DNA of 64,000 bases from Gemmatimonadota bacterium (lineage in GTDB: Bacteria > Gemmatimonadota > Gemmatimonadetes > Gemmatimonadales > GWC2-71-9). Shown one piece after another: positions 1 to 64,000 of the stretch. Position 1 is the stretch's first letter. The number at the start of each line of letters is the position of its first letter. The stretch is taken from the NCBI GenBank assembly GCA_039586365.1, contig JBDHKN010000003.1, positions 1-64,000 of the forward strand, in the 5' to 3' direction. A program made the position numbers and the translations under genes. The notes below the pieces were generated by a model. The model worked only from the letters and a program-made list of their open reading frames with translations, did no database searches and was not told the origin of the DNA.

Positions 1-250
1 AAATGAGGGCTGAGTTGACTAGCAACCGGTGCGCGAAGGCCTTATGCGGGAGCACCATCCGAATCACTCATTGAGCTGCCACCAACATATCACAGGTCGC
101 AGAACCGTTACAGGTCGGACGATGTGCTGCCCCGCCTCGTGCGCTGCGACCTGCATCTACCACCGTGCATCCTTCACTCGAAAGCTTCGGCCCACTGGCC
201 GTCTCAGGGTTGACGCGGCCTCACCGCCCAGAACACGGACGAATGAGAGC

Positions 251-1406
251 ATGATAATGCCGTCTTCGTACCCGACTCTGCTCTGCGTCGTTGCGGCCTT
301 CGGTTGCGCGGCCGAGCAGAACCGGATGCTGACGACCATCACGGACAGCGCGGGTGTGACCATGGCCGTCAATCCCCAGGATGGGCGGTGCCAGCTCCGA
401 CTCCAATTACCAGTTCTATCGTGTGGTGAGTAGTGTGCGGCTCTCGGACCGCAGTATCGTCGTCGCGAATGCGGGCAGCAGCCAGCTACGGTTCTATGAC
501 GCGGAAGGGCGATCCCAAGGGAGCGCCGGGGGAGAGGGTAGCGGCCCCGGCGAGTTTGAGCGGATCGCGTGGGCCACGAAGTACCGGCGTGATTCGATCG
601 TGGTTTTCGATCGGCGACTGGTGAGGCTGTCGGTGTTCGACTCCGAAGGGCGCTTCGCTCGGACAGTGACGCCACGTGACGCAGCGGGGAGGGCAATAAC
701 CAATGCGGTTGGTGCCTTCAGTGACGGGACGTTTCTCGTGATAGCGGAGACGGTGACTGACGGGCTTACTAGCGGAGTCTTCCGCCCGGTGTGGACCCTG
801 CTCCGCTGCAATGCCGACGGCCAGGTGGGTGACAGCGTCGGCTCGTATCTGGGAGAGGAGTCGTACCTCCATGCCTTCCGCTCGGGAGGTGCCATGGACT
901 CACCTCGCCTGTTCGGCTACACCACCGCACTCGCAGTGTCGGGCGACCACTTCTACGCGGGCGACACGGGCGACTTCGAACTCCGGGTGCACGCCGCAAC
1001 GGGTGAGCTGGCAGCGAAATTCCGCAAGCGTTTTGAACCCAGTAGCATCGATCCGGAGGATGTCCAGGCCCTTCAGGAGCAGCGACTTGAACGCGTCCGG
1101 AACATCCCGCATCTGAGCGAAAGACTCGCGGAGTTCTTCACTGCCATGCCGCTTCTACCCACCTTGCCGGTGTTCGGCTCGATTATTGTCGACGCTGCCG
1201 GTAACCTGTGGGTAGAGGAGTACCGGCGACCAGGTGAGCAAGTCGGGCTTTGGACGGTATTTGGTGCTGACGGCACGGTGGTGGCTATGCTCCGCAGCCC
1301 CGCCCGGTTCGAGCCGCAGCACATCGGTCAAGATTTCGTGCTGGGGCGTTGGACGGACGAGCACGGTGAGGAGCACGTGCGGCTGTACGATCTGTCCAAG
1401 GGCTGA
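251..1406 (+). pseudogene. 6-bladed beta-propeller lipoprotein, frameshifted (signal peptide from 251 and body from 381 are in different frames)
   Basis: MIMPSSYPTLLCVVAAFGC lipobox plus DSAGVTMAVN in the frame of 251. The body (YQFYRV...LRFYDAEG...GEGSGPGEF...DAAGNLWVEEY...DFVLG...EHVRLY) is in the frame of 381. Both parts align with the intact paralogue at 38811-40070. Confidence 0.75.
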
Positions 1407-1616
1407 GTCGCTGGCCGCGCTGAGTCGCCGCATGCTGCGCCACCCAACGCCGGGGGCCATGAGGAGTCTAGACGACCCCATGCGGCGAACCTAGGTGGCT
1501 AGTGGCAGCACCGCCATCCATGAGTGCCGGGTCTGGGCCCAAAACCTGCGCGCTTGTGGGCGGCCGTACCGGACCCCACATTTCAAATATTCGCAGTTCA
1601 TTTCTAGGAGGTCGCC

Positions 1617-1835
1617 ATGTCCAAAGAGGTCGCAGCCAGTTTCTTGTGTACATTGGCGAGGAGCAGCCAGCTGCGTGAAGAAGTGGCGGCGCTGGCGAAG
1701 AAGTATGGCTACCGATTCTCCCCGAATGATCTGGCAGAGTTGGGTCTCGAAGATCTGTGCGGTGGCGGCGGCGACGACGACAGGGACGATCTGCTGTCTG
1801 ATCGCGGCTTTGGGGCCATTGAGGTACCTGCCTAG
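1617..1835 (+). CDS. Nif11-like leader peptide / putative RiPP precursor (72 aa)
   Basis: AGGAGG RBS. MSKE..ASFL..L.....LREEV.ALAKKYGYRFS.NDL.EL.LEDL.GG matches the Nif11 leader pattern ending in a double-glycine site. Confidence 0.75.
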   Translation: MSKEVAASFLCTLARSSQLREEVAALAKKYGYRFSPNDLAELGLEDLCGGGGDDDRDDLLSDRGFGAIEVPA

Positions 1836-1879
1836 TCGGAGACTGCACCACCACCAGAACTGGTAGCCGGCGTAGAACT

Positions 1880-1940
1880 GCCCCGAGTGCTCCGTGGCGC
1901 TCGGGGCTGAGTGCTGCCTCGGCTAGATTTGAGGCAGCGC
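1880..1940. other. Two adjacent GC-rich hairpins (possible terminator or RNA-stabilising elements)
   Basis: GCCCCGAG...CTCGGGGC (1880-1907) and GCTGCCTC...GAGGCAGC (1913-1938). No U-tract. Confidence 0.45.
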
Positions 1941-1978
1941 TGCTAGGGTCCACCTGGTAAAGCGGGAGATCACACGCC

Positions 1979-2662
1979 ATGCCCGATGCGAGACTGCTCG
2001 TGATCGACAATGCCATCGATCACACCAGCTATCGACCGGTGGAACACTGGACGGCGATGGTCGGCTTCCAGCCCGATGCGGTTCACCCGCCGACTGGCGG
2101 CACTCTGCCCGATGTGGACAGCTACAGCCACGTCATCATCAGTGGTTGCGAAGGCAGCGTCAGCGATCTCGCACCGTGGGGTGAGGATGAGGTGAGCTGG
2201 GTGAGACAGGCAATAGCTGCCGGCGCGGCCGTGTTGGGTTCGTGTTGGGGCCACCAGTTGATTGCCTTTGCGATGGCCGGGCCGCAAGCCGTGCGCCGTG
2301 CAGCCACACCCGAGTGCGGTTGGATCGACATTCCGGTCGGTGATTCAGGCGAGCTACTGCCTCCGGAGTCGTATCAAGCGTTCGCCACGCATTTCGACGA
2401 AGTGGTTCCTGGCTGTCACCCAGATCTGCGAGTGTTGGCAGCCACGCCAGATTGTGCTGTCCAGGCCGCACGCTGGGGCGACCGGCCTGTGTGGGGTATC
2501 CAGGCACACCCGGAGATGAATCCCGAGCGCAGCAAGGAGTTCCTCACGGAGTGCATCGAGCGGTGGCCTCAGTCCGAAGCGGTGTTCCGCCGGGGCCTCG
2601 CCACTCCCGTGCGGGATTCGGGTCATGGACGGACGATCGCCAGGCGGTTCCTCGGGGCTTGA
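1979..2662 (+). CDS. Class I (type 1) glutamine amidotransferase-like protein
   Basis: Nucleophile elbow GSCWGHQ and QAHPE give the Cys-His-Glu triad. Confidence 0.9.
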   Translation: MPDARLLVIDNAIDHTSYRPVEHWTAMVGFQPDAVHPPTGGTLPDVDSYSHVIISGCEGSVSDLAPWGEDEVSWVRQAIAAGAAVLGSCWGHQLIAFAMAGPQAVRRAATPECGWIDIPVGDSGELLPPESYQAFATHFDEVVPGCHPDLRVLAATPDCAVQAARWGDRPVWGIQAHPEMNPERSKEFLTECIERWPQSEAVFRRGLATPVRDSGHGRTIARRFLGA

Positions 2663-2710
2663 TCGACGGACAGTGCGGAGGCGCACTGAGTAGCCCCCCC
2701 GCCACCCTGG

Positions 2711-5503
2711 CTATTCGACCCGGAGTGCCTCCATCGGATCGACGCGCGATGCGCGCCGCGCGGGCAGGTAGCTGGCCAACAGAACTGCGGCTGCGAGGCA
2801 CGGGGCAACCACGCCAAACGTCACCGGATCCACCGCACTCACTCCGTAGAGCAGCCCGCTCATGAGTCGGGTCAGCCCATAGGCTGCCGCCAGTCCCACC
2901 GCCACACCCAGCAGGGCGAGCACCACACCGAGCTGGAGTACCATTGCGGCGACCTTGCCGGCGTTGGCACCCAGGGCGATCCGCACGCCGATCTCGCGCG
3001 TGCGTTGGCTCACCACGTAGGACACCACGCCATACACACCCACGACTCCCAGCAACAGCGCAACCGCGGCGGCGAGGCCCAACATAACCAAAGTGAAGGA
3101 GGTACGCGCCAGGGAACTACGCAGTACGTCGGCCATGGTCTGTACCCGCGATAGCGGCAAGTTGGGGTTCACCGCCCATATCGCATCTCTCACCTCGTTC
3201 AAGAAACCTTCGGCTCCCACTAGGCTGCTGCGTACCACGAGCCACATCGTCCGCGGCATGAAGATCGCACCGCCCCGCACCTCGGGCCAGAAGTCCTCGA
3301 GCACCATGGGCCAGTAGACAATGCCGACGGGGTCCTGCATGATGCCGTCGTCACGCACGTCGCCCACGACGCCGATGATCTCCCGCCAGTTCCCAGGTCC
3401 GAACCCGGTGCCGACGCGCTTTCCGATAGCGTCAGCCGGGTTGCTCCAGTATTCTCGCGCCAGGTTCTCGGTGACCAACACGACCCTCGATCGCGCGTGA
3501 ATGTCCCCCCAAGTGAGTGACCTGCCGGCAACGATGTTGTTGCCCATCGTCTCGGAATAGCCGGCCCCGATCCACTTGAAGCGGCGGGTCGCAGGCAGTT
3601 GGCCTTCGGGCAGGGGGAATTCCTCCACGAATATGGGGTCGAACCCGGCCATGCGGTCCATCGTAATGGAGCTGGAGAGCCCAACCGAGGCGACACCACC
3701 CACGGCCTCGATCCGGTGGGCAATCGCCTCGAAGGTGAGCGCAACTTCGTCTGGTTCAGCGACTTGCGCGCTAGGGATCGTGAGCAGCACGGCGAGCACT
3801 TCGTCAGCGGCCCTGAAACCCGGCGTCACCTGGCGGAGAGCCTGGACAGTCCGGATCATGAGTCCGGACCCAACGATGAGCACTAGTGCCAGCGCTATTT
3901 GGCCCACCACCAGCGCGTTCCGAGTGCGGTGCCGCTCGCGGCCCGAACTCGAGCCACGACCACCCTCTTTCAGCGCCTGCACTAGGTACCCACGTCCCCA
4001 GCGGAATACCGGGAACAGGCCGAAGGCAATCCCGGAGAGAACCGAGATACCCAAAGTGAAAGCCAGCACAGCGGGGTCCAGTGAGATCTCGTCGAGCCGC
4101 GGGACGTTGCCGGGCGCAATGGCCGTAAGCAGGCGCAGCCCGCCGTAGGCCAGGCCCAGTCCGAGTACACCGCCGAGCACAGCTAGCATAGTGCTCTCCG
4201 ACAGGTAGAGTCCCGCAATCCGGCGCCTGCCAGCCCCCAGTGCCGAGCGAATGGCCATCTCCTGTTCCCGGATCTCGGCTCGCACCATGAACAGGTTGGC
4301 GACGTTGGCACAGGCGATGAGGAGCACGATGCCTACCGTGCCCAGCAGCACCCAGAGCACCGTACCGACGTCACCCACTATCTCTTCGCGCAACGGACGG
4401 AGAACGGGCGCGGCCTGCGCTTCCTGCAGCAGTTCGAGGGTCATGCCTCCAGGAAACTTCTCGACGGCCAGAGCGACTAGGCGTGTCAGGTCAGCTAGCG
4501 CTCCCTCTATGGTGACTCCGGCTTTCAGCCGCGCGATACTCCGGAAGGTGAAATTGCCCACGAACAAGGTGGACCGGTCAAAGCGGAGGGGTCTGTAGAT
4601 GTCAGGAGCGAACTCGAGGAACCGGAAGTCCCGCGGCATTACGCCGATCACCTCACGGGTCATGTCGCTCACGTGGAGTGTTTGGCCTATGACATCCGGA
4701 TCGCCGCCGAACCGCCTTTGCCAATAGTCGTGACTCAGAATGATCGTAAGAGGAGATCCCGGTGTCTCATCCTCCTCAGTGAACGTGCGGCCCAGAACGG
4801 GCTGGACGCGGAGAGTCGGCAGCGTGCCGGCTGTCACGAGCACCGTGGAGATGCGCTCGGGGCCGTCGGTACCCACCACGGTGGCTTGGGCCTGGGTCCA
4901 CAGGCCGACGCTCTCGAAGGCTCTTGCCTCGTCCACGTAGGTGAAGTGAAGAGCCGGGGATTGCGGGAACAGATCATCGGCTCGCCCGTCCGCTTGGAGA
5001 CCAGGTGCCCGGTTCCACACTGTAACGAGCTGCTCGGCGTAGTCGTAGGGCAGGGCCTTGAGCAAGATGCCGTTAACCAGCGAGAAGATCGCAGTGTTCG
5101 CCCCGATGCCGATCGCCAGCGTGAGGATGACCACGGCGGTGAATCCCGGGGCCCGGCGCAAGCGGCGGAGCGTGAGGCTGAGTCCCTGCAGCGCATCCGC
5201 GGCCGCGTTCCACGCTCCTCCCTTGTGCCGCAACCGGATCTCGGACTGCTCGACCCGCCGATCGATAGCTGAGCGGGCATGCTTGCGTTTGGAGCGCGTG
5301 ATCTCGGCCGCCAGTTCCTGCCAGTCGCCTACGTGATCGCGGGCGCGGGCATCGGCGTCCTTCTCAGAGGCACCGGCCGCGATGGCACCCCGGTAACACT
5401 CGTCCACCTGTGCGGCAATCTCCTCTATGATGTCGCTCTCTACGGGACCCATTATGTCCGGGAGTTCCAGCCGCTCTCTCACGTACCTCTTCCAGTCAGG
5501 CAT
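2711..5503 (-). CDS. ADOP-type duplicated ABC transporter permease (MacB/FtsX domains) with N-terminal extension
   Basis: [66 protein letters not shown]. Confidence 0.95.
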   Translation of the reverse strand: MPDWKRYVRERLELPDIMGPVESDIIEEIAAQVDECYRGAIAAGASEKDADARARDHVGDWQELAAEITRSKRKHARSAIDRRVEQSEIRLRHKGGAWNAAADALQGLSLTLRRLRRAPGFTAVVILTLAIGIGANTAIFSLVNGILLKALPYDYAEQLVTVWNRAPGLQADGRADDLFPQSPALHFTYVDEARAFESVGLWTQAQATVVGTDGPERISTVLVTAGTLPTLRVQPVLGRTFTEEDETPGSPLTIILSHDYWQRRFGGDPDVIGQTLHVSDMTREVIGVMPRDFRFLEFAPDIYRPLRFDRSTLFVGNFTFRSIARLKAGVTIEGALADLTRLVALAVEKFPGGMTLELLQEAQAAPVLRPLREEIVGDVGTVLWVLLGTVGIVLLIACANVANLFMVRAEIREQEMAIRSALGAGRRRIAGLYLSESTMLAVLGGVLGLGLAYGGLRLLTAIAPGNVPRLDEISLDPAVLAFTLGISVLSGIAFGLFPVFRWGRGYLVQALKEGGRGSSSGRERHRTRNALVVGQIALALVLIVGSGLMIRTVQALRQVTPGFRAADEVLAVLLTIPSAQVAEPDEVALTFEAIAHRIEAVGGVASVGLSSSITMDRMAGFDPIFVEEFPLPEGQLPATRRFKWIGAGYSETMGNNIVAGRSLTWGDIHARSRVVLVTENLAREYWSNPADAIGKRVGTGFGPGNWREIIGVVGDVRDDGIMQDPVGIVYWPMVLEDFWPEVRGGAIFMPRTMWLVVRSSLVGAEGFLNEVRDAIWAVNPNLPLSRVQTMADVLRSSLARTSFTLVMLGLAAAVALLLGVVGVYGVVSYVVSQRTREIGVRIALGANAGKVAAMVLQLGVVLALLGVAVGLAAAYGLTRLMSGLLYGVSAVDPVTFGVVAPCLAAAVLLASYLPARRASRVDPMEALRVE

Positions 5504-5828
5504 GGCTCGGCTCCAGGACCAGGTTCACGCCCCGAGTGAACTCGTGCCACGCCCTGCGCTCCGCTGCCAGTGCCCGCTTGCCTTTGTGAGTCAGGCTGTA
5601 GAACCGTCTGCGCCGCTCACCGGTGTGCTCCACCCAGCGACCTTTGATCCAGTCCCGCTCCTCCATGCGGCAAAGGACCGGGTAGAGCGAGGACACTCGG
5701 AACGCTATACGGCCTCCCGAGCGCTGCTCGATCAGCTTACCGATCTCGTAGCCGTGTCTGGATTGGTCCTCGAGGAGAGAGAGCAACAGAAGCTCGACGC
5801 TGCCCTTTCGCAGATCTACGCTTGCCAC
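5496..5828 (-). CDS. PadR family transcriptional regulator
   Basis: LRKGSVELLLLSLL...HGYEI...SLYPVLCRME..WI...RRRFYSLT.KG. GGAGG precedes the GTG at 5828. Overlaps the permease start. Confidence 0.92.
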   Translation of the reverse strand: MASVDLRKGSVELLLLSLLEDQSRHGYEIGKLIEQRSGGRIAFRVSSLYPVLCRMEERDWIKGRWVEHTGERRRRFYSLTHKGKRALAAERRAWHEFTRGVNLVLEPSHA

Positions 5829-6219
5829 AAGGCCTCCATATGGTCCGGTGCGATATGTCTTAGTAAAGTATGTATGGTATAGACGCAACTTGGTTGTCTT
5901 AGGTTTCAACTCCGCTGACGTGAACCGGCTGAGGGTCCGACAACGTCGTCCCGAGTCCCTTCAGGCAGTCGGGCTCGGCGAGCGTCTCTGAAACGGTGGA
6001 GGCCAGGGGTTCCGGCTCATCGTGACTGATCGTTCTCGGGTCAATACTAGATGACTGATGCCGTGGGCATGCTGCCCTACCAACCAGAAGCGCAGCATCG
6101 AGCAGCGGTAGGGGAATTCAGCTCCTTGTTGGCTGGTGCAACCCGCCGAGCATCAGCTTTGGGATGGTCGCCTTCGCACGCTGCGTGACGTTGGCATCAC
6201 AATTGACCTGCCAGCGCCG

Positions 6220-7125
6220 TTAGGCTTCCTTGATGAACGTACCGGCGCGCAGCTCGTCGTAGGCCTGCCGCAGCTGCTCTTCGGTGTTCATCACGATCGG
6301 GCCACGCCAGGCGACCGGCTCTGCGAGCGGTCTTCCGGAAACGAGCAGGAATCTGATACCGGTCTCTCCGGCGTGTACTGTTACCTCGTCACCGCTGTCG
6401 AACAGTACCAGCGACCGGTTTCCGGTTTCCTCGATCGTCGGGCCGTGGCTTGATCCCACGCGCTCCGTCCGGACTGCTCGAGGTTGCGAGGCGTCGCGGA
6501 ACGTTCCGGCCCCCTCGAACACGTAGGCAAATGCGTGGCGGGACGTCTCCACAGGCAGTGTCTTGCGTCGACCCGCCGGGACCCACACGTCGAGATACCG
6601 CGGGTCCGCTGCGATTCCATCGACCGGACCTGTCTTGCCCCAGAAGCTGCCACAGACGACCCGAACGCGGGTTCCGTCGTCGTCGATCACTTCCGGCACG
6701 TCGCCAGACATTACGTCTTGGTAGCGAGGCGCCGTCATCTTGAGCGAAGCGGGGAGGTTCGCCCACAGTTGGAATCCGTGCATCCGGCCTTGCTGGTCAC
6801 CTTGCGGCATCTCTTGATGGAGAATTCCGCTGCCCGCCGTCATCCACTGCACGTCACCCGCTCCCAGCTTGCCACTGTTGCCTAAGCTGTCCCCGTGATT
6901 CACGGTACCAGCCAGGACGTAGGTGATGGTTTCGATACCCCGATGCGGGTGCCAGGGGAAACCTGCGAGGTAGTCGTCGGGTTTCTCGCCCCGGAAGTCG
7001 TCGAATAGGAGGAACGGGTCGAAGTCGCTGGTATTTCCAAACCCGAAAGCGCGGCGCAGTCTCACTCCGGCGCCTTCGATGGTGGGTCTTGCTTCTAGAA
7101 CCTGCTTGATCGGTCTTATCGACAC
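6220..7125 (-). CDS. Pirin family protein
   Basis: EGAGVRLRR, DPFLLFD, HPHRGIETITY, WMTAGSGILHQE, GPIVMNT. GAGGAG precedes the GTG at 7125. Confidence 0.95.
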   Translation of the reverse strand: MSIRPIKQVLEARPTIEGAGVRLRRAFGFGNTSDFDPFLLFDDFRGEKPDDYLAGFPWHPHRGIETITYVLAGTVNHGDSLGNSGKLGAGDVQWMTAGSGILHQEMPQGDQQGRMHGFQLWANLPASLKMTAPRYQDVMSGDVPEVIDDDGTRVRVVCGSFWGKTGPVDGIAADPRYLDVWVPAGRRKTLPVETSRHAFAYVFEGAGTFRDASQPRAVRTERVGSSHGPTIEETGNRSLVLFDSGDEVTVHAGETGIRFLLVSGRPLAEPVAWRGPIVMNTEEQLRQAYDELRAGTFIKEA

Positions 7126-7206
7126 GGCTGCTCCTCTCACGGCTTGTAGGGTACCGCTGTGTGAACACCTCAGCAGCTCGCTGAGTTCCTGGCAGCTGGG
7201 ATTGGG

Positions 7207-7227
7207 GATTGACGATTGACGATTGAC
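7207..7227. repeat. Intergenic heptamer tandem repeat (GATTGAC)x3
   Basis: Read directly from the sequence. Confidence 0.7.
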
Positions 7228-7289
7228 GAAGTTCGGCCTGACCAGCCAATTGTGCACTTGGAGAGTTGCCCCGTGTTGGCGAATCCGGC

Positions 7290-8348
7290 CTACAGCAGTC
7301 GCATGCCCTGGATATCGAGATTGGTCAAGCCAACCTGCTCCGCATGTTCGACGACCTCATTGTATTCCCTGCGCCGCAGTCGCCGGGAGATCTCAGGATA
7401 ATCTTCCGCCTTGTACATCGGCCGGTACTGAGACATGATGTTGACATAGGTGTCTTTAGGCAGGTGCTGCGCGATCCAGCCGATTACCTCCCTACTGCCA
7501 CCGACCTGGTTCGGCATCACCAGGTGGCGGATCATCAGGCCACGGTACATCAGTCCGTCCGCCTCAGGTTTCGCAACTCCAACCTGGCGGTGCATCTCCA
7601 GCATGGCCGCCTTTGTGATCTCAGGGTAGGTGGCTGCCCCCGAGGAGTATTTGGATGCCATGGCGCCATCCGCGTACTTGAAGTCGGGTAGGTAGATATC
7701 GACGATTCCGTCGAGCCTCCGCAGGATCTCCAGCCGCTCCCAACCGTTGGTGTTGTAGACCAGCGGTAGCCGCAATCCCTTGGCAGCGGCGATGTCGAGT
7801 GCCAGGACGATGTGGGGTGAATAGTGTGTCGGTGTGACGATGTTGATGTTGTGGCAGCCGTATCCCTGCAGGCGCAGCATCATGTCTGCCAGAATCTCTA
7901 AGCTCGTGGGTTCACCCTCTCCCCCCTGGCTGATCTCCGAGTTGATGCAGAAGACACAGCGCAGGTTGCAGTTACTGAAGAACACCGTACCGGAGCCTCC
8001 GTGCCCGACCAATGGCCGCTCCTCTCCGAAATGCGGGTGATAGGAGGCGACAATCAGTTGGGAGGAACCGTGGCAGAATCCTTCCTGCCCAGCGAGGCGC
8101 GCAGCACCGCACTCCCTGGGGCAGAGAGAACAGTCTGCCATCACCTGCCACAGTTCGTCTCCCCTGCTTTTCAGCTCCCCGCTGCGATGCAGCTTCAGAT
8201 ACCCGGGCTCGAACGCGGGATCCATTTGCAGGGTTGCCCTCGTCTCTTGGCGACATCCGGCTACGAGGGTAGGGAGGGTGGTACCGAAGCCTGCAACTGC
8301 AAACGAAGAAACGGATCCGATGAACCTTCTTCTCGATTGCTGCCTCAT
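7290..8348 (-). CDS. Radical SAM protein, PflX-like, with twin-arginine/lipoprotein signal
   Basis: CNLRCVFC (CxxxCxxC), CSLCPRECG, HFGEE.PL.G..GSGTVFF, DIYLPDFKY, RHLVMP. N-terminus SRRRFI...LVAGC. AGGAGG RBS. Confidence 0.9.
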   Translation of the reverse strand: MRQQSRRRFIGSVSSFAVAGFGTTLPTLVAGCRQETRATLQMDPAFEPGYLKLHRSGELKSRGDELWQVMADCSLCPRECGAARLAGQEGFCHGSSQLIVASYHPHFGEERPLVGHGGSGTVFFSNCNLRCVFCINSEISQGGEGEPTSLEILADMMLRLQGYGCHNINIVTPTHYSPHIVLALDIAAAKGLRLPLVYNTNGWERLEILRRLDGIVDIYLPDFKYADGAMASKYSSGAATYPEITKAAMLEMHRQVGVAKPEADGLMYRGLMIRHLVMPNQVGGSREVIGWIAQHLPKDTYVNIMSQYRPMYKAEDYPEISRRLRRREYNEVVEHAEQVGLTNLDIQGMRLL

Positions 8349-8429
8349 CGGAAACCTCCTGTCGGAGATCGAATGTGGTGCACGGAGCTACTAACGAAAG
8401 CTAGCGCTCCGTCCCGCGTCGCTGAGGCT

Positions 8430-9695
8430 TCAGAACCGCTTCCCGCCGATGAATACCATCTCGACCTTGGACAGCTCTTTCAGAGGATCTCCATCGAACA
8501 CAACGATGTCCGCTAGCTTGCCGACCTCTAGGGAACCAAGCCGGTCCGCCACTCCGAAGATCTGAGCGGGGTAGAGAGTCAGACCTCTGAGGGCTTCCTC
8601 ATAGGGAAGTCCGTGGATGATGGCCGAGCGGGCCTGATCGAGCAGTCCGGCGACGTTGTCGATGGAGCCAGTCTGAAACGCGAACTGGACGCCTGCTTGG
8701 GACAGCAGAGCGGGTGTCGCCGGTGTCCCCCGCTCAGATTCCAGCTCTTGATAGGACGCGCCCACTGGTCCCCAGATGACCGCTATGTTCCTCTCAGCCA
8801 GCTCGCTCGCCAGGCGGTGGGCCTCAGCGCCACGATTCAAGATGATTGGTAGGTCGAACTCCGCAGTTATTTTCAAGGCAGTGTAGATGTCGTCGAAGCG
8901 GTCGGCGCCCACGATGAGAGGCTGCCGGCCCTGCACGACCGGCAGCAGGGCTTCCAGTTTGAGATCCCTCTCCGGTCGAGTTGGTTCTTGCTCTGCTGGA
9001 TCTGCCTCGTGTGCCGCCAGTTTCCTCTGGTAGAGCGCGAGCTTGTCGGCGTATGCTTGGGCATTGACGAATGTCTGTCGCAGCAGGGCTGCGGCTCCCA
9101 TGCGGGTCATGGGAGCCCGGCCCTTCTGTCCGTAGTGGGTCTTCGGGGCCTCACCAAGGGAAACGTGGATGCCAACTGGAGCAGTCAGCACCATTTCTTC
9201 TATGCTCGTGCCGGCCAGGCGTATCAGTGCGCTTTGGCCGGCCAGGAGATTTCCCTCTGCGGGGGCGCACAGGGCAGCGGTGATGCCCGAGTTCCTTGCC
9301 ACCGGGATGAATCGGTTAGCAGGATTGAGGGCATCCGTGATCCTCAGATGTGGCGTTACAGGATCGGTGGCCTCGTCGTCGTCCTTCCCCAGAGATGGGA
9401 TGTCTGCAGCTCCCAGATTGGTGAATCCGTCGATCAGGCCCGGCATGACGGTTCGTCCTGCCACATCGATCACCCGTACATCGGAGGGAATGGAGACCTG
9501 AGCACCAATTGCAGTAATGCGGCCGCCACTCATGACGAGCACCCCGGTGTCGATCACCCCCTGGGTGATTGTGAGCAGTCGCGCGCCCCGAAGGGCAATT
9601 GTCTCCTCTTGCGCAACAGCGCGCGCACTCGAAACGCCGCAGCAAAGGGCGCAGCAGACGGAAATGGACCAGAACGGTCGCAAACGATAGCTCAT
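8430..9695 (-). CDS. Secreted amidohydrolase family protein (HxH metal motif degenerate)
   Basis: MPGLIDGFTN, GSLEVGKLADIVVFDGDP. Signal peptide. ATGA overlap with the upstream gene. Confidence 0.88.
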   Translation of the reverse strand: MSYRLRPFWSISVCCALCCGVSSARAVAQEETIALRGARLLTITQGVIDTGVLVMSGGRITAIGAQVSIPSDVRVIDVAGRTVMPGLIDGFTNLGAADIPSLGKDDDEATDPVTPHLRITDALNPANRFIPVARNSGITAALCAPAEGNLLAGQSALIRLAGTSIEEMVLTAPVGIHVSLGEAPKTHYGQKGRAPMTRMGAAALLRQTFVNAQAYADKLALYQRKLAAHEADPAEQEPTRPERDLKLEALLPVVQGRQPLIVGADRFDDIYTALKITAEFDLPIILNRGAEAHRLASELAERNIAVIWGPVGASYQELESERGTPATPALLSQAGVQFAFQTGSIDNVAGLLDQARSAIIHGLPYEEALRGLTLYPAQIFGVADRLGSLEVGKLADIVVFDGDPLKELSKVEMVFIGGKRF

Positions 9696-12241
9696 GCCCC
9701 GCCTCCTTGCGGCTTCGTCAACCGGACGCGAGCCCCCGGTACACGCTGATAGACGAGCTTCCCATCGATGAATACTGCTTCGGGTACCGAACGGGTCCGC
9801 AGCGGGTGGCCGCTCAGCACGACGAGATCGGCATCCTTTCCGGGTTCCAAGCTGCCAACCCGATCACCCATGCCGATGATCCTGGCTGCGTCGATGGTGA
9901 TGCTGCGCAGAGCCGCCTCTGCATCCATGCCGCTTCTCACCGCGAAGGCGGCTATCTCCAGCAAATCACCTCCGGGTGAAGCCGAGCCCGGAGTGAACCA
10001 GCCGGAGTTGATGCGAGGACGGAAGGCAATCCGGATGCCCGCCTCAGACAACCGAGCCGGTGCTGCGGGTTCGAAGCCCTCGTCTTCAATGTTACCGAGA
10101 CCTCGGAAGAGATCTTCCACGATGACTGGGATGTCTCGCTGCTTGATTTCCTCGCTGAGCTTGTATGCATCGGTGGCTCCGTCGAGGATGATCCGCAGGT
10201 TGAACTCGTCCGCGATCCTGAGTGCCGTGTGGATGTCGTCCCTGCGCTCGGCGTGGATGACAACAGGGGTCTCTCCTCTCAATACCGGAATCAGAGCTTC
10301 CATGTCGAGATCCCGTTTCTGTGTCCCGCCGGTGTCAGCCTCGATCTTCCTGATGTACTCCTGTGCCTTGATCAAGGTCTCCCGGGCGAGAGCGGCGATC
10401 CCCATACGGGTCATGGGCGACTGCTCCGAACGCTTGCTAGAACGGCCCAGACCCATGACCAGTGCAGCTCGGTCTTTGACAATCATTTCATCGACAACGA
10501 TGCCAGTTGTCTTCAACACCGCTCCCTGCCCGCCGATGACGTTGCGATCTCCCGGCGTGACGAGAGCCGTGGTAACTCCAAGCTCGCGAGCGTGAGCGAA
10601 CTGGGGGGCGTGGGGCTCCACGGCGTGTTTGACTTCGAGGGCGGGGACAACGGGCTTGGAGGTCTCGTCAATATGACTTTGCCGCCGCCAGTTGCTGCCG
10701 ATGCCCACGTACGATCGAGGCGAGACCAGACCGGGCATGACGACGAGGCCTGTGGCGTCGACCACCGTGTAGCCGTTCGGTACAGATACGTCGTCCCCCA
10801 CTCGGTTGATCTTGCCGTTCTCGATCAGAACTGTACCGCCCTCTATAGGAGCGCCGGTCATCGTGAAGACCAGGCCACCGCGCACGGCGATCCTGTTCGA
10901 TTGCTCGAGGTCGGGGGGAAGTGTCAGGCCCTGGTCGGAGCCGGTGGCAAAAGATCTCAAATCGGGTTTGTCGATCCGGGCGCGCTCGTACTCGACGTTA
11001 CCGTCAATGAGCACTGTCTCGACTTCGGTCAACATTTCGAAGGGCTCGCCGTCTAGCAGAACGAGATCTGCGTCCTTGCCCACTTCGATGCTGCCGATGC
11101 GGTCTGCGAGATCCATAGCTTCGGCCGGCGCCGAGGTGACAGCCCTGAGCGCATCCTCTGCTTCCATCCCGTAGCGGACGGTGAGCATTGCCAGATGGCG
11201 CAGGTTCTGTTGCGCACCGCCGAGGGCGTCAGTCTGCAGCGAGACCTTGTACCCGGCGTTGGCGAGAATGGCCGGGTTGTTCTTGAACGTCAGCGGGTCG
11301 TCGTAGTAGCTGAAGAACATGGGCGGACCGATGTTGAAATGCAGCTCGTCCTTGCGGTCCTGCAGCGCGTCGACCAGGAGGTGGGCGTAGTACGCGTGAC
11401 ACAGGCTGATCCGGAGATCGAACTGGTCAGCGAGACGGATTGCCGACATCACCTCCGACGCGGTGGCGACGTGGATGTGAACCGGGATCTCGCCTTTCAA
11501 TGCCATGACCAGGGCTTCTTTGCCGAGGTCCCGGGCAGGAGGCGTGGCGTCGTCGTCTTCCGCCTTTTCCCGCTCGTGTTTCTCCCAGCTTTCCATGTAC
11601 TCCTCTGCCTCGACGAAGGCTTTCTCCGCCAAGTGGTAAACGCCCATCAGAGTAACGGGCATCTTTCCTTTCGAGCCGTAGGCACCGATGGGGTTGCCTT
11701 CGATGGCCATCTTGAGATCGGCGATCTCTTTCAGGACCATCTGGTCGGGAGGGGCGTCTTTGAGTTTGACTGCCACGCTGGTGCCACCGATGATGTTGCC
11801 GCTTCCGGGGCGGGAGATAACGGTGGTCACCCCTGCGGCGCGGCCGGCCGCTATTGCTGGATCGTCGAAATTGAACGAATCGAAGGCTCGGACTTGGGGC
11901 GTGATGGGGTCGGTCATCTCGTTGCCGTCCGAGTTCTCGTCCACCCGGGGTACGCTGTAGACACCGACGTGGGTGTGCATGTCGATCAGGCCAGGGATCA
12001 CCACGGTGGCGTCGAGAATCCTCACATCTCCGGGGATAGCGAACCCCACTCCAACGCGTGAGATCTTACCGTCCTCGATGAGGATCGAACCGTTCTCGAT
12101 GATTCCGTTGGCGACGGTGTGGATTCGCTCGGCACGAATGACCAGCGATTGCGCTGCGAGCGCGGTTGAGAGGGACAAGAGTCCTAGCAACGAGCAGAGA
12201 ATGGAACGGTGAAAACGTCTGGCCATCGTGGGTAGGGTCAT
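9692..12241 (-). CDS. Secreted amidohydrolase with two tandem amidohydrolase domains
   Basis: Domain 1 PGLIDMHTH...GSIEVGKDAD. Domain 2 PGLVSPRSY...GSLEPGKDAD. GGGAGG precedes the ATG at 12241. Confidence 0.9.
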   Translation of the reverse strand: MTLPTMARRFHRSILCSLLGLLSLSTALAAQSLVIRAERIHTVANGIIENGSILIEDGKISRVGVGFAIPGDVRILDATVVIPGLIDMHTHVGVYSVPRVDENSDGNEMTDPITPQVRAFDSFNFDDPAIAAGRAAGVTTVISRPGSGNIIGGTSVAVKLKDAPPDQMVLKEIADLKMAIEGNPIGAYGSKGKMPVTLMGVYHLAEKAFVEAEEYMESWEKHEREKAEDDDATPPARDLGKEALVMALKGEIPVHIHVATASEVMSAIRLADQFDLRISLCHAYYAHLLVDALQDRKDELHFNIGPPMFFSYYDDPLTFKNNPAILANAGYKVSLQTDALGGAQQNLRHLAMLTVRYGMEAEDALRAVTSAPAEAMDLADRIGSIEVGKDADLVLLDGEPFEMLTEVETVLIDGNVEYERARIDKPDLRSFATGSDQGLTLPPDLEQSNRIAVRGGLVFTMTGAPIEGGTVLIENGKINRVGDDVSVPNGYTVVDATGLVVMPGLVSPRSYVGIGSNWRRQSHIDETSKPVVPALEVKHAVEPHAPQFAHARELGVTTALVTPGDRNVIGGQGAVLKTTGIVVDEMIVKDRAALVMGLGRSSKRSEQSPMTRMGIAALARETLIKAQEYIRKIEADTGGTQKRDLDMEALIPVLRGETPVVIHAERRDDIHTALRIADEFNLRIILDGATDAYKLSEEIKQRDIPVIVEDLFRGLGNIEDEGFEPAAPARLSEAGIRIAFRPRINSGWFTPGSASPGGDLLEIAAFAVRSGMDAEAALRSITIDAARIIGMGDRVGSLEPGKDADLVVLSGHPLRTRSVPEAVFIDGKLVYQRVPGARVRLTKPQGGGA

Positions 12242-12529
12242 CTGGGCCTCCCGGGCCGATTCGTTCAGTTGCCGGAAAAATTGGGTGCAATCTCCCACGG
12301 GGTCTTGCTGAAAGCAAAGTATCGCGCCTGGTATTGGAGGTGTCCAGCCACTCGGATGAGGTGACCGTCGATCCTCGCGTGGCCGTGTTTCCTATGGAAG
12401 GTTCCGCCTCCGCGACAAGGATTGGCGATTTGAGGATGCTGAGCTGCAGGTGCGGTTCTGCGACGACATCGATGTGACCGGGACGGGTCGCCCAGGGTAT
12501 AGCGAATGCAAGGGATTCGCGGGGCAGCT

Positions 12530-13024
12530 ATGAGGCATCTCATCCATTCACGATTCGCTGTCGCAGTCACCCTGCTCGCATCGAGCTGCGGCATAGTCGA
12601 TCCGGACAGGCGGCTGGACGAGCTGGAGTCCCACCGTGAGCAATGGCGCGCGACGGACATCCAGCACTACCGCATGGAATTCCGGGCGAGCTGCTTCTGT
12701 GGACAGGAGTTCACCGAATTGGTGACCGTCGAAGTACTCCAGGATAACATTCGATCTGTGACGGTCGCAAGAACCGGCCTGCCAGTTGAAAACATGCCGA
12801 TAGGTGCGTGGCTAACGGTAGAGGAGCTGTTCGCCGCCGTTGAGGAAGCGATCCTGGATGATGCGGATGAGCTGCAGGTGACGTACGACGTCGAGCTGGG
12901 GTACCCGGAGTTCGTCTTTATAGACTGGGAGGAGATGATGATTGACGAGGAGGTCGGGTACCAGGTGTTCGATCTCGAGGTAGTGCAGCAAATGGCGCGG
13001 TCCACGTCGGGCGCGACGACGTAG
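12530..13024 (+). CDS. DUF6174-like lipoprotein
   Basis: Lipobox LASSC, W....I.HY......CFC, TVEELF, YD.ELGYP....D....IDEE. Confidence 0.75.
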   Translation: MRHLIHSRFAVAVTLLASSCGIVDPDRRLDELESHREQWRATDIQHYRMEFRASCFCGQEFTELVTVEVLQDNIRSVTVARTGLPVENMPIGAWLTVEELFAAVEEAILDDADELQVTYDVELGYPEFVFIDWEEMMIDEEVGYQVFDLEVVQQMARSTSGATT

Positions 13025-13087
13025 CTCGACGCACAAATCGGCGAGGAGCGATCAGTCAGACCACTGTGATGCTGGGGGCCTTGTTCC

Positions 13088-14287
13088 CTATTCGGCTAGC
13101 AAGGCTGCACTTTGCAGCGCCTGCAAGATCGCCTCGCGGGGCCGCGCCTCAGCGCCACCCTGAGCCTGCTGCGCCGTGCCGCCGCCCCGACCGCCAAGCG
13201 TCTCCGCCGCGCGCCGCAGGATTGCGCTGGCATCCAGATCCGGCAAATCGTCGCTGCGGTTGCACACTAATCGAGTGCCTTTGGCTTCGCTCACCGCCAG
13301 CAGCGCCAGCGTGCGCGGGTGGCTACTCAGTTGTGAAGCGATCGAACGTGCCTGCTCGAAGGAGCGATCCGGCAGATAGGCGGTGACCCGCCGCACGCCG
13401 CCCGCTTCCGGTGTCTCACCCCACAGGCGCTCGGCCTCAAAGGCCACGAGGTCTCCCTGGGCGGCTTTCAACGCCCTGCGGGTTTCCTTGATCTCGTCTT
13501 GCAGGCGTCTGACCGCCTCACCCAGTTCGCTTGGGTGAACGGACAGGTCGGCGCTCGCTTCCTGCAGACCGCGCAACACCCGCTGGTAATCCCGCAGCGC
13601 CCTGCCACCACATACAAAGCTCACCCGCACCCCACCCTTGTAGCGTTCGATTCGAGAGATCTTCACTAGACCGACGGTGCCAGTGCGGTCAACATGTGTC
13701 CCACCGCAGGCCGACGCGTCATAGCCCGGTACCCAAATGACCCGTATCGTACCGCTCACCTGCGGCGGTTTGCGCAACGGTACTCGGTGGATCTCATCCC
13801 GGTCAACGAAGTGGATCTCGATCGGATGGTTCTCCCAGATCACGCGGTTGACTTCTGCCTCAACCTGAAATGCCGTCGGCCATGTGAGATCTGGCGTGTC
13901 TAGATCGATGCTGCTCTCATCTTTCCCCAAGTGGAAACCGATCGTCGGGGCCTCCAGTAGTTGTACGAAGGCAGCTGACAGCAAGTGCTGCCCACTGTGT
14001 TGCTGCATGTGATCGAAGCGGCGTTCCCAGTCGATCTCGCCGCCTACTTCGTCGCCTTCCGGCATTTGCTCGAGCAGGTGCCACACCGCGTCTTCATCGT
14101 CCTCCCACACGTCGAGTACGGTAATGCCGTTGAGCTTGCCCGTGTCGTACGGCTGTCCGCCGGAACTGGGGTAGAACGCCGTGCGGTCCAACCGTACCGC
14201 CGGTCCGCGGTCGGTCTCCTTGCGGTCGAGGACCCGCGCCGTGAACTGGCATGAGGTTGCGTCGTGGTAGTACAGGCGTTCCGTCAT
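13088..14287 (-). CDS. Alanyl-tRNA editing protein (AlaX-like, with C-terminal DHHA1)
   Basis: MTERLYYHD, TAFYPSSGGQP.D.G, RFDHMQQHSGQHLL, CGGTHV, GGRGGG...AQGG. Confidence 0.92.
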   Translation of the reverse strand: MTERLYYHDATSCQFTARVLDRKETDRGPAVRLDRTAFYPSSGGQPYDTGKLNGITVLDVWEDDEDAVWHLLEQMPEGDEVGGEIDWERRFDHMQQHSGQHLLSAAFVQLLEAPTIGFHLGKDESSIDLDTPDLTWPTAFQVEAEVNRVIWENHPIEIHFVDRDEIHRVPLRKPPQVSGTIRVIWVPGYDASACGGTHVDRTGTVGLVKISRIERYKGGVRVSFVCGGRALRDYQRVLRGLQEASADLSVHPSELGEAVRRLQDEIKETRRALKAAQGDLVAFEAERLWGETPEAGGVRRVTAYLPDRSFEQARSIASQLSSHPRTLALLAVSEAKGTRLVCNRSDDLPDLDASAILRRAAETLGGRGGGTAQQAQGGAEARPREAILQALQSAALLAE

Positions 14288-14419
14288 AAGGCTATGATAA
14301 TCTGTCCTATCGCTCGTGGTTACTGTTTTGCTGTGCAAGACTGACATTGCGGGCGGAGCACGTGGTACCGCATGGCAGGGTGCTGCCGGTCTCGCAACCC
14401 ACGGCGGTAGATTTGAACC

Positions 14420-14842
14420 ATGAAATGCTGCCAACGAGAAATCACACTGCCGGCCTTCCCACGAGGCTTTCACTTGGTCACCGGCATAATCGAGCGAGGA
14501 CTCCCCGAGATTGCCGACATCAATGTGGGGTTGCTGCAGGTGTTCATCAAACACACCTCAGCGAGCCTGACGCTGAATGAAAACGCTGATCCCACCGTTC
14601 GCGCGGATTTTGAATCCCATTTCAACGAAATGGTACCGGAGAATGCGCCCTATTACCGACACCGCTTTGAGGGGCCCGACGACATGCCGGCTCATATCAA
14701 GTCATCGTTGTTAGGTAGCTCGGTCATCGTCCCAATCACCGCCGGCCGCCTGAATCTGGGGACCTGGCAGGGCCTCTACCTGTGTGAGCACCGCGATCGG
14801 GGAGGCCAACGCAGAATAGTAGTTACCGCGCTCGGAGAGTGA
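14420..14842 (+). CDS. yjbQ: YjbQ/UPF0047 family protein
   Basis: HTSASLTLNENADP.V, HRFEGPDDMPAHIK, LGTWQGLYLCEHR. Confidence 0.92.
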   Translation: MKCCQREITLPAFPRGFHLVTGIIERGLPEIADINVGLLQVFIKHTSASLTLNENADPTVRADFESHFNEMVPENAPYYRHRFEGPDDMPAHIKSSLLGSSVIVPITAGRLNLGTWQGLYLCEHRDRGGQRRIVVTALGE

Positions 14843-14905
14843 GCTGTCACACTTGAGCCAAGCATCAGCTTCCTCGCAATAGGCGTTGGGTCTCACGCCG
14901 AGCAC

Positions 14906-16042
14906 TCACGCAAGGTTGAGATGATCCTGGACTGCAGCTACGAAGCGATCTACCTCTGCGGTGGTGTTGTAGAAGTGCGGTGAGACCCGGAGGCGTCCAC
15001 GTCTGCGGGAGATCACGAAATCGCGTTCGCTCAGGTACTCCAGCAGTGCCGCACCATCCGCCTGCGGATGCGTGAATGTCAGGATGTGGTGCCGCGTGTC
15101 GCTCGGCGGGGAGACCTCCGCACCGATGGCTGTGAGCCCTCGGGCGAGGTGCTCGATGAGTTGACGGATGTGCTGGCCGATGCTGGGAACTCCGACTTCT
15201 TCCAGGAGCCCCAGCGCAGCGTGGAAACCGGCTATGAGAGCATAGGGTTGACTTCCCTCTTCGAACTTCCGCGCATCGGGTTGCAGCTCGAAGTGAGCGC
15301 GATCGAAATTCCACGCGTCGGTCGTGCTCTTCCATCCCACCAGCACGGGCCTAACCTGGTCCACGACATCCTGGCTGATATAGAGAGCACCGATGCCGGG
15401 CATCCCCAGTAACCATTTGTGGCTGTCGGCAGCCAGGAAGTGGGCGCCTACCTGTTTGACGTCGATGTCCAACGCACCCACTGTCTGGATACCGTCCACA
15501 CAGCAGAGGATGTCTCGATCGCGACAGAGTGTTCCGACGGCATCGAGATCCGTTACCGCTCCGGTAGCGTATTGAGCTGAGCTGACGGCGACGAGGCGGG
15601 TGCCAGGTTGCAGCACGTCCTCTATTGCCTCTGGAGTTACCGTACCAGCTGTGGCGGCAATTGTGTCGACTGCCACACCGCGGCTTCGCAGGTGCTGCCA
15701 CACGTATACGTTCGACGGATATTCGAGTTCAGTGGCCACTGCGACCCGATCGCCCGGCTTCCAGCCGAGTCCTTCGGCCACCAACGCCAGTCCGTTGGAC
15801 GTGTTGCGGACGAAGGCGATTTCGTCGGGTGCGGCACCGATCAGGTGGGCGTAGCGCTCCCGGCAAGCTTCGGCGGTCTGTTCCCAGCCTTCCTCGTCCA
15901 GGATGCCCCGCGCGACGTACCGGTCGAACCAGTCCCCGACGGCAGCGCGCACGCGGACGGAGGTAGGTGCAATACCGGCGTGGTTCAGATATGTCAGAGT
16001 CGCCGTTACCGGGAACTCACTGCGATAGCTGGATACGTTCAT
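14906..16042 (-). CDS. Aminotransferase class V PLP-dependent enzyme (cysteine desulfurase-like)
   Basis: YLNHAG, VDGIQTVG, DSHKWLLG (PLP lysine), RVSPHFYNT. Confidence 0.92.
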   Translation of the reverse strand: MNVSSYRSEFPVTATLTYLNHAGIAPTSVRVRAAVGDWFDRYVARGILDEEGWEQTAEACRERYAHLIGAAPDEIAFVRNTSNGLALVAEGLGWKPGDRVAVATELEYPSNVYVWQHLRSRGVAVDTIAATAGTVTPEAIEDVLQPGTRLVAVSSAQYATGAVTDLDAVGTLCRDRDILCCVDGIQTVGALDIDVKQVGAHFLAADSHKWLLGMPGIGALYISQDVVDQVRPVLVGWKSTTDAWNFDRAHFELQPDARKFEEGSQPYALIAGFHAALGLLEEVGVPSIGQHIRQLIEHLARGLTAIGAEVSPPSDTRHHILTFTHPQADGAALLEYLSERDFVISRRRGRLRVSPHFYNTTAEVDRFVAAVQDHLNLA

Positions 16043-16179
16043 GGTGTGGGTAGACTACGGTTTTACCTACGGCTCTGTCAACGACTCGTTGCGCAGTAGC
16101 GCGGGCCAACATCGGCAGAGGATGCGTGTTATCTTACATGGCATACAATCAATTCATGCCCCGACTTAGGAGGAGAGCG

Positions 16180-16518
16180 ATGTCGCATCCACGATTCATG
16201 CTGTTCCGTGGAAAGCGCGGTGGCCAGTACTACTTCAACCTGACTGCCAAAAACGGACAAGTCATCCTTCAGAGCGAGGGATACAAGTCAAAGGCGAGTG
16301 CCAAGAACGGGATCAAGTCAGTGAAGGTAAGCTCGAAGCGCAAGACACTGTTCGAAGCGAAAAGGGCGAGTAACGGCAGGCACTACTTCGTACTGACATC
16401 TCCGAACGGTCAGACTGTCGGCAAGAGCCAGATGTACAATTCACTCTCTGGTCGTAGCAACGGAATGCGGTCGGTGGCAGGGAATGCTGGTCGTGCGACC
16501 ATCATAGACGAAACCTAG
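16180..16518 (+). CDS. YegP family protein (tandem DUF1508)
   Basis: YYFNLTAKNGQVILQSEGY.SKASAKNGI.SV, repeated as HYFVLTSPNGQTVGKSQMY. AGGAGG RBS. Confidence 0.9.
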   Translation: MSHPRFMLFRGKRGGQYYFNLTAKNGQVILQSEGYKSKASAKNGIKSVKVSSKRKTLFEAKRASNGRHYFVLTSPNGQTVGKSQMYNSLSGRSNGMRSVAGNAGRATIIDET

Positions 16519-16541
16519 CGCAGGCGCACAACGCAACGTAC

Positions 16542-16571
16542 AACGCCCGGCCCCGCGCCGGGCGTTTTGTT
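16542..16571 (+). terminator. Rho-independent terminator
   Basis: AACGCCCGGC-cccgc-GCCGGGCGTT followed by TTGTT, just after the YegP-like gene. Confidence 0.8.
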
Positions 16572-16631
16572 ACGGCTACCGCAGTACTCACCTGCAGGGC
16601 CTGGTGGGGGCCTCACTCCAGTTGTGAAGCT

Positions 16632-17042
16632 TCACGCGCGATTCGGATCGCTCGCTCTGAGAATGCTACCGATCCCGCGGCTGCTTCCGGCGTGCCACAC
16701 CTTGCCGCCGTGAAACACTCCACCGCGGCCGACCTGACACAAGATCCGCTCTGCGACGCAAGCTGCATCCCAGCCGTGTTCCAGCTCGACTGCATCCGGT
16801 TCCGTGTGGAACCACGGCTCGCCGAAGCACAATGTCTTGCCCAGGAAGCGGCGTGGGGTCGGAGTTGGCATCACGACACCCACACATTGACTGTCTCCTG
16901 TCAGAATGCGCCATCCCGTTTCATGCGACTTCTTGCCGTTCGAGCCCCCAGCACCTTCATTGTCCACTGCTATCACCGTCTCAACGACCTGGTAGCCTGC
17001 GTCCTCAAAACCTCGCAACACTTTCTGTGTATCACCAAGCAT
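16632..17042 (-). CDS. Hypothetical protein (136 aa)
   Basis: ATG with GAGG upstream, filling an otherwise empty gap. No recognisable motif. Confidence 0.35.
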   Translation of the reverse strand: MLGDTQKVLRGFEDAGYQVVETVIAVDNEGAGGSNGKKSHETGWRILTGDSQCVGVVMPTPTPRRFLGKTLCFGEPWFHTEPDAVELEHGWDAACVAERILCQVGRGGVFHGGKVWHAGSSRGIGSILRASDPNRA

Positions 17043-17276
17043 CGTATTCGCCTCAGATCTGTGGGTCCGTACAGACCACTACGTCCAGTAGCCGGAACTA
17101 GATTCACTCGGCCGTACGCCGACGTTCGATCTTCACAGCCCAGCTGCAGTGGAATACTTGGCCCGTCTCGGCCCGGCGGACCACGAAGACCGGTTCATCC
17201 TGTTGCCGAGAGGTGAAGTGAGCGAGCACCGGGCAGGGTCAGGGGTGGTATTGCGGCAGGGCTGGCTCGGACTGTC

Positions 17277-18734
17277 CTACAACACGCCCGACCACCGCAG
17301 GCCAGCCGTGAGCAGTGCTAGTACTGGGATCAACAATACGGTCCGCATGACGAACAACAGGACCAACTGCCAGGCCCGCACCGGAATGAAGCGGAACATG
17401 TCGAGGATCATCGGGCCAACTGCCGAGAAGAAGATGAGCTGTGATATCGACAATACCGCGACGAAGAATCGGGCTGCAGGAGCAGCGTCACGGACCAAGA
17501 GGGCAGGGATGTACATCTCAGTGATCCCCACCAGAGTTGCGGGGGCGACCAGGTTCGGGTCGGGAATGCCAAGCACTGCCAGGAGTGGGACGAGGGGTCT
17601 CCCCAACAAGTCGAACAGTGCGGTCTCTCGCGCCACCAGCAGTGCAGCTGTGCCGACCACCAGAATCGTGCCGAGTATGGTCGAGGCCAGGATCGCACCG
17701 TCGCGCAGCCCGTGGGCGAGCACGCGGTACGGCGCCGGTGCTGTGCCAGCCTGATCCAACGCTCGCTGCACACCTTCTCTGACCAGCGCCACGGAGCTGC
17801 CAAGACGCTCTGGCTCCGGTCGGCCGTGTTCGACGTAGAGAGGTGGAATGCCGATGATGGGTCGCAGTCGTACCAGCACTGCAGTCAGGCCGTAGATCGC
17901 GATGAAGTACGACCCAAAAATGAGAGGGAACAGGTGCAGCAGATCGAGTGTCTGGGCGACGACGGCTACGAATCCGATGCTCACCGTCGAGAAGCAGGTC
18001 ACGATGGTGAACGCCTCTCGCTTGGTGTAGTAGCCGTCCAAGGTTAGTCGCCGGGTGAGGTAGAGGCCGACCGAGTAGCTGCCGACCCAAGAGGTGATGC
18101 TGTCCAGCGCCGAGCGTCCGGGTAACCGAAACAGTGGCCACATCAACGGCCGCATGATTGTGCCCACGAACTCCAGTGACCCGTACCGCACGAACAGGTT
18201 CAGCATCGCGGCCCCGATCGGGATTATGACAGCAACCGAGAAGCCGAGCGTGTTCCACATCAGGCTCACGACGGAGTCCTGCGTGAGGATGTCCGGCCCT
18301 TTGCCGCTGAGGAAGACGATGGCGAGCGGCACACTGATGATTCGAATCCCAGCGAGGAAGCCACCGGTCTTGAACGGTTGGGACCAGCGCGGTAGTGGCT
18401 CGTGTTGTACGAGCAGCGTGCGAGTCGTCCCGGCGGCACCCACGATCACTAATGTCAGGCAGTAGACTGCCACTAGCAGAGGGGCCGCCGCAATGATGCG
18501 CTGCACTACGATGTCGAACGTGACGGTCCAGCGGCCGGCAGCCCGCATGGGAACGAGAAAGAAGGCGGAGCCGAGAGCACCAGAAAGGACAAAGCGGAGG
18601 ATCGATCGACGTGTACCTGACGGAAAGCTGCTCACACGATCGGGCGGCGCTTGTGTTGACAGGGTCTTTGGGCTCACGGGCTCTGGCATTCGCAACAGGG
18701 GTCGTCGGCTCAATGGGCAGACAAATGGTCCCAC
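17277..18734 (-). CDS. YjiH-like / nucleoside-recognition (Gate) domain membrane transporter
   Basis: YGSLEFVGTIMRPLM.PLFRLPGRSALD..SWVGS..VG, GYYTKREA..I.T.FSTVS, EMYIPAL. Start uncertain. Confidence 0.85.
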   Translation of the reverse strand: MGPFVCPLSRRPLLRMPEPVSPKTLSTQAPPDRVSSFPSGTRRSILRFVLSGALGSAFFLVPMRAAGRWTVTFDIVVQRIIAAAPLLVAVYCLTLVIVGAAGTTRTLLVQHEPLPRWSQPFKTGGFLAGIRIISVPLAIVFLSGKGPDILTQDSVVSLMWNTLGFSVAVIIPIGAAMLNLFVRYGSLEFVGTIMRPLMWPLFRLPGRSALDSITSWVGSYSVGLYLTRRLTLDGYYTKREAFTIVTCFSTVSIGFVAVVAQTLDLLHLFPLIFGSYFIAIYGLTAVLVRLRPIIGIPPLYVEHGRPEPERLGSSVALVREGVQRALDQAGTAPAPYRVLAHGLRDGAILASTILGTILVVGTAALLVARETALFDLLGRPLVPLLAVLGIPDPNLVAPATLVGITEMYIPALLVRDAAPAARFFVAVLSISQLIFFSAVGPMILDMFRFIPVRAWQLVLLFVMRTVLLIPVLALLTAGLRWSGVL

Positions 18735-18777
18735 GTAGGCGACCTAACGAAATGCCTTCGCTCGAAATACGCTAGGG

Positions 18778-21495
18778 TTACTCCGCGTTCAAAGTCTGCA
18801 CCGGATCCACCCGCAGTGCACTGCGGGCCGGAATCCATATCGCAACGAATGTTATCAGTACCATGAGTAGAACTGCAGCCACGAAGCTGGCTGGATCGCT
18901 GGCTGGCACTCCGTAAAGCAGGCTGGACAACACTCTAGTCGAGGCGAGTGCACCGCTCACTCCCAACAGCAGTCCCAGTGCGGTGAGCTTGATTCCCTGA
19001 CTCATGACCGTCGCATAGATGTCTCTATTGGTCGCGCCGAGAGCCATACGGATACCGATTTCCGGGACCCGCTGGGAAACGGCGTGACCCACTACTCCCG
19101 CCACACCGACCATGGCAAGCAGCAGAGCTATGCCGCCGAATATCAGTAGCAGTGTCGTGCGAAAGCGGGGCTCAGCCACGGTACGGCTTACTACCGAAGT
19201 CATCGTCTGCACGAAGTCGATGGTTACATTACCGTCTACCTCCCACACGGAATTCCTGGCCAGGTCGGCGAGTTCAGCCGGGTCGGCTTCCGTTCTGACG
19301 GTCAGCGTCATGACCCACCTGCGCCACGGATCGACTGCTTGTGCGTGAGCGAAGTAGATGGCCGGAACTCCTGCAGCAGCCAGGCTCGTCTGCCGCACGT
19401 CGCTCACAACACCGATCACTTCCCGCGAGATGTTGGGCAGGTAGTCGCGTGTCTCATATAGCGTGACGCGCTTCCCCAGCGGGTCTTCTCCGCGAAAGCC
19501 CAGCTCAGCGGTGGCTTCGCTGATCACTGCCACTGGTGGGGCAGCCTGGTCGTCCTGGGTCGCGAAGCCGCGGCCTCGCACCACGGATATCCCCATTGCC
19601 TGGAAATAGTCCGGAGTGACCACGCGCACCTCCAGACACCGTGGGCCGTCGTAGTCGGCCAGGTCGTCACGTGTGGGGAAGGGTCGGTCATCCCGCCATA
19701 CCAGCTCACAGTTTTGCCCGCCCCGCATCGGGAGGAAGTTGATGGCTCCTGCAGCGGTGACTCCGGGAAGGGACGCCAGCCGGTTCACGAGGTCTTGGTA
19801 CAGGTTGGTGACCTCTTCCGGCTCGGTGTAGGTGCCGGTCCGCGGATAGACGCGCAGGGTGAGGACGTTCTCCGGTTGGAATCCCGGCTCCACCTGTTGC
19901 AGGGTCCACAGGCTCCTGAGCAGCAGCCCGCTACCAGCCAACAGTACGAGAGCCAGAGCGATCTCGCCGATGACCAGACCGCCCCTCAGCCGCTGGCTCT
20001 TGCGGTCACCTGAAAGGCTGCGACCGCCGGTCTGAAGTGTCGCCGCGAGGTCGGAGCGCACTATCGGATATGCGGCCGCAAGACCGAAGATCAGCCCGCA
20101 AACAAGTGAGATACCTAGGGTGAAAGATAGGACGGTCCAATCGATACCGACTTCGCCCAGGCGTGGCAGGTCCTGCGCTCCGAGCGCCAAGAGAGAGTCG
20201 GTACCCAACCGCGCCACGGCTAAAGCCACCGCACCGCCGATCACAAAGAGCAGACACACCTCAGTGACGATCTGCCCAACGATGCGGCTGCGACCGGCGC
20301 CTAGGGCCGAGCGTAGGGCCACCTCGCGGCTCCGGGTCAGCGTGCGAGTGAGGAACAGATTCGCCACGTTGGCGCAGGCGATGAGGAGCACCAATCCGAC
20401 TGCGCCGAGCAGGACTAGGATTGCGGTCTCCACACTCCCGACCATCCAATCCTTTGCCACCATTAGCCGTGCACCATCGTCGGTGTGGCTCTCGGGGTAC
20501 GCTCTTCTGAAGTTGGCCCAGATGCGGTCCACGTCGGCCTGTGCCTGCTCCAGCGTGACGCCCTCCGCCAGCTTTCCTATAGCCCTCCAACTGTGGTTGA
20601 TTCGGGCGAGCTGCGTGGCGTCCCACTCGGGGGGGCGCGAGCGCCACATCAGGGGCTCGTCGCCAAACGGATCCACGAACTGCTGCGGGGCCACTCCCAC
20701 TACCGAGTAGCGAACCCCGTCCAAATCCAAAGTCTCACGCAGGACCTCCGGATCGCCCCCGAACCGTTGCTGCCAAAAGCCGTAGCTCAGGACTACGACC
20801 GGCTCATGGCCCAACTTCTCCTCTTCCGGTAGGAAGAAGCGACCAACCGCGGGTCGGACGCCGAAGATCCGGAAGTAGCACGCGGAGACAGACTGGCTGA
20901 ATACCCTGGTAGGCTCTCCGGTGCCGTAGAGGATAGGGTCCCACCATTGAACCACCGAGACGTCGGCGAATGCTCCACTTGTCGCTCTGATGTCCTCGAT
21001 CTCGGGGTAGGCGAGCCAGACATTGCGCAGGGTCAGCTGGTCGTCTCGGGTCCCGAGGATCTGTACAACCCGGTCTGGCTCGTCGTATGGCAGAGGTTGA
21101 AACAGCACGCCGTTGGCGACACTGAAAATGGCGGTGTTGGTGCCGATCCCTAGGGCGAGTGAAGCAAGTGCGACCACGGTGAATCCCGGCCGCTTCACGA
21201 AACTGCGTAGGGCGAAGCGGATGTCTTGAATGAGCATACCCATAAGACTGCCTTTTCTCTTGAGACCGCGAAGTCTGGGCCCGGGCCCAAGCGCTGAGAT
21301 TCGCTCGAGTAGCCCTGCAAGTGTGAAGTCGCACAGGCTGGAGACGCGCCCAATGAAAGACCTCCAGCGGCCAGCCTTGGCCGCCTCGAGCAGATCCAGC
21401 TCCAGTTGCCGTAGCGCTTCGCTCCCGTATTTGCGTCTGAAGTGAGCTGGGTAGAGGAGCAGCAGTAGGTGAAACGCCTGTCGTCGCGGTATCAC
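18778..21495 (-). CDS. ADOP-type duplicated ABC transporter permease
   Basis: LLYPAHFRRKYG.E N-terminal extension, PGFTVVALASLALGIGTNTAIFS, LLIACANVANL, EIGIRMALGA. Confidence 0.95.
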   Translation of the reverse strand: MIPRRQAFHLLLLLYPAHFRRKYGSEALRQLELDLLEAAKAGRWRSFIGRVSSLCDFTLAGLLERISALGPGPRLRGLKRKGSLMGMLIQDIRFALRSFVKRPGFTVVALASLALGIGTNTAIFSVANGVLFQPLPYDEPDRVVQILGTRDDQLTLRNVWLAYPEIEDIRATSGAFADVSVVQWWDPILYGTGEPTRVFSQSVSACYFRIFGVRPAVGRFFLPEEEKLGHEPVVVLSYGFWQQRFGGDPEVLRETLDLDGVRYSVVGVAPQQFVDPFGDEPLMWRSRPPEWDATQLARINHSWRAIGKLAEGVTLEQAQADVDRIWANFRRAYPESHTDDGARLMVAKDWMVGSVETAILVLLGAVGLVLLIACANVANLFLTRTLTRSREVALRSALGAGRSRIVGQIVTEVCLLFVIGGAVALAVARLGTDSLLALGAQDLPRLGEVGIDWTVLSFTLGISLVCGLIFGLAAAYPIVRSDLAATLQTGGRSLSGDRKSQRLRGGLVIGEIALALVLLAGSGLLLRSLWTLQQVEPGFQPENVLTLRVYPRTGTYTEPEEVTNLYQDLVNRLASLPGVTAAGAINFLPMRGGQNCELVWRDDRPFPTRDDLADYDGPRCLEVRVVTPDYFQAMGISVVRGRGFATQDDQAAPPVAVISEATAELGFRGEDPLGKRVTLYETRDYLPNISREVIGVVSDVRQTSLAAAGVPAIYFAHAQAVDPWRRWVMTLTVRTEADPAELADLARNSVWEVDGNVTIDFVQTMTSVVSRTVAEPRFRTTLLLIFGGIALLLAMVGVAGVVGHAVSQRVPEIGIRMALGATNRDIYATVMSQGIKLTALGLLLGVSGALASTRVLSSLLYGVPASDPASFVAAVLLMVLITFVAIWIPARSALRVDPVQTLNAE

Positions 21496-21508
21496 GGCAA
21501 CCTACTGA

Positions 21509-21874
21509 CTACCCGACCAACCGGCTGGCCCGTGCGATGCGCACGAGGTCTGCAAGGCGCTCGGTCTCGGCGTGGGCCGCCTGGCGACCGAGACCCGTCA
21601 GGCGATAGTAGCTGCGTCGCTCGTCGTCCAACGCAGGGTCCGGTCGCTGGTTCGACTCCTCGATGAGACCCAGATCCACCAGTTGCCTGATCGACCGGTA
21701 CAGCGTTCCCGCTCCCAGCTTCACTCGGCCGTCAGTGCGGCGGAGGACCTCCTTCTTGAGGGCGTAACCGTGCAGATCGCCTTCGGTCAGAGCCAGCAGT
21801 ATCAGGTACAGGGCCGGCTTGAGCGGCAGCAGGTCATCGACATCTCGGGTCTTCGTCTTTCGCACCGTGCTCAC
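21509..21874 (-). CDS. PadR family transcriptional regulator
   Basis: LPLKPA.YLILLAL..GDLHGY, LGAGTLYRSI, RRSYYRLT..G. Confidence 0.93.
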   Translation of the reverse strand: MSTVRKTKTRDVDDLLPLKPALYLILLALTEGDLHGYALKKEVLRRTDGRVKLGAGTLYRSIRQLVDLGLIEESNQRPDPALDDERRSYYRLTGLGRQAAHAETERLADLVRIARASRLVG

Positions 21875-21922
21875 TCCGGTGAACGGTCATACGGTTGCGG
21901 GTTCCAGCTCCCGACCAAGCAG

Positions 21923-21942
21923 ATAGTACAATATTGTACTAT
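21923..21942. promoter_or_regulatory. Perfect 20-bp palindrome ATAGTACAATATTGTACTAT, likely PadR operator
   Basis: Perfect inverted repeat in an AT-rich patch about 50 bp upstream of padR. Confidence 0.7.
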
Positions 21943-22162
21943 TAATACCATATTATACAAGTGGTGTCATTGATCCACAAGGTCGGGTTTGTCGCAGATC
22001 GCCCGTCCACGGCTGGGGGGACTATCCTTGGCTCAGCGTTGATCCGCAAACTGGAGTGTTCAGCTCCTTCTCAGACGTTGCTGGGTTGTTGACCCCGACG
22101 CAGTTACGTGGGTACCTGAACAGCATGAATTCCTGGTGTAACATCGACGCGCAATCCAGGCG

Positions 22163-22633
22163 TCATGTGGCGGGAATGACCTGGGGTGTGAGCATCCAGC
22201 CCACGCGCCACGCCTCGCTGTCTTCTTTCGTGAGACAGACGATGCCGCCCATCCTGAACCTCACGGTCAGTTGCTCGGGATCACCCGTCAGGAGCAGCGA
22301 ACACAGCCGGCTCATATGGGGCAGGTGACCGACCAGCATTGCCGGCAACTGCAGCGAGTCGAGCGCGGCGGCAACCGTAGCTGGATCGTCGTTGGGAGAG
22401 AGGCCATCGAGAACCGCCGGTTCCTGTGCGACTTGCAGCTCGGCGGCAATGATCTCAGCGGTCTGTTGAGCGCGCAGCTTCCCCGAGTGAAAAATGGCTG
22501 AAACGGCTACGCCTGCGGCGTGTACGGCTCGGGCTACTCGTAGCACGTCGGCGCGGCCACGCTCTGCGAGTGGCCGTGCAGGATTCGCTTCCTTCGGCGT
22601 CGCCTCCCCATGTTGAACGAGATAGAGTTCCAT
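22163..22633 (-). CDS. sixA: Phosphohistidine phosphatase SixA
   Basis: LYLVQHGEA, RPL..RG, HSGKLRAQQTA, MLVGHLPH. Confidence 0.9.
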   Translation of the reverse strand: MELYLVQHGEATPKEANPARPLAERGRADVLRVARAVHAAGVAVSAIFHSGKLRAQQTAEIIAAELQVAQEPAVLDGLSPNDDPATVAAALDSLQLPAMLVGHLPHMSRLCSLLLTGDPEQLTVRFRMGGIVCLTKEDSEAWRVGWMLTPQVIPAT

Positions 22634-22828
22634 GAGCTAGCACCTCCCCGATTGGCAAGGGTGGCGCACCTGGTGCTGCACGTCAAGGCTCGAGAGGCTC
22701 GATTCTGGCCGATCTCGCCAGCGATCCATAGCTTATTGATGGGGCCAAAGGGGAGCCTCTTCTATGGCTGACCCGCTGGATCCTCTCAAGGTTGCGGACC
22801 TTCTTCACTCCCGGAAAGGGAGGGATTC

Positions 22829-25600
22829 ATGTTTGACCGAAAGCTGCTCCTGCGGTGTCTCTTACCCGTCCTTCTAGGCACTCTACCGCTTCTCGTTTCC
22901 TGCAACAGCGAGGTCACCACTCCCGAAGAGCAATTTGGTCACGCCATCGGTGCTGACTACATCCTTCTCTCCTACACGCAGTTGGTGGATTACTGGCAAA
23001 CACTCGCGGCTGAGTCCGATCGCATGACTCTGGTTGACATAGGGAAGACCGCCGAGGGACAAACCATGTGGATGGCGATAATCACGTCACCCGACAACCA
23101 CAGGAGGCTCGAGCGGTACAGAGACATCTCGAGACGGCTTGCATTAGCCGAAGCACTGACCGACGAGGAGGCACGAGTGCTGGCCCAGGAAGGGAAAGCC
23201 GTCGTATGGATAGACGGGGGTACGCACTCGTCTGAGATAGTGAACCACCAGACTGAATTCGAGCTAGTGTATCAGATGGTGAGCCGTAACGATCCCGAGG
23301 TACTACAGTTCTTGGATGATGTCATCCTGCTCACTCTCGTCACAAACCCAGATGGCATGAATTTGGTCGCGGATTGGTACATGGGAGATCCCCAGAACCG
23401 GAATCCGTGGCGACTGCCCGAGTTGTTCCACAAGTACATCGGCGGTGATACCAACCGAGACCACTACATGTCGAACCAGCCGGAGACCGAGAACATCAAT
23501 CGGGTGCTCTACCGGGAGTGGTTCCCCCAGATTGTCTACAACCAGCATCAAACCGGGCCCGGCGGCGCCGTCCTGTTCGTGCCGCCGTTTCGCGATCCTT
23601 TCAACTACGACTACGACCCTCTGGTGGTGAATGGAATCGAATTGGTTGGTGCTGCAATTCAGAGCCGTTATCTGGCCGAGGGTAAACCCGGAGCTGGAAG
23701 CAGGGAAATGGCGAGCTATTCGACGTGGTGGGAAGGGTGTTTGCGGTGCAACACATACTTCCACAACGCAATCGGGATCCTGACTGAGATAAACGGGAGC
23801 CCGACGCCCATGGAGATCACGTTCATCCCAGATAACCAACTGGCGCGTAACGACCTTCCTTTTCCAATTGCACCGCAGGAATGGCATTTTCGTCAGGCGA
23901 TTGACTACATACAGTCAGCCAACTTCGCTATCCTCGACGTGGCGTCCAAGCTCCGCGAGGATTTCCTGTTCAATCGCTACGTGATGGGCAGGAACTCCAT
24001 TGAAAAAGGGAACCGCGACAACTGGACCATCACCCCTGACAGGATTGCCGCGGTGCAAGCGGCGCTGGAGCGAGATGGAGCGGAGCTTGCGCCAATCGCT
24101 AGGGGGGGGTCCGGCAGGGATCGTGGCTATCCGGTCGAATACTATCACCAAGTCCTGCGTGCACCGGAATTCCGGGATGCCAGAGGCTACATCATTTCGT
24201 CAGACCAGCCCGACTTCTTGACCGCCACCAAATTTGTGAACGTGCTCATCAAGAGCGGGATCTTCGTCCATAGAGCCAGCCAGTCCTTCGAGGTCGCGGG
24301 GAAATCCTATCCTGAGGGTTCCTACGTCGTTCAGGCTGCGCAGGCTTTTCGCCCACACGTCCGCTCGATGTTTGAACCACAAGACCATCCTGACGACGTC
24401 GAGTATCCAGGCGGGCCACCCAAGCCGCCATATGACGCTGCCGGTTGGACCCTGGCCTATCAGATGGGAGTGGAGTTCGACAAGGTCTTCGACGGTTTTG
24501 ATGGGCCGTTTGAGCTGATTGAGGGTCTTGCCGAGCCCGCGGCGGGTACCGTGGCGAATCCCACTGCACCCGGCTTTCTGTTGAGCCATCAGGTGAACGA
24601 TGCCTTCATCGCAGTCAATCGCTTGCTCGCAAGCGGTGAGGACGTGTACTGGCTGAGAGACGCAGTGCAGCAAGAGGGGCGAGCTTATCCTGCTGGGACC
24701 ATGTACATCCCAGCAAAGGAGTCTACAGTGCCTCTGCTGCTTGAGATGGCTGAGCAGGTCGGCCTGGACTTTGTGGGTGTCGGCTCCGCCCCACAGGGGG
24801 AAGCATACCGGTTGAGACCGGTACGCGTAGGACTGTATGACGAGTATGGCGGATCAAGGACCTCCGGATGGACACGATGGCTGTTGGAGCAATTCGAGTT
24901 CCCCTATGAAGTGATCTACCCGCAGGCGCTAGACACAGGCAACCTCAACGATCGATTCGATGTGCTGATCTTCGAGTCGGGAGCCGTGTCGCCGGAACTG
25001 GATCGAGCTGGCAACGTTCGCAGCCAGACCGACCAGCCCGATCCCCAGAGCGTTCCAGAGCGCTACCGGGAGCGGCTTGGTCTCATTTCACAGGATCGCA
25101 CTATCCCGCAGCTCCGTGATTTCCTCAACGCTGGTGGCACCATTCTGGGAATCGGGACCTCGGCAAGCCTTGGCTATCACTTCAGTCTTCCGATTGCGGA
25201 TGCCCTCGTGGACAGAGCGTCAGGGGCACCGCTTCCTATGGAGAGGTACTGGGCACCTGGCTCGGTTCATCGGGTCCGCGTGGACAACTCGAATCCGCTC
25301 GCATACGGCATGTCGGAACATCTGGACGTGTACTTCGACAAGAATCCGGTGTTCCGACTGGAACCCAGAGCAGGCGTGCGCAGAGTGGCGTGGTTCGATA
25401 GTGCTGAGACACTGCGGAGTGGTTGGGCACTAGGAGAGGAGTACCACAGGGGCGGTGTGACAGTAATCGAGGCTGATATGGGTGGAGGCAAGCTGTTCCT
25501 GTTTACTCCTTTGATCACTTTCCGTGGCCAACCCCACGGTACTTTCAAGTTCCTGTTCAATGGCATCTTCTATGGAGGAGCAGAAGTCGCAGATCTCTGA
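22829..25600 (+). CDS. M14 zinc carboxypeptidase family lipoprotein
   Basis: Lipobox LVSC, DGGTHSSE (HxxE), NPDG, DTNRD, NQHQ, C-terminal GATase-like domain. Confidence 0.9.
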   Translation: MFDRKLLLRCLLPVLLGTLPLLVSCNSEVTTPEEQFGHAIGADYILLSYTQLVDYWQTLAAESDRMTLVDIGKTAEGQTMWMAIITSPDNHRRLERYRDISRRLALAEALTDEEARVLAQEGKAVVWIDGGTHSSEIVNHQTEFELVYQMVSRNDPEVLQFLDDVILLTLVTNPDGMNLVADWYMGDPQNRNPWRLPELFHKYIGGDTNRDHYMSNQPETENINRVLYREWFPQIVYNQHQTGPGGAVLFVPPFRDPFNYDYDPLVVNGIELVGAAIQSRYLAEGKPGAGSREMASYSTWWEGCLRCNTYFHNAIGILTEINGSPTPMEITFIPDNQLARNDLPFPIAPQEWHFRQAIDYIQSANFAILDVASKLREDFLFNRYVMGRNSIEKGNRDNWTITPDRIAAVQAALERDGAELAPIARGGSGRDRGYPVEYYHQVLRAPEFRDARGYIISSDQPDFLTATKFVNVLIKSGIFVHRASQSFEVAGKSYPEGSYVVQAAQAFRPHVRSMFEPQDHPDDVEYPGGPPKPPYDAAGWTLAYQMGVEFDKVFDGFDGPFELIEGLAEPAAGTVANPTAPGFLLSHQVNDAFIAVNRLLASGEDVYWLRDAVQQEGRAYPAGTMYIPAKESTVPLLLEMAEQVGLDFVGVGSAPQGEAYRLRPVRVGLYDEYGGSRTSGWTRWLLEQFEFPYEVIYPQALDTGNLNDRFDVLIFESGAVSPELDRAGNVRSQTDQPDPQSVPERYRERLGLISQDRTIPQLRDFLNAGGTILGIGTSASLGYHFSLPIADALVDRASGAPLPMERYWAPGSVHRVRVDNSNPLAYGMSEHLDVYFDKNPVFRLEPRAGVRRVAWFDSAETLRSGWALGEEYHRGGVTVIEADMGGGKLFLFTPLITFRGQPHGTFKFLFNGIFYGGAEVADL

Positions 25601-25687
25601 CGCGCCATACGTTCAGTCACTGACGCCACCCGGTACCCAAGGCTGTCTCACTCGCCTCCGCGCCGGGTGGGACCTGGAATTGCGGAC

Positions 25688-25715
25688 GGCGGACGGAGTA
25701 ATTTTCCCGTCCGCC
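25688..25715. terminator. Hairpin between convergent genes (possible bidirectional terminator)
   Basis: GGCGGACGG...CCGTCCGCC 9-bp stem. Confidence 0.5.
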
Positions 25716-25755
25716 GGTCCGTCGTACGGAGGCTCACCATCCTCCACCATGCCGT

Positions 25756-27369
25756 TCACTCCGTTCCGTACAACTCTCTCCACTCCTCCTCGAACTCGTG
25801 CCCCGGCACCCAGCGAGGCTGCTCATCTGCATTGGCCACGCGGAGCGCGGTCTCGAACAGGATACGCATGTCCCGCCCGCATCCAGCGAGGTCCCACGCG
25901 CTAGTTATCTCATCGGTCACCTGGTGATAGTTGGCTTGCTGGTACGCTGCGGGATCGAAGTTCAGCGTCTCGACGTAGTCGGTGCCGCGCTGTAGGTAGA
26001 GCGCAGGTATTCCGACCTTGGCGAAGCTCACCTGGTCGGAACGGTAGAAACTGCCAGCGTTGGGATTGGGGTCGCCCGTTGCCTCCAAACCATGCTCTGC
26101 TGCTACTGCCCTGAAGATCTCACCCAGCGTGTTCATCTCAATCCCGATCGCCGCGACGTCGTGCGTGATGCCGAACACCTGTGGCGAATCCACGTTGAAG
26201 TTGGCGACGATCTGTGAGCGCGGTACGGGTGGACTCTCGACGAATGCGCTGCTACCCAGTATGCCACCCTCTTCGGCAGTTACCGTGACGAACATGAGCG
26301 AGCGACGAGGCTGGGCTTTCATGAATGCCTCGGCGGCTGCGGTTATCGCCGCCACACCAAGCGCGTTGTCCAGTGCGCCGTTGTAGACCTTGTCGTCACC
26401 CGGCAGATCAGCGTTCATGCCGAGGTGATCGTGATGGGCAGTGAACACGATGTACTCATCGGCCAGCGCTGGATCGCTGCCCCGGAGCACTCCTGCCACG
26501 TTGTGAGCCTGAACCCGCTCTATGGCCGTTTCGATGTGAGTGGTCAGTAGGTAGCCAGTATCGATGGGGCGGAAGTCGCGCTGAGCTGCCATCTCGAACA
26601 GGCCAGGCAGGTTCGTGCCCATCGAAGCTGCGATCGTCTCAGACAGAGTCGAGTCAATCCAAGAAAGGAAGTCCAACTGGTAGGTCCGCTGCCAGATCTG
26701 ACGCGAGCCCGTGTTGCCGATCACGCTGAATTGGTAACTCGCCGACTCGGTTGTATGGATGACGATCGCACCCGCGGCGCCATGCTTCTGGGCCTGCTCG
26801 AACTTGTAGGTCCAGCGGCCGTAGTAAGTGCGAGCAGATCCGCCGAACAGCTCTGCGCCGTCTTCCTCCACCGGCGGATCATCGTTCAGAAACAACAGCA
26901 CCCTGCCGCGCATGTCCTCACCCTTGAAGTCATCCCAATCGTATTCGGGGGCCTCGACCCCGTAGCCTACGAACACGATTGGTGCGTTCCGCAGATTGAC
27001 GACTTCCTCTTCTGCAGTCGACCAGTAGGTGACGTTCCGGTCGTTCTCGAGTGGTAGCTGGCCGCCGGGACCCCGGATCGCGAGCGATGAGCGCTCAGCG
27101 TCCTTCCTCATCCCAACCAACTCCACGGGGAGCAGGAACGAGTCGCCTGCGGGCTCCAGACCGATCTGCTCGAAGCGTTGCGCTATGAACGCGGTTGCGC
27201 GCGCTTCGCCCTGCGATCCGGCACTGCGTCCCTCCATGCTGTCTGCAGACAGCACTTCCACGTCAGCAAGGATGCCGTCGGCAGCTATGCGATCTGCTGG
27301 ATCCGGTCCACACCCGAACACGGCGAAGGATAGAGCAAGTCCTATGGCTGCAACGAAACTTCTCTGCAT
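25756..27369 (-). CDS. M28 family metallopeptidase (PA domain) lipoprotein
   Basis: TAHHDHLG, NGALDNALG, TAEEGG, FYRSDQ..FAK.GIP, YHQVTDE. Confidence 0.93.
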   Translation of the reverse strand: MQRSFVAAIGLALSFAVFGCGPDPADRIAADGILADVEVLSADSMEGRSAGSQGEARATAFIAQRFEQIGLEPAGDSFLLPVELVGMRKDAERSSLAIRGPGGQLPLENDRNVTYWSTAEEEVVNLRNAPIVFVGYGVEAPEYDWDDFKGEDMRGRVLLFLNDDPPVEEDGAELFGGSARTYYGRWTYKFEQAQKHGAAGAIVIHTTESASYQFSVIGNTGSRQIWQRTYQLDFLSWIDSTLSETIAASMGTNLPGLFEMAAQRDFRPIDTGYLLTTHIETAIERVQAHNVAGVLRGSDPALADEYIVFTAHHDHLGMNADLPGDDKVYNGALDNALGVAAITAAAEAFMKAQPRRSLMFVTVTAEEGGILGSSAFVESPPVPRSQIVANFNVDSPQVFGITHDVAAIGIEMNTLGEIFRAVAAEHGLEATGDPNPNAGSFYRSDQVSFAKVGIPALYLQRGTDYVETLNFDPAAYQQANYHQVTDEITSAWDLAGCGRDMRILFETALRVANADEQPRWVPGHEFEEEWRELYGTE

Positions 27370-27685
27370 GATCGAGGCCTCATCTTGAGTCTGGGTTGAT
27401 CTAGGTACGCCGTGGGAATCGGCTGGTTCGCGCCGAAAGCTACACGATCTGCGCTCTTGGCTCTATAGTACTCGCGGGCGCTTGTGAGGTACCGCTTGTC
27501 CGTCGGCCGGTGTGAAAAAGACCCAGAGGTGACTAGCGACGCTCCCTGCCGAGACTGGAGACTGGCGCATGGGGGCAGTTCGATGAATCTAAATAGCGTT
27601 ACGTGGTGCCAGGCTACAGCGGCGCAGGTGATCGGGGGATTGAAATCCGGTGCGAGGCGGTGAACATTGAGTCTGTTGGACGACC

Positions 27686-28204
27686 ATGAATGCTCCAGCG
27701 GTTGATATGCGGGTGGCCGTGAACGGCTCGCTCGTCTGTGTGAAGATCGGCGGAAGGGCTTGTTTCGAGGCCGGTCCGAGCTTCAAGACACTCACGGACG
27801 AACTGTGTCAGCGGGGTCAAACGCAGTTTCTGTTTGATCTCACGGAATGTCAGCAGATGGACAGCACGTTGCTCGGGCTGATGGCGGGACTGGCCATAAG
27901 ACTCGCCCCGACAAGTGCGCCCGCCGCCGATTGCCCGGTGAAGTTGCTCAATGTAAATGAACGGATCGCGGGACTACTTGAGAGCGTCGGCGTAGACCAC
28001 TTGTTCACAATCCTGAGTGACCTCCCATTGGACGAAGTGGGCTGGGAGGTCCTGCGGGCTGATGCAGGTGCCGGACGGGAAGAACTCGCCCGGGCCAGCC
28101 TCGAAGCACATCGGACCTTGATGGAGCTTGATCCGGGCAACGTTCCCAAATTCAAAGACGTGGCCCAGTTCCTGGCCGAGGATCTGAAAAAGATGCAGGG
28201 ATAG
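27686..28204 (+). CDS. STAS domain anti-sigma-factor antagonist
   Basis: FDLTECQQMDSTLLG (phosphoacceptor DS), LLESVGVDHL, C-terminal LEAHRTLMEL...N..KFKDV. Confidence 0.88.
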   Translation: MNAPAVDMRVAVNGSLVCVKIGGRACFEAGPSFKTLTDELCQRGQTQFLFDLTECQQMDSTLLGLMAGLAIRLAPTSAPAADCPVKLLNVNERIAGLLESVGVDHLFTILSDLPLDEVGWEVLRADAGAGREELARASLEAHRTLMELDPGNVPKFKDVAQFLAEDLKKMQG

Positions 28205-30299
28205 CCGCCGGGGGGGACGCGACGGCTTCCAGCGTTACGAGGCAGAAGTCATCCGTCAAAGTGGTCGTGCCGGTGAATTGATGCACTGCTTCGACAATGG
28301 CCTGGCTCAGTCCGGCGAGTTCGCCGTGCAGATTGTCCTGGAGGACACGCATCAATCGGTCGCGCCCGAATTCCTCCCCTTCCGGATTGGACGCCTCCGT
28401 TACGCCATCAGTGAAGAACAGGAATACGTCGTCCTGCCGCAGCGGACCGGTGAACAGGCTGTAGGTGCTCTCCGGAAACAGCCCGAGTGCCGGATTGTGT
28501 CTCAGTCTCTCGATCATCAATTCGACTGTTCCGGTTCGCCGGTTGGCCCGCAGCGGCGAGGGATGTCCCGCCGAGGCGTACTCTAGGTTTGCCTGTTGCG
28601 TGTCGGCCACTAGCAGGAGTGCGGAGACAAACACGGATTGGTTGGTCTGTCGGATGATGTCGTGATAATCCCGGTTGAGGTGTTCGAGGAAGTCAGCCGG
28701 GTCGTTCGCCTGGGAAGCCCAGTTGTGCACGAGGGTGCGCAGAATGGCCGTTACCAGAGCCGAGCGTGCTCCGTGCCCCATGACATCGGCGATGAAGACT
28801 CCGGCGCGGTGATCTGATAGCTCGAGTAGGTCATAGAAATCACCGCCGACCGTCAGTGTCGGTCTGTAGACCGGGTGGAAATGCAGCTCGAGCTGGTCGC
28901 TGGGCACGCGGGGATAGTCCTGGGGCAACAGCGCCAGTTGGAACTCACGGGCCATGACGAGGTCCTGCTGAATGGCGGCGGTCTTGGCGGCGATCTCTTC
29001 CTCCAGATGCTCGTGATACTGCGTGAGGTTCCGGGCCATCTGACCGAAATGCCCTGCCAGCGACTCGATTTCGTCACCGGTTTGGATTCGACTGGTCTGC
29101 TCAAGCGCGGCCCGAGCAGCCAGGAGATCGCTGCGCTTACGGTCGTCGCTGGCTGCCGTCTCCAGCTTGGCGGTTGCGGCGAGCGTGTCTGTAGCCGAGC
29201 GGAGTACTTGCAGGGGGGAGACGATCCCGTGACCGGCCAAATAGAAGCCGCCTAGGGCAAAGCCCAGTACCAGCACACATCCGACCAGGGTCAAGCGCAC
29301 CAGCAAGCGGCGCACGGGAGCCAACACCGTGGCGGTGGGCTCCGACACCAGCAAGTACATGCGGCCGAGCCCGGATGGAGTTGCCGTGGCCCCTGTGCCT
29401 GCCGTCAAGTCCAGCGGGCTGTAACCAACCATGTGCGATCCGTCCGCAGCTAGCTCGACGACCATCCAACCAGGTTGCTCCGCTGTTAGCTGGCTCACCG
29501 CCTCGGGAGAAATCGTCTCCTCGAGCGGTACGAAATCCGCCTCAAACAGGCGGACCAGAATACGGCCGTCTTCCATCACTACATCACATCTCACGCCCTG
29601 TTCGGATAAGACCAGTGGGACCGAGGAGAACAGGGGTGAGACGTCCAGGACAGCTTTAAGAACGCCTGCTGGCGGGGGCGGAGTCGCACTGACTGTGTGA
29701 ATGGGCAGGGCAACATCCAGGGAAAACACGGCCGCGCTGGAATCGAAATGAAGACCTTCCATCCCGACCCCGCCAGGCGCAAACTGGATGGCCTCTTGCC
29801 ACCACGACTCATCGGCTTGCCAGTAATTGGAAGTCTTTTCCGTACTGGCTATCACCCGGCCCGTATCGTCCGTGACAAAGAGTTCGGCGATGAGGGGGTG
29901 CTGCGACTGAAAGGTTTGCAGCAAGGCCGCGACGTCGTTCGTGAGCACTTCGCGTACTGCAACATCCTCGAACGCGAGCGCTGGCCAGCGGGTCTCCAGG
30001 CGGGAGATGTACTGTTCGAACTCGGCATCGGTTCGGACGGGCCGGGCGTCATTCTGCCGCTGCACCAGGTCCGGCAGATTCGTCAGCAGCATCAGATCCC
30101 GGAGACTTCCCACTTGCTGGCTGACACTCAAGGCCAGCAGTCGCGCCACGTGCTCCGCAGCACCTTGAGACAAGAGGCCCTTTTCGCGCACCAGATGCCG
30201 ATAACCCATGGTCTGGAGCGCTACCAAGCCTATGACCAGCGGCACGACCGCCGCAAGCACCAGGATCCCGGCCAGTTTGAAACGTATTCCGAGTCGCAT
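28152..30299 (-). CDS. SpoIIE/PP2C-type Ser phosphatase with periplasmic sensor (Cache-like) and HAMP domains
   Basis: Two TM segments, GDEIE.L..F, VGGDFYD, IADVMGHG, SAGHP, FTDGVTEA, DDFCLV. Confidence 0.92.
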   Translation of the reverse strand: MRLGIRFKLAGILVLAAVVPLVIGLVALQTMGYRHLVREKGLLSQGAAEHVARLLALSVSQQVGSLRDLMLLTNLPDLVQRQNDARPVRTDAEFEQYISRLETRWPALAFEDVAVREVLTNDVAALLQTFQSQHPLIAELFVTDDTGRVIASTEKTSNYWQADESWWQEAIQFAPGGVGMEGLHFDSSAAVFSLDVALPIHTVSATPPPPAGVLKAVLDVSPLFSSVPLVLSEQGVRCDVVMEDGRILVRLFEADFVPLEETISPEAVSQLTAEQPGWMVVELAADGSHMVGYSPLDLTAGTGATATPSGLGRMYLLVSEPTATVLAPVRRLLVRLTLVGCVLVLGFALGGFYLAGHGIVSPLQVLRSATDTLAATAKLETAASDDRKRSDLLAARAALEQTSRIQTGDEIESLAGHFGQMARNLTQYHEHLEEEIAAKTAAIQQDLVMAREFQLALLPQDYPRVPSDQLELHFHPVYRPTLTVGGDFYDLLELSDHRAGVFIADVMGHGARSALVTAILRTLVHNWASQANDPADFLEHLNRDYHDIIRQTNQSVFVSALLLVADTQQANLEYASAGHPSPLRANRRTGTVELMIERLRHNPALGLFPESTYSLFTGPLRQDDVFLFFTDGVTEASNPEGEEFGRDRLMRVLQDNLHGELAGLSQAIVEAVHQFTGTTTLTDDFCLVTLEAVASPPAAIPASFSDPRPGTGPRL

Positions 30300-30456
30300 G
30301 GCTCGCTCCGCCTGCTTCCCAAGATACGTCGTTCGGTCGCCACCTGTCGATCACAAATGTGGCGATTCAGTATCCGGCGTTCTCGTCGTCGGTGCTCGGA
30401 GCTGTCGCCATCACTCGACAGAGACCATTTCATACCCCCTTGGGGGGCAACACAGC

Positions 30457-30985
30457 TCAACGCGTGAAGAACGAGAAGCCAAACAACCCGGCCACTGTGT
30501 CCATGCCGACCAGGTCATCATTCTCAAACCGGTGCCCGTACGAGCCCTCGAGTCGGAATACGAGCCTCTCCACTATTGGGATCTTCACGCCCAGTCCCCC
30601 ACCTACACCTAGTTGAGATACGCTCTCGCCCCCTGATCCCGCAAGGACTACCTGACCCTGTCCCCGCAGGTAGGGCTGCGCTCGAGTGACGTCGGGTACG
30701 AAATGGTACAGGCCGGAGAGCGTGAATCCAAGCTCATATATCGCATCCACATCCTCAGGCTTCGCGAAGACCAGGCTTACCGCAGGTTCGATGGATAACT
30801 GATCCGTGGTGACGAACCCCACCCGTACGGTCTGCACAGGGACGACGGCTTGCACCAAACTCGACCCACCGCCGAATGAAACCCCAGCGGCAGCCTGTAA
30901 GCCGAGTTCGATCGGTTTGGTTTGGGCCAGCCGGGCTCGATAGGAATAGGCATAGCGCCACGACAACGCCAACGCGAGCAAACAT
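30457..30985 (-). pseudogene. Outer-membrane beta-barrel protein, frameshift just after the signal peptide
   Basis: GGAGG-N7-ATG at 30985 gives MFARVGVVVALCLFLSSP. The barrel frame (LAQTKPIELG...QPYL...GGGLGVKIP...FGFSFFTR) is offset by one base near 30931. Confidence 0.75.
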
Positions 30986-31247
30986 GGGATGACCTCCTTG
31001 ACGGTTCACCTGCAGATGCCTTTGCGCGACAATCAAGGGTGGTCTTGAGGGCAACTACTAGTATGAAGCTCAGTGCAATGGTCTGCTAGGGAGTGGGATC
31101 GAAAACCTGCGTCAGGCCGCTTGAATGGGGCGCACTGACGCTGAGAGCCGGTCCCTGGTTTGACATCCACCCGACCGAGGAGTCAGGATTATCCTGAACG
31201 ATATTGTAGCGATGCACCTACGCTCGCCAATTCCGGAGGTTCGACCA

Positions 31248-32909
31248 ATGACCCGCTGGCTAGCTTGCCGTACACCTATCTGCCTGACAGCAGCGCTCGC
31301 CATCACCACGAGCTGTACCCGCAATAGCGCTCCAAGCTCAGAGACCCCAAGCGATCGGTATGACGACCTCGTCGCGTTCTTCGCGGAGTGGCGCACCTTC
31401 CAGCAGCCCAGTTTCGTTGATGGGGTCCCTGACTACACTGAGCGAGCGATGGCGGAGCAGCACAGCGAGTTGGCTGCGTATCAGCGGCGGCTCGCTGCCA
31501 TCGACACAACCGGTTGGTCGGTGGCGCAGCAGGTGGACTACCATTTGGTGCGGGCCGAGATGAACGGCCTCGACTTCGACCACCGAGTGCTGCGACCGTG
31601 GGCACGCAACCCGGCGTTCTACACCATGATCTTTGCTGCCCAGAGCGACGTGCCGGCACACGAGGGCCCAGTCGTGCACGGCTGGATCGATCTCTGGACC
31701 TACCGGTTCCCGCTCGCGTCTGATGATGCAGCACAACTCGGCAACCGGCTGCGAGTCATCCCGAAGCTGCTCCAACAAGCCAAGCAGAACCTAGTCGAAG
31801 ACGCGAGAGACCTCTGGGTAAGCGGAATCCGAGGTATGACCGTACAGAGCGCGGACCTGGCGGTACTGGCGGGCCGGGTGGCCGGTAACGCCGAACTCGA
31901 GGCTGACATACAGCAGGCGCGTGAGGCCACCGACGAGTTCCGGGGCTGGCTGGAACAAGTGGCTGCTTCAAAGACGGGACCCTCGGGGGTCGGGATTGAG
32001 AACTACAACTGGTACCTGAAGAACGTGCACCTCGTCTCCTTTACTTGGGAGGAAGAGGTGGCTGTCATGCAGCGCGAACTCGCCCGCGCCTTTGCTGGGC
32101 TCAAACTGGAGGAGCACCGCAATCGTGATCTCCCGCGGCTTGGGCGCATCGCGAGCGCCGAGGAGTACGACCGTCGTTTCAACGCTGCGGTCACTGAGTA
32201 CATAGCGTTCCTCCGCGACCATGATGTCATATCGGTCCGCGATTACATGGAACCTGCGCTAAGAGAGCGAATCGGGAGGTTCAGTCCGGCGGAAGGCCTG
32301 CGCGGTTTCTTCTCGGAGGTGAGCTACCGAGATCCCCTCACTATGCGGACGCACGGCCATCATTGGTTTGACCTGGCCATGATGGCTCACGATCCACACC
32401 CGAGCCCGATCCGGCGCGTGCCGCTGCTCTACAATATCTGGGACAGCCGCGCGGAAGGGGTGGCGACCGGCATGGAAGAATGGATGATGCTAGCTGGCCT
32501 GTTTGACGACCGCCCCAGGGCTCGCGAGCTCATCTACATTCTGATCGCTCAACGGGCTGCGCGTGCCCTGGCCGGCTTGTTCATGCACAGCAATGATTTC
32601 ACCATGGATCAAGCCGTGAAGTTCGCCTCCCAGTGGACCCCACGCGGCTGGCTGCCCGAAGACGGCAGCACCGTCCGGGTTGAGCAGCACCTCTATCTGC
32701 AGCAGCCCTACTATGGTGTGAGCTACCTCATGGGCAAGTATGAAATCGAGCAACTCATGGCCGTGCGGGCGCGCCAGCTCGGTGACGAGTTCACCCTGAA
32801 GCGTTTCATGGACGAGATGAACCAGTCGGGCTTGATCCCCGTCTCACTCATCCGCTGGGAGCTGACCGGCCAGGCTGACCAGATCACGCGGCTGGCGGCG
32901 GCTCGCTGA
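31248..32909 (+). CDS. DUF885 family lipoprotein
   Basis: Lipobox TTSC, THGHHWFD, RAEG.AT..EE, YLQQP.YG.SY.MGK, F.LKRFMDE....G.IP.SLIRW. GGAGG RBS. Confidence 0.82.
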   Translation: MTRWLACRTPICLTAALAITTSCTRNSAPSSETPSDRYDDLVAFFAEWRTFQQPSFVDGVPDYTERAMAEQHSELAAYQRRLAAIDTTGWSVAQQVDYHLVRAEMNGLDFDHRVLRPWARNPAFYTMIFAAQSDVPAHEGPVVHGWIDLWTYRFPLASDDAAQLGNRLRVIPKLLQQAKQNLVEDARDLWVSGIRGMTVQSADLAVLAGRVAGNAELEADIQQAREATDEFRGWLEQVAASKTGPSGVGIENYNWYLKNVHLVSFTWEEEVAVMQRELARAFAGLKLEEHRNRDLPRLGRIASAEEYDRRFNAAVTEYIAFLRDHDVISVRDYMEPALRERIGRFSPAEGLRGFFSEVSYRDPLTMRTHGHHWFDLAMMAHDPHPSPIRRVPLLYNIWDSRAEGVATGMEEWMMLAGLFDDRPRARELIYILIAQRAARALAGLFMHSNDFTMDQAVKFASQWTPRGWLPEDGSTVRVEQHLYLQQPYYGVSYLMGKYEIEQLMAVRARQLGDEFTLKRFMDEMNQSGLIPVSLIRWELTGQADQITRLAAAR

Positions 32910-33099
32910 CGCCGGCTGCCACCTGCGTGGATGCCGAGGAGCGTGAGCTAATCGTTCCTTATTTCCTCCACGGGATCCAACCGAGTAGCTCGGAGCGTCG
33001 GAATCGCCGTGCTGATGAGGTGTTCAAGTCCCAACAACTTGGTGCGTAAGCCAGGTCCGAAGTAGACTAGAAGGTCCACCACATGATGCGGAGATCGAG

Positions 33100-34236
33100 A
33101 TGGCCGTCCCGTTGCCTCGTCTAACCCATTTGGCTCAATTGGTCGTCGCTTCTACCCTGGCGGCGGCCTTGTCCTCAGACACGACTGGACAGGGTCCCGA
33201 GCTCCGTTGGAGCTACGATACTCACGGCTGAATCTTCTCCACTCCCGCGGTCGCGGGAGATCTACTCTTCATCGGTTCGTGTGCCGGCAGCTTCGTGGCG
33301 TTCGACAAGCTCGCGGGCGACGTTCGCTGGAGCTACGACATTCGCCAGGATGGTGATCAGTCGTACTTCCACGGGGACTTCCACCTCACCGACGAGCTGG
33401 TGCTTACGGCGAGTGATGGACAGGGCTTCGGAACGGTGTACGCGTTCGAACGGAAGACCGGATCTGTCCGTTGGAGCCACACCGAACAGGAGAACATCCC
33501 GTCTACCGTCGTCCCAGGTGGGGAGAGTGTCTACGTAGTTACACAGCCCGACCAGGTCCTCGCTCTCGATCTCGCATCGGGGGATCTCCGCTGGAACTTC
33601 AGAACGCAAGGAGATCGCATCGGTAGGACGCGGTTGGTCTCGTCGCCGGTGGTCGATGACGAGCTCGTGTACGTGAGCGGTCGGGACGGGATTCTCTATG
33701 CCCTTGATGCCGCAACTGGTGTTGTAGAGTGGAGGGTCGACTTCCAGACTCCGGCAATAACGTCTCCAGCCATGTGGCGTGGGGGCTTATACGTCGGCAC
33801 AGGTGCTGGGAGAATCGTGCGGGTAGATGCAGCGACGGGGACGGTTGAGGCTGAAGCCGAGATCGGGAGTTCGCTGTACGTAGAATACGGACTGAGTGCG
33901 AGTGATGACGGGGTCTTCGTCTACTCGGGGATTGCACCGGGAACCTCGGCGCCCGCCGAGCTGAATGTATTTGCTACATCGTTGACCGAGGTGCGCTGGC
34001 GCCACGACAACGAGCGGGGATGGAGTACACCGCGCGCATATAGCTGGGGCGAGTACATCGTGGCAGGTGATGTGGCTGGGAATATCTATCTGTTCCGGCA
34101 TTCCGACGGTTCCGTAGCACGGAGCTTCAGGATCGACGGTGAGCCCCGGGGGATTGGAGGTGAGGGACACATGTTGTACATCGGTACCCTCAACGGGATG
34201 CTCTACGCATACGAGATGGAGAACGGCGGCAACTAG
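33100..34236 (+). CDS. Secreted PQQ/BamB-like beta-propeller protein with in-frame UGA at codon 44 (candidate selenoprotein)
   Basis: ATG 33100 (GGAG upstream) is in frame with the ORF from 33295. It reads as a signal-like segment, then LRWSYDTHG-UGA-IFSTPAVAGDLLFIGSCAGSFVAFDK, a complete first blade. Later blades have W.F...SSP.V....VYV...DG.LYALD..TG. Confidence 0.8.
33242..33259 (+). promoter_or_regulatory. Candidate bacterial SECIS element
   Basis: CTCCCGC-GGTC-GCGGGAG hairpin starting 10 nt after the UGA (33229-33231), with the loop starting with G. Confidence 0.65.
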
Positions 34237-34406
34237 AAGTCCACTGGACACCCGAGCCTATCGGCCCGACCAACGGTGAGACTGGCAGTCGCACATCCCT
34301 CAACGGGTCTCCTTCCTTGATTCAGACACTCGTAGGACAGGTACACCTCATTGCTGGAAGGATCGTCCGTCTCGGCTAGACTCCATGGCGGTCCGCTGTC
34401 TCCGAT

Positions 34407-35576
34407 CTACCACTTCGCGATCGTCATCGCCAACTCCATTAGCATCTGCGCCGGTGTAACCCGGAGGTTGCGGAAGTCACTCGAGTTGACCTGCACTGCC
34501 ACGGCAATCTCCTGATCCGGGAAGTACGCCATCTCAGTCAGATAGCCCGGGAAGAATCCACTGTGGCCCCAACTCACGCCCAGCGGAGTGGGACGCATGA
34601 TGACGCCGAGTCCGTATTGTGTGTTGGGCCCGAGCCTGGCCGCGACACCGTCCAGCATGACCGTAAGCATGGAACCGTCGAACGCACGGCCCTCGTAGAG
34701 CGCCTCAGCCCAGCGCGCCAGGTCTTCGGCCGTCGATGCGATTCCGCCGCCGGTCCACTCGAACTGCGGATTGATCGCAAACTCACCGTCGATGAGCACT
34801 GCTGCGGGCAGGCGAAACGGGTTCTCGACGCCGGCGTATCCCTGCACGAGTCCCGGAATCCGACGCGAGTCTGATGGGACAGTGTTCTCGAGCCCGAGCG
34901 GTTCCAGTATCCGACGACGCATCTCTTCGTAGTAGGAGGTTCCGGTGAGGCGCTCGATGATCAGGCCGAGGATGATGTAGTTGGTATCGGAGTAATCCCA
35001 GCCTTCGCCGGCAGGAAAGGGGGCCTCGGTGTCGAACAGGTAGGCCAGTTGCTCCACGGGGTCCCACACCTTGGCCGGCTGCGCCAGCAGATCGTCGATG
35101 AACCTGTCGTTGAACTCGTAGCGGATGATGCCGCTGGTGTGGTTCATGAGTTGTCTGACGGTTATGTCTGCGTGGTTCGGCAGATGCGGGTACCAGTCCT
35201 CGTTTCCCAGGTAATGCGACACCTGCGCGTCCAGGTTCAGCTTGCCCTCATGCACCAGTTGCAGGGCAACGGCGGCCACGTAGGTCTTGCCTACGCTGCC
35301 CTGTAGCAGCCGGTCGGATGGCACCATCGGAATCATGAGGACCGTGTCCGACATGCCAGCTGCCAAGCCCAGCGAGGTTCCGTCCCGCAACACCACGCCT
35401 GCGACAACGCCTGGCGCACCGCTCTCGGCATGCAGCTCTGCCAGTCGTTGCTGCAGTGCTTCGCGCAGTTGGAGCTCGTCGCGGGCGACCTCCTCCTGCC
35501 CGTGCAGCATGCCCGCCGCTAGCGCGAGCGCCAGAATCGTGGTTGGTGGAGTCTGCTTCTTGACGCGGTGCCACAT
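34407..35576 (-). CDS. Serine hydrolase, beta-lactamase/AmpC family
   Basis: GSVGKT (SxxK), LMNHTSG, YSDTNY, GHSG..PGY. Confidence 0.92.
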   Translation of the reverse strand: MWHRVKKQTPPTTILALALAAGMLHGQEEVARDELQLREALQQRLAELHAESGAPGVVAGVVLRDGTSLGLAAGMSDTVLMIPMVPSDRLLQGSVGKTYVAAVALQLVHEGKLNLDAQVSHYLGNEDWYPHLPNHADITVRQLMNHTSGIIRYEFNDRFIDDLLAQPAKVWDPVEQLAYLFDTEAPFPAGEGWDYSDTNYIILGLIIERLTGTSYYEEMRRRILEPLGLENTVPSDSRRIPGLVQGYAGVENPFRLPAAVLIDGEFAINPQFEWTGGGIASTAEDLARWAEALYEGRAFDGSMLTVMLDGVAARLGPNTQYGLGVIMRPTPLGVSWGHSGFFPGYLTEMAYFPDQEIAVAVQVNSSDFRNLRVTPAQMLMELAMTIAKW

Positions 35577-35669
35577 CGTTTCCCCCTTGGGTAGGCGCGG
35601 CACTAAATCTCGTCACCGAGGGCGCTTGTTCAAGTCGGCGTGAAACTCGACCATGACTCGACTCGTATA

Positions 35670-35690
35670 TATATCAGTCAGTATATACTG
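35670..35690. promoter_or_regulatory. AT-rich inverted repeats (TATAT-N8-ATATA; CAGTATATACTG), likely PadR operator
   Basis: About 20-40 bp upstream of the padR GTG. Confidence 0.55.
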
Positions 35691-35710
35691 TCCAAAGAGA
35701 GGGGTGAACC

Positions 35711-36067
35711 GTGGGTGTCAAAGCCGCCGCTCCCGACCTCAAACCGCAGTGGTTCCAGATCTTACTGGCCCTGGCCGACCAGGATCTCCACGGCTACGCA
35801 ATCATGAAGGAAGTGCTGGAGAGGACTGAGGGACGCATGAGGCTCTGGCCTGCCATGCTGTACGGGTCGCTGAAGCGCATGCTGGAGTCGGGGTTGATCG
35901 TCGAAGTCGAACCTCCTGCACGTTCAGGGGACGATCAGGTCGACAGACGCTTCTATCGCATCACTCGGCTCGGCAAGCGGCGCCTGGCCGAGGAGGTGGA
36001 ACGCATGGCCGACTACGTCGCGGCGGCACGGGCCAAGCGTTTACTACACAAGGGAAAGCAAGCCTGA
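35711..36067 (+). CDS. PadR family transcriptional regulator
   Basis: [38 protein letters not shown]. Confidence 0.93.
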
Positions 36068-36068
36068 G

Positions 36069-38732
36069 GTGCTGGTGCTGCACGGCATCCTGGAACTGTT
36101 GACCTGGCTCTTCCCGCCCCGTTTCCGCAGGGAGTACGGACGGGAGATGCGGCATCTGTATGGGCGAATCCTCGTCGATGAGAAGCGGCGGCATGGCGCT
36201 ATCGCAGGGCCGTTGGTCGTGCTGGCAGCAGCCCTTGACGTGCTCCGCAGAGCGCCGGTCGAGTGGGGGAGTCTGCTGTTGGACTGGTGGTCGCACAGTA
36301 GGCGGGTATCTCGCCGCCGATTTGGAGTGAGACTCATGGCAACGATTCAAGATGCGTGTTACGCAATCCGCACCCTCGTCAAGCGACCGGGATTCACGGC
36401 CGCGGCTGTGCTCACCTTGGCGCTGGGTATCGGTGCCAATACGGCCATCTTCAGTGTGGTGAACTCGATTCTGTTCCGGCCGCTTCCGATTGCCGAAGCG
36501 GACAGAGTAGTCACGCTGTGCGAGACGAATCCTGCCGTAGCGGCGTTCTGCGTTGCCTCCCCTCCAAACGTGGCGGACTGGTCGGATCAAAGCACCACAT
36601 TCGAGAACTTTGGGCTTGCGCGCGGCTGGCCGTTCATAATGCAGACAGGCGCAGGTGTTGAGGGCATTTCGGGTGGCATCGCTACACCTGGCTTCTTCCA
36701 CGTGCTCCGGTACACACCTCACCTCGGCCGGCTGTTCATTGAGGCAGAGCTACGAGAGGGCAACAACCGTGTCGTGGTATTGAGCTATAGCATGTGGCGC
36801 AGTGAGTTCGGCAGCGATGCAAGCGTCATTGGTCGTACGATCACGCTGGACAACGAGCCCTATCAGGTTATCGGAGTGCTCGGCCCCGAAGCTAAGGCGC
36901 CGCAAATGGAGGACTTCGAGCTGTGGGCGCCGCTGCACTTCAACCCGAGGGACGAACAGGAACGGGGATGGCGGGGGTTCAGGACTTTCGGGCGGCTGCG
37001 TGATGGTATCTCGCTAGCGGAAGCGCGGAGTGACATGGCAACCATCACGGGCCGACTGGCACTGCAGTACCCTGAGACCAACGCGGGCTGGGGCATTAGC
37101 ATCATACCGCTGCGAGACCATGTGGTCGGGTCGACGCGTCCCCTGCTTCTCACCTTCCTGGGTGCAGTGGGGTTTGTCCTGCTGATCTGCTGTGCGAACG
37201 TCGCCAACCTACTGCTTGCGCGGATCGCCGGGCGACGCAGGGAACTGGCAGTACGCGCGGCGCTTGGTGCGGAGCGTAGCAGACTCGTGCGATTCCTAAT
37301 GGCAGAGAGCGCTATACTGTCGCTGGTCGGCACTGCGGTTGGCATCGTGCTCGCCTTCGTCACAGTGAAGCTGTTCGTCGGGCTTGCACCCGGCAACATT
37401 CCGCGCCTGGATGAAGTGAGCATCGATGGCCGCGCCTTGGGTTTCGCGGTGCTCGTTGCAGCGGTCACTGCCGTCCTATTCGGACTGGTGCCCGCACTCC
37501 AGGCATCGAAGCTCGATCTTGGCCAGACACTGAAGGAAGGCGAGCAAAAAAGCACGGACAGGTCCAGCCTCAGGCTTCGGAATGCACTGATCGTGTCGCA
37601 AGTGACTCTCGCAGTGGTGTTGTTGGTGGGCGCGGGACTCTTGATGCAGAGCTTCGTGACGCTACTCAGGTGGCAGCCAGGGTTCGATCGAGGAAACCTG
37701 CTCACCGTATGGTTACTTGGATCGTCGGGCAAGTACAGCAACGGGGACGAAGTTGTTGCGGTGTTCGAACAGGCAGCCGCTGAAGTGAGCGCACTACCCT
37801 CCGTCATTTCGGTGGGTGCAACTTCCGCGGGGCCCTTGTTCGGCGGTCGTGAGACCGGTGAGTTCGTGATACAAGGCTGGGCGGAAGCTGGCTCGGACAG
37901 TCCAGTAGCGAGGTGGTACGACGTAGACACCGGTTATTTCCCGACCCTCGGCGTACCTCTCCTTGCGGGGCGACAATTCACCACGAGCGATGACACACGC
38001 GCTCCAGAGGTTGCAGTCGTCAACGAAACCATGGCGCAGCGCTACTGGCCTGGCCAAGATCCCCTGGGTAGGCAGGTCACTTACGAAGGGAGGACGATGA
38101 TTGTGGTTGGGGTGGTAGGTGATGTACAGCCATTCTTGAAGGGTGCCCCCGTCGAGCCGGAGATCTACTGGCCCAAACGGCAGTCACCGCGATGGGCGAC
38201 GTTTCTCGTCATCAGGACAAACAGCGATCCGCTGGCCACGGTGCGGACGGTGCGCGACAGGCTTCAGGCTGTCGATCCCGACATGCAGGTGTCGGGGTTC
38301 GCGACGCTCGATGAGCTTGCCGGACGTCAGTTGGTTCGGCCGCGCTTCAACATGTTTCTGGTGGGTGCGTTCGCACTACTGGCTATGGTGCTGACTGCCG
38401 TGGGTGTCTACGGTGTCGTGGCGTACTCTGTGGCGCAACGCACACAGGAGATCGGTGTCCGTATCGCTCTCGGCGCGCACCGCGGTGCCATCGTGCGATG
38501 GGTCATCGAAAAGGGCATAGGGCCTACGCTGGTAGGTTTACTGCTCGGCTTGGGTGGTGCGTTCGCGATCACTCGGGTGTTGGCGAGTCTGTTGTACGGT
38601 GTGCGGCCCAGAGACCCGCTGACGTTCGGGGCAACCGCACTGTTCGTAGTCGTGGTTTCACTGCTTGCGAGCTACGTTCCGGCCTGGCGGGCCACGAAGG
38701 TCGATGCGGTGGTGGCGCTGAGGCAAGAGTAG
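36069..38732 (+). CDS. ADOP-type duplicated ABC transporter permease
   Basis: [13 protein letters not shown] extension, [44 protein letters not shown]. Confidence 0.95.
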
Positions 38733-38741
38733 TCTTGGAGA

Positions 38742-38761
38742 GAGCGGGGAGCGGGGAGCGG
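38742..38761. repeat. Intergenic heptamer tandem repeat (GAGCGGG)x~3
   Basis: Read directly from the sequence, immediately downstream of the permease stop. Confidence 0.6.
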
Positions 38762-38810
38762 TGGACGGGGTACCCGCTGGATGAAAGAGCACATTCACGC
38801 AAACTGACGG

Positions 38811-40070
38811 CTACGGTTTGATGAGTTCGTACAAGCGCACCTGCTCCACGTCAAACTCGTCTTGCCATACTCCGAGCACGAAGTCGGACCCGATTTGGTG
38901 AACGGTGAAGTCTGGCGGCAGATCGACGCTGCCTAGCAGCCGGTGGCTGTTGTCAAACACGCTCCACTTGGGATCTGCCTCGCCCAATGGGAGGTACTCC
39001 TCCACCCACAGGTTTCCGTCTGCGTCGACGACAATGTCGCCATGTGCGGGCATTGACTCGGGGTACGGTAGACCTCTCAGTTGCTGCAGCCGGTCCCGTC
39101 GCTCAGTCTCGTCAACGATGTCTGCCAGGGTTGTTTCCTGATATCTCGCAATGTCAGCCGCAGTCACCGAGCGATTGGGTCGTGTTCTCCGCACACTCGC
39201 ACTGAGGACTCCGTCACTATCGAAGTAGGACACTTCGTAGCTATCCTGCGAGCTGGTGTAGTAGCCAGCTGGAGCGACCGCGAATACGGCGGTTCGGCCA
39301 AACGGAAGTTGCTGGAACGCTGCAGCGACGACTTCACCGGACGTGCGAAGTTGCAGCGTACCTTCCGCGCCAGCGAAGGAGCCCAACGAGTCGATTACCT
39401 CTCCGTTGCTCGTGATCCGAAACGCACTGTCCATGAACCGGAGAGTGCCCTCTTCCATGTCATCGCCGCTCCGCAACTGATATCGCAGGCGTTCGCGGAT
39501 GTTGCTCTCAGTCATGAGCAAGGAGCCATCCGAAAATGCTCCCTGCAAATCACCATGCGGTCTCTCGAGGACTGCCGAGCGAGAGAGGACACCGTGGCGG
39601 TCGAAAACTGAGAGGCTTCGATTTCGCGGGTCAAAAGCGATGATGGAATCCGTGCCATATTGGATAATGTGGTCCAAGTTCCTGAACTCACTGGGCCCTC
39701 CGCCTTGTCCGCCAACTGTTCTCAGATGAGCCCCGTCGGCCGCGTACCACCTCAGTTCCTGCGTGCCGGTGTTGGCCAAGATGACAGATCCGTCGTCGAG
39801 TCTGAGGCAACTGGAGACGCGGTAGAGCTGGTACTGGGGATCTCCGTCGGACACACCGATCGAGACTTGCGGCTGCGGAGGCAGCTGCCAGGCCGACTCC
39901 TCGTCCCAGAGCTGCGCCGCGTTCTCGACGATGATAACGCCCGAGCTGTCGCGGAGGGCTGCCGAGCGATCGAGCGTTGGTTCGGCGCAGCCCGCCAGCG
40001 CGACGACGAATAGCGGCAGTGGACCCAGGTTTGGACCAGCCAGCCGCGAAAGTGGAGCAGGAAATGACAT
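38811..40070 (-). CDS. 6-bladed beta-propeller lipoprotein
   Basis: Lipobox LAGC, RDSSGVIIVEN, GGQGGGPSEF, DADGNLWVEEY, DFVLGVW.DE.DVEQVRLY. Confidence 0.85.
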   Translation of the reverse strand: MSFPAPLSRLAGPNLGPLPLFVVALAGCAEPTLDRSAALRDSSGVIIVENAAQLWDEESAWQLPPQPQVSIGVSDGDPQYQLYRVSSCLRLDDGSVILANTGTQELRWYAADGAHLRTVGGQGGGPSEFRNLDHIIQYGTDSIIAFDPRNRSLSVFDRHGVLSRSAVLERPHGDLQGAFSDGSLLMTESNIRERLRYQLRSGDDMEEGTLRFMDSAFRITSNGEVIDSLGSFAGAEGTLQLRTSGEVVAAAFQQLPFGRTAVFAVAPAGYYTSSQDSYEVSYFDSDGVLSASVRRTRPNRSVTAADIARYQETTLADIVDETERRDRLQQLRGLPYPESMPAHGDIVVDADGNLWVEEYLPLGEADPKWSVFDNSHRLLGSVDLPPDFTVHQIGSDFVLGVWQDEFDVEQVRLYELIKP

Positions 40071-40447
40071 GGTGATGTCTTTAGCAATACGGTGTCGTCA
40101 AGATGTACCGGACATGATCAGATAATAATACCGAGTTTTCCAGCAACAGGTTCATGAGGTCGGTGAGTGGAGTGGGATCCATTTCGACGTCCATCAAGGA
40201 TGAAGTATCCCGTCCGTCGTCCAACTGCTCCGGCAGTTGGTACACCCACTCGTTGTTAGATTCAAAGCTGCAATAACTTGCGGTGACGAATGGCACAGTT
40301 ACAGGCAGCGCTCTAACATACGGTGGCATTATCATGACTGCATCCACCTCGGAGTGAGCTGATGACCCACATGATACGCAGGCTAGACGGTCCTTCTCTA
40401 CCAACAGATGTCACGTTTCTAATACGATGCTCCACAAGGTCACTAAC

Positions 40448-41113
40448 ATGAAGGTCATCATATTCGGAGCTAGCGGAATGGTGGGACAGGGAGTCTTGAA
40501 GGAATGTATCGACGATGCCGATGTGACATCCATCTTGGTAGTAGGGCGAAGCTCATGCACGGTCGAGCACGACAAGCTGCGCGAGGTCATCCACGACGAC
40601 TTCTTTGACTACTCACGCATAGATGACGAGCTCACCGGTCACGACGTCTGCTTCTTCTGCTTGGGCGTCTCCGCCGCAGGGATGGGCGAGGAACAATACC
40701 ATCGTTTGACCTATGAACTCACGGTCCGTACCGCTGAGACACTGGTGGAGCTGAATCCGAACATGACCTTCTGCTATGTGTCCGGTGCCGGTACAGACAG
40801 CACGGAGAGTGGCCGCAGCATATGGGCCCGGGTCAAAGGCAAGACCGAGAACCGCTTGATGCGGTTGCCGTTCAAGGCCGTGTACCTGCTTCGGCCGGGC
40901 TACATTCAGCCGCTCAAAGGAATCAGGTCCAAGACACGGATCTACCGGGTCGTCTATACGCTGTTGGGGCCGCTCTACCCCCTGCTGAAGACACTATTCC
41001 CGAAATACGTGACGACGACCGAGAAACTTGGCCGCGCCATGATACACGTGGCGAGCGGCGGATATCCCCGGAACGTGCTGGAGAATCGGGACATCAACGC
41101 GATGGCCGTGTAG
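40448..41113 (+). CDS. NAD(P)-binding epimerase/dehydratase-like (atypical SDR) protein
   Basis: KVIIFGASGMVGQG, CFFCLGVS, YVSGAG, WARVKGKTEN, LRPGYIQP. Confidence 0.9.
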   Translation: MKVIIFGASGMVGQGVLKECIDDADVTSILVVGRSSCTVEHDKLREVIHDDFFDYSRIDDELTGHDVCFFCLGVSAAGMGEEQYHRLTYELTVRTAETLVELNPNMTFCYVSGAGTDSTESGRSIWARVKGKTENRLMRLPFKAVYLLRPGYIQPLKGIRSKTRIYRVVYTLLGPLYPLLKTLFPKYVTTTEKLGRAMIHVASGGYPRNVLENRDINAMAV

Positions 41114-41186
41114 CGGAAGCAGTCATGCATGAAGAGATCTGTGAGCCTGCGGAGTAATGTTCCCTAACCTACGGAGGTCGATCTCC

Positions 41187-42107
41187 ATGAAGCGAATGTT
41201 GTTCTTCATTGTTGTTGCGTCGGTGTCATGTCGAGCGACCGATCAGTCGGAAGACCGCATGCCAGAATTGTCTGGTGAGTATCTGGGGCAGACCGCGCCA
41301 GGCATGACTTCCCAGTTGTTCGCGCCGAGGTTTGTCTCAACTGAATATGGGGAACTGAATTCTGTTTTCTCGCAGAGTGGGCAAGAGTTCTACTTCTCAC
41401 GGCGCGGAATTCCGGGAAGACCATCCACCATTATGGTCACCAGCCAGAGCGGTGGGTCTTGGTCGCCGCCTGAAGTTGTCGACTTTGATGATCGCTATAG
41501 CGCCATCGATCTGTTCATCACGGCCGACGGGCAACGGATGATATTCTGCTCCAACCGGCCACGGGAGCGAGGCGGAGCCGTCCGGCAAGATCACGACTTC
41601 TGGATCTCGCAGAGGGCCGGTGACGGTTGGGGAGAACCTCAACTCTTTGCCGCCGCCGCACTCTCTGATTTTGAGGAGTATTACCCTATCGTTACAAAGA
41701 ACGGCAATCTCTACTTCAACTCCCAACGCGAAGGTATCGGTACCAACAACATCTATCGATCCTCGCTGGTTGACGGGCGATATAGACCGGCTGAGAAGCT
41801 GCCCGAGCCGGTCAACTCGCAGTACAGGGAATTCGATGCCTATGTCTCACCCGAAGAGGACGTGATCATCTTCTCGTCGGAGAGGCCCGGAGGCATCGGT
41901 GGGTCAGATATCTATGTCAGTTTTCAGGCTGAGGACGGAGCTTGGTCTGAGCCCCTGAATCTGGGTGTAGAGGTCAACTCATCGGGTTCGGAGTTCGGCG
42001 CAATGCCTTCTCCCGATAGCCGTTATTTCTTCTTCACGAGCACCAGGGGTGGGAATGAGAACATCTACTGGATTGCGGCGGAGGTGATCAGCTCGTTGAA
42101 AAGGTGA
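41187..42107 (+). CDS. PD40/TolB-like beta-propeller lipoprotein
   Basis: YLGQ..PG.T..LFAP, repeated F.S.R...GG.DIY, SPD.RYFFF.S. GGAGG RBS. Confidence 0.85.
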   Translation: MKRMLFFIVVASVSCRATDQSEDRMPELSGEYLGQTAPGMTSQLFAPRFVSTEYGELNSVFSQSGQEFYFSRRGIPGRPSTIMVTSQSGGSWSPPEVVDFDDRYSAIDLFITADGQRMIFCSNRPRERGGAVRQDHDFWISQRAGDGWGEPQLFAAAALSDFEEYYPIVTKNGNLYFNSQREGIGTNNIYRSSLVDGRYRPAEKLPEPVNSQYREFDAYVSPEEDVIIFSSERPGGIGGSDIYVSFQAEDGAWSEPLNLGVEVNSSGSEFGAMPSPDSRYFFFTSTRGGNENIYWIAAEVISSLKR

Positions 42108-42407
42108 GTCTACCAAGCTACAGCCGCACGTTGAGCTGGATGCCGGCTGTATCCATCCCTGCGCTGCGGGTACTGTGCTTGCCGCTGGGGGCAACTCCTA
42201 CCTCCACACACCCAAGTAGTGACACTGTTCTGCCGAGCTAGCAGCCGGCTGACACCGACGATAAGGGTCCTCGTCGCCTGTCTGGTCGAGCACAGGATAG
42301 TGCCTGGCCTCGCCAACTGCCGACCCATAGCTTTGTCACGAGACGCGAGGAGGGCTCGCGCTGGCGCATTGAGGATAACTGATGCTGTCAAAGGGAGCGG
42401 TCTAGCG

Positions 42408-43811
42408 ATGACGATGATCATCTGTTCAGCCACTCTGGTCACAATATTGGCGTCAGGCTTTCTGCCGCCGCCAATGCTGGCCGTAACCCGGTCGGTTCAT
42501 CTCCAAGGTATCCAAGATCAGCAAGCGTTGTTCGCTGACATCGATCGGAACCGAGCGCGCCACCTGGATTTCCTGCAGAGTCTCATACGGGCCTCGGTGG
42601 ATGGTGAGGAAGCGGTTCAGACTCTGGTCGCCGAGCGATTCGAGCAACTTGGACTCGAGGTTCAAACCCTCAGCTTACTGCCGACCCGTTTGAACCTCGA
42701 TCTCGAGTTCGCCGCCGAGGAAACCATCGACATGGTGAAACGGATTAGTGTGCTTGGTCGGCTCGAGGGCGACGGCATGGGTAAGAGCCTCTTGTTCTTT
42801 GCACACCCTGACGGTGAGCCGATAACTGACGAGTCAACGCGGGATTGGAAACACGATCCGTTTGCGGCGGAGATTGACGACGGTCGTATCTATGGTTGGG
42901 GTGTGGCCGATGATTTGGCCGGTGTCGCTATCATGGCGGAAGCTTTGAGCGCTGTCCTGGAAACGGTGGGTCGGCCGCAGGGGAACATCTATCTCGGAAG
43001 TACACCGGCCAAGCGAAACGCCCGCGGCATCCTCGCATTGTTGAATGAAGGTCTCCAGGCAGACGCCTCAGTGTACCTCCATCCCGCCGAGTCTGAGCAA
43101 GGACTGAAGGACATCAAGGCGATCACCTCAGGCATGCTGCAGCTCCGGATCACAGTGTTTGGTGCGCCGCCCGACACGAAGGAGCCCGGGCAAACCGCGT
43201 TTGCACACATGGCGACCAATGCGGTCCACATGGCAAATGCAGTAGTAGAATCGCTGCTGCGTCTCGACGAAGAACGCGCTCGCAGAGTGCACCATGCAGC
43301 GCTCGAGCGTGCGGTTGGACGTTCGACCAATTTGCTGGTAAGCCATATTGCGTGTGGTGAAGGCAACAGGCTGACGCGGGTTCCGACCGAATGCGTGATT
43401 GGTGCTTCAGTTACGTTTCCTCCAAATGAAGATCTCGCCGACGTTCAAGACGACCTGATGACAGCTTTGTCTGAAGTCTCCCATACTGATACTTGGCCGA
43501 CCGGGCAATCGCCCTCGGTCGAGTGGCTCTTCGGGACCCAGGGAGTGGAAGTGCCGCCTGAGCACCCACTGTACGAGACTGTACACGCTGCCGTACAGCT
43601 TGTCACCGGGCAAGAACCAGAAGTAAACCCCCTGCACTCAGCCAGCGATATCAGAAACCCGACTCTGTTTCGAGGCATACCCACCGTCGGCATAGGCCCT
43701 TTGGCGGGTGATTTGACACAGGCCGGTGGACACGACGAGTGGGTGGACGTCGAGGACTACATTCGAGCGATCAAGATCTGCGCCAAGATCATTGCTGACT
43801 GGAGCGGGTAA
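42408..43811 (+). CDS. M20/ArgE-like metallohydrolase family protein
   Basis: AHPD, W.HDPF.AEI.DGRIYG.G.ADD..G, GIPTVGIGP, DEWV. Start uncertain. Confidence 0.82.
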   Translation: MTMIICSATLVTILASGFLPPPMLAVTRSVHLQGIQDQQALFADIDRNRARHLDFLQSLIRASVDGEEAVQTLVAERFEQLGLEVQTLSLLPTRLNLDLEFAAEETIDMVKRISVLGRLEGDGMGKSLLFFAHPDGEPITDESTRDWKHDPFAAEIDDGRIYGWGVADDLAGVAIMAEALSAVLETVGRPQGNIYLGSTPAKRNARGILALLNEGLQADASVYLHPAESEQGLKDIKAITSGMLQLRITVFGAPPDTKEPGQTAFAHMATNAVHMANAVVESLLRLDEERARRVHHAALERAVGRSTNLLVSHIACGEGNRLTRVPTECVIGASVTFPPNEDLADVQDDLMTALSEVSHTDTWPTGQSPSVEWLFGTQGVEVPPEHPLYETVHAAVQLVTGQEPEVNPLHSASDIRNPTLFRGIPTVGIGPLAGDLTQAGGHDEWVDVEDYIRAIKICAKIIADWSG

Positions 43812-43865
43812 CTGATCCTCTCCAACGACTCGTCGTGGCGACAAGAGCCACTGACCGGATCATCC

Positions 43866-44387
43866 ATGGCTGATCTGTCAACAGAGACCAGCGGGCGACT
43901 GACAGTCGTTCCTGTGGGGCGGACTGAAGCAATGCTGTGTTGGATCCGCCGGTCGGTTGAGATCGCAGTTGTGGCCCTCTTCGCAGCGTTGACAGTTGCG
44001 GTCTTCTTCCAGGTGGTCGCGCGTTATGTGTTCAACCGACCGCCTGCATGGACCGAAGAGCTGGCCCGGTATTGTCAGGTCTGGCTCGTACTACTGTCTT
44101 CCTCACTCTGCATCCGCAAGGGCAGCCATTTGGCTGTCGACTACCTGGGGCCCACACTCAAGTCTTCGGCACGGAAGGCCTTGGCCATCGGGATTGGGGT
44201 GCTGATTGCGGTCTATGCAGCGGTCGTATCGATCTGGGGAATCCGTCTGATGGTAGTGGGATTCTACCAGGTTTCGCCTGCCATGCAGGTCAATATGGGA
44301 GTTGTCTATGCCGTCTTCCCGTTAGCCGGGGGATTGATGGTGATGGAGGCACTGCTGGTCACACTGCGACGGCTGCGGGGAGGTTAG
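43866..44387 (+). CDS. dctQ: TRAP transporter small permease
   Basis: QVVARYVF..P..WTEELARY, HLAVD, SPAM. Confidence 0.9.
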   Translation: MADLSTETSGRLTVVPVGRTEAMLCWIRRSVEIAVVALFAALTVAVFFQVVARYVFNRPPAWTEELARYCQVWLVLLSSSLCIRKGSHLAVDYLGPTLKSSARKALAIGIGVLIAVYAAVVSIWGIRLMVVGFYQVSPAMQVNMGVVYAVFPLAGGLMVMEALLVTLRRLRGG

Positions 44388-44392
44388 GAAGA

Positions 44393-45673
44393 GTGATCGG
44401 GTTGGTCCTGGTTCTCCTCGGATTGATCCTGGTCGGCGTCCCGGTGGCGTTTGCACTCGGCTTGGGTGCCCTATTTGCGTTGCTGGCGGAACCCGCCCTG
44501 CCGCTGGCTTTGGTACCCCAGCGGATGTTCACCGCGCTCGATTCCTGGCCGATCATGGCAGTGCCGCTGTTCATGCTGGCGGGTGGATTGATGGACAAGG
44601 GCGGGATGTCGCGTCGGATTGTGGATTTCGCCTCTGCCTGCCTGTGTTTTGTGCGCGGCAGCCTAGGGATGGTGATGGTGTTCGCGAGCATGGTCTTCGC
44701 TGGCATCTCGGGTTCCTCCACCGCCGACACTGCGGCGGTCGGCTCGATCCTGTTGCCCGCCATGCGTCGTCGGGGATACGACATGCGTTTCGCTGCCGCG
44801 CTGCAGGCGGCCGCTGGCGCCATCGGTCCTGTAATACCGCCTAGCATACTGATGATTCTGATCGGTTACGTGACCGGGACTTCAGTGGCCCAACTGTTTC
44901 TGGCTGGAGTTGTCCCGGGTGTAATGATCGGTGTTTGCCTCATGGTCGTGGCCTATCGACAGGCCCTGCGGGAAGGCCCCGCCGGCGATGCTCCAACTCC
45001 GCTCAACTGGCGAGAGATCTCGCGCACCGGGCGCCAGGCTCTTCCCGCGCTGGGTCTTCCGGTGTTGATCGTGTGCGGAATTCTCGGTGGCATCTTCACT
45101 GCCACCGAGGCCGCGGCCGCGGCCGTGGCCTATGGCCTGGTGGTTGGACGGTTCGTCTATGCTGAAATCACGTGGGGGGATCTCCGGGCAATTGCACTCG
45201 ACGCGGCCGAGAAGTCCTGCGTCGTGCTCTTCATCGCGGCGACCGCAATGCTATTCGCCTGGTTGGTCGCCGTCCATCAACTGCCTCAGGCGCTAGGGGA
45301 GGCGCTCCGGACCCACATCGGGAGCCGCACGTTGTTCCTGATCTTTCTGAACCTGGCGTTGCTGTTGATCGGGATGTTCTTGGAGAGCTTCTCAGCCGTG
45401 ATCGTGTTCATGCCGATTCTCTTCCCTGTAGCCCAGGGTTTCGGGATTGAGCCGCTGCATTTTGGGATCATGGCAACAGTCAACCTGGCGATCGGGTATA
45501 TCACGCCGCCGTATGGCGCCACGCTGTTTGTGGCCTGCGGTATTTCAGGACAGAATGTGCGAGCCGTCAGCTCAAGAGTAGTCCCAATCTTGATAGCTAT
45601 GCTGCTGGTGCTGCTCGTAGTCACCTACTGGCCGGAGAGTGTACTCTGGCTACCACGCTTGGCCAGGCCCTAG
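44393..45673 (+). CDS. dctM: TRAP transporter large permease
   Basis: AVPLFMLAG.LM, FAGISGSS.AD, IPPSI, FTATEAA, ITPPYG. Confidence 0.93.
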   Translation: MIGLVLVLLGLILVGVPVAFALGLGALFALLAEPALPLALVPQRMFTALDSWPIMAVPLFMLAGGLMDKGGMSRRIVDFASACLCFVRGSLGMVMVFASMVFAGISGSSTADTAAVGSILLPAMRRRGYDMRFAAALQAAAGAIGPVIPPSILMILIGYVTGTSVAQLFLAGVVPGVMIGVCLMVVAYRQALREGPAGDAPTPLNWREISRTGRQALPALGLPVLIVCGILGGIFTATEAAAAAVAYGLVVGRFVYAEITWGDLRAIALDAAEKSCVVLFIAATAMLFAWLVAVHQLPQALGEALRTHIGSRTLFLIFLNLALLLIGMFLESFSAVIVFMPILFPVAQGFGIEPLHFGIMATVNLAIGYITPPYGATLFVACGISGQNVRAVSSRVVPILIAMLLVLLVVTYWPESVLWLPRLARP

Positions 45674-45682
45674 CCCGCAAAT

Positions 45683-46672
45683 ATGCTGGTGAGGAAAGGG
45701 ACGCTCTGCCCGTTACTTGTTCTGTTTCTCTTGGGATGCAGATCCGGTGAACAGACAGTGATCAAGGCCGCACTCAGCCAGAATCCTGGGGAGCCCCAGG
45801 TACGGGCTGTGGAGTCGTTCAAACGGATGGTGGAGGAGCGGACAGCGGGCCATATCAGCGTGCGGATCTACCCTAACAATCAGCTTGGCAACCAACGGGA
45901 TGTGGTCGAGGGCCTGCAGCTGGGCAGCATCGAGTTGAGCAATATTGCCAGTGTCATGGCCAGCTTCGTCCCGGAGGTCAATCTGTTCGAGTTGCCGTTT
46001 CTGTTCGACGGTCCAGAGCATTTCGACGCGGTGCTCGACTCTCCGATCGGGGAGAGCCTGCGGTCAGCCTTCGAGCGAAGGGGTCTGTATCTGCTGGGCT
46101 ACTTCGATGCAGGCGAACGTCATATCATGACGACCACCCGTGCGGTCCGGAGCTTGGCGGATGTGAGAGGGCTCAAGATCCGCACCATGGAGAATCCGGT
46201 GCACCTGGCGACCTTTCGCGCCTTCGGTGCCAACCCCCTGCCCATGGCATATGGAGAGCTGTACACCGCGCTGGAGCAGGGGGTGATCGACGGAGCGGAG
46301 GCTGCCGACCCCAACTATTTCGCCAAGCGGTTCTACGAACCGGCCCCCCACTGGGCCCGCGTGGGTTGGATCCGGTTGATCGAATACGTGGTTATGAGCC
46401 GCTCGTTCTATCTGAGCCTGGCCCCGGAGGATCGTCACATTGTCGATAGCGCCGCCCGCACCATGATCCTCCAGCAAAGAGCCTGGTACCGAGAGGAAGC
46501 CGATTCAGCGCTGGGACGGCTGCGGGAAGCGGGTGTACGGATCACTTTTCCTGAGCGGGGACCCTTCCGAGAAGCTGCCCGACGTGTACATGACGAGTGG
46601 GCTGATCGGGTAGGTGGGATGGACAGAATCCAAGAGATCCTTAATAAACGGGACGCGGTCGTGGCCCGGTGA
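45683..46672 (+). CDS. dctP: TRAP transporter substrate-binding lipoprotein
   Basis: YPNNQLG...VVEGLQLG, FELPFLF, GLKIRT, PMAYGELYTALEQGVIDG.E. Confidence 0.93.
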   Translation: MLVRKGTLCPLLVLFLLGCRSGEQTVIKAALSQNPGEPQVRAVESFKRMVEERTAGHISVRIYPNNQLGNQRDVVEGLQLGSIELSNIASVMASFVPEVNLFELPFLFDGPEHFDAVLDSPIGESLRSAFERRGLYLLGYFDAGERHIMTTTRAVRSLADVRGLKIRTMENPVHLATFRAFGANPLPMAYGELYTALEQGVIDGAEAADPNYFAKRFYEPAPHWARVGWIRLIEYVVMSRSFYLSLAPEDRHIVDSAARTMILQQRAWYREEADSALGRLREAGVRITFPERGPFREAARRVHDEWADRVGGMDRIQEILNKRDAVVAR

Positions 46673-46696
46673 TACGAGAGGACAAGAGGACCTAGT

Positions 46697-47695
46697 ATGG
46701 AAAGTCGACTTCTAGGGCGCACCGGTGTCAGAGTCTCGGCCCTGGCTCTGGGTACCGCCAATTTCGCCGATCCCACTCCCGAAGCAGAGGCGATCAGGAT
46801 TGTGGAACGGGCGATCGACGCTGGCATCAATCTGATCGACACGGGTGACTCCTATGCCTCCGGGGAGAGCGAGTGCTACATTGGACGCGCGCTCAGGCGA
46901 AACGGCCTGAGGAATCGGGTGCTGGTGGCAACCAAGGTGCACTATCCAGTGGGTCCTGGTCCTAACGATCGCGGCAACTCCCGCCTACACATCTTGCGAG
47001 CCTGTGAAGATTCGCTGCGGCGGCTGCAAACCGATCACATCGACATCTACCAGGTCCACCGCCCCGACCCGGATACCGATCCTGAGGAGACGCTCGCTGC
47101 CCTGAACGATCTGGTCCGGTGGGGGCGTGTGCGTTACGTGGCCTGCTCCACCCACCCGGCCTGGCAGGTTATGGAGGCACTGGCGATCAGTGAACGCCGG
47201 GGTTATGCCCGCTATTGCCTGGAGCAACCGCCATACAACCTGCTCGACCGGCGCATAGAGAACGAGTTGGTGCCGCTCTGTCTCCAGCATGACCTAGGGA
47301 TCACCCCCTGGGCGCCGACAGCCCACGGTATGCTATCGGGCCGCTACAGTTCGGCGGCAGACTATCCGAACGGATCACGTGCGTCTCACCGCGGCGGGAT
47401 ATACGCCGAGCGGATTTGCGCCCGCGGGATCGAGACGGGCAACCGTTTCGTAGCGCTGGCCGGCGAAGCAGGAATCCGGCCCACTCAGCTCGCAGTTCTG
47501 TGGGTCAAGGATCAGCCGGGCATGACGGCTCCCATCATCGGGCCCCGCACTGTCGCTCAGCTGGAAGACCTGCTGCCTGTGGGTGACATGCGGTTGGATG
47601 ACGATGTTCGCCAAGTCTGTGACCAGCTGGTTCCTCCCGGGAGCGCAGTCGCCGACTTCCACAACACCGCTCCTTGGATGAAAATGCAGGTGTAG
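46697..47695 (+). CDS. Aldo/keto reductase
   Basis: [57 protein letters not shown]. Confidence 0.95.
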
Positions 47696-47825
47696 TGGTC
47701 CGTCTCTCGCTCCGATCGGCTGCTACGCGATTGAGAGTTCTCATGGTTCTGCGACTTCAGCGCTGACCAGCCGAAGCCGGCAGCAATGCGAGGTGTGGAG
47801 TTCTCGACTGGCATGCTCGTCTCGT

Positions 47826-48725
47826 TCAGGGAAGCGATTCGTTCCTCAGTTGAGCGATGAACCCAGCCTCCATCCAGTAGACGTCTCCACCAGATGAGTA
47901 AAAGAAGTAGCGGCCGTCCGGAGAGACTACCGGACAGTAGTCGGTACGTTCAGTGTTGATGGTCGAGCCGAGGTTCATCGGCGTGGACCAGGCTCCAGTG
48001 GAAAGCCGAAAGCTGATATACAAGTCGCCTTGGCCGAAGCCACCCGGCCGGTCACTGGATACGAAGATGACATAGTCCTGAGCCGGTGCGACGTACACGT
48101 CGCCTTCGGCGTACTCTGAGCTGATCGGCGGTCCGATGTTCATGGCTTCCCGGTATTCCCCGTCCTCGAGACGCGAGAAGAAGATATCTGACTCGCCAAG
48201 TGTGCCTTCTCGGATGGATTGGAAGTAGAGCGTACCGTCCGCCGCTACGGATGGATAGATCTGACGTTCCCCGGAGTTCACCGCGCCGCCTAAGGGCTGA
48301 GCCTGGCCCCAGTCGCTTCCGACCCTGTCCACCACCCATATCTGCCAGCCGGCCTCCGGCTCCTCCGAATGGAGTGGTCGCCTGGACCCAAAGAAAAGGC
48401 GGCTGCCATCGGGTGAGATGAACGGGTCGACCTCGCCGTGGCCGCTGGAGAACGACGCTGGCGCGGGTTCAGTCCAAACTCCGCCTTCCCATCTCATCAC
48501 CATTACCGTGGCACCAGCACTGTCCGCAATGGAGAAGTAGAACTCATGACCGTCGGGAGTGAAGATGGAGTTGAGTTCCCTCTGGTCGGTGGTGACGATA
48601 CCCGGCGCGAACGGCACCGGTGTCTCACCTGGAGGTTCTTGACCCAAGTAAGGTGTGAAATCTGCTGAGCCGCCGCACGCAACGGCGAACGATACCAGCC
48701 AACAGTGCCTTCTGAGTACTGTCAT
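47826..48725 (-). CDS. PD40/TolB-like beta-propeller lipoprotein (paralogue of 41187-42107)
   Basis: YLGQEPPG.TP..FAPG, FISPDG.RLFF.S.R, RPGGFG.GDLYISF, SPDGRYFFY. Confidence 0.85.
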   Translation of the reverse strand: MTVLRRHCWLVSFAVACGGSADFTPYLGQEPPGETPVPFAPGIVTTDQRELNSIFTPDGHEFYFSIADSAGATVMVMRWEGGVWTEPAPASFSSGHGEVDPFISPDGSRLFFGSRRPLHSEEPEAGWQIWVVDRVGSDWGQAQPLGGAVNSGERQIYPSVAADGTLYFQSIREGTLGESDIFFSRLEDGEYREAMNIGPPISSEYAEGDVYVAPAQDYVIFVSSDRPGGFGQGDLYISFRLSTGAWSTPMNLGSTINTERTDYCPVVSPDGRYFFYSSGGDVYWMEAGFIAQLRNESLP

Positions 48726-49157
48726 CTCTCGCCTCCCACGGATTGAGTAGCAGACCCGGTCAGCCTGAGGTTGCAGCGATACGGCGGCTGCCACCAACAG
48801 GAATGGCGTGGTTGAGAAAACAATCGTCCACCGAGTCTTTCGTCTAGTCAGGGGTAAAGTTTGGTAGTTTCACTCCTGGTGAGCCACTGCCTGGCCCACC
48901 TACTGCCCAGACCCTAACTTACCCTTGGGGTCACGGGACAGCCTGTCTGTGGCACACCTGCTGGATCGTCTCGAGCCCGTGTCTGCCGAACGCTCTTTAG
49001 TGCGGCGTCGGATTCTCAGGGCTCGCTTCATGAGGTGGAGGTCACAGCCAGCCTCCAACACCTGATACACTGCCGCCCTGCCTCTCGGGGGACCGCGAGG
49101 GGTCTGGTGCGGAGTTTCACTTACCCGGTGCTCGGCCCAATGGGAGGAGTAGACCAG

Positions 49158-50426
49158 ATGCAGTCCGTTCAGTCCTTTGTTCCCGACGAGTGGCGTGGTG
49201 CGGTGAGCGTCCTCACGGCGCCAGTCAGCTGGATCCCTGAATGGCACGCAGCCATGATGAACTTCGCGTGGTTCGGCGACTCAACACCCGAGGTGCTGTT
49301 GAAGCGGGTGGTCATCCTGCTGCCTATGCTGCTGTTGTTGGCCGGCGTGTGGATCACTATGGCTGCGCTGTATACGGTCCCGTTCCGGTCCAATCGCGGC
49401 AACTTCGCCACAGCGATGCTCACCTCCTGGTGGGACGCGGGCCGTACAACCTGGTTCTACTGGGCGGGACTGGTGCAGATTGCGGTCGTTCTGGTCGGAT
49501 GGGCGTGGAGCCTCTTGCGGCTGGCGTTCAGTCTGGCTGCAGCGGCCATCAAGACCACCTTCCAATCCCCGCTGCGGGTGATGGACTGGACGTCGCGCAA
49601 CTACTTCAAGCCGGGCGTGCCGTGGGTTGCGTTCTTGGGGCTGTTGCTTTGGTCGGTGGTCGAAGCGCTCATCTTCATGTACACCCTGCAGCCCACTCTG
49701 ACTGAGGTACTGGCCGGCATTACCGGGTACGAGCCGGATCCGAGGCTACTGGCACCGCTTCTGTGGATCTTCCTCTTCTTCCTGGTGCTCGGGAGTTTCG
49801 CCTGTATCCACGCCTTGACCCAGGCGTTGCGTGAGAAAGACGTCGCGCTGATCGTCCAGATGTCGTTCGTCGAGGTGTTCGTCATGTTCTTCGAGGTGAT
49901 CTTCCTCTACCGCGAACTCATTGATGCCATAACACCATGGATTGCCCAGACGACCAACGAGCAGGTGCAACTCGGGCTGATCTCGACACTGCTACTGGCT
50001 TCGTTCGGTTGGGTAGGTGTGCGCGGGATGACCTGGTTCCTGTTTGGGCGCTACGGTACGCCGGCGCTGGTTGCGGTGCTGGCGCGGGACACGATCCGTC
50101 AGGAGGCTCCGCCGGCAGAAGCTCCGGCCGCTCCGGTGCCTGATCCCTGGAAGGCTTCCATGGCGGCTCTGAAAGCAGACACCGAGTACTTCAGGAAGGA
50201 GGGGCGCAGGGTTTTCGAGCTGATCTCGCTGCCGGTGCTGCAGCTCTTCGCCGCTGCCGTTAACTTCGCTGTGGTGCTGATCGGATCTCGCCAGATGTTC
50301 GCCTTGCCATTCAGGAGCATCGACGAGGTACTGGCCAAGACGCCTAAACTCGCCGGCACCAAGAGCGCCGCTACGTCGAGCCGCTCACAGTCGCGGGCTG
50401 AGCGCGAGGCGGGAGCGGCATCATGA
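49158..50426 (+). CDS. Uncharacterised multi-pass membrane protein
   Basis: GGGAGGAG RBS, several Trp/Phe-rich hydrophobic segments, ATGA overlap with the next gene. Confidence 0.8.
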   Translation: MQSVQSFVPDEWRGAVSVLTAPVSWIPEWHAAMMNFAWFGDSTPEVLLKRVVILLPMLLLLAGVWITMAALYTVPFRSNRGNFATAMLTSWWDAGRTTWFYWAGLVQIAVVLVGWAWSLLRLAFSLAAAAIKTTFQSPLRVMDWTSRNYFKPGVPWVAFLGLLLWSVVEALIFMYTLQPTLTEVLAGITGYEPDPRLLAPLLWIFLFFLVLGSFACIHALTQALREKDVALIVQMSFVEVFVMFFEVIFLYRELIDAITPWIAQTTNEQVQLGLISTLLLASFGWVGVRGMTWFLFGRYGTPALVAVLARDTIRQEAPPAEAPAAPVPDPWKASMAALKADTEYFRKEGRRVFELISLPVLQLFAAAVNFAVVLIGSRQMFALPFRSIDEVLAKTPKLAGTKSAATSSRSQSRAEREAGAAS

Positions 50427-51187
50427 GACGCATCAGACTTGCACCGTTCCTCGCCGCTCTCGTGATGCTAGCCTTCCTGTCCTGCGTCCGGGCTGAAGGC
50501 GGGAGGCAAGCCCGCTCGACTTTGGTCATCGGCATTGATGTCAGTGGATCATTCAGGGCGACCGGGAACTACGACAATGCCATCGACTTCACCGCTCATT
50601 ATCTGTACGGGCACCTGAGGGGTCTGGGTGAGCTGCGGGTGCCGTCGGCAGTGTTCGTGGGCTCCGTGGGTGGGGCGCGAGTAGGCGAACCTAAGTCGTT
50701 TCAGCCGATTCACGCGTTCCAGCAGAAGAGCGTCACGGAGATCGCGACGCAGCTGCGCGAGTTCTTCCCACCAGAAGATACGTTCACCGATTTCAACACG
50801 TTTTTCGAGCGCGTTGCCACACTAGTCAAGCGGCAGGGCCTGGTCTTGGCGCCGCTCGACGTGGTGCTATTGAGTGACGGAGTCCCCGACGCCACTGGTC
50901 GGAGTAGTGAAGCTACCACCGGCGCCTACAATGAGATCGATTTGGCGCCGCTGGAGTATCTGTCGCGCAGCGTCACCGTTCGCTTGCTGTACGGCTCGCC
51001 GACCGCATCAGTAGCCTGGGAGCGGGAGATAAAGCGACAGCGGGTGCGTATGTGGACCGTGGACGATCAGGTGATGGCCGGGTGGGCCAACCAGGTGCAG
51101 CCCGGACGCGATGTGGATGCTCAGGATGATCTCTGGGCGTGGATCAACGACAACGTCGACTTTCGAGTACGGAGTAGACGGCTGTAG
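50423..51187 (+). CDS. vWA-like (MIDAS) domain lipoprotein
   Basis: Lipobox FLSC, LVIGIDVSGSF (DxSxS), TDF, VVLLSDG.PD. Confidence 0.78.
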   Translation: MRRIRLAPFLAALVMLAFLSCVRAEGGRQARSTLVIGIDVSGSFRATGNYDNAIDFTAHYLYGHLRGLGELRVPSAVFVGSVGGARVGEPKSFQPIHAFQQKSVTEIATQLREFFPPEDTFTDFNTFFERVATLVKRQGLVLAPLDVVLLSDGVPDATGRSSEATTGAYNEIDLAPLEYLSRSVTVRLLYGSPTASVAWEREIKRQRVRMWTVDDQVMAGWANQVQPGRDVDAQDDLWAWINDNVDFRVRSRRL

Positions 51188-51253
51188 GATTCTGGTTGGA
51201 GAGCGTGTGAGGATCTTCTTCCACACTTCTCTGGGTAAGACTCCAGGTTCCAA

Positions 51254-52846
51254 ATGACGTATCGACACCTCCGCAAAACCGCGCTTGTCGCGAGTAGCAT
51301 CCTTGGACTTGGGCTCGCTGCGGGAGCTGCACCTGCTACGGCTACGCAGCAGGCGCAACTGCTCGACCCGGTCTCTTACACCGTGACCATCGCTTCACCC
51401 GCAACACACCTCGTGCAGGTGGAAGCGCTGATCCGTACGGAGGGGCGCGGTTCCGTGGAGCTGGTGATGCCCGTGTGGTCCCCAGGCTTCTACCGGGTCG
51501 AGGACTACGCCGCGCATGTAGAGGGATTGGCGGCGCGCTCACCTGATGGAACGGAGCTGGCCGTTGAGCGTCTCCGGCCCAATCGGTGGATTGTGCACGC
51601 TGGCAGCCGGTCCATTGTGGCGGTGTCGTACGCGGTGGTGTGCGAGCAGCGATCAGTCACCACGAATTGGGTGGGCGACAGCCTGGCGGTCCTCAATGGT
51701 GCAGCGATGTTCGTTACTCTGGTCGAGCCAACGCAGCGCCCCCACGACGTGCGCCTGGTCCTGCCCGCAGGGTGGACGGCGATGACGGCGCTAGACTCAG
51801 TCCCCGACCAGCGACCGTTCCACTACCGCGCGCCCGATTACGACGTGCTCGTCGACTCACCGATCCTGGCCGGTGTGCTGTCGGTTCATCAGTTCGACGT
51901 GGACGGCAGGACACACTACCTCGTGGACGCCGGGGATCACCACGAGTGGGATGGCGCGCGCGCGGCGCAGGACCTCGCTCGCATTGTAGCTGCCCACCGC
52001 CGCATGTGGGGCTTCCTACCGTACGAGCGGTATTACTTCCTGAACGTGTTTCGCAGCGGTGGGGGCGGTCTCGAGCACGCCAATTCGACGCTGCTCACGA
52101 CGAACGCTACGCGGGTGGCGACGCCGGCGGGCTATCGCTCGTGGCTGGAGTTCGTGAGCCATGAGTACTTTCACGCCTTCAACGTCAAGCGGCTGCGTCC
52201 AGTGGAACTCGGCCCGTTTGATTACGAGCAGCCGCCGCGAACCACCAGTCTGTGGATGGCCGAGGGGTTCACATCGTACTACGGCGACCTCGCGCTTCCG
52301 CGCGCGGGAATCGGTGACATCGACGCCTATCTCATTTCTCTATCAGCTGCGATCCGGCAGCTTCAGGGTCAACCGGGCCGCCACGTGCAAACGGTGGAGC
52401 AGTCATCTCGCGAGGTGTGGAACAACAGCTTCTCCGGTATCAACCCCGACTCGATGACCGTGAGCTACTATGTCAAGGGCCAGATCATCGGTTTTTTGCT
52501 CGACGCCCGTGTGCGGCACGCGACCGATGGCAGCAAGAGCCTAGATGACGTAATGCGGCTCGCGTATAGCCGCTATTCCGGACCACGTGGCTTCACGCCC
52601 GAGCAGTTCAGGGAGACAGCGGCGGAGGTGGCGGGAACTGACCTCAGCGAGTGGTTCCGGCGTGCAATCGCGTCTACCGAGGAGCTGGACTATTCCGAGG
52701 CGCTCGACTGGTTCGGCTTGCGGTTCACCGCTGACGAGGATGCGGTGACACAGTGGACGTTGGAGGTGCGACCGGCTGCGTCGGAGGCCCAGCTACGGAA
52801 TCTAAGCGACTGGCTCAGAGGTGAGGGTAATCCCGGTCTTGAGTGA
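51254..52846 (+). CDS. M61 family (glycyl aminopeptidase-like) metallopeptidase, no PDZ domain
   Basis: MPVWSPG.Y, LVDSPI, GGGLEH.NS, SHEYFHA.NVKRLRP, LWMAEGFTSYY, SYYVKG. Confidence 0.92.
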   Translation: MTYRHLRKTALVASSILGLGLAAGAAPATATQQAQLLDPVSYTVTIASPATHLVQVEALIRTEGRGSVELVMPVWSPGFYRVEDYAAHVEGLAARSPDGTELAVERLRPNRWIVHAGSRSIVAVSYAVVCEQRSVTTNWVGDSLAVLNGAAMFVTLVEPTQRPHDVRLVLPAGWTAMTALDSVPDQRPFHYRAPDYDVLVDSPILAGVLSVHQFDVDGRTHYLVDAGDHHEWDGARAAQDLARIVAAHRRMWGFLPYERYYFLNVFRSGGGGLEHANSTLLTTNATRVATPAGYRSWLEFVSHEYFHAFNVKRLRPVELGPFDYEQPPRTTSLWMAEGFTSYYGDLALPRAGIGDIDAYLISLSAAIRQLQGQPGRHVQTVEQSSREVWNNSFSGINPDSMTVSYYVKGQIIGFLLDARVRHATDGSKSLDDVMRLAYSRYSGPRGFTPEQFRETAAEVAGTDLSEWFRRAIASTEELDYSEALDWFGLRFTADEDAVTQWTLEVRPAASEAQLRNLSDWLRGEGNPGLE

Positions 52847-52891
52847 GATAAAGCCATCTAGATCGTAGCCCGGCGAGCGGCGTCCCTGCCA

Positions 52892-52996
52892 GAACTCCGC
52901 GAGTTACCGACCAGTGCCGTAACCACCCGCTATGACAACGGACTGAAACACTAAACCGGCAAGGAAATACCTCTTGAACCGAGAGGCCTGGGACAT
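52892..52996 (-). pseudogene. N-terminal remnant of a YkvI-like membrane protein
   Basis: MSQASRFKRYFLAGLVFQSVVIAGGYGTGR-TAA-LAEF. The family motif GGYGTGRE..EF has a stop at the Glu codon, and similarity then ends. Confidence 0.7.
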
Positions 52997-53287
52997 GTCT
53001 CTGGGTCCGCTATGTCGCTGGATGAATTGACGCCAATTGTCGCCCGCGACCCTGACGCTGTCCGGAGTGTGCCGGAACTGCGCCGTGCTGCAAATCCAAC
53101 GGCCGGCGTCGACTCGACTGGCTTGTCTCTGATCTAGACCGCATGTTTGGCGTTGATCTTCCGCGGCCTCGGACTTTCGCATATGAACGCGGATCGGCGG
53201 CTGACGCGGGATAGCTGGCGTGACCAATCAGCCGGTATCTCGGCAACGACAACCCGGAGTGCTTGGCAACAGCGCAGCAGATCACGC

Positions 53288-54649
53288 ATGAGTGAGCGGG
53301 AGCAAGTTCAAGAGTATCCCCTGGCAGAGGCGGTTCCGCCCGAGAGACTCCAGGCTGAGACTGCCGAACTGGCACGGCTCCAACAGGCCTCGGTGTGGAC
53401 GAGGGCGTGGGGATATCTCAAGCTGGGTGGCCCCGGCTACCTGGATGCAGCGACGACACTGGGTGCGGGTACACTTACCGCAGCAATGCTGTCGGGTGCA
53501 GCCTTCGGCTACAAGACCATGTGGGTGCTGTGGGTGTCGATGGGATTGGGCATGTTCATGATGGCAGCGTGTGCGCGGTTTACCTGTCGTGGTGGCTTCC
53601 GCGTCATCGTGGAGCAGAATCGGTATCATGGCGTGATCGTGGGGTCGCTGATGACCGGTTTGATCGGTACAGCGGCTGTGGCAGTCATCTTCAACTACGG
53701 CCAGTACAGCATCGGCACTCATTTGATCGAGTCCCTCGCTCCGATGCTGGGGTTCGATTTCCCGCGCCAGATCAACTGGGTGCTTTTCATGGCTGTAACG
53801 AGCTATTTGACCTTGAGCTACGGACGAGGAAGCCGGGGCATCACCGTCGTCGAGAGCTTCATGAAGCTCGCCATAGCCACGATGTTGATCTGTTTCGGAA
53901 TCTGCCTGGCCCTGGTAGGTGTGGATTGGGTGGGGCTGGTGCGCGGGATATTCGTCCCCTGGCTTCCTTCCGGCGTTGAAGGCGTCGACCTTTTTGTCGC
54001 GTCTTCTGCGGCTGCCATCGGAGTGATGGACTGGATTCTGTTTCAATACGCGGGACTGGCTCGCGGTTGGGGACGGAAGCACGAGACACTGGCCCGGTTC
54101 GACATTGTGTTTGGACTGTTCCTGCCGTTCGTTCTCGTCAACTACCTGGTGATAGCTGTGTTTGCTGGCACTCTACACAAAGTGGGGCTCTCGCCGGAGA
54201 CAGCACCGGAACTCGCGAGGGCGCTCGCACCGCTGCTCGGCCCCACTTGGTCACAGGCTCTGTTCTATGTCGCTTTCCTCGCCGTACCGGTTACCACTAC
54301 TGTCGGGATGAGTATCGCAGCCGCGATCGCGATCCATGAAGCGTTGGGTTGGAAGCCCGACACCCGCTCCTTGCGTTGGAAGGTGAGTGCATTGCTGCCG
54401 CAAGTCGGGTTTCTGGCGGTGTGGTACCCTCGACCGATATGGTTGGTAGTGGCCATCGCTGCGTTCTTGTCTCTGTCAAACAATATTGTCGGCTGGTCAT
54501 TCTACCTGTTGCTCAACGACCGCCGCGTGCTGGGTGAAGATCGGAGCAAGTCCTACGTGTGGAACCTCGGCACCATGCTCCTGCTCACTCTGCTCAACTG
54601 TGTAGCCATCATATACGTCTTCAACCGCCTAGGTTGGTGGGTCAGATGA
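53288..54649 (+). CDS. NRAMP-like (APC superfamily) transporter
   Basis: KLGGPGY..AA.TLGAGT....MLSGA.FGY..MW and many TM segments. The canonical DPGN motif is absent. Confidence 0.8.
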   Translation: MSEREQVQEYPLAEAVPPERLQAETAELARLQQASVWTRAWGYLKLGGPGYLDAATTLGAGTLTAAMLSGAAFGYKTMWVLWVSMGLGMFMMAACARFTCRGGFRVIVEQNRYHGVIVGSLMTGLIGTAAVAVIFNYGQYSIGTHLIESLAPMLGFDFPRQINWVLFMAVTSYLTLSYGRGSRGITVVESFMKLAIATMLICFGICLALVGVDWVGLVRGIFVPWLPSGVEGVDLFVASSAAAIGVMDWILFQYAGLARGWGRKHETLARFDIVFGLFLPFVLVNYLVIAVFAGTLHKVGLSPETAPELARALAPLLGPTWSQALFYVAFLAVPVTTTVGMSIAAAIAIHEALGWKPDTRSLRWKVSALLPQVGFLAVWYPRPIWLVVAIAAFLSLSNNIVGWSFYLLLNDRRVLGEDRSKSYVWNLGTMLLLTLLNCVAIIYVFNRLGWWVR

Positions 54650-54840
54650 TCAATTTGGACCATCGCTACGGACCGTGGTCGGGCCGGGTGTGGGGCCTCA
54701 TTGTGAACCTTGCTGCTAACGCGCTCGCGCTGTACGGTCTGGCGGGCTACCTTCGCGACGGTGGCCGTCTACTACATCTCGTCATCGGCCTCGCGGTCAC
54801 GGTCGGTTGCATCCTCCTCCTCGCGAGACCGAGCCAATAG
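54646..54840 (+). CDS. Small two-TM membrane protein (64 aa)
   Basis: ATGA overlap with the transporter stop. MINLDHRYGPWSGRVWGLIVN... with two hydrophobic helices. Confidence 0.7.
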   Translation: MINLDHRYGPWSGRVWGLIVNLAANALALYGLAGYLRDGGRLLHLVIGLAVTVGCILLLARPSQ

Positions 54841-54857
54841 CTGTCCCGGAGACGACA

Positions 54858-55730
54858 ATGGGCTCCAAGACAAAACTGCAGTACGCATTCACGGAGTACT
54901 CGAGCAACGACCTCATGGAATTGGAGCCTGAGGTGCTCGGGGGCATCCTGCGCGAGCGAGTGCATCATATGATCGAAGTACCCCTCTACCCGACACTGCT
55001 CAGATGGAAGGGTAGATCGATCCCCAACTTTGGTGAGCAAGCTCAGTTGGTGTTCGACGTGTGGAGGGAGCGGGGATTATCCGACGACACACCCGACATG
55101 GATTGGGTGAAGCTTCACCTGTCCATCGCCGAAAAGATCCGGGCCGGGGAGAAACCTGAGATTGACGAGCCACTTCCGGAACCGTTTAGCGAAGATGAAA
55201 TGAAGGTGGTTCGCAAATTGATCTGGCAAAGGCGATCGATTCGAGATTGGATCGACAAGCCCATACCGGAGGAGCTGATCGAGCAAATCTTGGAGGCTGG
55301 CAGAGCAGCGCCCATCGGCTGCAACCTGGGTCATCTTCGTTTCGTGGTACTGACGGATCCGGCAGAGAAGGCGCTGCTCTGGAGCGACATCTCGACCAAG
55401 AACGCAGCAGCCATCATCGTGATCTGTCACGACAACCGGGTGGCTCCGGCCGTGTGTCAGGATCAGCTGGTGCCGCAGAACCCGGGATTCGATGCCGCTG
55501 CGGCGGCTGACCACATGTTGCTCATGGCACACGCTCTTGGGTTGGGAGGGGTTTGGTTGTCTGAGTTGAAGCAGACGAGCAAGACGGCTGACACCGGAGA
55601 GGAATTCAAGCAGAGATATGGACTTCCCGACTATCTCGAGGTCGACGTTCACATTGCCGTGGGTTGGGCCGCAATTGGTAGCATCAAAGCGGCCAGACCG
55701 CCGCTCGAGGAAATGGTGATCCGCCGCTGA
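54858..55730 (+). CDS. Nitroreductase family protein with N-terminal extension
   Basis: RRSIRDW.DKPIPEE.IEQILEAG..AP..CN, LLMAHALGLGGVW. Confidence 0.88.
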   Translation: MGSKTKLQYAFTEYSSNDLMELEPEVLGGILRERVHHMIEVPLYPTLLRWKGRSIPNFGEQAQLVFDVWRERGLSDDTPDMDWVKLHLSIAEKIRAGEKPEIDEPLPEPFSEDEMKVVRKLIWQRRSIRDWIDKPIPEELIEQILEAGRAAPIGCNLGHLRFVVLTDPAEKALLWSDISTKNAAAIIVICHDNRVAPAVCQDQLVPQNPGFDAAAAADHMLLMAHALGLGGVWLSELKQTSKTADTGEEFKQRYGLPDYLEVDVHIAVGWAAIGSIKAARPPLEEMVIRR

Positions 55731-55739
55731 GGGAGAACA

Positions 55740-56291
55740 ATGAACTCACAATTTATCCCTATCGAAGAGGCCAAACAGCAGGTAGCTCTCGCCTGCCGGC
55801 GACTAGGGTTACTCCATCTCGCCTTCGCAGAGGTCCTAGTTGCCCAGCTGGGTGCCGCTGAAGGCAGGAGAATGGTGGCCCGGGCCATAAAGGAATACAG
55901 CCGTTTGATCGGCGAAAAGAAGAAGGAGCTGGCGGGAGAGAAGCTACTGGACCTCAGTCAGGATAGCTTCTTGGAGCTCTCGGACCTCCCCAGTTTTGGC
56001 ATGCATGACGGCATCGAGCAGGTGGAAGTCGCCGGTGAAAAGAGGATCAGGGCTCACGGTTGCGTGATGGGTGAGGTGTGGAACGAATACGGTGGGGGTG
56101 AGCTGGGACGCTTCTACTGCCTGGTCGATCCAGCCAGCTCCATGGCATTCAATCCCGAATTCAAGTTGATTCACACAAAGTCACTACCGGACGGCGACCC
56201 CTACTGTGAGTTGGTCATGAGACCGACCACTGAGCAAGACAGAAGGGAGTTTGCCTCCGACGATACCGACTGGGACATCATAGAAGGGTAG
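55740..56291 (+). CDS. L-2-amino-thiazoline-4-carboxylate hydrolase-like (V4R-related) protein
   Basis: G..EG..MV..AI..Y, C.M..VW..YG..ELG.FYC.VD.....FNP...L.H.KSL.DGD.YCE. Confidence 0.75.
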   Translation: MNSQFIPIEEAKQQVALACRRLGLLHLAFAEVLVAQLGAAEGRRMVARAIKEYSRLIGEKKKELAGEKLLDLSQDSFLELSDLPSFGMHDGIEQVEVAGEKRIRAHGCVMGEVWNEYGGGELGRFYCLVDPASSMAFNPEFKLIHTKSLPDGDPYCELVMRPTTEQDRREFASDDTDWDIIEG

Positions 56292-56419
56292 TGCAGTAGC
56301 TCTGAAGCCGGTCGGGTAGCGTCCTACACGAAGTTGCGGGTCGGGTCGATTGCTCAACTGGCACACAGCTGAGGTGCACGCACATTGCCGCGTTGGTTTG
56401 TTGCATGAGGAGGCTGCAT

Positions 56420-56836
56420 ATGACGAAGCCAAAGACTACTCCAACCGCAGCCAGCGTAGAGGCTTTCCTGAATGCGATAGCCGATGATGCGAGACGCCAT
56501 GATTGTCTCGCCATCCTGGAGATCATGAAGCGGGCAACTGCTGCCGAGCCAAAGATGTGGGGTCCCAGTATCGTCGGGTTTGGCAGTTATCACTACAAGT
56601 ATGAGAGTGGTCGTGAAGGCGATTGGTTCCTGACCGGTTTCTCTCCTCGCAAGACGGACTTGACTCTCTACATAATGGCTGGTTTCAAACGCTATGATGT
56701 TCTGATGGACAAGCTGGGGAAGTACAAGACGGGCAAGTCCTGCTTGTACATCAAGCGACTGTCCGACATTGATGTTGAGGTGCTCACCAATCTCATCCAG
56801 CAGTCTGTCGCTCACATGCGACGCGTCCATCAGTAG
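56420..56836 (+). CDS. DUF1801 (YdhG-like) protein
   Basis: KT.PT.ASVE.FL, PKMWGPSIVGFGSYHYKYESGREGD, LGKYKTGKSCLYIKRL.D. Confidence 0.92.
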   Translation: MTKPKTTPTAASVEAFLNAIADDARRHDCLAILEIMKRATAAEPKMWGPSIVGFGSYHYKYESGREGDWFLTGFSPRKTDLTLYIMAGFKRYDVLMDKLGKYKTGKSCLYIKRLSDIDVEVLTNLIQQSVAHMRRVHQ

Positions 56837-56879
56837 GCAGTGGCACTGGCAGCAAGCATCAAATGAAGGAGCCAAGATA

Positions 56880-58529
56880 ATGAGACTCGTGCGTTTACTG
56901 CTCGTCGTCCCGATCGGGTTGCTCACGACTACGCCGCCTGCTGCCAGCCAGGCAGCGGCCGACGCCAACCTCCAAGTTGATCGCATCTTCCAGCGCTGGG
57001 ATTCGGTCGATAGCCCGGGCTGTGCGGTGGGCGTGGCGCAGCATGGATTGGTTGTGTTGTCCCGAGCTTATGGGATGGCCGATCTGGAGCACAACATCCC
57101 GAACACCCCCAACACGATCTTCGAGGGCGGGTCGCTTTCGAAACAGTTCACGGCTGCAGCCATCATGCTGCTCGCTCTCGAAGGCAAGCTCTCCCTCGAC
57201 GACGATGTGCGTAAGTATGTCCCGGAGGTTCCCGACTACGATGCGACTATCACACTCCGGCACCTGCTGACTCATACCAGCGGGCTGCGTGACTGGGGCA
57301 GTGTCGCGGAGATCTCTGGTTGGGGGCGGCAGAGCCGGACCCACAATCATGCGCATGTGCTGGATATCGTGAGTCGCCAGAGCGCGCTCAACTTTCCGCC
57401 GGGTCACGAGTATTCGTACTGCAACACCGGTTACAATCTGCTTGCGATCATCGTGGGCCGAGTCAGTGGTATGTCGTTCGCCGAGTTTTCGAAGCAACGC
57501 ATCTTCGAACCGCTCGGCATGGCGAACACGCAGTGGCGGGACGACTACACACGCATTGTGAAACGACGCAGTACAGCGTATGCGGTGAGAGATACGAACG
57601 TTTCCATTATGCGGCCGATCGAAGACGTTCATGGCAATGGAGGTATCCTCACGACGGTGGGTGACCTGCTCATCTGGAATGAAGCACTCACGGACGGACG
57701 CTTGGGTGGTCCCGAGTTCCTCCGACTGCTGCACGACCGGGGCCGGCTAAACGACGGCCGCCGAATCAGCTACGCTGCAGGACTCGTAGTGCAACCGTTC
57801 GCGGGAGTACCGTCAATCACGCACACCGGCTCGACGTCCGGGTACCGGGCTTTCCTGGGACGCTATCCGGAGCAGGGTCTGTCCGTCGCCATGCTGTGCA
57901 ACGCATCGAACGTCAGCACAAGCGGGGCCGGTGGGCTCATCGCACAGGTTTTCCTGGGTGATGCTGCGCAGGATCCGGTAATGCCAGAAACAGTCGCCCT
58001 GTCAGTAGAGGCGTTGTCACGGCTGGCCGGGCTATACCGTGATACGCAGACTGGTGATCCAATGCGCCTGGCGTTGGAGGACGGCCGGCTGCAGATGGAT
58101 GGTAGGGTCCCGCTGTTGCCGCTGTCGCAAGCTGAGTTCCAGGTTGGATTCGGCGATCGCCGCTTCGTATTTCAGGCGGGCCGCGGGAGTCAGCCCAGCA
58201 TATTGGTGCTGTCGGGCGAGTTCGAGGACGGCACATATGAACAGGTAGAGGAGTTTCACCCGGCTGTTGCGGACCTGCGCGCCTACGAAGGTGAATACTA
58301 CAGCAACGATGCCGAGACCCTGTTCACTGTGGTGGTCGAGAACGATAGCCTCATTGTACGGCGCAGACCGGATGATACGTTCCACCTCTCACCTGTATAC
58401 CGTGACGGCTTCGACGCTGCACGATTAGGGCTCATTCGCTTTGAACGCGACGGTACGGGTGACGTCATCGAGCTCCGGCTACGTGAGTCGCGGGTCTACG
58501 ACATGCGGTTCCAGCGCGTGGAACGCTAG
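56880..58529 (+). CDS. Serine hydrolase, beta-lactamase family, with C-terminal domains
   Basis: GSLSKQF (SxxK), LLTHTSGLRD, YCNTGY, HTGST.GYRA. Signal peptide. Confidence 0.92.
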   Translation: MRLVRLLLVVPIGLLTTTPPAASQAAADANLQVDRIFQRWDSVDSPGCAVGVAQHGLVVLSRAYGMADLEHNIPNTPNTIFEGGSLSKQFTAAAIMLLALEGKLSLDDDVRKYVPEVPDYDATITLRHLLTHTSGLRDWGSVAEISGWGRQSRTHNHAHVLDIVSRQSALNFPPGHEYSYCNTGYNLLAIIVGRVSGMSFAEFSKQRIFEPLGMANTQWRDDYTRIVKRRSTAYAVRDTNVSIMRPIEDVHGNGGILTTVGDLLIWNEALTDGRLGGPEFLRLLHDRGRLNDGRRISYAAGLVVQPFAGVPSITHTGSTSGYRAFLGRYPEQGLSVAMLCNASNVSTSGAGGLIAQVFLGDAAQDPVMPETVALSVEALSRLAGLYRDTQTGDPMRLALEDGRLQMDGRVPLLPLSQAEFQVGFGDRRFVFQAGRGSQPSILVLSGEFEDGTYEQVEEFHPAVADLRAYEGEYYSNDAETLFTVVVENDSLIVRRRPDDTFHLSPVYRDGFDAARLGLIRFERDGTGDVIELRLRESRVYDMRFQRVER

Positions 58530-58599
58530 TGTCGGCCAACCAGGTGCCAGCAGGGCTAAGTCGCGCGATCCAGCATCCCCAGCTTGAGGAGGAGTCTGC

Positions 58600-59445
58600 A
58601 TGGCGATCGCGCAGGCGACGGGAGTAGTCCTCGCTCTCGCAGCTGCAGCGATGTGGGGTGGGGCGGACTTCAGCGGCGGACTTGCCAGCCGTCGGACCAA
58701 TCACCTCGCAGTACTGGCCCTGTCCAGATTGTCGGGGCTGGTGCTGCTCGCTGCGATGGCCGCGGTGACGCGAGAATCGCTACCGCCGCTGACATCGGCT
58801 GAGTGGGCCGCCGCGGCCGGTCTGGCGGGTGCGCTGGGCATTGCGGCACTGTACAAGGGTCTGGCGATCGAGCGCGCCGCCCTGGTCGTCCCGCTGGCGG
58901 GCGTGATCGGGGCAGCCATACCGGTTCTGTTTGAGGCAGCTACTCACGGGGTGCTGCCGCTCTGGCAGCAGGCCGGCCTGGTGACAGCGTTGGTGGGAAT
59001 CTGGCTCGTGAGCCAAGGGCACGGACCATTTGGCAGAGACTCATCCAAAGGGCTGTTGCTGGGTGGCGTGGCTGGGGTCGGCTTCGGTGGGTTCTTCATC
59101 CTGCTGGGGCAGGTTGGTCCGGGCGCCGTGTTCACGCCACTCGTCATAGCAAGTTGCGCTGGCCTCGTTGCTGCCGCTGTTGCTCTGCTGCTTTCCGGGA
59201 CCGCCCTGCCAGGGCCGACTGGGAATCCCGTTGCGCTCCTGGCCGGAGTTCTCGACGCAGCCGGCGTCGTGATGTTTCTTGTGGCGATTCGGTGGGTACG
59301 ACTGGACATCGCGGCCGTACTCGCGTCGCTATACCCGGCGATCACCGTGCTGCTCTTTCGGGTGGTGAAGCAGGAGTTCGTCGCTCGCAGGCAGTGGCTC
59401 GGGCTGGCAGTGTGTGTCGTGGCGATAGCGCTGATCACGGTATGA
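58600..59445 (+). CDS. EamA/DMT family transporter
   Basis: WGGADF.GG.ASRR, LYKGLA, LASLYPA.TVLL. About 10 TM segments. GAGGAGG RBS. Confidence 0.9.
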   Translation: MAIAQATGVVLALAAAAMWGGADFSGGLASRRTNHLAVLALSRLSGLVLLAAMAAVTRESLPPLTSAEWAAAAGLAGALGIAALYKGLAIERAALVVPLAGVIGAAIPVLFEAATHGVLPLWQQAGLVTALVGIWLVSQGHGPFGRDSSKGLLLGGVAGVGFGGFFILLGQVGPGAVFTPLVIASCAGLVAAAVALLLSGTALPGPTGNPVALLAGVLDAAGVVMFLVAIRWVRLDIAAVLASLYPAITVLLFRVVKQEFVARRQWLGLAVCVVAIALITV

Positions 59446-59651
59446 CGGAGGGGGGAATACTCGGTACCCTGCCACGCCGCGACGATGTCATGCTGGCTGG
59501 AGGGCGGCAGCCAACTGTCTGGCGGGTGCCGGCGAATGCCATAGCTTAACGCACTCTGGAGTCATCCTAGGACCACTCGGTGGCGTGTTGGAGTGCTCCA
59601 GGCGTCTGACACAACACGATTGACACATCCCTTACACCGAAGAGGAATCCG

Positions 59652-60833
59652 ATGTCCACCAATCGCAGGGATTTCTTGACCCAGCTTACGTTGGCCGGAG
59701 TCGGCGCTCCCGCTCTTGCAGGCGGAGTTGCAGCTTTTTCTCCTGCTGTTCGGGCAGCTTCGCAGGTACCCGGAGATGATCTCGCTCAGCCACCAAGACA
59801 ACAATCGGGGCAAGCCGTTCATTCAGTCCTTTCCCAGGACCACCAATACATATACATCGATTCCTGCATGCAGATCTGGCCCGACGCCGATCTCGCGGTG
59901 GCACACAGACACGGGGTCACCGCCTATGGTGTCACCGCGTGGGATCCGCACGCCGATACTAGCAGTGCTCTCGAAGGGCTCATGTACTGGCATCTGATGA
60001 CCCGGCAATATCCCAACCTCGTGCTGGTTGAAACCACGGATGACATCCGCCAGGCCAAGCGTGATGGCAAAGCCGGGCTTCTCTTGGCAGCACAGGACGG
60101 TGACTGGATCGGTCTGGAGCTGCACCGTATCGAGGCCTTTCAACAACTGGGACTGCGCATGATGCTTCTGGCATACAATGCAACGAACCAGTTGTGCGAC
60201 GGCTGCTTGGACCGGACCGATGGAGGCCTGACGCGTTTCGGTGAGTTGGTCGTTGATGAGTGCAACCGGGTAGGCATCGCGCTCGACTGCACCCACACCG
60301 GCAGGCGTGCGACGCTGGAGATCATGGAGCGGAGCCGCCACCCTTGCATATTCAGTCACTCCAATCCCAATGCCATCGTTCCGAGCCCGCGCAACATCGA
60401 CGACGAGCAGATCAGAGCGTGCACCTCACGTGGTGGCGTGATCGGTTTGGTGTCCTGGGGGCCTCTGGTGATGCGACCCGGTACGACGCATCGGCCCACC
60501 CTGGATGAGTTCATCGATCTCATCGACTACGTGGCCCAAATCACGGGGAGCGCTGACCACATCGGGATCAGCACCGACATGTCGCTCGGGACCTATCCCG
60601 ATCACGAGGTAGATCCTTGGGGTGCGCCCGAATACCCCAACTTCACGGAGCAATACAACCGTCATGTTACCGCGGACATCCGTTCTCCCATGAGAAACGT
60701 GGAGGGCTTCTCAGACTTCGCCGAGATCGTCTCGGTCGCCGACCGTCTGCTTTCCCGGGGTTATTCCGATGGTGACGTGCGAAAGATGCTGGGAGAGAAC
60801 TTCCTCAGAGTGTTCGAGACGGTCTGGCGCTAG
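59652..60833 (+). CDS. Membrane dipeptidase (M19 family) with Tat signal
   Basis: NRRDFL, DGGLT.FG..VV.ECNR.G...D.TH, SHSN...RN..DEQI, DHIGI.TD, K.LGENFLRV. Confidence 0.9.
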   Translation: MSTNRRDFLTQLTLAGVGAPALAGGVAAFSPAVRAASQVPGDDLAQPPRQQSGQAVHSVLSQDHQYIYIDSCMQIWPDADLAVAHRHGVTAYGVTAWDPHADTSSALEGLMYWHLMTRQYPNLVLVETTDDIRQAKRDGKAGLLLAAQDGDWIGLELHRIEAFQQLGLRMMLLAYNATNQLCDGCLDRTDGGLTRFGELVVDECNRVGIALDCTHTGRRATLEIMERSRHPCIFSHSNPNAIVPSPRNIDDEQIRACTSRGGVIGLVSWGPLVMRPGTTHRPTLDEFIDLIDYVAQITGSADHIGISTDMSLGTYPDHEVDPWGAPEYPNFTEQYNRHVTADIRSPMRNVEGFSDFAEIVSVADRLLSRGYSDGDVRKMLGENFLRVFETVWR

Positions 60834-60845
60834 GGAACGTATAGT

Positions 60846-61316
60846 TCAAGAAATGACGTAGGCCCCGGTACCAACGGCGATCAGTTCGCCGGTCTCGTCC
60901 GCGACCTCGACCCGCGACACCGCTATGCGCCGGCCGGTGCGGAGGTTGTGTCCCGTGGCCACGAACTCGGTTCCGCGTCCCGGCCGCAGGAAGTCGACTC
61001 GCAGATCTATCGTGCCTAGAAGCTCGAACTGGTGCAGTTTCTCGTCGACTGAGTCATCGTTTGCACTGCGTTGCAGGCTCAGGAAGGCCGTGAGGCCGCC
61101 GGTTACGTCGATCACTGTGGAGATGACGCCGCCATGAAGAGTACCTCGGACGTAATTGCCGATCAGCTCGTCACTCATTTGGAAGGCTACTTGGGGCCGG
61201 TCGTAATCGAGTGTGCGGATCTCCAGGCCGAGCACCTGGTTGAATGGAATGCGCGAGAAGATCTCCCGTATGCGAGGGAGCAGACCCTCGTTGTCGGTTG
61301 TGTCGGCGGTACTCAT
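60846..61316 (-). CDS. PaaI/hotdog-fold thioesterase
   Basis: IPFN..LG, LHGGVIS..ID..GG, TIDLRVDFLRPG. Alternative TTG start at 61334. Confidence 0.9.
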   Translation of the reverse strand: MSTADTTDNEGLLPRIREIFSRIPFNQVLGLEIRTLDYDRPQVAFQMSDELIGNYVRGTLHGGVISTVIDVTGGLTAFLSLQRSANDDSVDEKLHQFELLGTIDLRVDFLRPGRGTEFVATGHNLRTGRRIAVSRVEVADETGELIAVGTGAYVIS

Positions 61317-61342
61317 GGTTGATCGTTGCTCCAACGGCCTCT

Positions 61343-61690
61343 CTAGACTCGTCGCCCGATCAGCCGTTCCACCTGCTTTAACGTCTCGTCGACGGTCGCC
61401 TTGAACTCGGTGATACCGGGAGTGGCCGGACCAACGGTGCCGTCGATGACACTGGAGAACACGCTGTGGCAGACCTGGGCTGCCCTGTGCAAGCGCAGCC
61501 TTCGCAGGGACCGTTGGTAATCAGAGGCGTCGGCTGCTCCGATCAGGGCCAGTAGACTGGTCCGCACATTGTCGAGCGCCGCCTTGAATTCCTCCAAAGC
61601 GGCCATCGGCAGATCGTCCCACGCGAGCTTCACATCGATCTCGTTCAGCGCCTGCTGCAGTTGGTCTACTGCGTGGTTCAGGTCACTCAT
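61343..61690 (-). CDS. Hypothetical helical protein (paralogue of 61683-62117)
   Basis: Overlaps the upstream gene's stop and shares a motif with it (see findings). Confidence 0.75.
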   Translation of the reverse strand: MSDLNHAVDQLQQALNEIDVKLAWDDLPMAALEEFKAALDNVRTSLLALIGAADASDYQRSLRRLRLHRAAQVCHSVFSSVIDGTVGPATPGITEFKATVDETLKQVERLIGRRV

Positions 61691-62117
61691 TGTTTCTCAC
61701 CTCCAGCACCTCGGCAAGTTCCTGCAGCATCGCGTGGAATACCCTGAGCCCCGGCATGTTGGATGGCACGGTGTCGGTATAAAGATCCGCCAGCACATCC
61801 TGGCAAAGTTCGTTCGCACGGCGAATTCTCACTCTCCCGATGAAACCGGCGAGGTCGCCAGCATTCTGGGCCTTGAGCACTGCCCAGACACTCTGTCGTA
61901 GGCTGTCAACCTCCAATCCCAAGTACCTGACACCCTCTGACATTGCATTCCCTGGAGGCTTGCGTGCCTGCAACATTGCCAGGGCTTCCGTCACTTCTTT
62001 GACACCTCTGCGTACATCGGCATCAATCGTTTCTGCTACCGGATGTAGGTCCTGCAAGTGCTCAGGAAGGTGCTCGACGTCGTGATCCGTTCCCTCATCT
62101 CTCGCCTTAGCCATCAC
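61683..62117 (-). CDS. Hypothetical helical protein
   Basis: Purine-rich RBS (AAGGGGGGAGA) and coupling to the downstream paralogue. Confidence 0.75.
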   Translation of the reverse strand: MMAKARDEGTDHDVEHLPEHLQDLHPVAETIDADVRRGVKEVTEALAMLQARKPPGNAMSEGVRYLGLEVDSLRQSVWAVLKAQNAGDLAGFIGRVRIRRANELCQDVLADLYTDTVPSNMPGLRVFHAMLQELAEVLEVRNNE

Positions 62118-62252
62118 TCTCCCCCCTTTTCAACCAGCGTGCCTCTGGCTCGGCCTCTACGTTGGAATCTAGCGTCGCACTGACACGGGCCAACGCCGCG
62201 AATTGAGTGCAGCGCACGACTAACGGGCTACGCTGTTGCAACGGCAATCCAC

Positions 62253-62504
62253 TCATGCCGTGTTCCAATAACCGAACTCCACTTCATAGCACGATGCATC
62301 TAGGTCTGCCGCCCGGTCCCGAAAGAAAGCTGCTGCATCGGCAATTGCTCGATTGTACACTATCGGTCCGATCTCTTTGAGGAAGTAGTCTAGGAGAAGG
62401 TTGGCCTTCAGGTCCCCAATCTCGTCCTCCATGTATTCCTCAAAGTAGCGTTTGATGGAAGCGATCACCTGTTTCTGGTTGTCTTGTGAGATCTTGATGG
62501 CCAC
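62253..62504 (-). CDS. DUF2164 family protein
   Basis: IASIKRYF.E.M..EIGDL.A.LLLDYFL.EIGP.VYN.AI.DA. GGAGGAGG RBS. Confidence 0.9.
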   Translation of the reverse strand: MAIKISQDNQKQVIASIKRYFEEYMEDEIGDLKANLLLDYFLKEIGPIVYNRAIADAAAFFRDRAADLDASCYEVEFGYWNTA

Positions 62505-62556
62505 CGCAACCCTCCTCCATGACGCTAGAGATCACTCACGGCCGAGCCCGTCAGAA

Positions 62557-63231
62557 TCAACTGTCATAGACTGCCAGTAGCTCCACCTGTGCCTCAGGTG
62601 CAAACAGCAATATGGCGTCCCGGATATCGCCCAGATGGCCGTCAATCGCGGCGTGGTCTATCCCGGGCACTCCATACACCGTAAACAGCGCGTGCCGTGT
62701 CCCAGGCTGCAGGCGCGTCCGGTGATCGGGTCCGTATAGGACACTTGAGATTGTCGCCGTCCGATCGGCAATGCACATGTCGCCTGGCTTCAGTTCCTGA
62801 TCCCCGCCATTGAGCAACGTGTAGTGCTCAGTACCCCGAGCAGCCCCGGCAACCAACTGCCCGTCCAGTGCAGCCACATCGTGACCTGCTGTCAGCAATT
62901 GGTTCTTCAACTCGGCCATGACCATCGCCTTCACCAGTCCCGTCATCTGAGGGATCGACCGATTCTTCAGGACCACCGATTCCAACTGCAGCTGAACGTG
63001 GTACGTCTTCTTGAACCGGCGGTAGTAATCGGTGTAGGCCCGGACTGTGGGAAGCGCCTTTAAGGCAGCCCGGTCAGCGCCGGCGAATAGTGACCGTAGG
63101 CTCCGCTCCACTTCCTCTCCGCGATTGTCCAGCGCCTCATCACGCTCTGGATTCACCACGCCACGCATTACCAACGCTCCTACGGACGCGTTCGGATAGG
63201 TGCTCTTCCACCCGTCAGACAGTGCTAGCAT
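62557..63231 (-). CDS. B3/B4 (PheRS beta-like) tRNA editing domain protein
   Basis: AY..YYRRFKKTYHV.LQLES, LLTAGHD, GDM.I.D....ISS..YGPD.RT. Confidence 0.82.
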   Translation of the reverse strand: MLALSDGWKSTYPNASVGALVMRGVVNPERDEALDNRGEEVERSLRSLFAGADRAALKALPTVRAYTDYYRRFKKTYHVQLQLESVVLKNRSIPQMTGLVKAMVMAELKNQLLTAGHDVAALDGQLVAGAARGTEHYTLLNGGDQELKPGDMCIADRTATISSVLYGPDHRTRLQPGTRHALFTVYGVPGIDHAAIDGHLGDIRDAILLFAPEAQVELLAVYDS

Positions 63232-63232
63232 A

Positions 63233-63703
63233 TCATGTCCCCCCACCATTCGGTCCAGCTGAATGATCGGCCTTCGACCACGCCGCACCACCGAACCAGC
63301 GAACCGCTCGGTAGGCTGCTGCTCTGCGCCACCACCAAACACCCTCTTCCTTCATGATTGCTCTAAAGAGCAGGTCTGCCTCCTGGCGGGTGTAGACTTT
63401 GGCTGGAACAGTCGAGCCCTGGGGAGGATCTCCGCGGTACCGGTACAGGAAGTCGTGGACAAGAGGTGCTGCGATTGAGAGGTCGAACGGACCGATCAGC
63501 CACCAGAAGGGGCGAGGGACCGATGCAAGATCAAACGCGAAAGCGGCTGGCACCGTGATTTGAGTGTCGCCGTCCTGATAGCCATATGCTTGCTCCAATC
63601 GCCACGTTCTCTCGGCGACAAGATACGTGACGACCGGGGGTGATAGAGCAGATCCAACGACCTGAACGAGATCAGCGTCAAGCTCACGTATGAATGCCTT
63701 CAC
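63233..63703 (-). CDS. DUF1353 domain protein
   Basis: ITVPA.F..DLASVPR.FWW.I.P......A..VHDFLY, R.EAD.LF...M...GV..WRR...Y.AVR.FG. Confidence 0.88.
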   Translation of the reverse strand: MKAFIRELDADLVQVVGSALSPPVVTYLVAERTWRLEQAYGYQDGDTQITVPAAFAFDLASVPRPFWWLIGPFDLSIAAPLVHDFLYRYRGDPPQGSTVPAKVYTRQEADLLFRAIMKEEGVWWWRRAAAYRAVRWFGGAAWSKADHSAGPNGGGT

Positions 63704-63942
63704 GCTTGCTCTCCCGTAGCTAGGTTTGTGAGCCGAAGCCACCACACGAGCCGAACCTAAAGCCGCAGTCTGCCACCTGCCGCAGCGACACGTCACTTTA
63801 TAGGGTATCCCGTACGAAGCAGTCAAGCAACGGGCGCCCCGTCAGCCCCACTTGGGCGGTTTGTAAAGACCTCCGTGTGACAGCGGTCACTGTTCCTTCC
63901 CGTTCAGCCGCTACTATGTGTTCTCGCCTGAGGAGGTTAGCC

Positions 63943-64000
63943 ATGATGAATCTGAGTCTCCTGTCGCTGACGGGCCTGATGTCACTCGTTGCGTTCCAGG
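63943..64000 (+). CDS. Partial CDS (signal-peptide-like start), truncated by the window end
   Basis: GAGGAGG RBS, then MMNLSLLSLTGLMSLVAFQ... Confidence 0.6.
   Translation, partial: MMNLSLLSLTGLMSLVAFQ

Follow-up and report, generated by a model that had tools for sequence, protein, structure and literature searches.

The window, which is the whole 64,000-nucleotide stretch of Gemmatimonadota DNA that was analyzed, carries on its forward strand a gene (33100..34236) whose frame, read from the ATG at 33100, contains a single internal TGA at codon 44 (33229..33231) and terminates at the TAG at 34234-34236. With the TGA read as selenocysteine (Sec), the product has 378 amino acids and is a predicted exported, eight-bladed PQQ-repeat beta-propeller. 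Gene callers report only a truncated form, a 313-amino acid open reading frame with a GTG start (33295..34236). An earlier sequence-only reading of this DNA had described the same ATG, the TGA at codon 44 and a 378-residue product that continues into the 313-residue frame, and all of this was confirmed. A likely ribosome-binding site, GGAG (33090..33093), is located 6 nt 5' of the ATG, and both the GGAG and its spacing are identical in locus L093, which is 85% identical to the window. The first 29 residues (33100..33186) resemble a signal peptide, with a hydrophobic stretch and, in the window copy, no lipobox; a strand comprising residues 34-40 (ELRWSYD; 33199..33219) lies 5' of the TGA and in the structure model is likely the closing strand of the propeller. 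Features 3' of the TGA, again on the forward strand, are a bacterial SECIS-type hairpin (33242..33259; loop at 33249-33252), Cys61 (TGT; 33280..33282), which is the predicted partner of Sec44 and the only Cys codon of the window copy, a blade-2 motif of Phe90-His91 and Asp106 (33367..33417), and Arg350 of blade 8 (34147..34149), which adjoins the Sec-bearing loop.

A contig from another public run (X6) that spans 33015-33272 had nearby differences, none of them listed at the TGA, and the sole RNA contig spans 33069-33218 and ends 5' of the TGA. The TGG at codon 44 that the sequence-only reading had named as contrary evidence was absent from the public contigs examined, with the TGA unchanged in the one other run; the majority of these contigs are short or derive from relatives. 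No promoter-like or terminator-like sites were found around the propeller gene, and its neighbors in the window, a DUF885 gene and a beta-lactamase-fold gene, have no link to selenium. Two genes downstream, at 35711-38732, lie what we take from their sequences to be a PadR-like regulator and then a long ABC permease.

The TGA was compared among 137 sequences, namely the window and 136 homologous loci that were 31-85% identical, with DNA drawn from 56 genome loci and the best 80 of 324 metagenome loci. Position 44 was excluded from the search patterns; one pattern included Cys61, and the 38 loci without that exact pattern still have Cys61. Codon 44 was TGA in 135 of the 137 sequences and Trp in none, the two exceptions being L082, where a one-base insertion gives TGGA, and L146, a contig that starts downstream of codon 44. 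Cys61 was present in all 137 sequences and in all 55 members of a wider alignment. The counts given here and below for codon 44, the hairpin, selB, Acidobacteriota, Pyrinomonadaceae and genomic context include G067, G498, G887, G900, G968, G984 and G999, which are flagged as unpublished; the conclusions are independent of them. All 56 best protein database matches (29-100% identical) begin past residue 44, most of them exactly at residue 45, and among named homologs the nearest, at 46-49% identity, belong to Gemmatimonadota. In 401 genomes of the Acidobacteriota sample, a profile found 15 matches in 13 genomes, and 11 of the 15 had one TGA. The four matches without a TGA were L184, L185, L186, and L188, of which L185 is a generic repeat. 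L184 (G625:C2:6372-6647) has Ala at positions 44 and 61 and keeps the Phe-His pair, and the SECIS hairpin is absent; its genome has selB, and a quick tree places it, long-branched, within the Sec forms. L184 is one natural control, a Sec-free variant in which a similar peptide was kept but the hairpin is gone, and it is a single case.

Pairing of Sec and Cys in homologs is the usual selenoprotein criterion in the portion of PMC13188914 covered here. Two distant homologs, P0154 and P0176, have a natural Cys44, known from protein sequence alone; they were the only two Cys-bearing homologs, both fall in the unresolved part of the quick tree, and two region-limited protein searches for additional Cys44 forms found none. 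The expectation that homologs would carry TGA or Cys at position 44 thus held, with 135 of 137 TGA, two distant Cys forms and one derived Ala form. Origin of the TGA from a Trp codon (TGG) by a nonsense mutation, the caveat raised there, is very improbable, as the TGA is common to homologs down to 31% identity and none has Trp. Two TGA-bearing copies (L180 and L187) were present in one genome, G581, with hairpin loops unlike GGUC, and two longer members, L078 with about 520 residues after Sec and P0251 with 583 amino acids, suggest C-terminal fusions.

Conservation of the coding type was found on both sides of the conserved in-frame UGA, which is itself a criterion for selenoproteins. The 11 codons 5' of the TGA were free of stops in 90 distinct sequences, with variation peaking at third positions, and Trp37 was TGG in all 135 loci. 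An ATG was present 25-62 codons upstream in 119 of the 135 TGA loci; in 113 of these, 10 or more residues within a 12-residue window were apolar or small, and a loose lipobox pattern was found in 67 of the 119. The part before the TGA is constrained as coding sequence and contains a signal-like stretch and a propeller strand, so it is not a gene of its own that stops at the TGA. It is very improbable that the TGA is a true stop, as in a pseudogene or in a two-part gene with re-initiation, or that it encodes Trp or Cys. In 62 of 135 loci codon 45 is GTG and could serve as a start, and tRNA variants that place Cys at UGA exist and would permit decoding as Cys. However, codon 45 is ATC in the window and a non-start codon in about half of the loci, the conserved upstream part contains the export signal and the propeller strand, and a nonsense mutation would not persist down to 31% identity. 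Decoding as Trp is further opposed by termination of the frame with TGA in 30 of the 135 loci, while Trp37 is always TGG.

The stem of the hairpin, CTCCCGC-GGTC-GCGGGAG, starts 10 nt past the TGA and its loop begins 17 nt past the TGA, with a predicted energy of -13.9 kcal/mol. The perfect 7-bp stem and GGTC loop that had been pointed out from the sequence were therefore found where they had been placed. The bSECIS constraints are a loop of 3-9 nt, a stem of 4-16 bp, a G in the first two loop positions and a spacing of 16-37 nt, with an energy of at most -7.5; the bSECIS-like test used here was our own implementation. The window hairpin (loop 4, stem 7, GG, 17 nt, -13.9) falls within the four consensus constraints given in the covered portion of PMC13188914. 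Its stability in a 42-nt window corresponded to a z of -2.75 (4 of 200 shuffles), and longer windows gave z values of -1.24 and -0.69. The loose bSECIS-like test was passed by 652 of 4000 random TGA sites of the window's genome, while the exact form, with a GGTC loop in the same register and a 7-bp stem, occurred at 4 of 164,754 TGA trinucleotides in the genome. By itself, the window hairpin is moderately unusual and modest evidence; the weight comes from the homologs.

Among 98 distinct 45-mers, many of which are kin and not independent trials, the loop was GGTC in 90, AGTT in 7 and GGTT in 1. The silent first loop base was a purine in 98 of 98 vs. 47 expected from synonymous recodings, and 60 of the 98 passed the bSECIS-like test vs. 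a null of 24 +/- 4, with a maximum of 37 in 60 synonymous recodings. The mean hairpin energy was -12.3 vs. -8.5 in synonymous recodings of the same peptides, and the silent pair 18:27 was C-G in 76, T-G in 10 and T-A in 7 sequences. Thirty-eight of the 98 hairpins failed the strict folding test, and 23 sequences had an A-C mismatch at pair 19:26, which adjoins the closing pair. Six further distant TGA loci also form a hairpin in the same register. Conservation of the hairpin in homologs, which the sequence-only reading had named as a check, was observed, and these comparisons indicate that the hairpin is selected as RNA.

The genome from which the window derives (5.44 Mb, 86% complete) contains selA, selB, selD and tRNA-Sec, all above curated cut-offs, so that the Sec machinery, which the sequence-only reading had left to be sought outside the window, was found in the genome. 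The tRNA-Sec has a UCA anticodon and a G before CCA, the latter a feature of serine-type tRNA identity, and the selD gene carries its own in-frame TGA. Another selenoprotein candidate of this genome (G000:C125, TGA at about 97001, forward strand) reads YCVV-U-NYEPRA with a hairpin behind the TGA and is presumably SelW/Rdx-like, to judge from its motif; motif scans for further selenoproteins in this genome gave mostly noise. In the 50 of 56 host genomes that were assessed, selB was above the cut-off in 46. Enrichment of selB in host genomes was dropped as an argument, the baseline being 136 of 151 Pyrinomonadaceae genomes, and the count is a matter of consistency only.

Escherichia coli fdhF is the prototype of a bacterial selenoprotein gene with a SECIS element inside the open reading frame. 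The window gene resembles genes of this type in its in-frame UGA, the small loop that begins with G, the 17-nt spacing, the energy of the hairpin, the selA, selB, selD and tRNA-Sec of its host, and the existence of Cys-bearing homologs. Because the TGA and the GGUC hairpin are conserved and the four components of the machinery are present, the gene very likely encodes one selenoprotein; decoding of the TGA at 33229-33231 as Sec, in one intact gene rather than two, is on this comparative evidence highly probable.

The gene family differs from known selenoproteins in that neither a propeller fold nor the U-x16-C motif occurs among the 119 families of the covered portion of PMC13188914. Table 1 of that 2026 catalogue, which includes the families of Haft and Tolstoy 2025, lists no propeller, in agreement with the earlier statement that this fold was not an established selenoprotein family; the comparison covers neither the unvalidated candidates of Deng et al. 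2026 nor most subscription journals. Nothing relevant on PQQ, propeller or BamB was found in SelCysML or in the main text and part of the supplement of BSepDB, and the portions of the deep-Sep supplements covered held no relevant entry for these terms (of seven "pqq" strings, the four examined lie inside sequences). The main texts of PMC2398784, PMC5029168, and PMC11227280 likewise had nothing relevant on PQQ and propeller. No NHL-repeat selenoprotein was found in the main-text portions covered of these three papers and of PMC13188914, and no relevant paper was among the literature listings searched. No selenoprotein model was among the matches of the window protein in NCBIfam (June 2026). Annotation nearly always shows the family as a BamB-like protein cut short and lacking its export signal, since most search methods start from Cys forms and these are rare. 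The gene family is real and conserved and is very probably decoded with Sec; its fold is not listed in the catalogue of PMC13188914, as far as the latter was covered, and its function is proposed below.

The structure model of the window protein is an eight-bladed propeller with a mean pLDDT of 86.8, residues 1-29 being under 50. The best fold match was BamB (Z of 37.8, 17-22% identity), followed by tetrathionate hydrolase and WD40 proteins, with tetrathionate hydrolase as the third-best match (Z of 35.4, rmsd of 2.7, 330 residues aligned, 15% identity). BamB (YfgL, TIGR03300, Pfam PQQ_2) is likewise an exported eight-bladed PQQ-repeat propeller, but the window protein scored 117.4 against the TIGR03300 cut-off of 285.2 and by score is not BamB; the window family differs also in its invariant Sec, Cys, His, and Asp and in a patchy distribution unlike that of a housekeeping gene. 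PQQ-dependent alcohol dehydrogenases (TIGR03075) share the repeat family and the fold, but the window protein has 378 amino acids vs. about 560-600 and scored 65.2 vs. a cut-off of 480. Tetrathionate hydrolase of Acidithiobacillus (PDB 6l8a, 7cqy), compared by fold alone, is similarly an exported, PQQ-free, eight-bladed propeller enzyme of chalcogen chemistry, but it is cysteine-independent and acid-dependent, has insertion loops and is only 14-15% identical.

The residues conserved in the family are consistent with a site on one face of the propeller. The family motif is W-x5-G-U-x4-P-x9-G-S-C, and Cys61, Gly63, Phe90, His91, and Asp106 were invariant in the 55 diverse members; Arg350 was conserved in 51 of 55 and Arg312 in 43 of 55. 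Positions R1-2, R1 and D-1 of WD40 blades lie on the top face, according to the covered portion of PMC3419727. By our own mapping of the repeat register, residues 44, 46, and 61 correspond to these three positions; in blade 2, His91 falls on R1 and Asp106 on D-1, and in blade 8 Arg350 falls on R1. The register and the model together predict that the blade-2 motif is on the same face as Sec44. In the model, Ile45 stands alone as a bridge residue and Ser60 is the last residue of strand B, a pattern that recurs at Ile220/Thr234, so that residue 44 would face residue 61; the model agrees with the earlier placement of residues 44 and 61 on the same propeller face. Among 217 generic repeats, the equivalent of Cys61 covaried with the equivalent of residue 44 in its own blade (z of 3.7) and in the next blade (z of 4.9), which is compatible with either neighbor and gives no preference to a pair within one blade.

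The claim that Cys61 stands alone held for the window copy only, since most Acidobacteriota homologs have four extra Cys that form two co-occurring pairs. Cys in blades 7 and 8 occurred together in 84 of 112 near-complete bodies, in blade 7 alone in 8 and in blade 8 alone in none, and this pair is a geometry of neighboring blades that was counted against the same-blade 44-61 pair. The extra pairs are probably structural and lie in equivalent loops, which, together with best-matching folds that are the non-catalytic scaffolds BamB and WD40, would suit a structural or regulatory Se-S bond that clamps blade 1 of a BamB-like binding scaffold or ties synthesis to selenium supply. Such a role is quite improbable: Cys would suffice for it, yet Cys44 forms are rare (2 family proteins), and the conservation of His, Asp, and Arg points to binding of a small molecule in a pocket.

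The mechanism we propose starts from the TGA and hairpin, which are conserved across two phyla. SelB would bind the hairpin and bring Sec-tRNA to the UGA, as expected from established SelB biology, and the N-terminal peptide is predicted to export the protein to the periplasm or the surface, many Acidobacteriota copies being presumably lipid-anchored. Sec44 would be the last residue of the loop that precedes strand A of blade 1, and Cys61 the first of the B-C loop in that blade; the pair, likely located on the top face in the model, could switch from selenolate and thiol to selenenylsulfide and back. A small anionic substrate would be held in a pocket walled by His91 and Asp106 (blade 2) and Arg350 (blade 8). 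In the weakest step, the substrate would be a selenium or sulfur species of the envelope, for example an oxidized low-mass selenol or thiol. Given Sec, a redox role of Sec44 and Cys61 is somewhat more probable than its absence, and we lean slightly toward the whole chain, in which Sec is inserted, the protein is exported and the Sec44-Cys61 pair acts by redox cycling on a small anion that contains selenium or sulfur.

The same residues could instead bind a metal or metalloid. Sec44, Cys61, His91, and Asp106 are four invariant potential ligands on one face, and a CusA-like efflux gene is near some loci (7 loci, E of 1e-10), so that an envelope chaperone, sensor or sink for Cu, Zn, Hg, or As is conceivable, though doubtful. 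The conserved Arg350 and Arg312 fit an anion better than a cation, the CusA-like neighbor remains at 2 of 134 loci when 50% identity is required, and L184 retains Phe-His yet loses Sec and Cys together. The invariant His and Asp near Sec also suggest a Sec-His-Asp hydrolase or transferase in which Sec is the nucleophile, for example in S-S, Se-S, or Se-C cleavage, and Cys61 is resolving. The rank of tetrathionate hydrolase, which is eight-bladed and acts on sulfur chains, among the fold matches points in this direction, but its identity to the window protein is low, many unrelated propellers score nearly as high, and the enzyme is cysteine-independent and uses Asp325 (covered portion of PMC10859504); we regard Sec as the nucleophile as unlikely. 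Most characterized prokaryotic selenoproteins have a thioredoxin-like fold and a short redox motif (PMC13188914, covered portion). The favored Sec44-Cys61 redox site, with Sec and its partner Cys 17 residues apart in a propeller, would if true be a different design of a selenium active site, located outside the cytoplasm.

The family is diverse, with dozens of clusters at 50% identity, and its distribution is patchy, the gene being found in 5 of 151 Pyrinomonadaceae genomes. A search of 60 kin genomes found no ortholog and generic PQQ repeats only, and an N-terminal profile gave no matches in 400 genomes of the window's own phylum, with 12 candidates scored per genome and weak misses possible. 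The ESM Atlas contained only unnamed Acidobacteriota clusters of the truncated length and generic PQQ clusters.

The commonest neighbors at the homologous loci were a cupin, a class I methyltransferase, a LysR regulator, senA, senB and a peroxiredoxin-like gene. The neighboring LysR scored 251.2 vs. the cut-off of 250 of a selenium-associated model, and senA and senB were both above cut-off. Of the 55 genome loci, 15 have senA and 15 have senB within 6 kb, 16 have the selenium-type LysR, and 25 have at least one of the three (at least 50% identity to the queries). The linkage to senA and senB resembles the sen cluster of selenoneine synthesis; every case is at a locus titled Pyrinomonadaceae, three arrangements occur, and the loci are from kin that are not independent. 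No match to senA or senB was found in the 64-kb window or in its genome. The selenoneine pathway needs only SenA, SenB, SenC and hercynine in the covered portion of Kayrouz et al. (bioRxiv 10.1101/2022.04.13.486033), and "PQQ" is absent from the main text of that preprint as far as covered. Proximity to senA, senB and LysR may mean that the genes are co-regulated as a selenium island, not that they serve one pathway.

Recycling of selenium compounds by the protein would explain why the gene repeatedly neighbors senA, senB and the selenium-type LysR. In its fullest form, which we put forward as speculative, this would be the first family of beta-propeller selenoenzymes, with an exported Sec-Cys redox site on the top face of a BamB-like scaffold and a His-Asp-Arg pocket. 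Its task in soil and sediment bacteria would be to recycle or salvage selenium compounds of low mass, for instance oxidized selenoneine, in the cell envelope. The family offers a testable approach to two questions: why selB is retained in about 90% of the Pyrinomonadaceae genomes, and what selenium chemistry takes place in the envelope beside selenoneine synthesis.

A block that recurs in Pyrinomonadaceae, starting some 6 kb ahead of the propeller gene, consists of a divergent selenium-type LysR, a class I methyltransferase, senA, senB and a cupin, followed by the propeller gene, with examples among L041-L087 (L047, L048, L049, and L087). A selD match was found in 2 loci only, so senC lies mostly outside the block. 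At one locus (L137:3596-4201, forward strand, TGA at 3830-3832), an exported peroxiredoxin-like gene with GNW-U-PYC (U-x-x-C), a known kind of selenoprotein, adjoins the propeller gene, and related matches were present in 11 of 134 loci. Eight of 134 loci, among them L056:7089-7970, L050, L115, and L117, have MddA (methanethiol S-methyltransferase), above its cut-off, as a neighbor of the propeller gene.
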